A DNA stretch of 64,000 nt from Perna viridis (Eukaryota). The position numbers and the translations under genes are program-made. The stretch is from assembly GCA_037379345.1 (NCBI GenBank), contig CM074521.1, positions 496,001 to 560,000 on the forward strand, read 5' to 3'. Below the pieces are notes generated by a model. The model had not been told where the DNA came from and searched no databases. It saw only the letters and a list, made by a program, of their open reading frames with translations. Positions 1 to 64,000 of this stretch are shown one piece after another (within the stretch, counting starts at the first letter, position 1; every line of letters begins with the position of its first letter).

Positions 1-2607
1 CCATGAGAGGAATACACTACAAAAATCCTTCAAAATATGCATTTTTTTAAGTTATAGGTCCAAATTATGGAAAATTGGTCTTTTTGGCTGATTTTTATGT
101 CCTATCTTGTAAAAAGTGTAGAAAATTTAGTAAAAATATCAAATATTAAACTTTGAGGGCTATATTTACCTAAATATGGTAGTAATAAGCACTTGAAATC
201 AAGTTTTGTGTAGATTTGAGCAAAAATTAGGTTAGAAATGAGGAAAAACTCACTTTCATTACTGCGGTTAAGGCCATATAAGCATTCCCCTATGGCAACA
301 TGGAAAATCCATTATTGAGCACTTTTTTTGCTTTAGGTGCCCTTTACTGGTCATGTTTTAATGTGAAAACACTGTATTTACAAATTTAAAGCCAAATATA
401 TCACCTTTTGTGAAAATTTAAAGATTTAGGATGTTTGACATGTGATCAAGAAAAAGGGGGAGGCATGTCAGAAATAAATTTTTAAAAATAGACCAATTTC
501 TCAGAAAATGATTACTTTTAAAACTATTTCTTCATTAATATTGTTAAAAAACAAGTTGTGATTGATATTTTTTATTTGAAAAGTCAGAAAAAGTTCTTTG
601 CAAATATTTAATGCATTTCAGTATGGTAGAATATTTTCACTTTTTTGCTCGCACAACTTGGTTACCCTATATTTAAAAATCAAATATTTAAAAAAGTGCT
701 TGTCACATTTCACTGAAACTTTGCAAATGCATTCAGTATGTGTGTAGGAAGATACCTGTATAGTTATTTATTTTTTCTAAGACAAAAAGTGACTCTTTAG
801 GTTACAGACCACCAATTCAACCAATGAGCATTTGGAACGTACGCAAAAATAGTCCTACGCAGAAATTACCCCTGTTCCTCATAGTGCTGTGAAAAAAGTT
901 CTCATCTTATTTTAAAAATTTAAACAGTTTCTGAAAGGAAAAACATTTCTGTACATTTTATAGGTGCATTTTGCTTCTTGTGATGTGAAGCCTAATCTCC
1001 ATAATGATTTTTAAATATACCCCTATCTTGTGAAAACACTGGGATTTCCCATGCTATTTATAGACCCTTCACTTCCGGTGACCAGTACTGCACTGCAAGT
1101 CTGCTAACCCCACATGCCATTCTGAGGATTGTGAGCTGACATATGTAGAATCATGCTGATATATAGTCATCTGCAGGTTAAAGTTAAGGTAAAGTCCAGA
1201 GAAGCCATTGAATATTGTGAAATTAGCATAGAAGCCTATGGGAAGTGGAATTAGTGGTTTTTAGCCTTAAGCTGAAGCCATGGCAAAATGAAAAGTTTCT
1301 TGAAATAGCTTTAAACTACTTGAAGATCTTGTTAACTTTGCCATGAGAGGAATACACTACAAAAATCCTTCAAAATATGCATTTTTTTAAGTTATAGGTC
1401 CAAATTATGGAAAATTGGTCTTTTTGGCTGATTTTTATGTCCTATCTTGTAAAAAGTGTAGAAAATTTAGTAAAAATATCAAATATTAAACTTTGAGGGC
1501 TATATTTACCTAAATATGGTAGTAATAAGCACTTGAAATCAAGTTTTGTGTAGATTTGAGCAAAAATTAGGTTAGAAATGAGGAAAAACTCACTTTCATT
1601 ACTGCGGTTAAGGCCATATAAGCATTCCCCTATGGCAACATGGAAAATCCATTATTGAGCACTTTTTTTGCTTTAGGTGCCCTTTACTGGTCATGTTTTA
1701 ATGTGAAAACACTGTATTTACAAATTTAAAGCCAAATATATCACCTTTTGTGAAAATTTAAAGATTTAGGATGTTTGACATGTGATCAAGAAAAAGGGGG
1801 AGGCATGTCAGAAATAAATTTTTAAAAATAGACCAATTTCTCAGAAAATGATTACTTTTAAAACTATTTCTTCATTAATATTGTTAAAAAACAAGTTGTG
1901 ATTGATATTTTTTATTTGAAAAGTCAGAAAAAGTTCTTTGCAAATATTTAATGCATTTCAGTATGGTAGAATATTTTCACTTTTTTGCTCGCACAACTTG
2001 GTTACCCTATATTTAAAAATCAAATATTTAAAAAAGTGCTTGTCACATTTCACTGAAACTTTGCAAATGCATTCAGTATGTGTGTAGGAAGATACCTGTA
2101 TAGTTATTTATTTTTTCTAAGACAAAAAGTGACTCTTTAGGTTACAGACCACCAATTCAACCAATGAGCATTTGGAACGTACGCAAAAATAGTCCTACGC
2201 AGAAATTACCCCTGTTCCTCATAGTGCTGTGAAAAAAGTTCTCATCTTATTTTAAAAATTTAAACAGTTTCTGAAAGGAAAAACATTTCTGTACATTTTA
2301 TAGGTGCATTTTGCTTCTTGTGATGTGAAGCCTAATCTCCATAATGATTTTTAAATATACCCCTATCTTGTGAAAACACTGGGATTTCCCATGCTATTTA
2401 TAGACCCTTCACTTCCGGTGACCAGTACTGCACTGCAAGTCTGCTAACCCCACATGCCATTCTGAGGATTGTGAGCTGACATATGTAGAATCATGCTGAT
2501 ATATAGTCATCTGCAGGTTAAAGTTAAGGTAAAGTCCAGAGAAGCCATTGAATATTGTGAAATTAGCATAGAAGCCTATGGGAAGTGGAATTAGTGGTTT
2601 TTAGCCT
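1..2607. repeat. Tandem duplication / macrosatellite, 1340-bp period (about 1.95 copies visible, probably continuing upstream)
   Basis: Sequence at 1 (ccatgagaggaatacactac) recurs at 1341. The copies look identical by eye until 2607 (ttagcct|taag vs ttagcct|caat). Confidence 0.95.
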
Positions 2608-3142
2608 CAATAACCAAATATATAGGTGCCGTGACACCGTCCGTACGGTCATGTGGGTGCGGCTCCTCAGTTCCTCCATATTTGGTGAGATGACATTTTT
2701 TTCCCTGCTTTTTCATTCAACAAAATGTTGTAGGAGTTACCGTACTTATGTAGCATTCCTTTATCAATGTAAAAGGCAAAGCACATTGCTTGCCTCCACA
2801 TATGGCAGAATGTATTGCTAGGAAATTTCAATATGAACACTATTCTGCTATTTTGATATCAGCAAATACCAATGTATCTTTTGTAATCAAATCTTTTCTT
2901 TTTTCGTCCTAATTTTACTCTTATCATATCTTGTGATTTGTTATAATGTAGTATTCCGTGATTTCTGAGGTATTTCAACTTTTAGCCCTTCTTATTAGTA
3001 TGTACATGTATCATATTTCGTAGGTTTTTTTTCTCAGATTCGGTACAGGTGGGGTTCAAATGGCGATGTGTTGCTTTCTCATTTTCTACTTTTTTTCTTT
3101 TTTTTTCAAATTATGTTCTTGTCTTACTATTTTTTTTCGTAG

Positions 3143-6100
3143 ATTACAGTCCATCTAACATCACCGTACATGAAACTACGGACACATCACTAAGTATCAG
3201 TTGGATCCAGGCACCTACTTGTTATGAACGTGCTGGAATTTTGATTCGACTCTTTCGACCCGACAACACATCACAGGACTTTAAGGTTCACAAGGACGCC
3301 ACATCATTTGACCTGACAGGACTGTCGGCGACGACACATTACTGGTTTGAACTATACACGAAATATGGCAACGATTCCTTCTCAGAAATAAGCCGATCAC
3401 CTGCAACTTTAGAATTTACTACGACTGAAAAACGTAAGTTTAATTTTCTTCTTCCTGACTTCATATTACAATTAAATAAATTACAAATACTTGTTGAAGA
3501 GGAAAAAAGCAAATTGTAATAGGACTTGCTACGAATACTTCGTGTACACAACCGCATAATTACAAAGTGTATCATTGGCTATAATAACCAAATTATAAGT
3601 AAAACACTTGCATAAGAAAGAAATGTGTATTGAAGTCGCCATGTAATGTCCTGTGCAGAACTTCTCTAATTCTAAGCTGGCGATTAAAAATGCACGTTGA
3701 ATTTTTAATCGCAAGGTGGTGATAAAATTTCTTTGAAAGATTTCTTGCCTTTTTACATTTTCCAAGTTTTCTACATATTTCATTGGGAAAATATTTAAGA
3801 TGCCTAAATCTGTATTTACAGCCTCTGCTATGGAAAGTTATAAATCCCATCTTTATGTGAAATAGAACAGTTTTTCTTAACTAATGTAACGGAATGATAC
3901 ATTTTGACTTCTCTGATGGAATATTTTGCATTATTACGAACTAACTTAAAGACGTTATATGGTATCCATGCGAAACGTTCTACTTCATCCATTGTGTACG
4001 TATAGTATAATTATAGTTATTAGCAAATATTACGAAAGAATGTCTGACGGATTGTCTACAACTACGGTCGGTGGAATATCTGGTGGTAAGTAGAACGTAT
4101 AACCAGTTGGTGTAAGTAAATAGACAATAACAGTGCACTGACTTGACACTGCAACAATGATTTAAAAGAAAACTGATGTTATACGCATGAAAAACGTTGA
4201 ATCGGTGGACATCCTGGCAACTTCAACAAAATGTAAGGTTGTGACATCACATCGGAGAGTGGCTGTATATTATGAAAAAGGATATCCGCCATAAATATGT
4301 TCATGCGTTTCTTTTAACTTTGTTACTTGCTCGCGTGTTCTCTGTATTTTCTGTCTTTGTTAATTGAAGATTGTTCAAATGTTAATCCATGAAATGCATT
4401 TTTTAGCACTGTAGCTTACAGTTTGTACGTATCTTTCTTTGCTTAATGACGTTTCTTTTTATGTAACATCTTTCTTTTACATTTCTACAATTATTAATTT
4501 GTAAAAGACTTCTTCTAACCCTGAAAGTTGTAGATTTCCAATATCTTACTTTATCGGATTCTTTGAGCGTTTAATTTGTGCATCATTTTGATAAATAGAT
4601 ATTTGAAATTAATTTAGAGATAAATCCAAAATCTTTTAGGGATAAAAAAAATCTTCATTTATTGTCATAATTAGACCTATAGCATAATATGCATTCCTTT
4701 AATCAAAGTGACATCATGTTATGAAAGATTAACCGAATATAAACAGTGTCTGTTAATTGTGTCTGGTGTAATTGTTTGATGTATATTTAAGTAGGGCTGT
4801 CTTTAGTGCTATACCGTGTTTTTTTCAGGTTCAGGATCAATAATATAAAGTCTAGAATATTTAATTTATGGAAAAGAATATTCCAATTTCGTTCCTTGTA
4901 ACATAGGTGTCAGACAAGGAGAAAACTTGTCACCTATATTCTTTTCAATACATGTCAATTATTTAGAGGACCTTTTCAAGAATCAAAGTATTCATGGGCT
5001 GAATCTTTTAACTGAAGAAATTGAAACTGAACTCTCGTATTTTTAAAATCTTTTCACTATATTAAATGCTGACGACACGGTATTACTATCAGAATCAGAA
5101 TCCGATCTACAAAAACAACTTGATGCACTTTATGACTATTGCACATTGTGGAAACTTAGTTAATGTTAGCAAAAGTAAATGCAGATTACTCAACTTATTC
5201 CTGGAATGCCAGTTAGATTTTTTTTGACCGAGTTATACGACCTATTCTCTTATACGGTTGGGAAGTATGGGGCATTGAAAATAATACTGTTATAGAAAGG
5301 GTGCATCAAAAATTTTGTAAGACCCTAATGCATGTCAAAAAGTCAACGCCATATTTTACGGTTTACGGGAAACTAGGCAGATATCCACTGGAAATAAAAA
5401 TTAAACTGAGTGTCATTAACTTTTGGTTTAAATCAGGTACTGGAAAATCTGAAAAGCTATCTGCAATTTTATTTCACTTTGTTCTTAAAAAAATATGGCG
5501 ATAGAATTTTCTGGGTAAAAAAGGTTAAATCAATACTGGATGAGTATGGTTTGTCTTTTGTTTGGAACAAACAACACGAACATAATGAATCTTGGATATT
5601 TTTGACAATTAAGCAAAGCCTTCTAGACCAATTTCAACAGTCGTTGAACTCAAAAGTGAAAAATTCACCTGTCTCTGAATTATAGATTGTACAAAGAAGA
5701 TTTGGGAATTGAAAACTATTTCAGGATTTGAGATGACAAAACATATTATTACTCTTTGTAGATTTAGAACCTTGAATAATAACCTTCCCATTGAAAGTGG
5801 GCATTGGCAAAATATGGTGATAATAAAAAAATGTTATTTTTGTAACTCGGGAGATATTGGGGATGAGTTTCATTATTTGTTTAAGTGCACATCGTTTGAT
5901 ATTGACAGAAAAAATACTTCTCGGAGAAAAAAAATTGTTAAAAGACCAAATATTATTAAATTTTAAGCTTTGATGAATAGCTCATCACCTCAACATTTTA
6001 TGTAAACTTATGCGACAAATTACAAAGATGTTGTGTCCAGGGTAGTTCTCTAAATTTATGAATATTGAAATTCATCATGAATGTGACTCAATATTATTCC

Positions 6101-9100
6101 TTCCAATACATGTACATTAATCAAATTCTTATGCATATTATGTATCTATGTAAATTGTATTGAATTTGTTCTCTGTACTATAGTATAATGGTGTTTGAGT
6201 AATAAAATATACATAGCATCTGCACAAAATATGTGTTTCCAAACACTACAGCTCTCAACCCCATTTTTATAGTCACAACCTACCTTGTCCTCAATACCAT
6301 CGGCCTCACCACAATTCATTTCTACAGTTGCAGGTTTTGATTTCACCTTACCTACTTGACCTATTAGTGATTTAGGAAACATCCTGAACTTTCCCTTTTC
6401 CAAACATGAAATCAAATGGTCCCTGATATATTTTTCTTCGTACTGAATATGAAGATCCCAGTAAAACCACTTATACAGAATTGAACCGTCTTTGTAATTA
6501 CATATAAACCACAATCAACTGAATTATAGATTGTTTATGAATTTCTGGGATTTTGACGAGAAGCCGCGTATTTTGTTACATGAGTAAATCTGTGATAACT
6601 GGATTTCCTGAGAAACTGTAAATTTATCAAATAAACTATTTAAAACATAAACCTGTTTTTTTCTTTTTTATCTGTTTGGACTGATGTTACCCAATGGCGC
6701 TTTCCTGTATGGTGCATTTGTGCTGATGTGTCTGATAAATTTCCCTCAGCCTTACATGCCATTTTTCATCCCCCAACTCATGCTCCGCTTGATTTAAAGG
6801 ATACCATTCATAGATTTGAGGCTATTTTATGTATTCTATTATGTCAGAAGGTGCAATATGTCGTTCAGGAATGACTAATTCGTCACTCGAAATAACTGCT
6901 CTAGAAAACTTGTTTTTAGGTGATAGTTGCCTGTGACAGACAAGCCGATAAGAATTAATCTCATAGTTTTCATAGTTTTATACAAAGTGGAAACCGAGAA
7001 CAAGCATGTTAACAGGCAGTTCCTGTCATTCATTCTCTTGTTTCAAAACAGCATTATAACTCTCTCATAATTTTTGTTATAAGTTTTACGAGCCAGTTAA
7101 CCTGTTAATGGTGATTAGAGATTGTTAATTGCTAATTGTTAATGAGTGTTAAACAATGGAGCTGTGTTTTTAGACACTGGGCTAGAGTTAATGTTATGCC
7201 CATGGATAGAATTAATCATAGAGTTCTCATATAGTGCCATAGACATGCTATCTGTAATAAGAAAAATTGGTGTTTTAGAACTATGTAAAAATTCAGAGAA
7301 AGTGACTTAGATCTATATACAGATTTACATAATATATTTTGTAAGAATTTAATTCCTCATCTTGAGGAGATGTTGTTTCATAAGTATGAAATTGAATGGC
7401 AACGGAGAATTTTATCCAATTATGTTGGTAAAAAATTAAGAACTTATAAACTTTGTACTACTACTTTTGAAACAGAATTATATTTAAGTAAAACCATTAT
7501 TCACAGATATAGAAGTGCATTTGCAAAATTTGGGGGTGGCGTAGCGTAGCCCATTTACGTCCTGAAACAGGTCGTTATGAAAATAAAGAGGTCAATGAAC
7601 GAGTATGTTTTATATGTAATAATCAGATTGAGGATGAGAAACATATGTTATTATCTTGCCCTTATCTTGTAGATTTGCGAGAACAATTATTTTATAAAGT
7701 CAAAGGTGTAAATAGAGAGCTTGATAATTTATCTGATGATGATAAATTTGTTTTTATGTTTCAAAGTGTTGAATGCTTTGATATAGTTGCCAAAACCTGT
7801 TTTATTATTTTAAATGGAAGAAATAGTTTTCTGTACTCACGACAACATTTTATCTTTTAAGCTTAGTTACTTTTTACATGTGTGTTTATATTATGTCTTA
7901 TTCAACTAATTTATGTTTAATAGTCTCCCATAATTATTTATAGAATGACACGTGTACTTACATTGTATGATAATTTTTAATTATTGTATTATACTATGTT
8001 TTATTATAGTATTGACATGTCTTATGTTGTACATGTGGTGAGACTTTAATAAAATATTGAATCTGAATCTGAATCCAATTTAGGCAGATTATAAAGAACA
8101 TAATTATGTAGTTCGACCTGACACGATTTCTGCTTATAAAACTACTGTTGTGAGACTAATTAAGATTCTATATAAAATAATACCTCCAAATTTTATTTTA
8201 CCTACATTAAATTTTCATAAAATATATACATGTATATTAATGTTCTAAGCCTAATTATGTCGATAAATGATAAAAGATTTTTCACCACGAAAAAAGTTCG
8301 TCCTGTCAAGATTGTGGATTTATTTCTAAATCAATTTAAAATACCAAAAAGCGCTTTTATTCTTCTTTAGAAATCATTCAAAAGTTTTGAATGTCATTAA
8401 ACAAAACAAAAGTTATAGCCAAAATAATGTATCGGAAAATGACCGTCCTGTTTCTAGACCAACCCCTCGATCTCTGGTGATAAATCACCCATGATTAACA
8501 TGTTTATCCTTCATTCGTCAAATGTTAGTGCGTTCTTTGTGACCGGGTCGATCGTATTGATTTTAAAAGAAACGTTTTCAATTTATATATAACCTGTATA
8601 AATCACTGATTTAAGACTTTCAACAAAGAAAGATACTGGAAATTTACGACTTTCACGGTTAGAAGAAGTATTTTACAAATTAATAATTGTAGAAATGTAA
8701 AAGAAAGATGTTACAGAAAAAGAAATGACATTAAGCACAAACTGTAAGTTACAGTGCTTAAAATGCATTTCATGAATTAACATTTAAACTGTCTTCAATT
8801 AACAAAGAAAGAAAATACAGAAAACAAATGAACAAGTAACAAAGTTAAAAGAAATGCGTGAAAATATTTAAGGCGGATATCACCTGTAAATATACGGTCA
8901 ATTATATTCTGACTGCTCAAATAGAACCGTCGCAATATAAAACATAATTCGTTCTATTTGTAGATGTTAGTATAGATTACTGAGTTGTAGAGCACCTTAC
9001 GGGTCCGGGTGTCAAAAGAATATGCCCGCAACAGCACAATTTTGTTTACACGCTTCGTGCGACATTTTATTTTGTCAGCGTGTAGGAAACTGTCTATTCA

Positions 9101-12100
9101 ATCAACGTTGTTATTGTGTGAAGTTCCGCGGGTCGGAAACTATTGCATCAACATTTTAGTGTTTGAAGTTGTCAGCATGTAAAGATATACAATTGACATT
9201 GTCAGTGTGTGAAGTTGTCAGCATGTAAAGATATTCAATTAACATTGTCAGTGTGTGAAGTTGTCAGCATGTAAAAATATACAATTAACAGTGTGAGTGT
9301 GTGAAGTTGCCAGCATGTAAAGATATACAATTAACATTGTCAGTGTGTGAAGTTGTCAGCATGTAAAGATATACAATTAACAGTGTGAGTGTGTGAAGTT
9401 GGAGGTCGTAACCAATGCATCAACATCATCGTTGGTGTGCGTTATTGTCCTGGAAAAAAAAACGTAAAACAGAGGAAAGTTTACTTAATGTAAAAGTAAT
9501 GGAAAAAGCGGGATGGAAAAATGTATCGATGGCTTCTTCTGGCTAATGTATTGAATGGTGTTCATTTTCTGTGTTTGGGAATGGATGAGTAGTTCACACT
9601 GAGTTATACGACACGGTTAATGTATCATTCAGTCTACTGAACAAAAATCGTTCAATTAAAACTCTCGAACTGTTTATGAGCAAATTAATAAAACGTATGT
9701 TTGACCAATTCATTTTTTAAACTCAGTGGCGGATTTGTGGTTGCCAATTGTTAGAAAATTTTGTTAATTTCGCGCAAATTTTGAAAAAAAAAGCAAATGA
9801 TGGCCTATAGCGAGAACCCCCCTTTTTACGGGAATCCCACTGGATTCCAATTTCAAAACTTCTGGTTCCGTTCCTGATGTATGTACTTATTTATCAATTG
9901 TCTTATTTATCACTAGAAAATAAATTAAAATTTCTGACATCCATTATTGATTTCAGGTTTCATTATCCTTATCATCGTCATCATTGTCGTTTTGTGTTTC
10001 CTGGGACGAACTGGACGATTACAACCAGCTAAGGCTAGAGTTACGCAGGGTATCCGAACTATACGTAATTCCGTTCGTGCACGGGATAATCGCTCATTGG
10101 GAAGTTATAAAGTGAGTCTTTATTTTTCATTCCAACTACTTTTTCTTGAGAGAGCATAGAGACAAGTTTTTTGTTATATATAATTATATGTATGTTGAAT
10201 GTTTCTGTTTATTATATTATACTCCTACTCAACGAGTGGGCGGTATATTGGATTCAACTCATTTGTCATTCCGCCCGTCCATCCACATTCCGTCGCAATT
10301 ATCTCGGCTACCAATTGATAAACCTATTTCAAATTTGACGTGTGATCTTATATAGATGGGGCATATGTTGTAATATGTGGTTCTTGGTGCTGTCTAATTT
10401 CAACCTTCTATTCCATGGGTCTTATGTCACAAAAATCTCATCTCCCCGTGGATGGAAAGATTTATAAGTTTGTATGTTGCTTCATATAGATGAGGCATAC
10501 GTTGTAAGTGATTTTTGGTGATTTCAATATCACGTACAACTAGGGGTATCCCTAGCACGACAACGCGTGCGACTTCATGTTTTATAATGATATTTCGATT
10601 TATCTCAGTCCTTTTGTTTAAGGAGTGGTTAAGAAGGAAATTATTCTTTTACGATTGCGCATGTACATTTTAAGTTGAGACTCCCTAGTATTTTATTAAT
10701 ACATGTATAACTATGTTTAAACTGTTTTAGAGCAAACTTATTTCTATAGTGGTGATAACAGGTGCGATATTGCAAGTAATAAAGCTTTGGTTAATCTACA
10801 AAAATAGGGATAGTCTTTCCTTGCAACGTTTCATTCCCTTAAAATATTTGAGCTTTCAAGTCAGCGCATCGATGTTAATATTTGACAAAAAACCTCATGT
10901 AAAATCACTGCAGCGCATCGATGTTTTTGTCAGATAAAAATATCATGTGTAACCAAGTCAGTGCATCGATGTTTATATGACAAAAAACCTCATGTGTAAT
11001 CACTGCAGCGCATCGATGTTTTTGTCAGATAAAAACATCATGTGTAACCAAGTCAGTGCATCTATGTTTATATCTGACAAAAAACCTCATGTGTAATCAC
11101 TGCAGCGCATCGATGTTTTTGTCAGATAAAATACCTCATGTGTAATCAAGTCAGCGCATCGATGTTTATGTCAGATAAAAGACCTCATGTGTAACCAAGT
11201 CAGTGCATCGATGTTTATATCTGACAAAAAACCTCATGTGTAATCACTGCAGCGCATCGATGTTTTTGTCAGATAAAAACATCATGTGTAACCAAGTCAG
11301 TGCATCTATGTTTATATCTGACAAAAAACCTCATGTGTAATCACTGCAGCGCATCGATGTTTATGTCAGATAAAAGACCTTCTGTGTTATCAAGTCAGCG
11401 CATCGATGTTTATGTCAGATAAAAAACCTCATGTGTTATCAAGTCAGCGCATTAATGTTTATGTCAGATACTGAAACAGCCCATCAATATATGACATTAG
11501 TGATTATGTTTGAGTGGTCTAGAGAACAGTGGGGGCCTCCATATGGTCAAGTACACAATGTATTTGAATTTTTCACATATATCATTACAGAACCGAGCCT
11601 TCGGTACGGAATATGACGACGACATTTATTTCTATGGACAGATGGATATCAAATTTGATAATTTGGTCATATCGCGAAAGGATATCGCATTAGAATCCCA
11701 GCTGGCAGAGGGAAGATTTGCTACTATATATTTAGCTAAATACTATGGCAATCAAAAGGACTCTCAAAGTGTAGTAGCCAAAATCATGAAGGGTTAGTAA
11801 GATATGACCTAATAATTATTTTCGTTCAGTTATTTTGTAAGAAAATGAATGTTCAGTACCTTTCAAATGTAAACTGAACTCAAATATTGTGTAAGTCTTG
11901 AATGATTTCTTCTAGGGAAATACAAATAATGGACAGGTCAGAACTTAACATTCACAGGGAGACATATTACAAATAATGGACAGGTCAGAACTTAACACTC
12001 ACAGGGAGACATATTACAAATAATGGACAGGTCAGAACTTAACACTCACAGGGAGACATATTACAAATAATGGACAGGTCAGAATTTAACACTGGAGACA

Positions 12101-15100
12101 TATTACAAATAATGGACAGGTCAGAACTTAACACTCACAGGGAGACATGTTGCAAATAATGGACAGGTCAGAACTTAACACTCACAGGGAGACATATTAC
12201 AAATAATGGACAGGTCAGAACTTAACACTGAAGACATATTACAAATAATGGACAGGTCAGAACTTAACACTGGAGACATATTACAAATAATAGACAGGTC
12301 AGAACTTAACACTGGAGACATATTACAAATAATGGACAGGTCAGAACTTAACACTCACAGGGAGACATATTACAAATAATGGACAGGTCAGAACTTAACA
12401 CTGAAGACATATTACAAATAATGGACAGGTCAGAACTTAACACTGGAGACATATTACAAATAATAGACAGGTCAGAACTTAACACTGGAGACATATTACA
12501 AATAATGGACAGGTCAGAACTTAACACTCACAGGGAGACATATTACAAATAATGGACAGGTCAGAACTTAACACTGAAGACATATTACAAATAATGGACA
12601 GGTCAGAACTTAACACTGGGGACATATTACAAATAATGGACAGGTCAGAACTTAACACTGGAGACATATTAGGCTTATTAAGTCTCCTGGGGAGACAGAT
12701 TATAAATACGGGAACGCACTTCGGTCACAAAATTTTAGACAGGTTGAGATAAATTCCGATGTTTTTATGTCATGGTGTTTGGTATGTTTTAAATACTTGT
12801 AACATGGCAAAACAAAGATAAGTCATTGTATCCATAAACATACAACGCCATACATTACTTTTTGGATTCTTCTGCACTTTCAAAGGCAGTGTTTGATCTC
12901 TACATTGAGATGTGTATAATGTCAAACAAGTTTTGTTAAAACATATTAAGCTGGACATTTCAGCTCCTTTCAGCTTCCTCCTTATTTACTCACTAGAGTA
13001 TCAGGCTTCGTCGAGTTTTTTTTTAATATGTGGTCAGCTGTATACTTAGCCATTTGTTTCTCCTTGCTTCCCGGCAAAACCTTACAGATTTGTTTGTACT
13101 TTTAATCTAACAATTCGAAATATGGATAAATATATAAAATTTTGTATTTCCCCCATAGCGGTGTCAAAGAAAGATTCAGCATGCATACAAACTATGGATG
13201 GTTAACCGGTTAACCATCGGGGGTACCGAATATCGAATACCAAAATGCTACTTGGTTAACTGTCGGAGGTACTGAATATTTAATTCCAGAAATGCTATTT
13301 GGTTAACTGTCGGAGGTACGGAATATCGAATACCGAAAAACGCTACTCGGTTAACCGTACAAAATGTACATGTTATGGGTTTGTGCCAATTTACCGTTCA
13401 TTTGCGCAATATATCATCATTTACGTCTGAATTTACGCCTCAGTCCAATATGGCTAGCCTCAGACTAATAACTAAGCCAATATGGAAAAACTTGCGCAAA
13501 AATACTATAATATTATTGTGAGTGCATGTTGCGTGCTTATCAAATCTTGTTTAAATATATATTTAGATGATCAGAATGAAGAAAACGTGATGAAGATGAA
13601 GGCAAAAATCAATTTCTACGTCGACAAAGTTGGGCAACACAAAAATGTTATGGCGTTTATAGGCTCGGTACAGGATGACCAAGCACGTAGGTATTCTAGT
13701 AAGATATGGAAAAGAACATATAAAACATGTTGGTAATTATTACTTTGTTCTTATTCATTTCAAGTAGAGGACGCTTACCCTATCGGTGTAATAATCCCAC
13801 TTTTTTAGGGGAGTCTGGGTTGCTTATTTCTTTATTAGTTTCTTTGTAAATTCAAACAGTCATTTGTGTTATTTATGTTATATGTCTAAGATATTAATTC
13901 GTCAAGTTTAGTTGAAATTCGCTGTGAAAAAATGGCGGGAAATTTTTCCCGCTGTTTTTCAATATATAAATAGTAACAAAAATCTACGTCACAGATGCTT
14001 CAGGAAACATTTGAGTAGCTCTTCGATAGTTTTCTAGATGTATTGAATATATTTTAGGCTAAAATGACTAAGTTGGGAAAATGATGTGCCACCCATCGCC
14101 TGATTCTTACCAAGAATGGTACTTAATCTTCGTCAAAGTTCTCCCCATTATGGACTAGGATCATTGCTTACCGACCGGATACGATATCGTCGATATTGTT
14201 CGAAACCATAATTAACGCATTGTTGTCAGTGTAAATGTTTAAATGAATGACTTCATAATTACTATTGGGCGTTTCCTTCTGATTTTCGGCTTCTCAGTTC
14301 AAGCGAAAAAAAATATTCTCCTGGACATGATCAACGATAATCTATAATAATTATGTCAAAAAAGCATTTCTACCCGAAGTTTTGTATATTGACTGATCGT
14401 TACACATCCTATTCGTTCTTTATTTAGGAGGACCATTTATGGTCCTGGAACACTGCGAGAAGGGAGTCTTAAAGGACTTTCTGGTTTCTAAGAAAGGTAA
14501 CGTCACCATGGACATTGAAGAGATACTGTTTAGGATGTGTTTTGGAATATGTCTTGGTATGGACTACCTATCTGGAAAAAAAGTGAGTTGAAATGTTTTG
14601 GAAGGGACTACCTATCTTGAAAAATCTTGGAAAAGACTATACCTATCTCAGAAAAATGATGAGTTGAGATGTCTTAGAAGGGATTACCTATCTTGAAAAA
14701 AGGTAAGATGGTTTGTATTGGAAGGAACTACCTACCAGGAAATAAAGTGAGTTGAAATGTCTTAGCATGGACTAGGTAGACCACATGTTTTGTTATAAGT
14801 GCATGCAAGATTGATTACCAGTCTGTCCCGAAGGTAAATTAATACATTTTCCGGGATGTGTGTACATTGACAACCAATGTAGCCGAACGGTAAACTGATA
14901 CAGATTTTTTAGGAGGTAAGCATTGTGGACTAGGCTGACCCAACTGAGGTTTGTGTACCTTTGTACAGTTTAGACTAGTCTGGCTTAAATGTGTGCGTAC
15001 ATTGAGGATTGGTCTGGCCTAATAGAACTGTACAGCGAGGACTAGTCTGGCCTAATAGAACTGTACAGCGAGGACTAGTCTGGCCTAATAGAACTGTACA

Positions 15101-18100
15101 GCGAGGACTAGTCTGGTCGAACTATAAATTGATATGATTGTAGGATTCGCCTTTGAGCCTATGAAGGACGGAGCTATTTGTATTAACCTTGGACTTTGTT
15201 GATAATACAATAATGTGTTGTTATATCGCTGGTATGTCGATCAACAGGAGCATGCGAGACTTCCTAAAATACATGCAATTGTGTCTGCGTTCAAAAGTTC
15301 AAAACATTTTTTCCAAATACACAGTCATTTCCTAAATACGTCACATCCAACAAAAAGATGTTTCAATGCATCTACATATATAGGACATCGCTGACACCTT
15401 CTGTTTGCTTTCACTATAGCAATGCTGGTATTTTGTGAAGATATTCTTCGATCCTGAAATCATTCTGTCCTTCCGTTATCCCTCATCGCTTGTATTCTCT
15501 TATAACTTCAATTAAATCGTTTGATGGATTTACGTGTAAGAATCAGCCTTATAAAAACCAGACAGGAGGTGATTCATGCATGTTAACCAAAGTCACTCTC
15601 AGAAGCAGTTACAGACCACATAATCACTCTTAGTTTGTCATTGTTGCACGTTTGAAATAAATGAATAGGAAAAGAAGTTGCGTAAATATATGGGATATGT
15701 AGACCAAAAATGCATGGTTTGTTCAGTGGGGTTTTCTGCATCACGAATGACCTCTGCCATTGAGAGTGTCTGAATTTCATAGATGTATGACAATATTTTC
15801 TCAAATCTAGAGGAGTATGTAACAACCCAGTTCTATTTGTGTTTTTATTGAGCACCTGCTATTTTAAATTTTGGGTTTCCATTAGAGCGTATCATGAATG
15901 TAAGTAGAGTATTAGTCGTACCCATTTCTATCTTCAAGTTCTCCTATACCATCCTGTAGAATTGAACTTTATATGAATTAAAGAAATTTTTTGCCGTTAT
16001 GCACCCATTTTATCTAAAATTAGAATTTTAGGCCTTCATGGGGACATTGTTGTTGATTCATATGCACTTTGTAGGAGGAACAAATGTACTAATTTGTGTC
16101 CAATACTGCTCTGTGAAAGAATGCATTTTGTCCCATCTAATTTTGTTCTCCGCCGCAACGCACAGGATAGACTTTATCTGGCCTCAGTACAAAATTTATG
16201 TCTTGTTTCGTTTTCAGTCTACTTGTATGTTGTTGGAGTATAATGAGGTAACTATTTCGCTGTACTGTGTATAATATTGTTTTTGAGCCAGCTGCTACAT
16301 GCCCTGTGGTATGATGGTTTCCTCGTCGTTCATTGAAGACCCATGGGTGGCCTTGGGCTGACATTTTTCATCCCGGTGTGCTTATTGCATCTTTGACATA
16401 TTCACCATATTCATTCTCGTATATTAGTAATGGTGTGAGGTCGCCCGTCCGTCACAGTTACTGTGTGGCTGAATCTCCGCTGAAACCGGTAAACCTTCTA
16501 TATTTGATAGGATTTATTGTTATGGGGTGTAAATGTGCATACTACGCTGCCATTTCGTGTCGATAATTTATGGTAGATACAAGACTTAATATATTTACTT
16601 ATTTAATGTTAAACATTTCTCAGTCAAAGAATTAAAACGTTGTGGGTCCTTTCCGTGATTTTAAAATTTAGGTTTTTGAAGTGTAAAACAAGCAATACCG
16701 TATGTTTGATTTGAAATATACCGTGAGAGTATATAATGAGACTAAAGCTATCTCCTAAGTATTTGACCTTTCAACACTGATTGGGACATCTTGTGATTGT
16801 TTTGTCAAATGAAAGGCAATAGAAAATTTTCAACTGATAAAACCTAAGTAGTGGTCAAAATCAAAGTCCGTATAACACAGGACAATATCCGGGTAAAAAC
16901 CGGAAACCACGGCTATGATCCTGTCTAGTACATTACGGTACATTATTTCCAGCACATTTCAACTGTATTATTGAAGGGCAGAACATAGCATGACATTGCC
17001 ACATATGATCTATCTTTTTTCTTTGCTGCCTTGTATGTATTTAATGCTCTTGCGTGTCTTATGTGTATTATTGTTATCGTTATACGTTATGCCAGAGCTT
17101 GCCGGGACTATGCAGACTTTTTGTATCGCGCTAGAACTCTGACAAATAGGCTTCTGGAACAGGGTTATGTTGCTACAAGATTGAAGTCATCACTACAGAA
17201 GTTTTATGGTCGTCATCATGAACTCGTGGATCGTTATGGTGTATCCATCAGCACCATGAAAACTGATTTATTCAACGGGTCATAGTTTTCCTTTCCTCGT
17301 TTGTCTACCCCGGACTTGACTTTTTATGAGCAACTCGGCGGGTGTTTCTAGAAAAGCAGAGGACGCTTACCCTACCGGTGCACCTGGTCCATGCTCCCAG
17401 TTTTTAGTGGAGTCCGAGTTGCTCATTTACTTTTGTTACTTTGTATGTATGATTTTAGTTACTTTATGTTCTTTGTTGTGTATGTCTGTTTTCCATGTCT
17501 GGTCTTTGTCCCTGAATTACATTCTTTTGATTACCGCTATAACCTTGGTTCCCGTGATTACTCTTATTTGAACTTGACACACCTTTCCCACAAAATTCAA
17601 GACTTTTTTTTTAAATCATGGCTTGGTTTACATAATTTTTATTAAAGTTAGTTCTTTTTTTTTTTTACTTATTTTTGTTCATTTTCTTTTTCTGTACTGA
17701 TTTTACCGATTTTGACTGGTTGCAAGTTTATGCTGCTCATTTATGTTCAAATCTTTATTTATAATCGGTACTTGTAAAACATTACAATACAAGTTCTAAT
17801 TAGCTTTTAAAACCAGATTTGAACATAAATGAGCAGCATAAATTTGCGACCAGTCAAAATCGGTAAAATCAGTACAGAAAAAGAAAATGAACAAAAATAA
17901 GTAAAAAAAAAGAACTAACTTTAATAAAAATTATGTAAACCAAGCCATGATTTAAAAAAAAAGTCTTGAATTTTGTGGGAAAGGTGCGTCAAGTTCAAGT
18001 TGAAATAACGTTTTAAGATTTTAATTTGACTTGGTTATTGTCCCGGAAACCTTTCTTGAACCTTTATATAAGTTTATACAATTTTAGTGCATTATGAAGT

Positions 18101-20461
18101 TTCTCATCTTTCTGGCAGGTTGTACACAGACGGTTGGCTGCCAGGAACATCTTACTAAACCACCTGTATGAACCAAAAATCACTGGATTTGGGCCGGATC
18201 CAGATCAAGAGGTGGAAGGGGAGGTAACAAACTTTGATTATTATTATTGTTTGATTATTCATTCACCGAAACTGATTTTAATGCCATTCTAGTGTTATTT
18301 GATTCATTTAATATCGTTTAATGGTACGTGTAACAAATTCGTATAAAATAGTTATGAAGTTAATTTTCTCTTTCATTTAGACAATTTTTCTAAGACTATA
18401 GGTGGGTTAACTTGGAAAACTTTTAAAAAAATATATACAATGATTAAATCCAGATTTTCACTTTCAAACTGTTGAGTATAATTGATTATGTTCATGATTT
18501 GTTTATAAGGAAAGGATTCCGTTGAAATGGATGGCTCCTGAGTGTCACAAGTCAACCAAGGGTGCTACAGAACTTAGTGATGTCTTCTCGTATGGTGTTG
18601 TAATGTGGGAAATATTCTCATTAGGTACATTGTGTTTAATGAATGCTTTGACTTCACTTTCCGCTTTTACTATCATCTACAATGAAGCCAATCGAGACTA
18701 CTCGGCCATTTCCGCTATTCTTAAATCAACTTTGTATACTGAAAGTATAATGTTTTGCGAGTCAAAAATTCCATCCACCAGATAGCACTTTAAATTTTAG
18801 TGAAATATTATTAGAAATAAATAACATAACTCTTCCAAGAATTTTGGCGCGAAGAGAGGAGCGAGCTACGAAAAAGTGTTTAATTATTTTCTACTTCACA
18901 TTTGACGTAGCAAATCAAAGTGCATTAGACTCATCTGTACCCTTTCATTTAGTATTGAATGCTACATGTAAGTCTTATATGAAAGTTGAAATGGGTCCTC
19001 GATTCATTCGACCATTCATTTCTGTATATCAGAGTTTTGATGTCCTGTATGATTATCAGTCTGCGCTATTTATAGAAGAATAAATGTTCACTTATTTGTA
19101 CTTAAGATAGATATAGAAAGTAAAAAGGCAGCGACTTTCGTTATCACTTTGGTCTTATTTTCAATTCTGTTTTTTTTTTTTTCAACACTACATTTTAGGC
19201 GATACACCATACCCTGGGATCCAGAGCAGAGATGTTTTCTCAAAACAGAAACAAGGATATAAGATGAAGAAACCAGAACTATGCGATGATCAGTAAGTAA
19301 ATGGGTTCAGATAGAGTGTTCAATCTATTCTAAATATTTCAAACAGATAGGCCATTTAAGCCCGATGGCCAATCATATTCATAATAGTTTTTCATATTGA
19401 CAGGTTTTAGTTACGTGATTGTCCAAAGGTTAAGGTTCAGCATCACTTTTAGACAAATTAAACTCAATTAAATACTACGCTGTAGAAGAAGATGTGCACC
19501 TGCGAATTTAATGTACACCTATAGACACGGTAATTAAAATAAAATTCCTTTTCTGCTTTAAAATATTTTAATCCTATCTCGAATTTGCTGTACATAATTT
19601 GCTATTCTGCAGATGGTGCAAAAATAAATTAAGTATATTTCATGGTTTGAGATGTTCCGGTTCCCCACACGTCAAACGTGAACAGTAGAACCTAGATCTC
19701 GGTGATGGCTTTGGCTTCCTATTTCGATCGTTTTGGTTTTTACTACTTCTAAAATCTTGAATACAATTTATTTTGGGATTAACATTTTCCTACATTGTAT
19801 ATATTTGATTCAAATGCTTCTAATAAGTGGGTTTTCTTTGAAGCACATGTACAGCATGTCGAAATTTTCAATACATGTATATATGATTGGTATTTCTTTT
19901 AAATTCAAATTGGTGTGCTTGTCAAAGATTCTTTCTAGTAAAGTCGATGGACATGTTCAATAAACACATCCGCAATGTATGGCTTGGGTAGAACAAAATC
20001 ATTTTCCACCCGGAAGTGTTTATTGTGTATGCTCTATGCAGTTAGCACGAAAGACGATTAATTTAAATTATAAATAAGTGGATGTATCAAGAGAAATTCA
20101 TTCAGGTGTTTGTTCATTTTGTAATCATCTGTATTCGAAGCAAAAGTAAGTTCAGTTTTGATTTAATTGATTTTTCATAAAATTAATGTAACTTTCCCTT
20201 ATCTTGGGGATCCATTTTATTTTTTTAGATACACAGGTTTGTAGACAGAGGGAAATTGAGTCGATTTGACGAAAGATTATTATGAGCCTTAATGCGCTGT
20301 AAAATTTTAATTATTTTAGATTTTACAAGATAATGTTGAACTGTTGGCACTACCATCCTTCTAAGCGAAACGGATTCGCCCAAATCAAAGACGATCTGAG
20401 TACAATGTTTACAGAGGCTCCTGGTGATGATTACTACTACAGGTCTAATGAACTAGAATAG
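3143..20461 (+). CDS. FN3-domain single-pass receptor tyrosine kinase-like protein, predicted pseudokinase, 5'-partial. Exons: 3143-3433, 4017-4085, 9957-10111, 11591-11792, 13567-13686, 14428-14582, 18119-18223, 18510-18624, 19199-19292, 20320-20461
   Basis: All nine introns are GT-AG with matching phases (1448 nt = 2 + 482 codons including TAG). FN3 domain ([18 protein letters not shown]...[15 protein letters not shown]), TM segment ([22 protein letters not shown]), kinase motifs [82 protein letters not shown]. Upstream exons lie outside the window. Confidence 0.9.
4840..6045 (+). mobile_element. Degenerate non-LTR retrotransposon (LINE, RTE-X-like) RT/C-terminal fragment
   Basis: Frameshifted pieces: [69 protein letters not shown], and a C-terminal [19 protein letters not shown] zinc-knuckle motif. 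Clade assignment is inference. Confidence 0.8.
6146..6760 (-). mobile_element. Relic of a Ulp1-like cysteine protease + PHD finger ORF of DNA-transposon type
   Basis: Minus strand reads [55 protein letters not shown], then a PHD-like C...VGCD...C.VWKH..C. Frameshifted. Confidence 0.6.
7130..8075 (+). mobile_element. 3' end of a second LINE (RTE-X-like) with microsatellite tail
   Basis: [43 protein letters not shown] (CCHC motif), followed by AATAAA and a (GAATCT)n tail at about 8048-8074. Confidence 0.75.
9163..9400. repeat. Minisatellite, ~46-bp unit, ~5 copies
   Basis: Unit gtgtgaagttgtcagcatgtaaagatatacaattaacattgtcagt. Confidence 0.9.
10857..11472. repeat. Minisatellite, ~46-47-bp units in two loop-inverted variants
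   Basis: Units cagcgcatcgatgtttttGTCAGATaaaaacatcatgtg... and cagtgcatctatgtttatATCTGACaaaaaacctcatgtg... Confidence 0.9.
11915..12670. repeat. Minisatellite with interspersed 42-bp and 47-bp units
   Basis: ggagacatattacaaataatggacaggtcagaacttaacact(cacag); explains the spurious ORF 12552-12752. Confidence 0.95.
13205..13358. repeat. Short tandem repeat, ~47-bp unit x3
   Basis: ggttaactgtcggaggtac(c/t/g)gaatatcgaatacc..aaatgctac.t repeated. Confidence 0.75.
14548..14775. repeat. Degenerate ~43-bp tandem repeat overlapping the 3' end and splice donor of kinase exon 14428-14582
   Basis: atgtcttggtatggactacctatctggaaaaaaagtgagttgaa recurs about five times in degenerate form in the intron. Confidence 0.75.
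15005..15118. repeat. Tandem repeat, ~33-bp unit x3.5
   Basis: gaggactagtctggcctaatagaactgtacagc repeated. Confidence 0.9.
17080..17565 (+). mobile_element. Penelope-like retroelement 3' fragment (same family as 55697-57170)
   Basis: Encodes [52 protein letters not shown], then the family 3' UTR ending ggttcccgtgattactct. Confidence 0.85.
17568..17998. mobile_element. Foldback/MITE-like palindrome, ~185-bp near-perfect arms, 60-bp spacer
   Basis: 17568-17754 (ttgaacttgacac...gttcaaatct) is the reverse complement of 17815-17998 (agatttgaac...gtcaagttcaa). Confidence 0.9.
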
Positions 20462-22072
20462 ACTCTTTACTGTGTCGGTTTGTATGGGGTGTATTATTTT
20501 CCCTTTTACCAGTAGTGTGTTGACAGTGCTTCAGTATATTGTTTGGCGTATATTTTGTTTTCAATAGATTAAGCCAGACATGAAAGTCAATTAAATTTAA
20601 GTCCACTTATTTAAAATGGAAGATAGATATTTAGCCATAGCTGTATATAAAGCTATTGATTTGTTCTTTTATTTGCAATTAATTCGCTTTGGTATAGATA
20701 TTTGAAAAAAAAAAAATATTTTTCTGAATTCAAGTGTGCAGGGGCAGATCCAGAATTTTGTGAAAAGGGGTGTCTGATCTAGAAAGTATTACAAAGAGTG
20801 GGTTTCCAAGCTACCTCTTAGATAGACAAAAAAGTGGGTATAGTTCCAAGCTACCTCCTAGGTAGACAAAAAAAGTGGGCATAGTATAAACAACAATAAA
20901 TAGCAAGCGGACACGTCTGAGACCACACATAATAACTCAAATACTGAAACAAAATAATTTAGTGATATTTTTGTGATTAAAAAAAATTCTGGTCCAAAGG
21001 GTCTGTGGGCCTCAGGTAAAGGTCACAACTCTGACAAATCATTGAAGCGTTTGTATTCAGCATTTTACATCAATCTCATGTAAGCATCAAAGTAACTGAT
21101 TGCATTCTGTTTCAAATGAAAGCTTGATAAGCGTTGGTGAAATTGAATATGATACAATCATATCACTGATTTCAAAAGTTATGTCCCTTACCTTAGGTCT
21201 ACCTCCTTAACATAAAGCACAAATGTAATTGAAAAATGACAACTTGCCAAAAAAGTTTTATTTTTTAGTCATTTAATATATTTATAATTTTCTTTCGTTT
21301 TTGTATAGAAATCTTTGTTTTTGCTTCGCTGATTAATTTTAATACAAGCTTAAAATTAGCAGAATAACAGAATAATTCGGTGTTTTCTTAAATGTATACG
21401 GAATTACGTATAATGTTATGGGCTATAATTTTCGCGGGTTCCAAATTTTCTAAATGTTCTAATGAGAAGGATGTCAAATTTTAGCCATCTTTAATTTTCG
21501 ATTATTAAAAATGTAAAAATGCGCGATATATGCTAGTACACAGAGAAAAATTTGCGAGATTTTATTTTCTCGCCAACATGGCGAAATACGTCTATTCAAA
21601 CAAAATTATAGCATCGGAAACGCATGAGATTTTTTAAAAACTATACAGTTATGAAGTACGCCGGCATTTTGATTCAATAAGATCGTATTTGTTATTGTTT
21701 TTGGCTATGTATACGTATATATCTAATATATCTCCGTATTGTCCTGTGTAGCAGTGTATAGCAATCATTTTGTCCTTATAACTTAAATAACTTAATATCT
21801 GTCTAAAAAACAAACATAAACATTGATATAGTTAGTTTACTTCTCTTAGATTGTGTCTACGCTTTTTGCTATTTTCATTAATAAATATAGCTAACAATTG
21901 ACTGCTTTATTTCTAAGTATCGGCCATACAGGGAAGCCATGAATTATCCAACGCACAAATCATTGATACGGGAATTATTTCGGAAAAAAATATTCCCAAA
22001 TTTGTGCAAAAAAAATCAAGTCAGCAGTGGGCAGAAAAAAATTATGTTTCAATATTTCTCCTATTATTTAAA

Positions 22073-22297
22073 AGTAATCAAGGGAACCAAGGTTATAGCG
22101 GTAATCAAAAGTATGTAATCCAGAGACAAAGACCAGACATGGAACACAGACATACACAACAAAGAACATAAAGTCACTAAAATCATACATACAGTACAAA
22201 GTAACAAAAGCAAATGAACAACTCGAACTCCACTAAACACTGGGAGCATAGACCAGGTGCACCGGTAGGGTAAGCGTCCTCTGCTTTTCTAGAAACA
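22073..22297 (-). mobile_element. Penelope-like family 3' UTR fragment
   Basis: Reverse complement of the 17345-17565 segment. Confidence 0.85.
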
Positions 22298-24384
22298 TGT
22301 TGCTGAAAATAAAACATATAACTCGACATAAAATCCCAGTCCCTAGAGAAGAAAATGGTCTACGCCTAAGTAAGGAAGCTTTCCATAGCATGGCATTCAT
22401 CGCTGTCCATAGCATGGCATCCATCGCTGTCCGTAGCATTCATCTGTCACTCTGGTTAGCAGAATCTATCATCTATACATAAAGCGGTGTTACCGATCGA
22501 TACAGGTCAATATATAGAATTCGAAATTTCCGCTCCTGAACATTCAGTTTTACCAGTCCTTGCTTTAACAAATTATATAACCAAAATGAACAGTCAATGT
22601 TATGGTTCTATCCAAACACTTAGTGCCTACATGTAGTATAACCACTGCAATGTTAGCTGGATTTTATGTCTTGTCACGTGTGAATTCCATTTCAAAGGCA
22701 TAGGCAGTGGATACAATAATATAGAATTAAGACCAAAAAAAAGCACAATGCGTAAATTCAATGATAAAAATATGAAGAGTAACTATTTCTACACTATAAT
22801 AAGTTTGGTAGTAACACAAAATAGACAGTCTGATAACCATGCATAATATTGATGTACCCGGAAGTAGCAAACTAATTACAAATGGGTCTTGGATTTTGAA
22901 TGATTTCAACAGTATAAATTCCGGGCGAACAGTTTCACACGCATGCCCATTTTGTTGTCATGGAGGGATAATGGATAATGTAGTGTTTATCTTCTTTTAT
23001 TTTTAATCAAGGCACATCACGTTTTTATCGTAAGTGTTATTATTAATGGGTAATTTTGTTAGGCGTAAATTATGCGAACTCAGTGATCATGAGAATCCGA
23101 TTTTTACTCGATACTAGCCATTGAGGATCATGAGAGCGTCACCAACACCCACAGAAATAATATTTTTACTATTTTCATATGTTATTAAAAGTCGCGAACT
23201 TGAACTTTTAAAGTATTAAAAGGAGGGTAAAAAATTGAAATTGAGCATTGATGTTGAAGTTTCTAGACAGTACAGTTACTTTTATACACACATATTTCGA
23301 CCATGTATATAAAACTGTATTATTTAAATTATGTTATACATATCAAACACTTAGTGTAGAAAATCTGAGAAAAACATGTATACCATAGATACTGGTTCAC
23401 TAGAACCCTTTCATTAATTCATTATAGCTGCAGATAAGACGGCAGGACACTGAACCAAGACTATAGTAAGCGTACATGATAGGTGTGGGTTCAAGGACAG
23501 ACGTTCCGGGCGTACGCTCCCTACAATTGTAAAAAAAAATATTGGTTTTTTTTGTTTTTTTTTATATTCATGGTTTTTTCGCAATTCTACCTCAAAGATT
23601 TATCTTGCCTGGCATGAACTTCTATTTACGCCCCTTCCACCCGGGACCCTGGATCCGCTCGTGTATACCGACCTAAATATGTCTGTAAAAGCCGTTGACG
23701 AGTGATAAAGTTATCAAGTTATTTAGACACGTCATGTTTATCACACATAAGTTCAACATTTAGGACCAAACACATGTAAGTTGTTCATTTTTATAGGTGT
23801 AATACATCAAAGTATATAAAACCAGAAAAACTTAAGTCATTGGCACTGACATAAAAAATAGTTTTAATGCCTGTTCATATTCACTACCGTTCATTCATTG
23901 GAATAAAGCACCTACCGAGTTATTATGTGGTTCTTTTGACATGTCACATGTCTTGACCATAGGGATGTCCTCGCCACTGTCAAATATGTGCAGATGGACT
24001 TGTATAAACGGACAGATGAGGATTTGATTGGGGTATGCAAGCCCGGTGGTTTATTGTTCAAACATTTTACCACAAATACAAGAAATTTTATAAAACATGT
24101 ACGCGTAACCAACACTCTAAATTTACAAACATATAATATACCTTATCACACAAAGTCATGTTTTTTATTGTTTATTTTGACCCAAGAAACATTTTGCACA
24201 CAAACCTTCCAAAATTTCTAATAGACAATGTTTATTTTATTAAATGAAAGTGTCAGTGAAAGTTGAATGTAGATATTTACGGCTACGTATTACTTGATCT
24301 CTAATATGAAATAGTATGGAAAAGTTTCCATCCAAAAAATTGAACTACCAATCAAAAAGTATTTCCTAATATACATCTTTCCCA

Positions 24385-24745
24385 GGGGAGTGAAAGCAAG
24401 GAATCTGAATTCGGTTATTAAAAAGAACATTATCCAGAGATAACGGCAAGACAATAAAATGGACAGCAAAGAACACAAAATAAACAACGCACATATAAAC
24501 AAAATAAAAGGGACATCCCGGACTGTACTAAAATCTGGAAGCATGGACCTAGTGCACTGGTAGGGTAAGCATCCTCTGCTTTTCCAGAAACACCCTCCGA
24601 GTTACTAATAAAATGTCACGTCCGGGGTAGACGAAAGAGGAAAGGAAAAATAAGACTCTGCGAACTAATTGGTTCCAATGGTGCAGATGGACAAACCATA
24701 ACGATCCACGAGTTCTAAGAACACCAACCGGCTTGCTCATAAAAT
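24385..24745 (-). mobile_element. Diverged Penelope-like family 3' fragment
   Basis: Contains gcatggacctagtgcactggtagggtaagcatcctctgcttttccagaaacaccc and ccggggtagacgaaagaggaaagg, shared with the other copies. Confidence 0.75.
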
Positions 24746-25672
24746 GTCATGTCCACTGACGACGTCCTTTGGTTATTTAATGAGTCAAGGATAACTACTA
24801 TATCACGTAGATGATTAAAAATACTACATATGAAGCCTATAACATAAAGAAAATAATAACAGAAAATTTTAAATTCGTGGTAAGAATATTAAATCAGATT
24901 TCTTGGCTATTCAATACATTTGTATACTATAATTACATTTCGTATTTTGTAATTTCCATTTAAACTGTTTTTCTGACACAGCCATAGTTAGTGATATTGC
25001 ACGCTTGACGTTTTGATTACAAGTGATATTACTCGGCTGACGTCAGCTGTTTGAATTCACGATAAAAGTGTGTTACGTAGTACCCAAAATTATCAGAATG
25101 AATATCAATTGGTGAAATATATCTAGATATTTGCCTACTTTGCTCACCACAAACAACACACACAAAATGTGATTATACTTGACTCGACCAATTAAATTTA
25201 GTTATTTTTTTTTAAATCGTGATGAAGAGAAACTCACTCAGTAGACAAGTCCTAAAATTTCAACAGAGAAATGCAATAAAACAATTATGTCAGCTTATTG
25301 CATGCAATATTGTGTTCTATGAAACACTTAAAAGAGATATCGACCTCGACCATGGACCTTAGCCATTGTCTCTGTCAAGTGTTCTATAAAACATGATACC
25401 GCATGCACTGAGCTGCCATAATTATCGAACATTCAATACAATTTATCATTTTTTACAAACTATGACTCTCTTGGCCAGAAACAGAAATGTGAACTTGTCC
25501 TCTTTTAATTTAGACATCGTTCGATATTGGGGTATTATTTTAGTCATTGCCATAAGAAATCGATCAAATTTGGATTTATTATCAGTCATTGTCATTAACA
25601 TCGATTGACATTGTGGTATTATATCAGTCAACGTCATTAGACATTTTGGTATTATATCAGTCAACGTCATTA

Positions 25673-26305
25673 TAGTCGGCGTCACATAAATAACATACTG
25701 TTAAAATTTGAATAAAAATATTTTCCACGACTTTATTGACACCTACCGTCGTTTAAATTGTCTTAAATGACTTGCTCATTCGTTTAGCCAAACGGCTTCT
25801 CCCTAAACATTGAATCGTTAAATTCCGGTCAGATTTTAATTCTAGGTGGCAATATTTACATTGTAAAAAGTCGGCCATGTTTACAGTGATCGGGTTGCTA
25901 GGAGATGTTGTTTACGTTTAAATGGTTTGTCCAAAAACCGAAGAACCCAGAATGCAATTCGGCGTTATTTCGGATATCTCGGATTTATTTTACGCGAACA
26001 ACGTATAATACCGAGAAGTTGATCAAGCAGACGATTGTCACCGGAGTTCGACGGGAACTTACGCACTTCGTTTGTAAACAAATCGTCCCGTAAAAACCAA
26101 CATGGCGGATATTAGTATGGGATTTTCCCGTAAGGATTTGTTACGCATGATTTAAGCTAATAAGCGACTTGTTTTTGAGAAGCTGTTTGGCTAAACGAAT
26201 GAGCAAGTCATTTAAGACAATTTAAACGACGGTTGGTGTCAATAAAGTCGAAGAAAATATTTTTATTAAAATTTTAACAGTATGTTATTTATGTGACGCC
26301 GAGTA
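25673..26305 (+). mobile_element. MITE copy 1, 633 bp, ~135-bp TIRs, TA target-site duplication
   Basis: TIR ta(g/c)tcggcgtcacataaataacatactg... / ...cagtatgttatttatgtgacgccgagta; inserted at host cat-TA-gac (TA at 25671-72 and 26306-07). Strand is relative orientation only. Confidence 0.9.
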
Positions 26306-26937
26306 TAGACATTGTTCGATGTTGGGTTATGTTTCCATCACGTCATTAGACATTGTTCGATGTTAGGTTATGTTTTCAGTCATGTCATTAGACATTGTTC
26401 GATGTTGGGTTATGTTTCCGTCACGTCATTAGACATTGTTTGAAGTTGGGTTATATTTTCAGTTACGTCATTAGACATTGTTCGATGTTAGGTTATGTTT
26501 TCAGTCGCGTCATTAGACATTGTTCGATGTACCGATGTATGGTTATGTTTCCGTCATGTCATTAGACATTGTTCGATGGTAGGTTATGTTTTCAGTCACG
26601 TCATTAGATATTCTTCGATATTAGGTTATGTTTTCAGTCACGTCATTAGACATTGTTCGATGTTGGGTTATGTTTTCAGTCACCTCATTAGACATTATTC
26701 GATGTAGGATTATATTTCCGTCACGTCATTAGACATGATTGTTCGATGTTGGGTTATGTTTCCGTCACGTCATTAGACATTGTTTGATGTCATTTGACAT
26801 TCTTCGATATTAAGTTACGTTTTCAGTCACGTCATTAAACATTGTTCGATGTAAAGTTATGTTTTCAGTTACGTCAGTAGACATTGTTCAATGTCGGGTT
26901 ATGTTTCCGTCACGTCATTAGACATTGTTCGATATTA

Positions 26938-27571
26938 TACTCGACGTCACATAAATAACATACTGTTAAAATTTGAATAAAAATATTTTCTACGACTTTA
27001 TTGACACCTACCGTCGTTTAAATTGTCTTAAATGACTTGCTCGTTCGTTTAGCCAAACGGCTTCTCCCTAAACAAGTCGCTTCTTAGCTTAAATCATGCG
27101 TAACAAATCCTTACGGGAAAATCCCATACTAATATCCGCCGTGTTGGTTTCTACGGGACGATTTGTTTACAAACGAAGTTCGTAAGTTCCCGTCGAACTC
27201 CGGTGACAATCGTCTGCTTGATCAACTTCTCGGTATTGTACGTTGTTCGCGTAAAATAAATCCGAGATATCCGAAATAACGCCGAAATGCATTCTGGGTT
27301 CTTCGGTTTTTGGACAAACCATTTAAACGTAAACAACATCTCCTAGCAACCCGATCACTGTAAACATGGCCGACTTTTTACAATGTAAATATTGGCACCG
27401 AGAATTAAAATCTGACCGGAATTTAACGATTCAATGTTTAGGGAGAAGCCGTTTGGCTAAACGAATGAGCAAGTCATTTAAGACAATTTAAACGACAGTA
27501 GGTGTCAATAAAGTCGTAGAAAATATTTTTATTCAAATTTTAACAGTATGTTATTTATGTGACGCCGAGTA
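26938..27571 (-). mobile_element. MITE copy 2, 634 bp, opposite orientation, TA TSD
   Basis: Same TIRs; internal region is the reverse complement of copy 1 (ORFs 25905+ and 27151- are near-identical); inserted at host tat-TA-ggt (TA at 26936-37 and 27572-73). Confidence 0.9.
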
Positions 27572-28560
27572 TAGGTTATGTTTTCAGTCACGTCATTAGA
27601 CATTGTTCGATGTACCGATGTAAGGTTATGTTTCCGTCATGTCATTAGACATTGTTCGATGGTAGGGTATGTTTTCAGTCACGTCAGTATATATTCTTCG
27701 ATATTAGGTTATGTTTTCAGTCACGTCATTAGACATTGTTCGATGTTGGGTTATGTTTTCAGTCACGTCATTAGACATTCTTCGATATTAGGTTATATTT
27801 CCGTCACGTCATTAGACATTGTTCAATGTCATTTGACATTCTTCGCTATTAGGTTATGTTTCCGTCACGTCATTAGACATTGTTTGATGTTAGGTTAGGT
27901 GTTCAGTTACGTCAGTAGACATTGTTCAATGTTGGGTTATGTTTCTGTCACGTCATTAGACATTGTTCGATATTAGGTTATGTTTCCGTCCCGTCATTGG
28001 ACATTGTTCGATATTAGGTTATGTTTTCAGTCATCGTCTTTAGACATTGTCCGATATTAAGTTATGTTTTCAGTTACGTCATTAGACATTTTTCGATGTT
28101 GGGTTATGTTTCCGTCACGTCATTAGACATGATTGTTCGATGTTGGGTTATGATATCAGTCATCGTTCTATATTGGGTTATAATATCAGTTAAGTCATTA
28201 GACATAATTCGATACCGGGTATTATATCAGTTATCGTCATTAGATACCGTTCAATATCGGGATATTATATCAATAATCATAGGACATCGATCAATATTGA
28301 AATTTGATATCAGATATGTCATTAAACATTTCATCACTGTATATGTATTTTCAAATAAGCATGGTATTAAGTCTCGATCGATTCCTTCTACTCATGTCCT
28401 TGTGAAAGATAAATAAAGCGCTCCTAAGATGAACTTACCTGATACAACAATATTATATAAATGTTCAATGTAAAATTTGTAAGAATGGGGCAAAATTTGA
28501 AAAATCTTAAACACGTATTTTATGACAATGATAAATCATAATTTCACTATATAGACAAAG

Positions 28561-31500
28561 ATGGAGAGAATCGGCACTGCTCTGATCGGAGTTGGTCGTA
28601 TCGGACAGGTACATCTAAGAAATATGATCAATGGTCACAGCGTGAATATCTTCTGGCTTGTTGACAATACGGAAATTCATAAAAAAATTGAGGAGCTTGC
28701 AAAAACTTACAATTTGAAGGAAGCTCAATTATCAACTCCAGAAAATGTTGACCGAGTTCTATGCGACAAAAGGTATGTACGTGTATAAGGATACAGCAGT
28801 ATTGATTAAATTTCATGTACCTTCTTAATCCTAGATTTTGACTTTAGCGAAACCTTGATTTATTTTAAACTATTTATTACGTTTTCCACGTTGTTTTACT
28901 CTATGACTGAAAGTTAACACTAAAAACTTACTTTTACTGGATTTTTTTCCATGAACCTTGAACTCACCTTTCCTTTTTTAGATTAATTGATCCTTATTCA
29001 CTCTCTGTATATATGAACAAAGTTACGTGATTACGACTTCTTTCAGAGTTCAAGTCGTTGTTGTCTGTGTACCGACTATTTACCACAAAGAGTTCGTTAT
29101 AAAATCGTTACGGGCAGGTAAGTCATTTCTATGGACAATAAAGTCATCGTTACGGTCAAGTAAATCATTTTGACGAACAGCTTAGCTTTCCTTACGGACA
29201 GATTAGCTTTCGTTACTGACAGGTTAGTCATTCGCTACGTACAGTCATCGTTATGGACAGTCAAGCTTCCGTTACGCACATGTTTTCCTACGTTACACAC
29301 AAGAAAACTTGCAGTTCGCAGGGGCGGATTCACGTGCCCCCTAAAATTTGCAAAGCATGGGTTGTCAGGGGTAGATTAAGGCGGTTTTAGGTTGAAACTT
29401 TAATTTCTCGCTAATATTACCACAAAAGATATCTACATTGCATCCACTCTAGAAAACTATTAAAAAAATTTAACCTCAAAAAATATTTTGCCTCGCACCT
29501 CTCGACGAAATTTTAATTGCGCCCCCCACCCCCCAATCTAAAATCCTGGATCTGCCCCTGGTACGTACAGGTAAATGTGCATTTGTAATATATTGTAGGC
29601 AAACTATATGTCACTGGGGTAAAGGTCATTGTGGGCATCTCAAGATCGCGGAGGAAAATTTGGATAAGAATGTTTTTATAAAGTTGTTCTCTCAAGATGT
29701 TGAACAAAATAAATATCATAAATGGATCGTAATTCATTTGATGCGGGAAACGTAAGTGCATAATATATGATTAATGAGAAATCACATGGTAAAAATATCG
29801 GGGAGCTGACTGTAACGAAGAATAGTCTTTTCCAAAGGATGAAGTAACATGCAACAAGAGATGCCTGTAACATACAGAAACAAAACCAAATATTTCGTGA
29901 TGAGAGTTCAAAGGTGTCAGGAGCAGTCAATTTACCCTCTACTTAAGAAACTATGGTATTTTTATTGAAAAATCTGAAGTCTTATGTCTTTACAGAGACG
30001 ATAGCTTTATGTATACATTTTCACACGTTGACAGTTCCTTTCGTTACAATTTATCATAAACATATTTACTGGTTCCCTGTCTTGTACTATACGCTGGTTG
30101 CTGCAGAGGTTTAGATCACATGTTTCTCAGAGTTGCATAGATTGTTTACTTGTTTTGCTTTGGAGTTTCTTAGTAATCATATGCTTTCCGCTTCAAATTC
30201 CTAGGAAGAATCATCAGCTATTTATATTAATTTTGTTTAATATCTTGAATTAACCACTTTATGAAAGATGAAATATAACATTTGTACCTGAAAAAGGCCG
30301 CCATCTTAAGACGACCTTAACGGCCGATAAGGCCAACAGCTTTTCTCCAATCAATGAATATTATTAGTAATTAAGTCTGTCGTAAATGAACAACAGCTCC
30401 TATTACCGTTATGTAGCGGAAGCATTGAGATTTATTTAGCAACGGTGTAGAAATTTAAAGAAAGTTAGAAAGTCGGATTACAACGATATAAAATTGTAAT
30501 TTGATTGCAATCATCATAATTAATTTGAGTTTAGAGACAATACAATGGTCTGTTGTTATAACTCCTACATATCAAAACCAGTTTTACCAAGAAAATATGC
30601 TATGCATGCTCTTTATTATAGCTATAGCTTTTTTGTCTTAACATCTAGGTAAGCATGTTTTCTGTGAGAAACCGTTGTGTGAGAATACAGCTGATGTTCG
30701 TGAGTGTTATGAAGAAGCCAGACTTCAATCAAGAGTCTTAATGTGTGCCTTAAATAGGTTAGTGAATAAACAACGCATCATTCCTGTTCTTTTCTCGAAA
30801 AGAGTACAGTTTTTGCTCTTTCAGACCAGTTATGTAGAAGATTGTGAAATTGCGGACCAACTGATTGCACACTCGTTTTTATTGGGTTTCTTTATTCTGT
30901 AAAACTGATCTTTGAAGACCGTGTGAGTTACCCGTAGAATTAGTTTAATTGTTTATTAGTTGACTTTTGGTGGGTGACTGTCTCATTGGCAGTCATACCA
31001 CATCTCCTATTTTTATATTACATGTATATATATATTTTTTAAATTCCTTTGTGGAGTGTTCTTCGTCTATTATCCGATGTTCTCGGTTCGATTTTTTTTT
31101 CACGGGTTTCCACTTGATTGAAATGTCGGTACGTCACAGACGTGACTTCTTATGAGCAGCTCGACGGGTGTTTCTAGAAAAGCAGAGGACGCTTATACTC
31201 TACCAGTGCACCTGGTCCATGTTCCAAAAACCAAAAACAAATAAACAAACAAACAAACAATAATAATACAGTACATGCATTTCTTTTAATAAATTGTTGC
31301 TGTTTTCTAAAGGTATACAGAATGACAACGGATAAGAATAAGTATATCGTATAAATTTTTGTGATTTGAAAACTTATTTTCAGACGTTTCGATAAACAAT
31401 TTTTGAAAGTGTTTGACTTAATACGAGGCGGAAAACTAGGGCGTTTAAGAACCGTCAAAATGGAAAGCAGAGATAACCAGATGAACGTGGAATATTATGA

Positions 31501-34500
31501 AAAAAACAAAGGTATTGAAATGAAGGAAATAAAAATATTCATCCAAGTTACGGCCAGCGCTGTGACATCTATGGCAACACCGCCTGCACAAAGGAGGAGG
31601 AATGACCCGGCCAGCGAAAGCTATATTTTTATATAGCCTAGCTGACCGAGTGGTCTAGGGCGCTGGACTTTGTGCAGGCGGTGTTGCCATAGATGTCACA
31701 GCGGCACGAGTTCGAGTCCCGCGGAGGGAACGACCCAAAATTTGCATTGCAAATTTGACAGTTCTAACATCGTTGGGAATTTTTCAGACCTTTCTATACG
31801 TTTACATATTCTCCCTCTATCAATTTGATCCGATGGAGCAGTGTAGTGAATAGAGTCGTCACATTCTGAGACGTTATATATGAGACGAATATATACTAAA
31901 TAATTAATAAAACTCGAGCATATTTTGGTTTTAAAACAAATTTGTTATATTTTTACGGAAGCCCTTTAGGGCCTTGCAATTTATTTTATTAATTCGTTAT
32001 ATAACAAGTTAATAATGTGATATAACAGATAATGAATTCGATATAACAGACAATTAATTCGATATAACAAGTTAATAATTCGATATAACAAGATAATAAT
32101 TCGATATAACAGATAACTAATTCTATATAACAAGTTAATATTTAATATAACAGATAACTAATTCGATATAACAAGATAATAATTCGATATAATGGATAAC
32201 TAATTCCATATAACAAGTTAATATTTAATATAACAGATAACTTATTCGATATAACAAGTAAATAATTTGATATAACAGATAACTAGTTCGATATAACAAG
32301 TTAATAATTCGATATAACAGATAACTAATTCGATATAACAGATAACTAATTCGATATAACAAGTTAATATTTAATATAACAGATAACTAATTCGATATAA
32401 CAAGTTAATAATTTGATATAACAGATAACTAATTCCATATAACAAGTTAATATTTAATATAACAGATAACTAATTCGATATAACAAGATAATAATTCGAT
32501 ATAACGGATAACTAATTCCATATAACAAGTTAATATTTAATATAACAGATAACTAATTCGATATAACAAGTAAATAATTTGATATAACAGATAACTAGTT
32601 CGATATAACAAGTTAATAATTCGATATAACAGATAACTAATTCGATATAACAGATAACTAATTCGATATAACAAGTTAATATTTAATATAACAGATAACT
32701 AATTCGATATAACAAGTTAATAATTCGATATAACAGATAACTAATTCCATATAACAAGTTAATATTTAATATAACAGATAACTAATTCGATATAACACGT
32801 TAATAATTTGATATAACAGATAACTAATTCGATATAACAGATAACTAATTCGATATAACAAGTTAATAATTTAATATAATAGATAACTAATTCGATATAA
32901 CAAGTTAATATTTAATATAACAGATAACTAATTCGATATAACAGATAACTAATTTGATACAAGAAGTTAATAATTTAATATAACAGATAACTAATTCAAT
33001 ATAAAAAGTTAATAATTTGATATAACAAGATAATACTTCGATATAACAGATAACTAATTCCATATAACAAGTTAATATTTAATATAACAGATAACTAATT
33101 CGATATAACAAGTTAATAATTTGATATAACAGATAACTAAATCGATATAACGAGTTAATCATTCGATATAACAAGTTAATAATTCGATATAACAAGTTAA
33201 TAATTCGATATAACAGATACTTAATTCCATATAACAAGTTAATATTTAATATAACAGATAACTAATTCGATATAACAAGTTAATAATTTGATATAACAGA
33301 TAACTAATTCGATATAACAAGTTAATATTTAATATAACAGATAACTAATTCGATATAACAAGTTAATAATTCGATATAACAGATAACTAATTCCATATAA
33401 CAAGTTAATATTTAATATAACAGATAACTAATTCGATATAACAAGTTAATAATTTGATATAACAGATAACTAATTCGATATAACAGATAACTAATTCGAT
33501 ATAACAAGTTAATAATTTAATATAATAGATAACTAATTCGATATAACAAGTTAATATTTAATATAACAGATAACTAATTCGATATAACAGATAACTAATT
33601 TGATACAAGAAGTTAATAATTTAATATAACAGATAACTAATTCAATATAAAAAGTTAATAATTTGATATAACAAGATAATACTTCGATATAACAGATAAC
33701 TAATTCCATATAACAAGTTAATATTTAATATAACAGATAACTAATTCGATATAACAAGTTAATAATTTGATATAACAGATAACTAAATCGATATAACGAG
33801 TTAATCATTCGATATAACAAGTTAATAATTCGATATAACAAGTTAATAATTCGATATAACAGATACTTAATTCCATATAACAAGTTAATATTTAATATAA
33901 CAGATAACTAATTCGATATAACAAGTTAATAATTTGATATAACAGATAACTAATTCGATATAACAGATAACTAATTCGATATAACAAGTTAATAAGTTAA
34001 TATAATAGATAACTAATTCGATATAACAAGTTAATATTTAATATAACAGATAACTAATTCGATATAACAGATAACAAATTCGATATAACAGATAACTAAT
34101 TCGATATAACAGATAACTAATTTGATACAAGAAGTTAATAATTTAATATAACAGATAACTAATTCCATATAAAAAGTTAATAATTCGATATAACAGATAA
34201 CTAATTCTATATAACAAGTTCATAATTTGATATATCAGATAACTCATTCGATATAACAGATAACTAATTCGATGTAAAAAGTTAATAATTCGATATAAAA
34301 AGTTAATAATTTGATATATCAGATTACTAACTCGATGGCCAAAATTTTAACGCTATATTACTAAATAACTACTCAAAGATCATGTTGTAAGAATTAAATG
34401 TGAATTGTTCAAGAAAAAAACCTGCTACATCCAGCGATCATATGGGGGGTATGGTGGTATTCATCTTTTGGGACAATGTAACAGTCTTTTTTTGTTGTTT

Positions 34501-37099
34501 TTAATTTAATTCATACAACATGACCTTTAAGTACTTATTTAATAATGTGGCGTTAAAAAATGGCCACCACACATCTACAGTGTCGGTAGTAGAATACAGT
34601 TTCCAACAGAATTCGTCCTTGTGGTTATAAAAGCGACACAACGTTTGTCGTCTGTCCTTATATAATGATTAATTTGTAAAATCAAATTAATAATTCGTTA
34701 TATCATATATTTAGATTAAAATATAACTTGTTTGTGTATGCATTATAAGTGTGTTTAAACCCTATATCGGATACCCTATATCACACCTCTTGACCTATAT
34801 CGTCTACCCTATATCACACCTCTTGACCTATATCGTCTATCCTATATTACACCTCTTGACCTATATCGTCTACCCTATATCACACCTCTTGACCTATATC
34901 GGATACTCTATATCACACCCCTAGTCCTATATATCGTCTACCCTATATCACACCACGAGACCTATTTATCGGATACCCTATATCACACCTCTTGACCTAT
35001 ATCGGATGCCCTATACCACACCCCTTGACCTATATATCGGATACCCTATATCACACCCCTTCACAGACCATACATACAGTTTGTTTAAATCTAATGATGA
35101 TCAACATATGAAGCTTTTGTTTGCTTAAGAATTGCTTTCTATAGTTAAAATATATGATACAATGAACATGACATGTTAAAATCTGTATTACATGCTGTAT
35201 CAACCCTCGACCAATATCAAACCGCAGGCTTGTGGCCCTTTGATGATAAAGAAGTCTCAGGTTGATACAGCATGTGATGCAGATTTTGACATGTAATATT
35301 CAGTATATATCAAATTAGTTATTTGTTATATCAAATTACTAACTTATCAAATCAGTCAAGTTAATCGAATAGTAATTAGTAGATATATAAATGCCATAGC
35401 CCTAGTTGCTCATTTATTTTTGTTGTTTTGGACGCATTATTTTCGTAATATTTATTCTTTGTTGAATGTGTTTGTTTTCCATGTCTGGTCTTTGTCCCTG
35501 GATTACATTCTTTTGATTTCCGCTGGAATATTGGTTCCCTAGATTACCTTAAAAGGCTTCCGTATATTTTGTTATTTTCTCGTTATTAATCTGTAATAGA
35601 GTGATGCCAATGTGGAGGTTTTGATTATTGACTATAAGACCGGTGAATTTCCCGAGCTTTTTTACGACATATGTATCATATGACTTGTATTGATGGTTGA
35701 ATCATGTACAGAAGAAATGTATTAATGTCAAAAAGTAAACGTTTTCTACTAGGTATAATTTCAGTGTAGCTCATTTTCCAACAACTCATGTGAATTTAAT
35801 TCTATATTAGGTGGTATATTTATTGACATGGGTATACACGATATTGACTACATTTGTTGGTTGGTCGGTGAAGAACCAGATTACTGCACTGCAATCGGTT
35901 CCCGAACATCTGATCTAGCTGAAGGGTACCAGTCATATGGGGAATATGATACAGCGATGGGAGTCATCAAATTCAAGAACGGCGTTTTGGTCAATATTGA
36001 CCTTTGTCGGGTCACGTGTGGTGGTTACCAACAGTCAGTCAGAGTAAGTCATATTGTCATTCTTGCTTGACGTCCTTTTTCTATATATGGTTTAGTTACC
36101 CTATATACCGTCCAAACATCTACATCCCACTCTAAACACTGTAGAAATAACGGATTATGACGCCGTGTCTGAATGAATTTGGTAGATATTCATATTGCAT
36201 TATCAGGTTGAATAAGGAACGTAGATATTTTAACGCAGTTCTACCTCCGTAGATTAAATGTTCGTTTATTATTTTATCTTGTCCCGGGGATTTACATCAC
36301 GTTAATTTTTGAAGTACAAATGTAATTGTATGCACATACATGTATATTGTTTTTGGTTTTTTTAATTCTTTTGATAAAGTAGTACAATTAGATTCTAGGC
36401 ACTAAACAGATAGCAGAAATAACCAACATACGGGAATCTTCCCTACAAATAACAGATAATGAAGGCACACATCAATCGCCATTCTACCTTGTCGATGGAT
36501 TCCTTGATCGTTATTTAGAATCTTTCGAGGAGGAAATGTCTCATTTTCTTCATGTTGTCAGAGGTGAGGATATATACAATAGCTAATGGTTAGAATACAT
36601 GTGTATACAATAAAATTGCAGTTGAGTAAGTTCCGATGTTGAATTTTTATCAAGGTTAAAATTTTTTTACCATGGTAGATCTAGAAAATATAGATTAGCC
36701 GTACTGAACAGCAAGAGGCCCATTTTTTTATTTTTACATTTGTGATTATTTTCTGGAAAGGAGAGTATGGCCTCTTTTCTCCCTTTAGAATATGCCGTGT
36801 GCATATGGTGGGCGATCCGTACAAGAGATTTATAATTTGGTACATTTTAATGATTGTATAAAAGTACATGTATCACGCTTGTCAAATTGGTATATACGTA
36901 TCGTATCTGTCTACAGTTGCTTGGTTTCTATTACATGAGTGTCTCTCCTTTTAATATTTTACTTTGCTTTTTTGTAGGAAAAGGTGAATGTATGATATCA
37001 AGTGACAGTGTGGTTAATGCGACCAGGCTAGCTCACATGCTGACAAAAGCTTTGCACACTGGAGAGAAAGTTTTTTGGGACGAAAACTTGGCAAATTAA
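28561..37099 (+). CDS. Gfo/Idh/MocA-family NAD(P)-dependent oxidoreductase, myo-inositol 2-dehydrogenase-like, 348 aa. Exons: 28561-28772, 29047-29117, 30649-30757, 31384-31511, 35811-36043, 36392-36563, 36978-37099
   Basis: Six GT-AG introns with matching phases; 1047 nt from ATG to TAA. Motifs: Rossmann LIGVGRIG, GKHVFCEKP, ALNRRFD, ESRD, GGIFIDMGIHDID, FLDRYLESFEEEMSHF. Substrate is inferred from family motifs only. Confidence 0.92.
29105..29280. repeat. Degenerate ~21-22-bp tandem repeat overlapping the exon 2 end and donor of the oxidoreductase gene
   Basis: tcgttacgggcaggtaagtca recurs in degenerate form about eight times (e.g. tcgttacggtcaagtaaatca, tcgttactgacaggttagtca). Confidence 0.7.
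29319..29560. mobile_element. Small TIR element remnant (CAGGGGCGGAT...ATCTGCCCCTG)
   Basis: Short imperfect TIRs; related single ends near 20739, 9724 and 23650. TSD not evident. Confidence 0.5.
31110..31225 (+). mobile_element. Penelope-like family 3' UTR fragment
   Basis: atgagcagctcgacgggtgtttctagaaaagcagaggacgcttatactctaccagtgcacctggtccatg. Confidence 0.75.
31551..31795 (+). mobile_element. tRNA(Leu-like)-derived SINE-like element with a leader and a 36-bp 5' inverted duplication
   Basis: A-box TGACCGAGTGG, then TCTAGGGCGCTGGACT and B-box GTTCGAGTCC; body shared with 50281-50440 and 55078-55277; 31558-31593 is the exact reverse complement of 31668-31703. Confidence 0.85.
31990..34337. 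repeat. ~21-bp satellite array (~110 units) with higher-order structure
   Basis: Two unit types, taattcgatataacaagttaa and taattcgatataacagataac, with long re-duplicated blocks (gatacaagaag variant at about 32956, 33602 and 34124). Confidence 0.95.
34760..35065. repeat. Minisatellite, ~33-35-bp unit x9
   Basis: cctatatcg(tct/gat)accctatatcacacctcttga. Confidence 0.9.
35171..35294. mobile_element. Small hairpin MITE-like element, ~35-bp imperfect TIRs
   Basis: acatgttaaaatctgtattacatgctgtatcaacc ... ggttgatacagcatgtgatgcagattttgacatgt. Confidence 0.65.
35405..35547 (+). mobile_element. Penelope-like family extreme 3' fragment
   Basis: gttgctcattt...gttttccatgtctggtctttgtccctggattacattcttttgatttccgct...ttggttccctagattac. 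Confidence 0.75.
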
Positions 37100-37801
37100 A
37101 CTGAAACTATGGATTTCTCTGCACTTTTTGGGTTTTTTGACTCGAAAGGCTCGAAATAAAAAATGACCATTTTTCGCCGCGGTTGGGAACAAGTAGAAAT
37201 TTTGCAAGGGGGGTCCAGAGGGGAAGCGCCCTTCTGTTTGGGGGTTCAAAGGGGGCGTAAGCCCCCTCGCTGACAGAAAGACTGGAGGCCTTTCAGGTTT
37301 GCCAAATAGCTAATAAAATTCGTTCAATAACTATGTTTATGGATTTAGAAGGTTTCTGATCCTACCATTTGATAATGATTTAAAAACAAAATTAAGGCAA
37401 ATTTTCAGTGAACAAAATGCAAATAATGCATTTTTACCCCTTTGAGGCTCCTTGCTGTCTCCATGGTAACTATGAACCAGTCTCTGCAACCTGTGTTCTG
37501 AAGACACTTTGCAAGTTTAAAAAATACTTCCACCAAGTTTGACCTTTTTGGGGACTAATTTGAAAAATCTAGAAGTTTGAATTTTTGGCTGGAATCACAA
37601 AAAAATAACACATCAGCCAAATCCCATGACAGAAAGGGTTGAATTGTATTGTTTAACTAGTCAGTATTCACTAATCTAAATAATTTTGTATTATGGTTTT
37701 GTTTTGAAGAAAACTAAAAGATAACGAGAACCATTACTAAACATTCGCTCATACCCCATGACAATTCATAACCATGTCAAGAAAACTTAATAATTCTTTT
37801 A

Positions 37802-38270
37802 AGAGTAATCAAGGGAACCAAAAAATCTATCGGAAATCAAAGAGTAATTAAGGGAACCAAGGTTATAGCGGTAATCAAAAGAATGCAATCCAGGGACAAA
37901 GACCAGACATGGAAAACAGGCATACACAACAAAGAACACAAAATAACTAAAATCATACACACAAAGCAACAAAAGCAAATGAGCAACTCGGGCTCCACTA
38001 AAAACTGGAGGCATGGACCAGGTGCACCGGTAGGGTAAGCGTCTTCTGCTTTTCTCGAAAAACCGCCGAGTTGCTCATAAAAAGTCAAGTCCGGGGTAGA
38101 CGAAAGAGGAAAGGGAAACTATGACACGTTGAACAAATCAGTTTTCATGGCGTAGATGGATACATCGTAACGATCCACGAATTCATGATGACGACCATAA
38201 AACTTTAGTAGCGATGACTTCAACAAAACCCTGCTCCAGAAGCCTATTTGTAAAAGTCTGCGTAGTTTCG
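37802..38270 (-). mobile_element. Penelope-like family 3' fragment with a tandemly duplicated 3' terminus
   Basis: Reverse complement of about 17120-17565; terminal agagtaat(c/t)aagggaaccaa present twice (37802 and 37841). Confidence 0.85.
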
Positions 38271-41200
38271 GCTTGTAAAGAATTTAATCCAAGACCAGAC
38301 ATGGAAAATAGATGAACACAACAAAGATTAACTGCCACCGTCATATCAATATTTCAGCAGCACTGTCAAGTTGCATGCTGTACCAATCCAGTTTTACATA
38401 TGCTATATTACATCTATAAACAGTCAAAAAAAAACTAAAAAAGTAACTTCCTTCAATAAAGTACAAATGCCATCGTATAAGAACATTAAACCAAAAACAG
38501 AAGAAAAATAAAAAAAAAACAAACAAAAAACCACAATGTCATGGTAAACTTTATTAAATTATCTAAGGGTTAACAAAATTGCATAGATTAAAAAAGCAAA
38601 GTACCTAAAGTCAGATGAAAATTCTACAATATGGCACAAATAAGTTTTATATTTTTTGTTAAAGAACTAGGCTATAGACAAAAACGTTTATAGAATGTTC
38701 TGAACAATTTAAAAGTAGCATTTAGGTTTATTGTAACATTAAATTAATTCGAGCAATTGTACAATACTACACAACATTAGACTAACAGTGAATGGGACGG
38801 GCACTTAAGGCCAATGGCTACAGGCCAAATGAAGCTGAAAATTGTCCATTTGAGTAACTGAATTTTACTTAGAATGTTAAACAATAGTCCATTAAATTCT
38901 TTAATATTTGTAAAAAAAAAGTAAAAAAAGAAAATGATTCCTCAGAAAAAAATCTTTCCTGACCACTGGTGTAGAATCATGGAAGTTTTCTCATTTCCTA
39001 GTAATTCTTGTGATAGTTAATTGGGTATTTTTATTATAAATCTAGCATTTTTCGTAATATTGAAGTAATCCTGTCGTAAACTTATCACACGGGGTCCAGT
39101 TACAGTAACTATAGAGGTAGTCGTAATTCAAGAAAAAAAATGAATTGCCATAAACAAGCCAAATATTACTGCAAATCAATAACAATAACACGGTCATGAA
39201 ATCCCGCCCTATACGTCCGTTTGGATATTTACGAAAAGAGCTAGGCAGTGAATGTAACATGACAAGAAATAAATAAAGGCCCATTCTATTTCATAACTAT
39301 CAGAAGAAAGAAACGAACACTAGATTTGTCATAACTTCTTGTGTGATGATTTCATTCAAATCGTTATTTTACAGTAACAGGAGAGGAATATTATTCTTAA
39401 AAAACACTAATGAAAAATACTCCAATTTGTAAAGGTGCAGATGTCAAAGTGCGGTCTCTTGTGGTATTATGGACCATTCATTCTTATTATAAATTTACAG
39501 TCAGTTTAACAGGTTTAGTCATTTATGTTTCAGATTTCAAAAAATGTGCCTGAATCTCATAAAGACTTGTACTTAAAGCTGATAACATAATATTCACATA
39601 GAAAATAATAAAAATCAAGTATTGCAAAATTAAGTGAGACTTGGCAACATATAACATGAGGCACACAATGTATACACGTCTTTACTTTGTTAGTTTTTAA
39701 AAGTAAAAATATTCATATATAAAAAGTAACAAAATGTGAAATATATATATATATAATATTGATAATTCTCCCCATAACTACAATGTATATGATAAATAAT
39801 AAAAATATGGTGTTTAGCATTTAGTAAACAAACAATTATCACAATAGCTTAATATCATCAAATACAACTTTCAAACTTAACAATAACCTCTAAGGTTTAA
39901 TTTAGTTCAGCAGTAAGACGTGTCTGAATTCTGCATCATTGTTGTAACTTAGCTGATAAACCAAAGTATATGTACAAAACATCTGTCAAAACTTCAGCCT
40001 AGTAGGACCCAGTAGAGGTTAAAAACAATTCAATAATCTCCTCTTGTATTGACCTGACAGCCTTTATTTGTGCCCATTTATAATGATCGATGTTAACCAA
40101 TCCATATCCACTGGAATGATGCTGTGCTTACAAGCCTTTGAGATTTGAAACCCATAAGTTGGATTATCTCCCCTTGAATAAGCTGGTATTTCAAATTGTC
40201 AACGTAATATCAATATTCTTGTTCAAATATTGCTAAAGAATAAGGCTTAAAAACTTGAAACAGACAATACACATTTAAAACTTGATAAATTATTGATAAT
40301 GTAGGTATGCCAATACATCATTTACCAATAAGTGATTATCAGTCATTTTTTAGGTTAATTACACTTCGGTGGACAAACATATGCATTGTGTATGAGGCAA
40401 ACAGTATTTTGTTTATACCCATACAGATAATTATAATACACAATGAAGGTTCCACTAAATACATTTACCATTTGTATGTTTTGGATAACTCGAGGGAAGT
40501 TTAGCAGATGGTATATTTCTCCTCCACTTGTTGTCTTAAATGCAAAAAGAGGCAATAGCAAACTGGATAACTTTCTAAAAACAGTCCAAAATCTTAAATT
40601 TTCAAGGATTTAATAACTAATGAGCAAAATTGAATTAATAACGCAGTATTTGGAAAAATTTCATTAAGCTGTTGACCAGCATTGTGTTGAAGCCTTAATA
40701 GAGTGTTAGACTGACAACCAGACAGATTAACATATAGATCTACAGATAATAAAGTATTCATATATAGCCAGTAAAATAGTTCACTCCCTTGATTGAATGA
40801 CCATTACCTTATGTCATAGATAGTTAAATGTATAATTAGTAATAAACTTTCTATCATTACATAGTTATATTAGTCTAAGTTTGTTGGAAAGTTTAAATCT
40901 ACTTGTAATGTAAATTTAGTTTTTTCCTTCAATCTTAATACCTAATAAACAACTTAAAATTGTGCACTTTCAAAAATAATGGTGAAACATGAAGATTTAA
41001 TTTTATACCATAGTTTGTTCTATAGAAGGTCATAGTTTAACCTTTGGACCATCACAACATGTAAGAGAGAAACCCCCCCACCAACATCTTGTTTTCCTTA
41101 TATGGAAAACTTGCTAATACAAAGTATTAGGCTACTTTATGACAACTTTCACTATTGTTTCCGAGGTAGGCGAGGTAGGCGTTAAGGTGGTTAACATTGT

Positions 41201-41794
41201 TTTCAAACCAACAATAAAATAAAATCATTTCAAATAGCCTGAAGAAATACTTATGTACAGTTGAATTTATCTTCAGCTTGCATCTTCCAGAGAATCCATT
41301 TTTTAGATATAATAATGAATAAGCAGTAGTTTAATTAAATGGCACACCCACAACCAATTTATACTGACATAATGTTTTGTTAAAAACATATATACCACGC
41401 CTTACTTATTAACATATTTGTACAAACTCATCCTGCAGGTTCTTTGTTTAAATATGTTAACTCATAAAAAATACTTGTCAATTGTCCAGACAATTACCTT
41501 AAGAAGTTCATCAGGTGATTGTCATTAAATCAAGGGAAGTCTATTCCATGAAGTTAACCATGTTGTTTGCTGAGATGTGATTGAGAAAACTCCCATTAAG
41601 TGACACATGCCCTTAAAAGTGCAATTAAAAGTACTAACTGTTTTTAAGTGCTGGACTCTGTTAGAATCAGGCAAAATTGAAAAAAAATGAAAATCAGAAA
41701 AAAACCACACCAATTTGACAACATTGACACATAGTACATGTTCTACTGAAGACAAATTGACAGTTGTGTTAGAAGTTGACAGTTGTGTTAGCTA

Positions 41795-41950
41795 AAGAGG
41801 ATGCAGAATGGTGAGTTTTACAGCGTTCCTCTTAGAAGTGTCAAAGGATGCAGAATGGCGAATTTCACAATTCGTTCATCTTAGAAGTGTCAGAGGATGC
41901 AGAATGGCGAGTTTTACAGTACGTTCATCTCAGAAGTGTCAGAGGATGCA
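41795..41950. repeat. Tandem repeat, ~49-bp unit x3
   Basis: agaggatgcagaatggcgagttttacagt.cgttcatct.agaagtgtc repeated. Confidence 0.8.
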
Positions 41951-42597
41951 GGAAAGTAAGATCAAAGTTACAATAGAATCATAATGGAAATATGAGTTAT
42001 CCTCCTTTGGTGATGAAATTGTAACGTATTTCATATTATTAATACCTGCAATTACTGACACTTAAAATAGAAATAAATGCCATTTCTGCAAAATGCATTT
42101 CTGATAACATATTGAATAAGATTTCATGGAAAGACGTGTATTTGTTTTGCACCATGATTCATCCACAGCCCGATTCTTACAGAGAATAGTACCTCAGAGT
42201 ACTGACAGACCTATACAAGTTAACAATAGTCAATAGTAAATTGATATGATTATGTTGGACATAAAACAAGTAATTACCTACAAGGTCCTTTAACTTTAAA
42301 GACCTTATATAAAACTAGTACAAAAAGACAAAAAGTGTACTATTATGTAAATATAAAAATCTGTATAATAATATATTTAACAAATTATTAGGCACCAACC
42401 AATTTATTAACAAAAAGGGATGAGGTGGGAATGAAAAAAAAAAAAACCACTTAATTTGTGTAAAAAGATTATGACCTAAGTAATTGCACACAAAATATGA
42501 GTATACTTGAAACAAAAACTGCATCCAAGTTAATCAAAGTGTTAGTTTAAACTTCAAATATATTTAATGTAAACCAAAAAAAATTATCAAGCATGAA

Positions 42598-42750
42598 ATG
42601 CCAACCCTGTTTTCGGTAATACAATGGTTGTTTCCATGGTACCAACCCTCAGTAATACAATGGTTGTTTCCATGGTGCCAACCCTCGGTAATACAATGGT
42701 TGTTTCCATGGTGCCAACCCTCAGTAATACAATGGTTGTTTCCATGGTTC
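42598..42750. repeat. Tandem repeat, 36-bp unit x4
   Basis: ccaaccctc(a/g)gtaatacaatggttgtttccatggt(a/g). Confidence 0.9.
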
Positions 42751-43441
42751 AACAATTTGATCATTCTCCTTTTTCCCTTGAGTTACACAGGAAAATAACG
42801 TAGCATGAATGTAACTTGGAAATCGTGTGATTTTCACAAGAAATTTGCATAACATGATTTTCAATAAAAATTTCATGTAAAATTCATGTGAAAATCTGTT
42901 TTGCATCAATTACACATGAACTCTAACACAATAGTTATATGAACATTTTATGTGATAAAATACAATAAATTAAGATGCATCTCCATTCAGAATGATATTA
43001 CATTTACTGTAGGCAAATACCATGCTGTTACTATGGCTACCAACAGCCATCTTTTTTATTATGCCATAATGTAAAGTTGTTAATGGAAGTGATTAAACAA
43101 AATTATGGTTAATTTAACCACATTTGATATCTCATAATTCTCCGTTACAAATATGTATGAAGAAACACATCTAAAACATACAACTTGAAGGTACAGATTC
43201 AACAGTTTAGAAAAGAAAACGTAAATAATAATTTGTTTAGAAGGAAAATACACAGTATTTTATACACATTTTTTGTGACTAATCATATTGCGAGGTGCAA
43301 AAAAGGCATTTTTTGTTCATACTGCAGCAGGGAGGATAAAGAAATTCATAAAATGGGGATGTATTTGTTTAAGTATTATACAATAGAAATGAGTTATGAA
43401 GATGAAGACAGCTGGGAAGAAAGAAAATATTAAAGGGGTTT

Positions 43442-46400
43442 TTAAGACACGACGGTTGGTTCCTGGTCATCCACTACTGCTAGGAACCCTTTATCTGGTA
43501 TATACTCTGCCAAGGGGTACCAGAAAAAATTAAATCCAACAGAAACGGCCTCATTAACAGATCTATAGATAATATCCTCATCATCCTCGTTAATCATTGC
43601 CATGACATCTAATTGACGATTTAATGTTTTGATGTTCTTCAGTCTGAGCTGTGGGGATGATGATCCTGCACCGTCAACTAATACACCTGAAACCTCCACA
43701 GAATCATCCACCTGTAATGCTGCCATGGTGTCTTTAAAGCTGTTAGCAGCTGTGATACCTACAGGAACTGTTATGTCTCCAGCTTCCATATCAACTGACA
43801 GAGAGAAAGAATGAGTATCATGTCTGTGGAGATGACATTCATGGCCTAAAGATGTCATAAGAGTGCAGACTTCTTTATCTTTTGTTGATTTCTCATCACT
43901 GGAACAATCACCATATTCCTCACCATAAGAACATCTCAGATAATTAGCAATAAATCCAGGCATTCCCTTTAGTAATGGCTCCACACTGTTCTCAATTTTG
44001 GTGATTTTGGCTTTTTTGAATACACCAGTCCATGTCACACTGGATCCAGACAGAGATACGCAAGCAAGTTGGTTTGGGACAGTATTGGCATCAGATCCAA
44101 CACACAGATTTTGGTATTCATCCCATGTCACTACAGTCTTAGATGGTTTTTTTGTTGATGGAAGCTGGACGAATATCATTGGAAGTAAAGCCAGGACAGC
44201 AAATACTCCCATGACAATCTTCTTTGTTGTGCCAAGCTTTTTGTCAGTTTTCTTGCCAAACAGAGTTTTGGTTTGCGACAGCAGTAAAGCTAGACCACCA
44301 AGCAGTAAGGTTACAATCAGTTTACCAAATATGGCTGTCATCAATAAACGGTAAACAATGTAAACAAATCCTAGCATTATGAAAATAATTGCCAGGGGAA
44401 TCAGCATGGGTAGGAAAAAGTATCCAACAGTAGATCTGATCAGGCCTCTCCATGTTGTGAACGGGAAAACAGATAGCATCAGATGCCACCAGAAATAACA
44501 AACTAGGTGTGGCACTAATACTTGGTATGTTCCCTTCCACGATCCCTTTGCTGCCATGAAGATAAACATTACAGGGACAATGATATAACAAAGAGTTGGT
44601 AATCCTATGTTTATTTGGAATCCAGCTCCAACTTCTATGGAAATACCAGCACCAAGAGCCATCTGGACTGCTGAAGTTACATATGGAATCTTTGGAAAAT
44701 TGTGCAAAAATGTTGGTAATGAAGCAACCAGGTTTAAGATGACAGCAATTATCAGCAACATATCATGTCTATCACTAAGTGCAGTAAAACAAACTCCTGC
44801 CAGGGCCATACACAGTATACAGAACTCAGAACAGGGGATGTACATCTTATTAGCCAGGGAAAAGCTTACCACAGCTAATGGCAGGGCTCCAAAGAAAACA
44901 AGATATGGTGTTAGTGAATTCCAGGAGTACTGTGACCGAGTTTCATTAACATCCACACCGACATCATAGGTTTTTAGTACACTAGCAAGAGCAGCTGCAT
45001 CTCTCATTTTCTTCTTTTTATAGAACATCTGCAATGTGGCGACAATCATCACCATGACACTGATGTAAAACACTAACAAAGGTACAATCAACAGAATCAT
45101 TGGTGTTGTAATGAAGTTATACATGTAGAACAGTACCAGTAAATAAATCTGATTGGTTGGAATAAGAGAGGTAACCCAATCCATACCTTCTTTAGACACA
45201 GTCTCCAGTCCTTGTTCAAACAATGCTTGAAAAGTCTCCTTAGGGTATCTGTATATCTAGAAAATAGTAATGTATAAGTAAAGAAACTCTGTGGAAAAAG
45301 AGAGATATCAAATATTGTAAAAGTTAACATTGTCAGGCAAATCAATTACATTTTAAAATAAAAGACAATGATTTGCATAGAAGCATAGGACCGAACATGC
45401 TTGTTGTATAACAGAAAAGCACAGCACCAAACATGCTTATTGTATAACAGAAAAGCACAGGACCAAACATGCTAATTGTATAACAGAAAAGCACAGGACC
45501 AAATATGCTAATTGTATAACAGAAAAGCATAGGACCAAACATGCTAATTGTATTAGAGAGAAGCATAGGACCAAACCTGCTATATGTATAACAGAAAAGC
45601 ATAGGACCAAACATGCCAATTGTATAACAGAAAAGCAGAAGACCAAACCTCCTAAAATGTTTAACTAAAGGCAGTGTATGAAGTTACATATCTTCACTGG
45701 TAGAAAAAAATTTGGACTGCCTGTCATTACAAAGTTAAAAGTCACTTTTCAACATCCATAAGACAACCTTCACATACTGACTATTCTTTTCTCATTAGTT
45801 TTATTTTCTCCAAGAAATGGCAATTACCTTGGTAACGATGCCAGCACTTTTATACTCCAATGAATGTTCCTCTGTTTCTCCTGATGTTAGAGTTATGTTC
45901 CCTTGAATTTTCTTGGAAAGAACTTTCACAAACTCTGTTTCATTTATAGTGTCACCAATCTTCTTCCCTGAAAAAAAAAACAGCTGGGTGAATGCACAGT
46001 TGAGTACTTAGTGTATTAGAGGTGGCTAAAATGCTTCACAGGGTGTAGTTTGATAAAACAGAAGAGGTCATACCCTGAACAGTTGGGAATCGCGTGTGAG
46101 CATTCAAACTTGATATAGCTCTGTAGTTCTGATTGCAATGTTTGACAAAGATTTGACCAAAGATAGAAAAGTAGTCAAAGAACTGTTGAATTTGCAATAA
46201 GACATAAGAGATAAGTAACTTTTTAATGACCTTCAGACCCCTTCTTGGCACTTTATTCCAAAAAGAAAAATCATGTCCTAACCTTTCATTCCGTCAAAAC
46301 ATTCTGCGGTATAAAACCAATACAATTTTATTGATCCATACACTTAAAAAAATCAATTTAATACTAAGAAATCAGAAATATGTTGATTTTTGGCCTCTTT

Positions 46401-49400
46401 TTACCCACAAGTTCTTCAATGATATGGTAAACACCTCCAAAATCATTCTTAGCCTGAATTTGTTGTTGAGATGAAACTTAGTGATACACTACAGCTGTAT
46501 AGAGATCTATACACACATTCTTTAGTTATATAATTAGGTTTAAAATGCTTGTTTTTTGTTTGTGTTTTATTAGTTCACATTGCAAGTTGGCTTTATAATT
46601 TTCAATTGCATCATTATTCCATAAGAATTTCCCAGGTAAGGGGGTTAGGTTATCTCTATAAATGTAATGAGGGTTATTATGAAAACATGTCAGAAGGCAG
46701 CAATTTAATTAACAATGAACTGACAATTCTGTCAAATCTTCTACTTTAAAGCTGCACATTCTTTGTAATAAGTCCATATTTACGAGCGTGTAGTTGACCC
46801 CATTCCTAAATACATGTGATAATGAAACCTTTTTTGAAATGAAATCCTGTGGTACAATGTACAATACTTCATATCCCAGTGACTTTTATAACTTTTTTTA
46901 AAAGGTGTCTGTGCCTTATAATTTGGGAAAAATATTAAAATATATAAGAAACTGGTAAATTTGTAAGAAAATTATCGTATTATATTCATCATTATTCATC
47001 ATAAAGCTCTACACATGAGCCCCAAAATTGACAATTTGCAAAACAAAATATGAGAAGTGTTGGAAATGGGAATTTAAGAGGTAAAAATAGAAGTCACCTT
47101 ATTTGGCGTGTCCTGACTTGTCAAACTGGTACTGAAAAGATTAAGTAGCATGATTTTTGTAATTTCATGGAAAAATAGGGGAAAGTAATCATGTTTTGGG
47201 GATTTCAGGGAAAAATCGGGTAAAGTAATCATGTTTTATGGATTTTAGGGGAAAATAGGGGAAAGTAATAATGTTTTGGGGATTTCAGGGGAAAATAGGG
47301 GAAAGTAATCATGTTTTTGACAGTAATAGGGAACAGCCTTATCAGGTTCTTGTACAAAAACCATAAAATAAAACTTTTACTGGAAAAACTGTGAACTTAG
47401 CTCACTAATGGATACCCCTAGAACAGCTGTGAACTTAGCTCACTATAAAAGGATACCCCTAGAACAGCTGTGAACTTAGCTCACTAAAGGATACCCAGCT
47501 CCAAACCACAGTAACCATATGATCAAAGTCATCAACAAGGAAGTTGATATTGCTTCAGTCTAAAATTGAATCACATGATATGGCATACCTATATAAAGCT
47601 TCTGTCAAAATATCAAGTGGCTGTGATAGAGTAGTTGCAAAAAAAAGATGAAAAGTTGGGAAGGTTTAACAGACAAACAAATGGATGGACTGTCACAATG
47701 ATTAATATGAACAAAGCAGGAGTAAAAAATGAAGCAAATATGTGCACGTATTGAGACTACTTCATACATATTCACTCAAGTAATACATATAGACAGTCAC
47801 AAACTCAAAATGATCTAACATCTCATTGTTTTCTTTTTCTGTTTTCAGTCTTATTAATTTAGTTACATTTACAGTTCCAAATAAAAACTGCTTTGGTGAG
47901 CTATGGAATGTTAAAAATTTTACCAGCTGCTAGTAGGAGTTTCTGTTCCAGCACATCCCCTCCTGTAACTTTTTTTACTGCAGTGATGTAATCCTCCTTT
48001 GTCAGAACCTCTTTATGAGTATCATTCATCTTTGTGTATAATTTTCGTGCAGCTTGGCGGACCTTTTTCTCCAGATTACTTGTACTGACACACCATTCTA
48101 CATCTTCTTTGTTCTCATCTGTCATCCCTTGAAAACAATTACACTCAATTGTTACACACAAAATGGCAAACTATTGGTCATGAGGTATAAATATTTGATT
48201 TTTGTGGTATAGCATACCATGAACTTTTGTGGTACACATTTATAGCATACCATGTATATTTGAGGTAAAGCATAAAATGGATTTTCATGGTGTAACATAC
48301 CATGAACTTTTGTTGTATACATATATATATATATATTGCATGCTATGGATATTTGAGGTAAATGGATTTTCATGGTATAACATACCATGAACCTTTGTGG
48401 TATAGGATACCATGAGCCTTTGTGGTATAGGACACCATGAACCTTTGTGGTATAAGATACCATGAGCCTTTGTGGTATAGAATACCATGAACCTTTGTGG
48501 TGTAAGATACAATGAGCCTTTGTGGTATAGGATACCATGAACCTTTGTGGTGTAAGATACCATGAACCTTTGTGGTATAGGATACCAGGAATTTTTGCTC
48601 AAAAGCATAGTGTGTGAATTTAAATTTCCTGAGCAAACAATATGAAAAATTTCTGTTGAAAACTAAGACATTGTACTGCAGTTAAAGAATTCAAAACTCC
48701 ATGATCTAATAAGATTTTGAGAATCCATGATACAATGAAAATTGAGTGTTTACTTATGAGTTAAAGTACCTTAAATCACAGTAATAAAACAGACCCAAAT
48801 ACATGTACAATGTACTCAGCTGACATGTTCAACTTTAAGCATTTCTTAATTTCTACACAAATGACAGCTGCCAATAATTTCAAAATAAATATTTGTTTTG
48901 TTGACAAGAATCACTTTAAGTAAATGAGTTTAATATTAAAACACAGTAATTATAGAGTTAGCAAGCTTGTACAATATAAAATCTGCTTGGAATAATACTG
49001 TCCAATTTTTACACTTCAAGCAAGCAAGTGTTACTAACTTAAGTGATATGTGTATGAAGGATAATATTATATCCCAAAATATTAATGCAATAACTACTTT
49101 ATTTTCTAGAGAAGCTTGTTTTAAAGTGCTATTTTATTAACAAGGAAATCATGCATTTTACACAATTTTGCAATGATGCAATATGCAAATTTATTGCAAT
49201 GAGTACTTGTAGTTGTTTTGTAAACATACAATTGTTACACAATTGTACCTGTTTTTGTCTTGATGCATTTTTGTAGTAGTTCTGTTGCCTCATCATTGCC
49301 CTGTTTAGATGCCATGATCAACCATTTTACAGCCTTTTCTCCATTAACCTTTCTCTCCACCTCAGAATCAGCCAATGTGAGGTAATGCTGACCAAGACAT

Positions 49401-51342
49401 ACTTGTGACTCATCATCACCTTCAATTGACTTAGCCTCAAGTTTGGCTATTTCTGGTGGAAAAAAAAATTAGCAAATAATTTTATCACTACCTAGATCAG
49501 TAAATCATTTTAATTTTGGAAATATTTTGGTTTTTTTTGGAAAAACCATGACACACCTGGGCCAAAAGCATACACTTTATTATTTCCTACAATATGTTAC
49601 TGTTTCCTGTTTAGTTAACAGAGCCATGATTTATTTTTTCCCAAATTAGGACTTTCTGGACAACATTTTTTTTCCATCTGATATCACTGTCAAGTCATAC
49701 ATGTACATGTATATGTATAGACAAAACAGAGAAAGGCCTGTTAAACAAAACCTTCATGTACATTTGCGTACATCATATTTAGAACTTATACATGTAATAT
49801 ACATGTACCAGTTTTTTTTTCAATCTGCAGAAAACTGTCTTATTCTGATTGATTGATTTTTGTTTCTTGTATTTCAAGACAAGACTAATTTATGATTCTA
49901 ACTACATAACCAAAAGTGATAATCATTCATAAGAAACTACCTGATAATTAACATATACTGGTAATCCTCATATGGTTATCATAATTCAGTCCTCACAATC
50001 AAAGAAAATAATTTACTGGTCGGAAGTCACAGTTTACAGGTTTAGGCAATTTGTGCCTAATTATGGAATAGAGAAAACACTTTTACATAATTTTAGTGGT
50101 CCAATATTCACTAATCTTAGGCTGGCAGTCTACTCCTTATTTCACAATCTGCATCCATGTAAATTTTGGCCTGCTAACATTTATCATTACCACGTTTGTG
50201 ACAAACATGATTATCAAGAGATACATGTTATAATCCTATATGATAACCATACGTAAACTGAAAATATACATGTATTTATAGCCTAGCTGGCCAAGTGGGC
50301 TAGCGCGCTGGACTTTGTGCAGGCGGTGTTGCAATAGATGTCACAGCTGTACGAGTTTCGAGTCCCACAGAGGGAATGACAAAAAATTTACTTCGCAAAT
50401 TTGACAGTTCTAATATCATTGGAAATTTTTCAGACCCTTATGCCATATTGGCTTACAAAAGCAACTACCCCTTTTGTAGGCAAGGTAAATTTTGGCATAC
50501 ACATTTTAAAAGGCAAGAATTTGTAGGAATTTTCATAATTACAATGGAAAACGATATGTCTGCTTAGTGCTACCATTCAGTTCTAGAAGTAATTGGCTCT
50601 GCACATGCACAATTTCACGTTAACTTATTGAAATACATGTATTAACAGAAAAAGAGATATAATTTAAAATGATTGAATTGAAACTTCAATACACTATTGA
50701 ATTTTATATGATATCAGCAAACAGGGAAAATGAATCCAAAATGAACTAGGCACATGTATATGTACATGTAGGTGTGACAAGCAAGATTTCAACTGGAAAT
50801 CATCTAAGCATTTGAGGTGTCCCACCCCACCTTATTGCGAAGAATTACATTACAACTTTTTTTAGGCACATCATTCAGACCCAATCCCACATCATATATC
50901 CATATAAGGATGAAGTTTGGAGGACCTTGAATACAGAAAAAATTCATATTAGATACACATATCAAAAAGTACATGGGTGCCTATTTCAAGGTAGTGCCTA
51001 GTGGGGCACTGGGATATGTGGACAAAGGAATTGAGGCTAATAGGGTTATACCTTTGTACGACTGTCAATCTTATTCAAACTATCAAGGACATTGGTCTTA
51101 AGATACATATATAATGTGTATCAGGATTTACGTACATGTAATAAGTAATTACGGAGGAGTCGACATTATTTTAAGTTTTGCTGACACGACACTTTTTCAT
51201 CTACATTAAATATATATCTGTACTTCGATATACTAGAAGCGACATTGGCTGCCATTTAATGGACAAACTCAACAAAAGTAAACAAGACGATAAATGCATA
51301 TTTACCTTTCTCACCAAGCACATGTTGCTCTCCGCCTGTCAT
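43442..51342 (-). CDS. WFS1: Wolframin (ER multi-pass membrane protein), 799 aa. Exons in transcript order: 51342-51306, 49452-49249, 48127-47924, 45967-45828, 45256-43442
   Basis: Four GT-AG introns with matching phases; 2400 nt. N-terminal Sel1-like repeat (SQVCLGQHYLTLA...NGEKAVKWLIMASKQGNDEATELLQKC), GMTDENKEDV, large last exon with multiple TM segments (IPTNQI, MMIVATLQMF, YSWNSLTPYLVFF, IPCSEF, GTYQVLVPHLVCYFWW), luminal Cys-rich region (VTWDEYQNLC, VTWTG, NYLRCSYGE) and C-terminal FNFFWYP. The 37-nt first exon is the least certain. Confidence 0.93.
45375..45650. repeat. Intronic minisatellite, 36-bp unit x~7.5
   Basis: aggaccaaacatgctaattgtataacagaaaagca(c/t). Confidence 0.9.
47165..47500. 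repeat. Two adjacent short intronic tandem repeats (~40 bp x4 at 47165-47320; ~40 bp x3 at 47388-47497)
   Basis: ggaaaataggggaaagtaatcatgttttggggatttcagg; ctgtgaacttagctcacta..ggatacccctagaacag. Confidence 0.8.
48200..48590. repeat. Intronic minisatellite, 25-bp unit
   Basis: accatga(a/g)cctttgtggt(a/g)ta(g/a)gat; gives three-frame spurious ORFs at 48152-48636. Confidence 0.9.
50281..50440 (+). mobile_element. tRNA-derived SINE-like copy without leader (WFS1 intron 1)
   Basis: gcctagctggccaagtggg...gtttcgagtcccacagagggaatgacaaaaaattt...ttttcagaccctta, homologous to 31636-31795. Confidence 0.85.
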
Positions 51343-51367
51343 TTTGAACACCTGAAAGATACATGTA

Positions 51368-51390
51368 TCACATGACTTAATCACGTGACA
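51368..51390. promoter_or_regulatory. Paired E-boxes (TCACATGAC and TCACGTGAC) just upstream of the WFS1 start codon
   Basis: tcacatgacttaatcacgtgac lies 26-48 bp upstream of the predicted ATG and matches bHLH-ZIP (MiT/TFE, USF) consensus. Function not shown. Confidence 0.45.
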
Positions 51391-52012
51391 TAAAAAAAAC
51401 ACGATATCCAGAAACACTCGAAAAGCTGTTCGATTATCTGAACATCTAAGACGTAGATATATTTTTGTTGCTGAGGTAAGGGAAATTGCGGGAGACGTTT
51501 ACAGCCATTTATCCATAATGCTTGATCTATAAATTGATATTATTAATAAACCCTTTGTCAAGTTGGTTTTATTTTTCTGGAGGCTAATATAGTGCACGTT
51601 CTTGAAAAATACAATAAGATCATATGCGGTTATTTTTTTGTATTTTTTGTTTTGTTTTTATTTTTTTTATTCTTTTTTTAGTTTATTTGTCTTTGTATTG
51701 TATTGTGTTTGTTTTGTTTTGTTTTTTTTATTTTCTTCCTTTGCCACACTTATAAACACATTTTGCCTGATTCTTATTCAGAAATATACTGCATAGCCGC
51801 CATTTGAGGGTATGTAAATACTAACTCTAGCTTCAGGTGAAAAATATCCATGGATTGGATATATATCATTTCTACTTTGAGCCGCTGATTAAAAGTACAG
51901 TTAATTTTTTTAACCACGGGGTAGTATTAAATTTCTGCAAGAAATTTTACATTGTCCTAGTTTTTCTTAGGAAACCGCTTCTCCTTCAGCCTTTTCCTCG
52001 ATTTTCATAAAA

Positions 52013-52156
52013 GTCCGATTTGCTCATTTAGTTTTGTTATTTTATATGTATTGTTTGGATATTCTATTTTTTTGTTGTGAGTGTCTGTTTTTCATGTCTG
52101 CTATTTGTCCCTGAATTACATTCTTTTGATTTCGCTTTTGATTCCCCTGATTACTC
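52013..52156 (+). mobile_element. Diverged Penelope-like family extreme 3' fragment
   Basis: agtccgatttgctcattt...gtctgtttttcatgtctgctatttgtccctgaattacattcttttgatttcgct...cccctgattactc. Confidence 0.7.
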
Positions 52157-52942
52157 ATTCAGTGTCACCTCCTTGGAATGTCTGATCGTGCAGGGTTTCC
52201 TTAATTTTGTTTTGTTTTTTTTTCGACGCAGTCAATATAGTTTCGCTTTTTCACTCTCTGACCTTAAAGACGATCTTCTACGGAAACGCAAGTCACCTGA
52301 TCGCAATTCTTTTTCCCGATTGGGCAAATACTGATGTCTCAGTGGCGTTCGAAAACCTGTATCGAATATTGAACTTGCGTCACATGTGTTATTTTCTTGC
52401 ATGAAATGTAGAAAAATTATTAGTTAAAAGAACAAAATTTTACTGCGTCGCCTATCTGTTTTTTTTCTTTTTAAGATAGTACTTGTTTATTAGTGCGCGC
52501 ACGCGCGCGCGTGTGTGTTATTTTTTCTTCAAACTAAAAACAAAATCTGCGTTACTATGCCCATAGGAAATTTCTTGTATATTTTTCCGACGCCGTCGGT
52601 ATATTTTCGCTTTTTACCGGCCTTTGAATTTATAAGACGCTCTTCCATAGAAACGCAAGTCGCCTGATCGCAATTCTAGAATAGAAAATTAAAAGTAGAA
52701 AGAACAAAATTTTACCGCGTCGGCCATCTTTTTTTTTAAAGATAGCACTTGTTTCTATTTCCGTTGAAATGACAAATATTGGAATAAAAAAATTGAGATT
52801 AATTAGAATTAACTAATTTACTACTGACAAAACTTTGACCCTATTACACACGAAAAAAAAAGTACCCGATAGCTTATGAACCCGTTCTTCTTTCTCACTG
52901 GAGGCTAAAAAATTGAGTGCGCTTTCTTTTTTGCTTTCCTGT

Positions 52943-53545
52943 ACAATACAATACAAAACAATACAATACAAAAGCTTTATTTAACGTCGATATTTTAGAA
53001 CAATACAACATAAGCTCCTGGGAGCTTTTAAAATCGACATACATGCACTTCAGTAAATAACATTTACTTCACAAATACAATACATGGCAACTATCTAGTT
53101 CTTTTAACATACACAAATCATCAGTAAACATATAAGGCAAATAGTAGCAAATCTAAATTAAGATTAAAATAAAAGCAGCACTATAAATAGCCAACAATGT
53201 AAAAGCATAAAGCAGTTATGAATAGCAAACAGAACAATGACATGATCTATCGTTCCATGAGTTTAGAAGATTCTTAAATTGAGTCAAAGGTGATTCTCTA
53301 CGAAAGTGGTCTGGCAGGTCATTCCAGGTTTTTGCAGAAAAATATCTGAAGGAGTTAAACCTATACCTTGATGTTCTGACGCTGGGTAGTATGCTGTGTT
53401 CTAATATCTGAAATTATATTTATTTTACATGTATACTGTCCAATTATTATCTTGAAAGTTTCAACTGCAATATTTCTAATTCTTCGTACTTTCAGTGATG
53501 GCATTTTTGATTTTCTTGGCTATATGAGTATCAAATTTCAACTGG
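52943..53545 (-). mobile_element. LINE (CR1/L2-group-like) 3' fragment with a (TTGTA)n tail
   Basis: Minus strand: NSFRYFSAKTWNDLPDHFRRESPLTQFKNLLNSWNDRSCHCSVC, then AATAAA and (ttgta)n. Confidence 0.75.
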
Positions 53546-54639
53546 TAATCTATTGTCCAACATTACTCCCAAAACTGGCAAAAGTTTTACTTCATCCTCA
53601 CATTTTATGGCATTATCACCAAGATCGAAAGAAATGTTTTTATCATTAGTTTTTCGGCCAATGGCAAGTGCCTGAAATCTGATTCACAGCAAACCAACCT
53701 ATCAAGAATCCAATATTCATTTTTCATCAAAGGTACAGGGTAAATATCAAGGCATGACACAAAAAAACAAAACATAACAAAACAAAACAAAAACAGTATT
53801 TTCATGAAAAGTAATGTTCAGAAAAGGGGTCTATTTTATGAACTATTTTGAAAGTAGAAAAAGTCTATTTTTAGTTCGACCTGTCCTGTTTGTTTGTTTG
53901 GTTTTTTTTCTAGAATGGACAAAAAAAAATATTTTTGACATTTCCTTAATGGAAAAACATGGTCAAACGTTAGATTGAAACGCCTTGTTTATTTATTTTT
54001 TTAAATCATGAAAATTTAAGGTATAATATAGAAGCCTATGGTGCAAAGACCATATCGCGGAGCAGTTAAGAGAATTTGTGTTAATGCTATGTATATAGGT
54101 TAGGAGAATATGACAATGGTATAAACACTAAGACGTTTTATTAATCTATTTCTGTCTTACCCTAGAATTTAAAATCGAATTCGTAGAACTTTAAATGTTT
54201 TCTTTTGAAATGGAACGTGAACTATAATTAAGGTTTTAGACGGGGAATTGCTTTAATACCTAAAATGCAGGAGGATATTTCTGTTGCTCAACGGTAACCA
54301 GAAGTCTCCCGCCTAATCACGAACTCTTTTAATACGCCAAATATAGTTCGGTGCAAATGAGAATGAAAGTAGGGAAAAAGATAAACATAACAGTGTATAC
54401 ATTATACATTATACAATGATAGAAATAACAACAAAATATGCAGTTTATAAAAAAGCAAAACAATGTAGTTTTTACAGTCAAACAGAAGCTGTGCTTGTAG
54501 CTCAACGTTAAATATATTACTGAATGATTATGATATCATTTGTTGGTTGATTTCGGAAGATAAGCTTGTTAAGTGCAGCTCCATAGTTGGATTTTACTTT
54601 TATAACATACATGATTAATTTTCAATTTTTCTTAACCAT

Positions 54640-55030
54640 TTACCAATGATCCATACGAAAATACATATAGATATATAACATTGGTTACCCATGGTCCCCC
54701 ATAGAAACATACATATAGAGGTAACTATGGGTTACTGATGGTCCCTTATAGGAACATACATATTGATATAGAGTTTGGTTACCCATGGTCCCCTATAGGA
54801 ACAAACATACACATGTATACAGATATAACATAGGATGACCAATGGTCCCCTGTAGGAACATACATATAGATACATGTATAACCTTGGGTTAACCATGGTT
54901 CCCAATAGGAACAAACATAAATAGATATAAAATTGGGCTACCCATGGACACTTATAGGAAAATACATAAAGATGTAACACTGGGTTACTCAAGATTCCCT
55001 CTTGGAACATACATATAGATGTAACATTAT
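54640..55030 (-). repeat. ~47-bp minisatellite, inverted relative to 59840-60605
   Basis: ggttacccatggtcccctataggaacatacatatagatataacatt. Confidence 0.85.
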
Positions 55031-55077
55031 ATATATATATAACGTCTCAGAACCTTTATATATATATATATATATAT

Positions 55078-55277
55078 AAGGGTCTGAAAAATTCCCAACG
55101 ATGTTAGAACTGTCAAATTTGCGAAGCAAATTTTTGGTCGTTCCCTCCGTGGGACTCGAACTTGTACTGCTGTGACATCTATGGCAACACCGCCTGCACT
55201 AAGTCCAGCGCCCTAGACCACTCGGCCAGCTAGGCTATATGAAATATAGCATTCGCTGACCGGGTCATTCCTCCTCG
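55078..55277 (-). mobile_element. tRNA-derived SINE-like copy with leader and (TA)n tail
   Basis: Reverse complement of 31594-31795, including the leader gaggaggaatgacccggtcagcgaatgctata; A-box TGGCCGAGTGG and B-box GTTCGAGTCC. Confidence 0.85.
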
Positions 55278-55299
55278 TAGGATTAATCTAAGGCTGTAA

Positions 55300-58200
55300 C
55301 AAAGCTGGCAAAAGCATTTAGATGCACCTAACAACTATCTAGAACTTTGCAAAAGCATCTGGATGCGTTGCATAACTATCTTCTCAACGGCATTTAGATG
55401 CTTCTGAAAAGTATTTAAATACTTCGCAAAAGAATATAGATGCTTCTCACAACTGTCTAGATACTTATCGAAAGTATCTAGATACTTCTCACAAGTATTT
55501 AGATACTTCGCAAAAGCATCTAGATACTTATGAAAATATCTAAGTAGTTTTAACTGCAAAAGCATCTAAATGCTTGTCACGACTATGAACATTTTATCAA
55601 AGATACATCGATGATATTATTCGGTTGTATCGTATTTATGTAAAATAAAATGTACCAATATAATTGTGAGGATCAGTTGTATATAGATAGTTGTTAGAGA
55701 GTAATCAAGGGAACCAAGGTTATGATCAAAAGAATGTAATCCAGGGACAAAGACCAGACATGGAAAACAGACATACACAACAAAGAACATAAAGTAACTA
55801 AAATCATACATACAAAGTAACAAAAGCAAATGAGCAACTCGGACGCCACTAAAATCTGGGAGCATGGACCAGGTGCACCGGTAGGGTAAGCGTCCTCTGC
55901 TTTTCTAGAAACATCCGCCGAGTTGCTCGTAAAAAGTCAAGTCCGGTGTAAACAAATGAGGAAAGGAAACCGGTTGAATAAATCAGTTTTCATGGTGCAG
56001 ATTGATACATCATAACGATCCACTAGTTCATGATGACGACCATAAAACTTCTGTAGTGATGACTTCAGTCTTGTAGCAACATAACCCTATTCCAGAAGCC
56101 TACTTGTTAGAGTTCTACTGCAATACAGAAAGTTTGCATAGTTTCGGCAATTTTAAGCTCTGGCATAACGTAGGAGTTGTGATATTAACACTCCGGTGCT
56201 GAAGGGATGTTGCCACAGATGAAAGGAAAGTTGACAATTCTTAATGAAAAGTCATCACGTTTGTCGTAAAGTTTGGTCAATAGTTTTCCTTTACCATCGA
56301 TTTCTAAGTGTAGGTCAAGATATGAGGCCGACTTCACAGTGTCTGAAGTATCCTTTATCTCAAGTTCTTTGGGGTAGATGCGATGTATCAAATCCCGAAA
56401 TTAGGATTGTTTAAAGATAATACGTCATCTGTATAGCGGAAACTTGAGATTAAAGGATCTAGCCAAACGATATTCTTTTTTTTTGGATCAGATCAGCTAT
56501 AAAGTCAGCCTCATAAGAGTGAAGGAATAGGTCAGCAAGTAAAGGAGCATAATTTGTTCCCATTGAAATGCCGACCGTTTGTTGAAAAACACGTCCACCA
56601 CACTGGACAAATATGTTGTCGATTAAAAATTCCAGCATTTGGTAAACATCTTCCTCTGTATATTTGGAAGATGATTTGGAATTATTTCTTACAAAGCACG
56701 AGGAATCTCTACCAAGAACTATATATTTGTATCTAGGTGTACTATCTTGTTTGGAAAAAAACAACGATGTTTAATGTTTTAAGTCGGGATTTTAAAGTAT
56801 GGGGAATAGAAGTATACAGTGTTGAAAAATCATAGGTTTTAATGCTATTATATTCAGATAATAGTCTTGAACTGATTGTCTCCAAAAGATCTTTCGAATT
56901 ATTCAGGATCCACATTGAATGTATACCACTACGGGAGTAACAAGTGTTGTGGTAGGACTGTAGACCCTCTTTGACAGTTGTGAGTATAGAAGTTAAAAGT
57001 TTTGAAAGAGGTTTGGAAGTACATTTTGCAGATCCAGCTATGAAACGTTGTTTGTATGGATTCTTGTGGAGTTTATGAATCCAGTACATAGACGGTAAAT
57101 CACAATCATCGTCCTTGGTAGAGAGACCCAAAGAGGATAGCACAGATTTATGGTTTTCCACAATCTTTACATGTTTTTGCGAAGTATCTAAATACTTCGC
57201 AAAAGCATCTAGATACTTGTCACATGTATCTCGGTACTTTGCAAAATCATCTAAATGTTTCTCACAACTATCTAAATATTTCTCACACATATATAGATAA
57301 TCCTCACAATTATATTGATAAATGTACGTGTACTTCACATGAATACGATACAACTAAATTGTATCAGCGATGTATTTTTGTTGCTGTATGCATATATATT
57401 AATTGTACTAATTGTTTGTTTTTTTAGTCCCCGGTTGAATGTCCATGAACGACAGGCTATTCAACCAGTTCTAGGTCAAATAGCCACTGCTTAACAATTT
57501 TGCATTTACGTTAAAAAAAAATCTTATCCGACATCAAGTCCTTACCCAGCCCCCCACTCCACCCCCCCCCTCCCCGGATAAAAAGTGGTCCGCCATTTTT
57601 AGTATGCATAAAATATATAGAGTATCCGACTTAGCCCCCAAATTAAAGGTTTGCGGTCTATTTTGTTGACCTCAGCGGACATGTAGCTCTCTAAAATCAT
57701 TGTTTTACAACAATTCCACTATGATCTTCTACAGATAGTGACGGTCTTGGAGATAGTTGTGAATCCGGGGGTGGTGTTATTGGGTTGCTATTTTGCTTCA
57801 TTCGCCGAATCGCTCGTATGTCAAGTCCGTTAGTGATCCAAAGTCACTGTGGAAAACTATGGTACAGGAAACAAGTAAGTCTGTCCTCATAGCAGATATA
57901 ATAACGCTATATGATCCTACATTCATCTATAAGTTCGTGATGGCGATCATGGAGCTTATTTTTCAGAATAAGGAAACAGTGAATAATATTGGCGGCGACA
58001 TCAATATTATTCCAATTTTTTATCCGTTTTGCGTAATTTGATTAAATTTCTAGCCGTGTCTAGATAGTTGTATGAAGTATTTAGATACATGTGGATAAGG
58101 CAAGCATCTAGATACTTTTGAGAAGTATCTACTAGGTGCTCGTGAAAAGTTTCTAGATAGTTTTGAGAAGCATCTAGAAGCCTTGAAAAGTACCTAGATA

Positions 58201-58300
58201 GTTGTGAGAAATATCAAGATAGTTGTGAGAAGCATCTAGATGCTTCTGAGAAGTATCTAGATAGTTGTGGTGAGCATCTAGATGCTTGTTAGATGTATTT
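55300..58300. repeat. Blocks of a degenerate 21-bp repeat (agcatctagatacttcgcaaa) at 55300-55580 and 57170-57290, inverted at 58055-58300
   Basis: Repeated (g/c)atctagata(c/g)tt cores; the 58055-58300 block is in the opposite orientation. Confidence 0.7.
55697..57170 (-). mobile_element. Penelope-like retroelement, 5'-truncated and frameshifted, RT ORF without a C-terminal endonuclease
   Basis: LPSMYWIHKLHKNPYKQRFIAGS, YDFSTLYTSIPH, FLIDNIFVQ.GG.VFQQTVGISMGTNYAPLLADLFL, FRYTDDVLSL, SASYLDL, LYDKRDDF..IVNFP....NIP, LLRYARA, then the family 3' UTR. Confidence 0.85.
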
Positions 58301-59839
58301 TCCGAACGAACCAATATGTCAAGAAGTGATGGAGAACAAATAGCCGAAAGGACCTCACCTAACCAGTAGAGCGAAAATGATCAAAGCACAGAGTTTTGTG
58401 TATAAGGGAGTTACTCCTTTTAATATTTCATTATTTATGATATGTTTGATTGAAATTACATTATCTGATTCAAAGTGTTAATCTAGATGTAATTAGTACA
58501 ATCTGAGTGATGTCAATAAAATTATAATACTGTTGCACAGGACTTATAAGGACACTTTCATTTTTTCGACTAGATTTTTCTAATGTTTGATTTTGCAGCA
58601 AATATGAAATTATACCTTTTTGGACTACTTTACAAAAGTCTTACCCCTACCAATGTTTGTCAGAACATAACTGTTTAGGCAAAAGACCACATGAAATATT
58701 GCACAAAGCATTTCTAAACAGAATATAGACAACTCAGGGTACAACACTCCTAAACTAATGTAAAAATCAATAGCAGATAATTTAATTATAAAAAAAAAAC
58801 AGAGTATTGCAACCCTCTTTTGAAGTAGACATTCAGAATGACAAACCCTTGACATGTTGACAAATCTGAATCAGAATACCCTACAACTGTAATTTTATAC
58901 ACTTAACATACAATCATAACTTGAATCAATAACATGATTCCAGTGATGAAAAATGTCATTGTGTGTGTAACCCCTCCCCTTTTGTATGCAGCTCGTTTTA
59001 AGAGCGTAAGCAATACTTCTGCATGCGCAAGAATCCAAAATTTAGCCTAGACGCCGGATTCACTGTGTAAAGTTTCAAAATTTTAGGCTGGAGTCGCTGT
59101 CATTTTTTTAGAGTACGCTAAAATCAAGGGTCGGGACACATCCCCATCATTCATATATTAAGTAAATAAGCATGTTAAAACCTACCTGCTTTACTTAGTC
59201 ACACCTTCTTGTCAATAACCAGGCATAGGTATTGATTATCTGGATAACATTAAAACAATGGATAACGAAATATAGAAAGATGTCACAAACACACAAAATA
59301 TAAAAAAAATTTTTGACCCCATACGCTGCAATACAAACCCATTCCTCCAAATAATTGTTATTTAGACTAATACAGCCAATAACAATCCAACCCGCGTCTA
59401 GACAACATGACTTGTTAAGACATAAGAATGTGTTTTTATTTAAGACTAGAATAACTTTCCGTTTACATAGAGTATATTCTCATGACTTCTTTGCATATTA
59501 TTATAGCATGGATCCAATACCTTCTTTTCCATAATTAAATGTATCAGGAATAATATACGTATATACATTTGGTAATTGTGATAGAAGTTTACTCTATCAT
59601 TTTAAAATTATAGTGCATGCATAGCATAGCTTCACTAAGATTAAATGAACAGTAAATTAGATAAAAAAAAGTTAGAAATAAAAATGGAGCACAATTTTTT
59701 TATTCTTCCTGGTTATCAAAAAGCAATACTTGATCATTTAGTTCTTTCCCGGGGTTTTAAGTCAAGATGTCTGTAACACAGACACTGGAATATGGTTCGT
59801 GTTGTCCAAAAACTTCTAAAAAGTTCGGGATCCTGAATA

Positions 59840-60605
59840 ACCCTATGTTATATTTATATGTATGTTTCAATAGGGGACCATGGGTAACTCAGTGTTATAT
59901 CTATATGTCTTTTCTTACAGAGGACAATGGGTGACCCAATATTATATCTATACATATGTTTATACAGGGGACCATGGGTAACCAAATGTTAAATCTATAT
60001 GTATTTTCCTTCAGAGGACCATGGAAAACAAAATGTTACATCTATATGTATGTTTCTACAGAGAACCATAGGTAACCCAATGTTATATCTATATGTATAT
60101 TCCTACAGAGGACCATGGGTAACCGAATGTTATATACACATGTATATCGGTTATGTTCATACAGGGGACCATGGGTAACCCAGTGTTTTATCAATATGTA
60201 TTGTTCTATTGGGGACCAAGGGAATTCCAATGTTATATTTATAAGTTAGTTCATATACGGAACCTAGGGTAACCTGATGTTATATCTATATTTATGTTCT
60301 TAAAGAGGACCATGAGCAAACCTACTTTATATCTGTATGTATTTTGCAATAGAGGACCACGGGTAACCCAATGTTAATATATATATGTATGTTCCTATAA
60401 TATAAGGGACATTGGTAACCCAATGTTAAATATATACATGTATGTATGTTTCTATAAGGGACCATTGGTAACCCAATGTTATATCTATATGTATGTTCCT
60501 ATAAGGGACCATTGGTAACCCAATGTTATATCTATATGTATGTTCCAATCGGGGACCATGGGTATAACCCAATGTTATATCTATTCTATATATATATGTT
60601 CCTAC
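59840..60605 (+). repeat. ~47-bp minisatellite, ~15 copies
   Basis: aatgttatatctatatgtatgttcctataagggaccattggtaaccc. Confidence 0.9.
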
Positions 60606-61634
60606 AGATAGAATAAACAATGTCCTTTATAAGCTGTTTATAGCTATATCGTCTACTGAGAAGCTCTTAAGAATTAAACGAAGTTTCTTACTTTAATAAA
60701 AAAGGGATTCACATAATAATTATATCTATGAATCGGGGTTTAAATCTAATATTTTACATTAATTCAGCAGTAAAGTATTGTAAATCCTTTATTTATATGT
60801 GTGTTAGTGTCCGAGCGTGTGTGTAATTATTTAGTGATAACTTTCGGCAAAAACACTCCTTTTATTTTTTATGCAACATGACCACATTTTTGTAAAGTGA
60901 AATTAGATATAAATAACCTCCAATATGTGTAAATTAGTACGCCATCATCTGGCACTATTTAGGAGGATCTCTTGTCACCGTTGAGCGACAGAAATATCCT
61001 TGTGCACCTTAAATAGTTTACTAGGAAGTCCTCGGAAGTTTCCACAACCTCTACGCATTTGCTTGTTATAACTTGATCAGCCTAGATGTATTTATTTGTA
61101 TATATATCCGACCTTTAGAACACTCTGAGATAAATGTTGAGGTGAACGGTTGTATTGAAACCAAACATTACTTGATGTAAAGATCAGTAAGGTAAGACAA
61201 AAAAAAGCAAACCTCAATTTTTCTAATGCAATTATATAATCCGAAACTCCTTAGCACATTGCTGGGAAATGCTCTGCCGCAAACACTTAAATTGCTGACA
61301 TGAATAAAAAAAAAACCCAAGCAAAATACTTCCTTCTTGTTACTGAATAATTACATTTATTCATACATACAATACTGATTTCAGGTAAGCCCTGCTCTTT
61401 TTGTTTGCTTTACTGCGTTACATTCTCTCTTTTTATTTAATAATAAATTGATAATAACATGTTTTGTAGGCACGTTCTGATCGATATTCATATCAGATAA
61501 GTAAATAAGTACAGAAACAAGGGGATGATCCAGATATTTATAAAAGGGGCATCTTTTAGGGGTTCCGGACTACTATCATTTGCTCATATCTAATAAAGGG
61601 CTAAGCATGGCAAGCCAAAGTGGACAGAAAAATG

Positions 61635-62215
61635 AGTTTTCTAATATTAAAAAAAAATCAATTGAATTTCTCATATTAAAAAAAGGATTTTTTAATATTA
61701 GAAATTGATTTTTTAATATTAGAAAATAGATTTGTTGTTTTCAATTACTATTTTTTAATATAATCATTATATCATAATATATAATCATTTTGTAATATTA
61801 AACTAATTGAATGACTTTGTAATATTGCAAAGTGGATTTTAGATATTATAAATTTATTTTCTAATTTAACAAATTCATTTTCTAATATTACAAATTTAAT
61901 TTGTAATATTACTAAATTAGGAATTTGTAATATTACAAAATGAATATTTAAATATTACAAAATGAGTTTATAATATTAAAAAAATATTTTCTGATATTAA
62001 AGAATGATCATGTAATATAAAAAAAATGTGTTTTCTAATATTACAAAATAGGTGTTTTCTAATATTACAAAATACCTGTTTTTTTAATATTAAAAAATAA
62101 TTTTTTGATATTACAAATTGGTTTTCCAATATTGCAAATTTATTTTCTAATGTTACAAATTTGATTTCTAATATTACAAAACCTTTTTTTATTATTAAAA
62201 ATTCAATTGAATTTC
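61635..62215. repeat. Degenerate AT-rich ~21-bp repeat array
   Basis: Recurrent ttttctaatattacaaa core. Confidence 0.75.
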
Positions 62216-63130
62216 GCTAATAGTATATTTAAAGAGAAGATAAAGTATAATTATGTCGCAACGATTCATTAGAGTACACCGGGCTGTTATATATAAGTAC
62301 ATGTAGTTTGCACTGTAAATAGGCTCAATTTAAGTTTTACATGCATGTGCATATGCAAATTACCCAATTTTTTTTAAACAACTTTGGGCTTCACAAACCT
62401 GGAATTAATACTTTAATTGTACATAACCCCGCTAAGTCAAACCAAGGACATAAGTCAAATATACGAAGTAACAGAAATAAACATAAAAATGAAAACCAAT
62501 GTAATAATGGGACCAAGGAGCAATATATATAAGCACCTCCATTACTAAATCATTCGCGTACCCGTTAACACAAAAGAAAATAAAAAAGAAAAACGTTTGG
62601 TAGCTTACTACTTTATCAGTTTGATGAGACCGCAACTTTTTTTTGAAATTCGAGATTAACAGTTTGAAGGGGGCTGGTGGTTATACATTTATTAAATATT
62701 TGTACAGTTTTGATATATGTACATTGCTCTGTGAGCAAAAGGCGTCAAACCTGCACTCTAGTTTTACAACTTTCAAAGGCAATTAACAGTTGACTAGTAA
62801 TTAGCGGAAAAAAAGCTGTGCATTCTAAGGATTTTTATGAGCGTCCTTCCATTTTAAAAGACACCATTACGCTTGGTTTAAGAAAAATACAGATTGTGTT
62901 GAAACTGGTCCTGAACGAACCCCAAGTAAACCATAAGCCTGTCCAAACATGAAGTATGTTTAAAACGATTGGACGTGTATTACTGAACACATCTGTAAGT
63001 TCCGAAGGAGTTCCGTTTACACAGGTTTCAGTGCCCTGTCTACGTCTGGTTATCTTCACCGCGGTCTATTTACAAGGCATATACATTCAATTGTATTGCA
63101 GGTGTTATTTCTACAGTAAATACTAGTAGA

Positions 63131-64000
63131 ATGTCTGTCAACCAACAGCGAAAACGCGCCATGAAGCGCCTGATGCAGGATTACGAAGAAATTCAAAGAG
63201 AACCAGTTGAGAACGTGTCAGCAGCTCCATTAGATGAAAACATGTTCGAATGGCATTGCAATTTCAAACATGACGAAATCATATATCATCTACTGTTACT
63301 CTTTACTGAAAAGTACCCTTATGAGAGTCCAAGTGCTGAATTTGTACCTGTCGGTTTGCAGTACAACAGTGGAGCTACAAAACCAGGTAAAAAAGGAACA
63401 AAGGTGTGCTTGAATATATTTTCTGATTTCGCCGACATTCACACAGAATGGAAGGACGAGAAATCTGTAGGCTGGTCACCAGGATACACCGTACAAACTA
63501 TTTTACTAAACGTCGTTGCTTTTCTCGCAGAGACACAGTCGGGTAGGTGTTTTTGGGCTGGAGTCGAAGATTCAAATACGCACAATCTAAAACTTTCCAA
63601 AACATTTAAGTGTGATGATTGTGGTCACACTTACACAAAGCCATTCCCTGCCATTAATGCGGGCAAGCCAGAAAGTACATTGAAAAGACAAACTTCAAAG
63701 AAAGGAAAGAAAGCGGCCGAAAAAGCTGATTCCGCGAAGCCCGTGATCATTGACTATATGTCTAAAGAGAGTTTCCCAATGTCAGTCCCTAAAACTGATG
63801 ACGACCTTTTCGGCTATGGGCTGATTGTTTCTGGTCCAACAAGTCGGCCATCTCTAACAACCCCCTGTGAATTCATGAGAATAGAATCGTACAACGGCAT
63901 GAAGAAGGCAATGGGCACAGTAAAGAGTGTAATGAAAGAAGACGTGAAATATTTCCTCCCGATGTATATACACCCTCCTCATGGTGGGAAAATAAAAGAA
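63131..64000 (+). CDS. Atypical ubiquitin-conjugating enzyme (E2/UBC-fold) domain protein with a long C-terminal extension, 3'-partial (>=290 aa, no intron in view)
   Basis: Uninterrupted 290-codon frame: AMKRLMQDYEEIQREPVENVSAAPLDENMFEWHCN, FTEKYPYESP, VCLNIF (Cys at 63407-63409), GWSPGYTVQTILLNVVAFL, then CDDCGH, a Lys-rich linker and a further domain (LFGYGL...LTTPCEF...FLPMYIHPPH). Absent from the ORF track, probably because it has no stop in the window. Confidence 0.85.
   Translation, partial: MSVNQQRKRAMKRLMQDYEEIQREPVENVSAAPLDENMFEWHCNFKHDEIIYHLLLLFTEKYPYESPSAEFVPVGLQYNSGATKPGKKGTKVCLNIFSDFADIHTEWKDEKSVGWSPGYTVQTILLNVVAFLAETQSGRCFWAGVEDSNTHNLKLSKTFKCDDCGHTYTKPFPAINAGKPESTLKRQTSKKGKKAAEKADSAKPVIIDYMSKESFPMSVPKTDDDLFGYGLIVSGPTSRPSLTTPCEFMRIESYNGMKKAMGTVKSVMKEDVKYFLPMYIHPPHGGKIKE

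What the first reader, a model, noticed from the sequence alone, without database searches (positions are those of the whole stretch)
11591..20461. Intact FN3-type receptor tyrosine pseudokinase with several catalytic motifs replaced
Seen: the spliced frame is fully intact, yet the catalytic loop reads HRRLAARN (catalytic Asp->Arg, codon 18131-18133), DFG reads GFG (18185-18193), the Gly loop is [10 protein letters not shown] (two of three Gly lost), the expected alphaC Glu position falls in [10 protein letters not shown], and the activation segment is short, acidic and Tyr-free ([24 protein letters not shown]). The beta3 Lys and the C-lobe are conserved. Tyr clusters in acidic context remain (EYDDDIYFY juxtamembrane; GDDYYY at the tail). 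Established: the HRD and DFG aspartates are needed for phosphotransfer; classic receptor pseudokinases (PTK7, ROR, RYK, ErbB3, EphB6/EphA10) have other ectodomains or substitution patterns. Inference: a maintained catalytically dead co-receptor or scaffold, phosphorylated in trans, possibly from a little-characterised invertebrate family.
Basis: partly seen in the sequence, partly recalled or inferred. Interest (0 to 1): 0.72.

Follow-up and report, generated by a model that had tools for sequence, protein, structure and literature searches.

The report
Mollusc family of dead receptor kinases
This is an intact, spliced mussel gene for a cell-surface receptor whose tyrosine-kinase domain has lost all three acidic catalytic residues, as have its relatives across molluscs and an annelid; it likely signals as a docking scaffold phosphorylated by another kinase, and no description of the family was found in the papers searched.

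Summary
Confirmed and extended. The seven exons give an intact 310-residue cytoplasmic region: HRD reads HRR, DFG reads GFG, and the alphaC Glu is Lys. RNA-type contigs carry the catalytic exon with no differences and the predicted splice joints. The gene starts about 40 kb upstream of the window (22 exons, 1255 aa: signal peptide, Cys-rich hairpin, 2 EGF, predicted beta-sandwich/FN3-like array, FN3, TM, pseudokinase). It is one of four tandem copies with dN/dS 0.06-0.09. Of 169 non-hemichordate proteins sharing this ectodomain plus a kinase domain, none has Asp at either catalytic site. AlphaC Lys (166/167), Arg/Lys/His at HRD (166/167) and Gly at DFG (165/166) are fixed, and the beta3 Lys and catalytic Asn are kept. 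Named members span bivalves, gastropods, a chiton and an annelid; hemichordates have a related dead form. Databases label them FGFR, Tie, FER, CSK or uncharacterized. Best reading: a pseudokinase-only receptor family, probably binding nucleotide without metal and phosphorylated in trans on a conserved juxtamembrane YxxM and tail tyrosines. Ligand, partner kinase and relation to insect Wsck are untested. It is a new family of a known kind.

The parts
3143..3433 (+). Exon 13 of 22: membrane-proximal FN3 domain
   Evidence: Pfam fn3 E=1e-7; AG/GT; homologous exon in all four tandem copies
4017..4085 (+). Exon 14: linker and first residues of the TM segment (acceptor uncertain; 45-nt exon in two paralogues)
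   Evidence: 4017 is the best-scoring in-frame acceptor found; the 3' part aligns with the paralogues' linker exons. No read joint seen.
9957..10111 (+). Exon 15: transmembrane helix and basic juxtamembrane stretch
   Evidence: Sequence; one RNA-type contig covers 9956-10111 exactly (record 20)
11591..11792 (+). Exon 16: acidic juxtamembrane Tyr pair with YxxM (11633-11644), Gly loop AEGRFA (11705-11722), beta3 Lys (11780-11782)
13567..13686 (+). Exon 17: alphaC helix with Glu replaced by Lys (13605-13607)
   Evidence: Alignment to VEGFR; Lys in 166 of 167 family members
14428..14582 (+). Exon 18: hinge, alphaD, alphaE (no kinase insert)
   Evidence: Pfam PK_Tyr_Ser-Thr E=1.7e-6; its end matches the loose letters of contigs before 18119
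18119..18223 (+). Exon 19: catalytic loop HRRLAARN (Arg 18131-18133) and GFGP (18185-18196); short acidic activation loop
   Evidence: 0 differences in 3 of 3 RNA-type runs and 1 DNA-type run
18510..18624 (+). Exon 20: P+1 loop, APE, alphaF
   Evidence: Both joints seen in contigs
19199..19292 (+). Exon 21: alphaG to alphaH
   Evidence: Joints in 4 of 4 runs
20320..20461 (+). Exon 22: alphaH, alphaI, acidic tail with YYY (20432-20440), stop
   Evidence: Joint in 4 of 4 runs; middle tail Tyr in 143 of 144 family members with a residue there

Best explanation
The gene encodes an intact single-pass receptor whose kinase domain has Lys, Arg and Gly in place of the alphaC Glu, HRD Asp and DFG Asp, and it likely works as a catalytically dead scaffold that another tyrosine kinase would phosphorylate on conserved juxtamembrane and tail tyrosines to recruit SH2 proteins. 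Shown: gene structure, spliced contigs, purifying selection, family-wide fixation of the three substitutions, and retention of the beta3 Lys, catalytic Asn, hinge Glu and C-lobe. Established knowledge: loss of both Asp residues removes the catalytic base and Mg2+ site. Inferred steps: (1) ligand or cell contact engages the EGF/beta-sandwich/FN3-like ectodomain, whose N-terminal hairpin is the most variable part between paralogues; (2) an active kinase, either a receptor of the FGFR/Ret/Tie-like group or a cytoplasmic Src-type kinase, phosphorylates the DDDIYxYGxM and DDYYY sites; (3) pYxxM recruits PI3K p85; (4) the charge-reversed pocket probably binds ATP without metal, as in MLKL and STRADalpha, and stabilises a docking conformation.
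For: 0 of 167 family domains have Asp at HRD and 0 of 166 at DFG; the alphaC position is Lys in 166/167. The pattern holds in 34 representatives under 60% identity. dN/dS is 0.063-0.090 in 6 of 6 paralogue pairs, upper 95% bound at most 0.13, and the three replaced codons vary only synonymously. Juxtamembrane YxxM occurs in 102 of 158 family proteins versus 1 of 87 active-kinase controls. First JM Tyr 159/165, middle tail Tyr 143/144, activation-segment Tyr only 3/163. The AF2 model of a family member folds as an FGFR-like kinase (pLDDT 86). Precedents: HER3 YxxM sites recruit p85 (PMC3248195 passage); FLOR-1 likely acts as a scaffold phosphorylated downstream of OLD-1 (PMC10523662 passages); human MLKL (HGK) and STRADalpha bind ATP without cations (PMC4718504 passages).
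Against: No phosphorylation, binding or activity data. No active kinase with the same ectodomain was found, and none in the 384 kb around the cluster, so the partner is unknown, unlike HER3 or FLOR-1. YxxM is missing in 56 of 158 members and only 16 of 34 diverse representatives have it. YxxM also fits a YxxPhi endocytic signal (recalled). Hemichordate relatives keep the alphaC Glu and lack the JM motif and the last FN3 domain, so the charge reversal is not universal.
Confidence: 0.6

Rival explanations
1. Allosteric activator or regulator: the dead domain's main job is to dock on and switch an active kinase (HER3 activator or STRADalpha style). Its own tyrosines are secondary.
For: The whole fold is strongly constrained, including the alphaC face (M-x-A-K-I-N-F nearly invariant) and the GFGP turn. 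This is more constraint than a Tyr scaffold alone needs (inference). Its six kinase introns match an active Ig-type RTK in the same genome in position and phase.
Against: No active paralogue with this ectodomain was found. Conserved Tyr sites point to docking. No partner was tested. This reading is compatible with the best explanation.
Confidence: 0.18
2. Adhesion, uptake or decoy receptor: the ectodomain binds ligands or particles, YGxM is a sorting signal, and the pseudokinase is a structural trafficking module.
For: The same ectodomain occurs without any kinase: a triple-cassette TM gene with a short tail at C11:34.96-35.00 Mb and giant repeat proteins on C9. Met at +3 is replaced by Val or Ile in some members.
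Against: It does not explain the fixed basic residues in the pocket or the acidic YYY tail.
Confidence: 0.13
3. Atypical active kinase: the new Lys and Arg replace Mg2+ and allow low, metal-independent phosphotransfer (CASK-like).
For: The beta3 Lys (165/166), catalytic Asn (166/167), hinge Glu (161/164) and central Gly are kept. CASK is active without cations (PMC4718504 passage).
Against: There is no catalytic base at all (0/167 Asp) and the activation loop lacks Tyr. MLKL and STRADalpha, with similar losses, are listed as inactive.
Confidence: 0.07
4. Assembly error or private decay (young pseudogene).
For: A broken fifth copy lies at about C11:649-670 kb, and copy B has a 3-residue deletion in the Gly loop, so the array does turn over.
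Against: Reads agree with the assembly, the 1255-aa frame is open, dN/dS is below 0.1, and the same residues occur across Mollusca.
Confidence: 0.01

Closest known systems
Human pseudokinase-only receptors PTK7, ROR1/2, RYK, STYK1
   Same: Single-pass receptor with a dead TK domain and no active paralogue of the same ectodomain. STYK1 also has a basic residue at alphaC (Arg) and Gly at the DFG Asp (GLG) (PMC13259870 Table 2).
   Different: All five keep the catalytic-loop Asp in that table; this family has Arg, Lys or His. Ectodomains differ: 7 Ig for PTK7, a 22-aa stub for STYK1.
EphA10 / EphB6 / HER3
   Same: They lose the HRD Asp (Gly, Ser, Asn); EphA10 has GFG. HER3 docks p85 through YxxM.
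   Different: They have active paralogues. EphA10 and EphB6 lose the beta3 Lys, which is kept here. No Eph or ErbB ectodomain family was found by Pfam.
C. elegans FLOR-1 (KIN-16 family) with OLD-1
   Same: Invertebrate receptor pseudokinase, likely a scaffold phosphorylated downstream of an active kinase.
   Different: Nematode-specific family with different motifs (HRALALRS) and a known active paralogue. Functional analogy only.
Insect Wsck
   Same: Invertebrate receptor with FN3, TM and a kinase domain lacking the catalytic Asp (PMC2754085 table passage).
   Different: Has a WSC domain and about 800 aa. No WSC hit in the 22 proteins or fragments scanned. No Wsck sequence was retrieved, so kinship of the kinase domains is untested.
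MLKL and STRADalpha (non-receptor pseudokinases)
   Same: Gly at the DFG Asp position, a basic residue contributing in the pocket, and cation-independent ATP binding.
   Different: Cytoplasmic and outside the RTK group. A model for the pocket only.
Tie / FGFR / Ret / VEGFR / Cad96Ca-type active RTKs
   Same: Best solved matches are VEGFR and FGFR kinases. Six of six kinase introns are shared with an active Ig-type RTK of this genome. EGF plus FN3 ectodomain parts recall Tie.
   Different: Catalytically dead, no kinase insert, no activation-loop Tyr, and a ~600-aa ectodomain core with no Pfam family above cut-off.

Membership tests
Receptor tyrosine pseudokinase (general kind) | Signal peptide, ectodomain, one TM helix, cytoplasmic TK-fold domain | tested here: met
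   22-exon model, 62% identical over its full length to Mytilus edulis P0004; Pfam PF07714; AF2 and Foldseek
Receptor tyrosine pseudokinase (general kind) | Loss of at least one of VAIK Lys, HRD Asp, DFG Asp | tested here: met
   Both Asp lost; Lys kept
Receptor tyrosine pseudokinase (general kind) | No measurable phosphotransfer | not testable with these tools
   Needs a kinase assay
PTK7/ROR/RYK/STYK1 | Catalytic-loop Asp retained (HxD) | tested here: not met
   0 of 167 have Asp versus Table 2 of PMC13259870
PTK7/ROR/RYK/STYK1 | Ig array, CRD/Kringle, WIF or stub ectodomain | tested here: not met
   Pfam finds EGF, fn3 and in some members VWA, none of the others, in 10 proteins
Eph (EphA10/EphB6) or ErbB (HER3) | Ephrin-binding plus SAM domains, or L/furin domains | tested here: not met
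   No such Pfam hit in 10 proteins; the protein ends about 25 aa after the kinase domain
Wsck | WSC domain before FN3 | tested here: not met
   No WSC hit
Wsck | Kinase domain groups with Wsck in a tree or shares its motifs | not tested
   No protein named Wsck among the listed hits; lists are capped at 120
Tie receptors | Active kinase with Ig-EGF-Ig-FN3x3 ectodomain | tested here: not met
   Dead kinase; predicted hairpin-EGF2-sandwich-FN3-like x4 layout
FGFR/Ret/Tie/VEGFR-like superclade (origin) | Shared kinase intron positions and tree placement | tested here: inconclusive
   6 of 6 introns match one active RTK of this genome; the tree places the family in an 81-support polytomy with it and VEGFR
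Cation-independent nucleotide-binding pseudokinases (MLKL/STRAD type) | Binds ATP without Mg2+ | not testable with these tools
   The sequence pattern fits; needs thermal shift or a structure

The most novel reading that the evidence does not exclude
An undescribed, pseudokinase-only receptor family that arose once in the bilaterian ancestor from an FGFR/Ret/Tie-like kinase. In lophotrochozoans it fixed a charge-reversed active site (Glu>Lys, Asp>Arg/Lys, Asp>Gly) that binds nucleotide or another phospho-ligand without metal as a switch, and it expanded in tandem arrays as variable-tip surface sensors wired to PI3K.
Probability: 0.3. Interest if true: 0.75.

Novelty: new variant of a known kind. 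Interest (0 to 1): 0.56.

Why it matters
It would add an ancient invertebrate family to the short list of receptor tyrosine pseudokinases, with a substitution pattern not shown by any of the eight human ones. More than 150 database proteins in this family are called FGFR, Tie, FER, CSK, Kit or uncharacterized, so mollusc kinome counts and pathway inferences that treat them as active kinases would be wrong. The fixed basic pocket and the conserved YxxM give direct biochemical tests. The tandem arrays with a variable tip make the family a candidate surface-sensing system in farmed bivalves.

Tried and rejected
1) Pseudogene or assembly error: rejected. 2) Active sister with the same ectodomain: none among 174 stored ectodomain-plus-kinase proteins. 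The one Asp-bearing domain was a separate N-terminal kinase fused in P0298, dropped before the counts. In the genome, 6 more distant ectodomain loci were fetched and showed no kinase match in the fetched stretches, one only partly readable; most of the 27 matches were not followed. 3) Reaching Wsck or STYK1 by profile search failed because molluscs filled the 120 listed rows. 4) Metagenome scan: of 80 loci, the 64 parsed catalytic motifs all kept Asp and none matched the ectodomain. 5) ESM Atlas gave generic TK clusters for the kinase and unnamed clusters for the ectodomain. 6) Ectodomain homodimer prediction: no answer, score 0.00, no evidence either way. 7) No listed sequencing run is on record as RNA; expression rests on GT..AG joints and empty introns. 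Contigs give no expression level. 8) Foldseek found no whole-ectodomain match (best TMq 0.23); residues 22-345 were barely tested. 9) Diversifying selection on the tip was not shown: omega 0.20-0.28. 10) Mapping family members onto the oyster kinome table failed because no accessions were shared. 11) Literature: listings of searches (motif strings, 0 papers) showed no description of the family. Subscription papers are mostly not covered, a pan-kingdom pseudokinase survey could not be opened, and 14 of 26 Lymnaea supplements were not searched. 12) Earlier scan findings: none.

Full report
Observation. Every motif claim checks: Arg at 18131-18133, GFG at 18185-18193, Gly loop AEGRFA, beta3 Lys kept, Tyr-free activation segment, Tyr clusters at both ends. 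Alignment to VEGFR shows the alphaC Glu is Lys. Contigs from runs the tool guesses to be RNA match the catalytic exon with 0 differences in 3 of 3 runs, splice at GT..AG and leave introns empty, while a DNA-type run reads through. Two downstream joints appear in 4 of 4 runs from four studies. Contigs with 11 and 13 differences in the same exon indicate that paralogues are transcribed too.

The whole gene. The window is G000:C11:496001-560000. The closest named proteins are from Mytilus at 69-76% identity, so the host is likely a mytilid mussel. The gene runs from C11:455,721 to 516,461 in 22 exons and gives one open frame of 1255 aa from a signal peptide to the stop, 62% identical to M. edulis P0004 over its length. 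Only the linker exon acceptor (window 4017) is doubtful. An AF2 model of a gastropod relative's ectodomain (P0152, 34% identical to P0004; pLDDT 87) shows a long N-terminal beta-hairpin, two EGF units, a large beta-sandwich and about four FN3-like sandwiches. The last matches FN3 at Z 14.5, rmsd 2.9 over 95 residues. A four-domain fibronectin fragment aligns over residues 346-859 with poor overall geometry, rmsd 18. Pfam recognises only EGF (weakly) and the last FN3. Calling the hairpin EMI-like is my recall, not a hit.

Copies and selection. Four complete copies lie head to tail on C11 (about 226-262, 285-343, 355-395 and 456-516 kb) and one on C1 at 71.6 Mb. All read HRRLAARN and xGFGP. A broken copy lies at about 649-670 kb. 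Nei-Gojobori dN/dS over the cytoplasmic region is 0.063-0.090 in 6 of 6 pairs, with dS 0.7-1.2. The Lys, Arg and Gly replacement codons vary only synonymously. By region, the N-terminal hairpin is the least conserved (61-70% identity, omega 0.20-0.28) and the cytoplasm among the most (84-85%, omega 0.07-0.09). That is relaxed constraint, not proof of diversifying selection.

The family. I defined membership without using the motif: an ectodomain BLAST match at E<1e-10 plus a kinase domain. Of 304 stored proteins, 206 had the ectodomain and 174 also a kinase domain. Setting aside 5 hemichordate rows and one fused extra kinase domain, 169 remain. Among those with a residue in the column: alphaC Lys 166/167; HRD position Arg 141, Lys 18, His 7, Ser 1, Asp 0; DFG position Gly 165/166; Pro after GFG 165/166; beta3 Lys 165/166; catalytic Asn 166/167. 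In 34 representatives under 60% identity the pattern holds. The set is biased by pseudokinase queries and mussel redundancy. However, the exhaustive full-length search listed hits down to 163 bits, including ectodomain-only and ordinary kinase proteins, so an active receptor with this ectodomain should have ranked if it were a cluster representative (inference). Named members come from many bivalves, gastropods, the chiton Liolophura and the annelid Owenia. Some mussel and Owenia members carry a VWA domain. Hemichordates (Ptychodera, Glandiceps) have the same ectodomain core on a dead kinase with HRK and SF[AS] but keep the alphaC Glu. Lingula has the ectodomain without a kinase. No cephalopod, arthropod or chordate member was named, but the lists are capped.

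Origin. In a 59-row tree (20 of 58 stored active domains used), the 30 protostome-type rows form one clade (SH-aLRT 95) and the 4 hemichordate rows another (99), within a weak polytomy that includes VEGFR. Holding both together gave a likelihood 8.7 higher than the free quick search, p-AU 0.72; with a Cad96Ca-like row added after seeing the tree, 9.9 higher and p 0.76. One origin is not rejected and not shown. All six kinase introns match in position and phase an active Ig-type RTK at C5:4.547-4.552 Mb. Three other active kinases fetched run through the alphaF intron site and a fourth has no intron in the kinase domain. Best solved matches are VEGFR and FGFR.

Mechanism. Losing both Asp residues removes the catalytic base and metal site (established knowledge). 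What is notable is that the replacements are fixed and two are basic, while the adenine-side residues stay. Human MLKL uses the Lys of its HGK motif for ATP binding without cations, and STRADalpha uses Arg and His in place of the cation (PMC4718504, passages), so metal-free nucleotide binding is a reasonable prediction. Output most likely runs through tyrosines outside the fold: JM Tyr 159/165, YxxM 102 of 158 versus 1 of 87 controls, tail Tyr 143/144, activation-loop Tyr 3/163. YxxM is the p85 site used by HER3 (PMC3248195, passages), and FLOR-1 is an invertebrate precedent for a scaffold phosphorylated downstream of an active kinase (PMC10523662, passages). Against this: YxxM is in only 16 of 34 diverse representatives, it could be a sorting signal, and no partner kinase was found nearby. 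The ectodomain also occurs on kinase-less proteins.

Known or new. None of the eight human receptor pseudokinases combines alphaC Lys, catalytic-loop Arg and GFG with an intact beta3 Lys (PMC13259870, Table 2 passage). Wsck is an FN3 receptor lacking the catalytic Asp but has a WSC domain (PMC2754085, table passages; PMC11908783, passages); kinase kinship is untested. The oyster kinome paper's TK section, keyword passages and part 4 of 5 of its S1 table describe no such family (PMC4883820). Passages of PMC8662651 and PMC11589774 do not either, though the latter left two RTKs unassigned. Seven literature searches found no description; coverage excludes most subscription papers, and unseen supplements could list these genes.

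Verdict. Real, spliced, selected, and part of a broad unnamed family. It is a new variant of a known kind, interest 0.56.

Noticed in passing
window 43442-45256 (-): 603-aa open frame with Wolframin cysteine-rich and C-terminal OB domains: the large last exon of a WFS1-like gene, facing the receptor gene tail to tail.
   Followed up: partly
L149-L153 (G000:C11:34.96-35.00 Mb): Gene with three tandem copies of the EGF-sandwich-FN3 ectodomain cassette, a TM helix and a short tail, with no kinase match within 30 kb. A possible decoy or co-receptor.
   Followed up: partly
L145-L146, L163-L164, L167-L168, L178-L179 (contig C9): Giant multi-exon proteins that begin with the same module and continue with many beta-rich repeats; three sampled exons had no Pfam hit. 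12 matches on C9, several clustered at 22.2-22.7 Mb.
   Followed up: partly
L156-L159 (G000:C11:649-670 kb): Broken fifth copy of the ectodomain with stop codons; no kinase exons found up to 690 kb.
   Followed up: partly
L016 (G000:C11:339,044-339,236): Copy B has an in-frame 3-residue deletion in the Gly loop but is otherwise intact in the cytoplasmic exons.
   Followed up: no
L025 (G000:C11:247.6-248.2 kb): In copy A the 45-nt linker exon is followed by several degenerate tandem repeats of itself, some with splice sites; possible alternative micro-exons.
   Followed up: no
L052-L054 (G000:C5:4.53-4.552 Mb): Active Ig-domain receptor tyrosine kinase whose six kinase introns match this gene exactly.
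   Followed up: partly
L055-L056 (G000:C1:37,194,060-37,194,920): ROR-like kinase domain encoded without introns and with HRD and DFG intact (family label recalled).
   Followed up: no
window 1-2607: Near-exact tandem duplication with a period of 1340 bases in the intron before the FN3 exon.
   Followed up: no
window 17568-17998: Long inverted repeat (two arm pairs of about 110 nt, 94% complementary) just upstream of the catalytic exon.
   Followed up: no
window 9150-9401, 10856-11470, 11921-12671: Minisatellite arrays with periods 46, 49 and 42 in introns.
   Followed up: no
P0016-P0020, P0026, P0029 (Mytilus proteins): The same pseudokinase on a different, shorter EGF-VWA-EGF ectodomain lacking the sandwich array: ectodomain swapping within the family.
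   Followed up: partly
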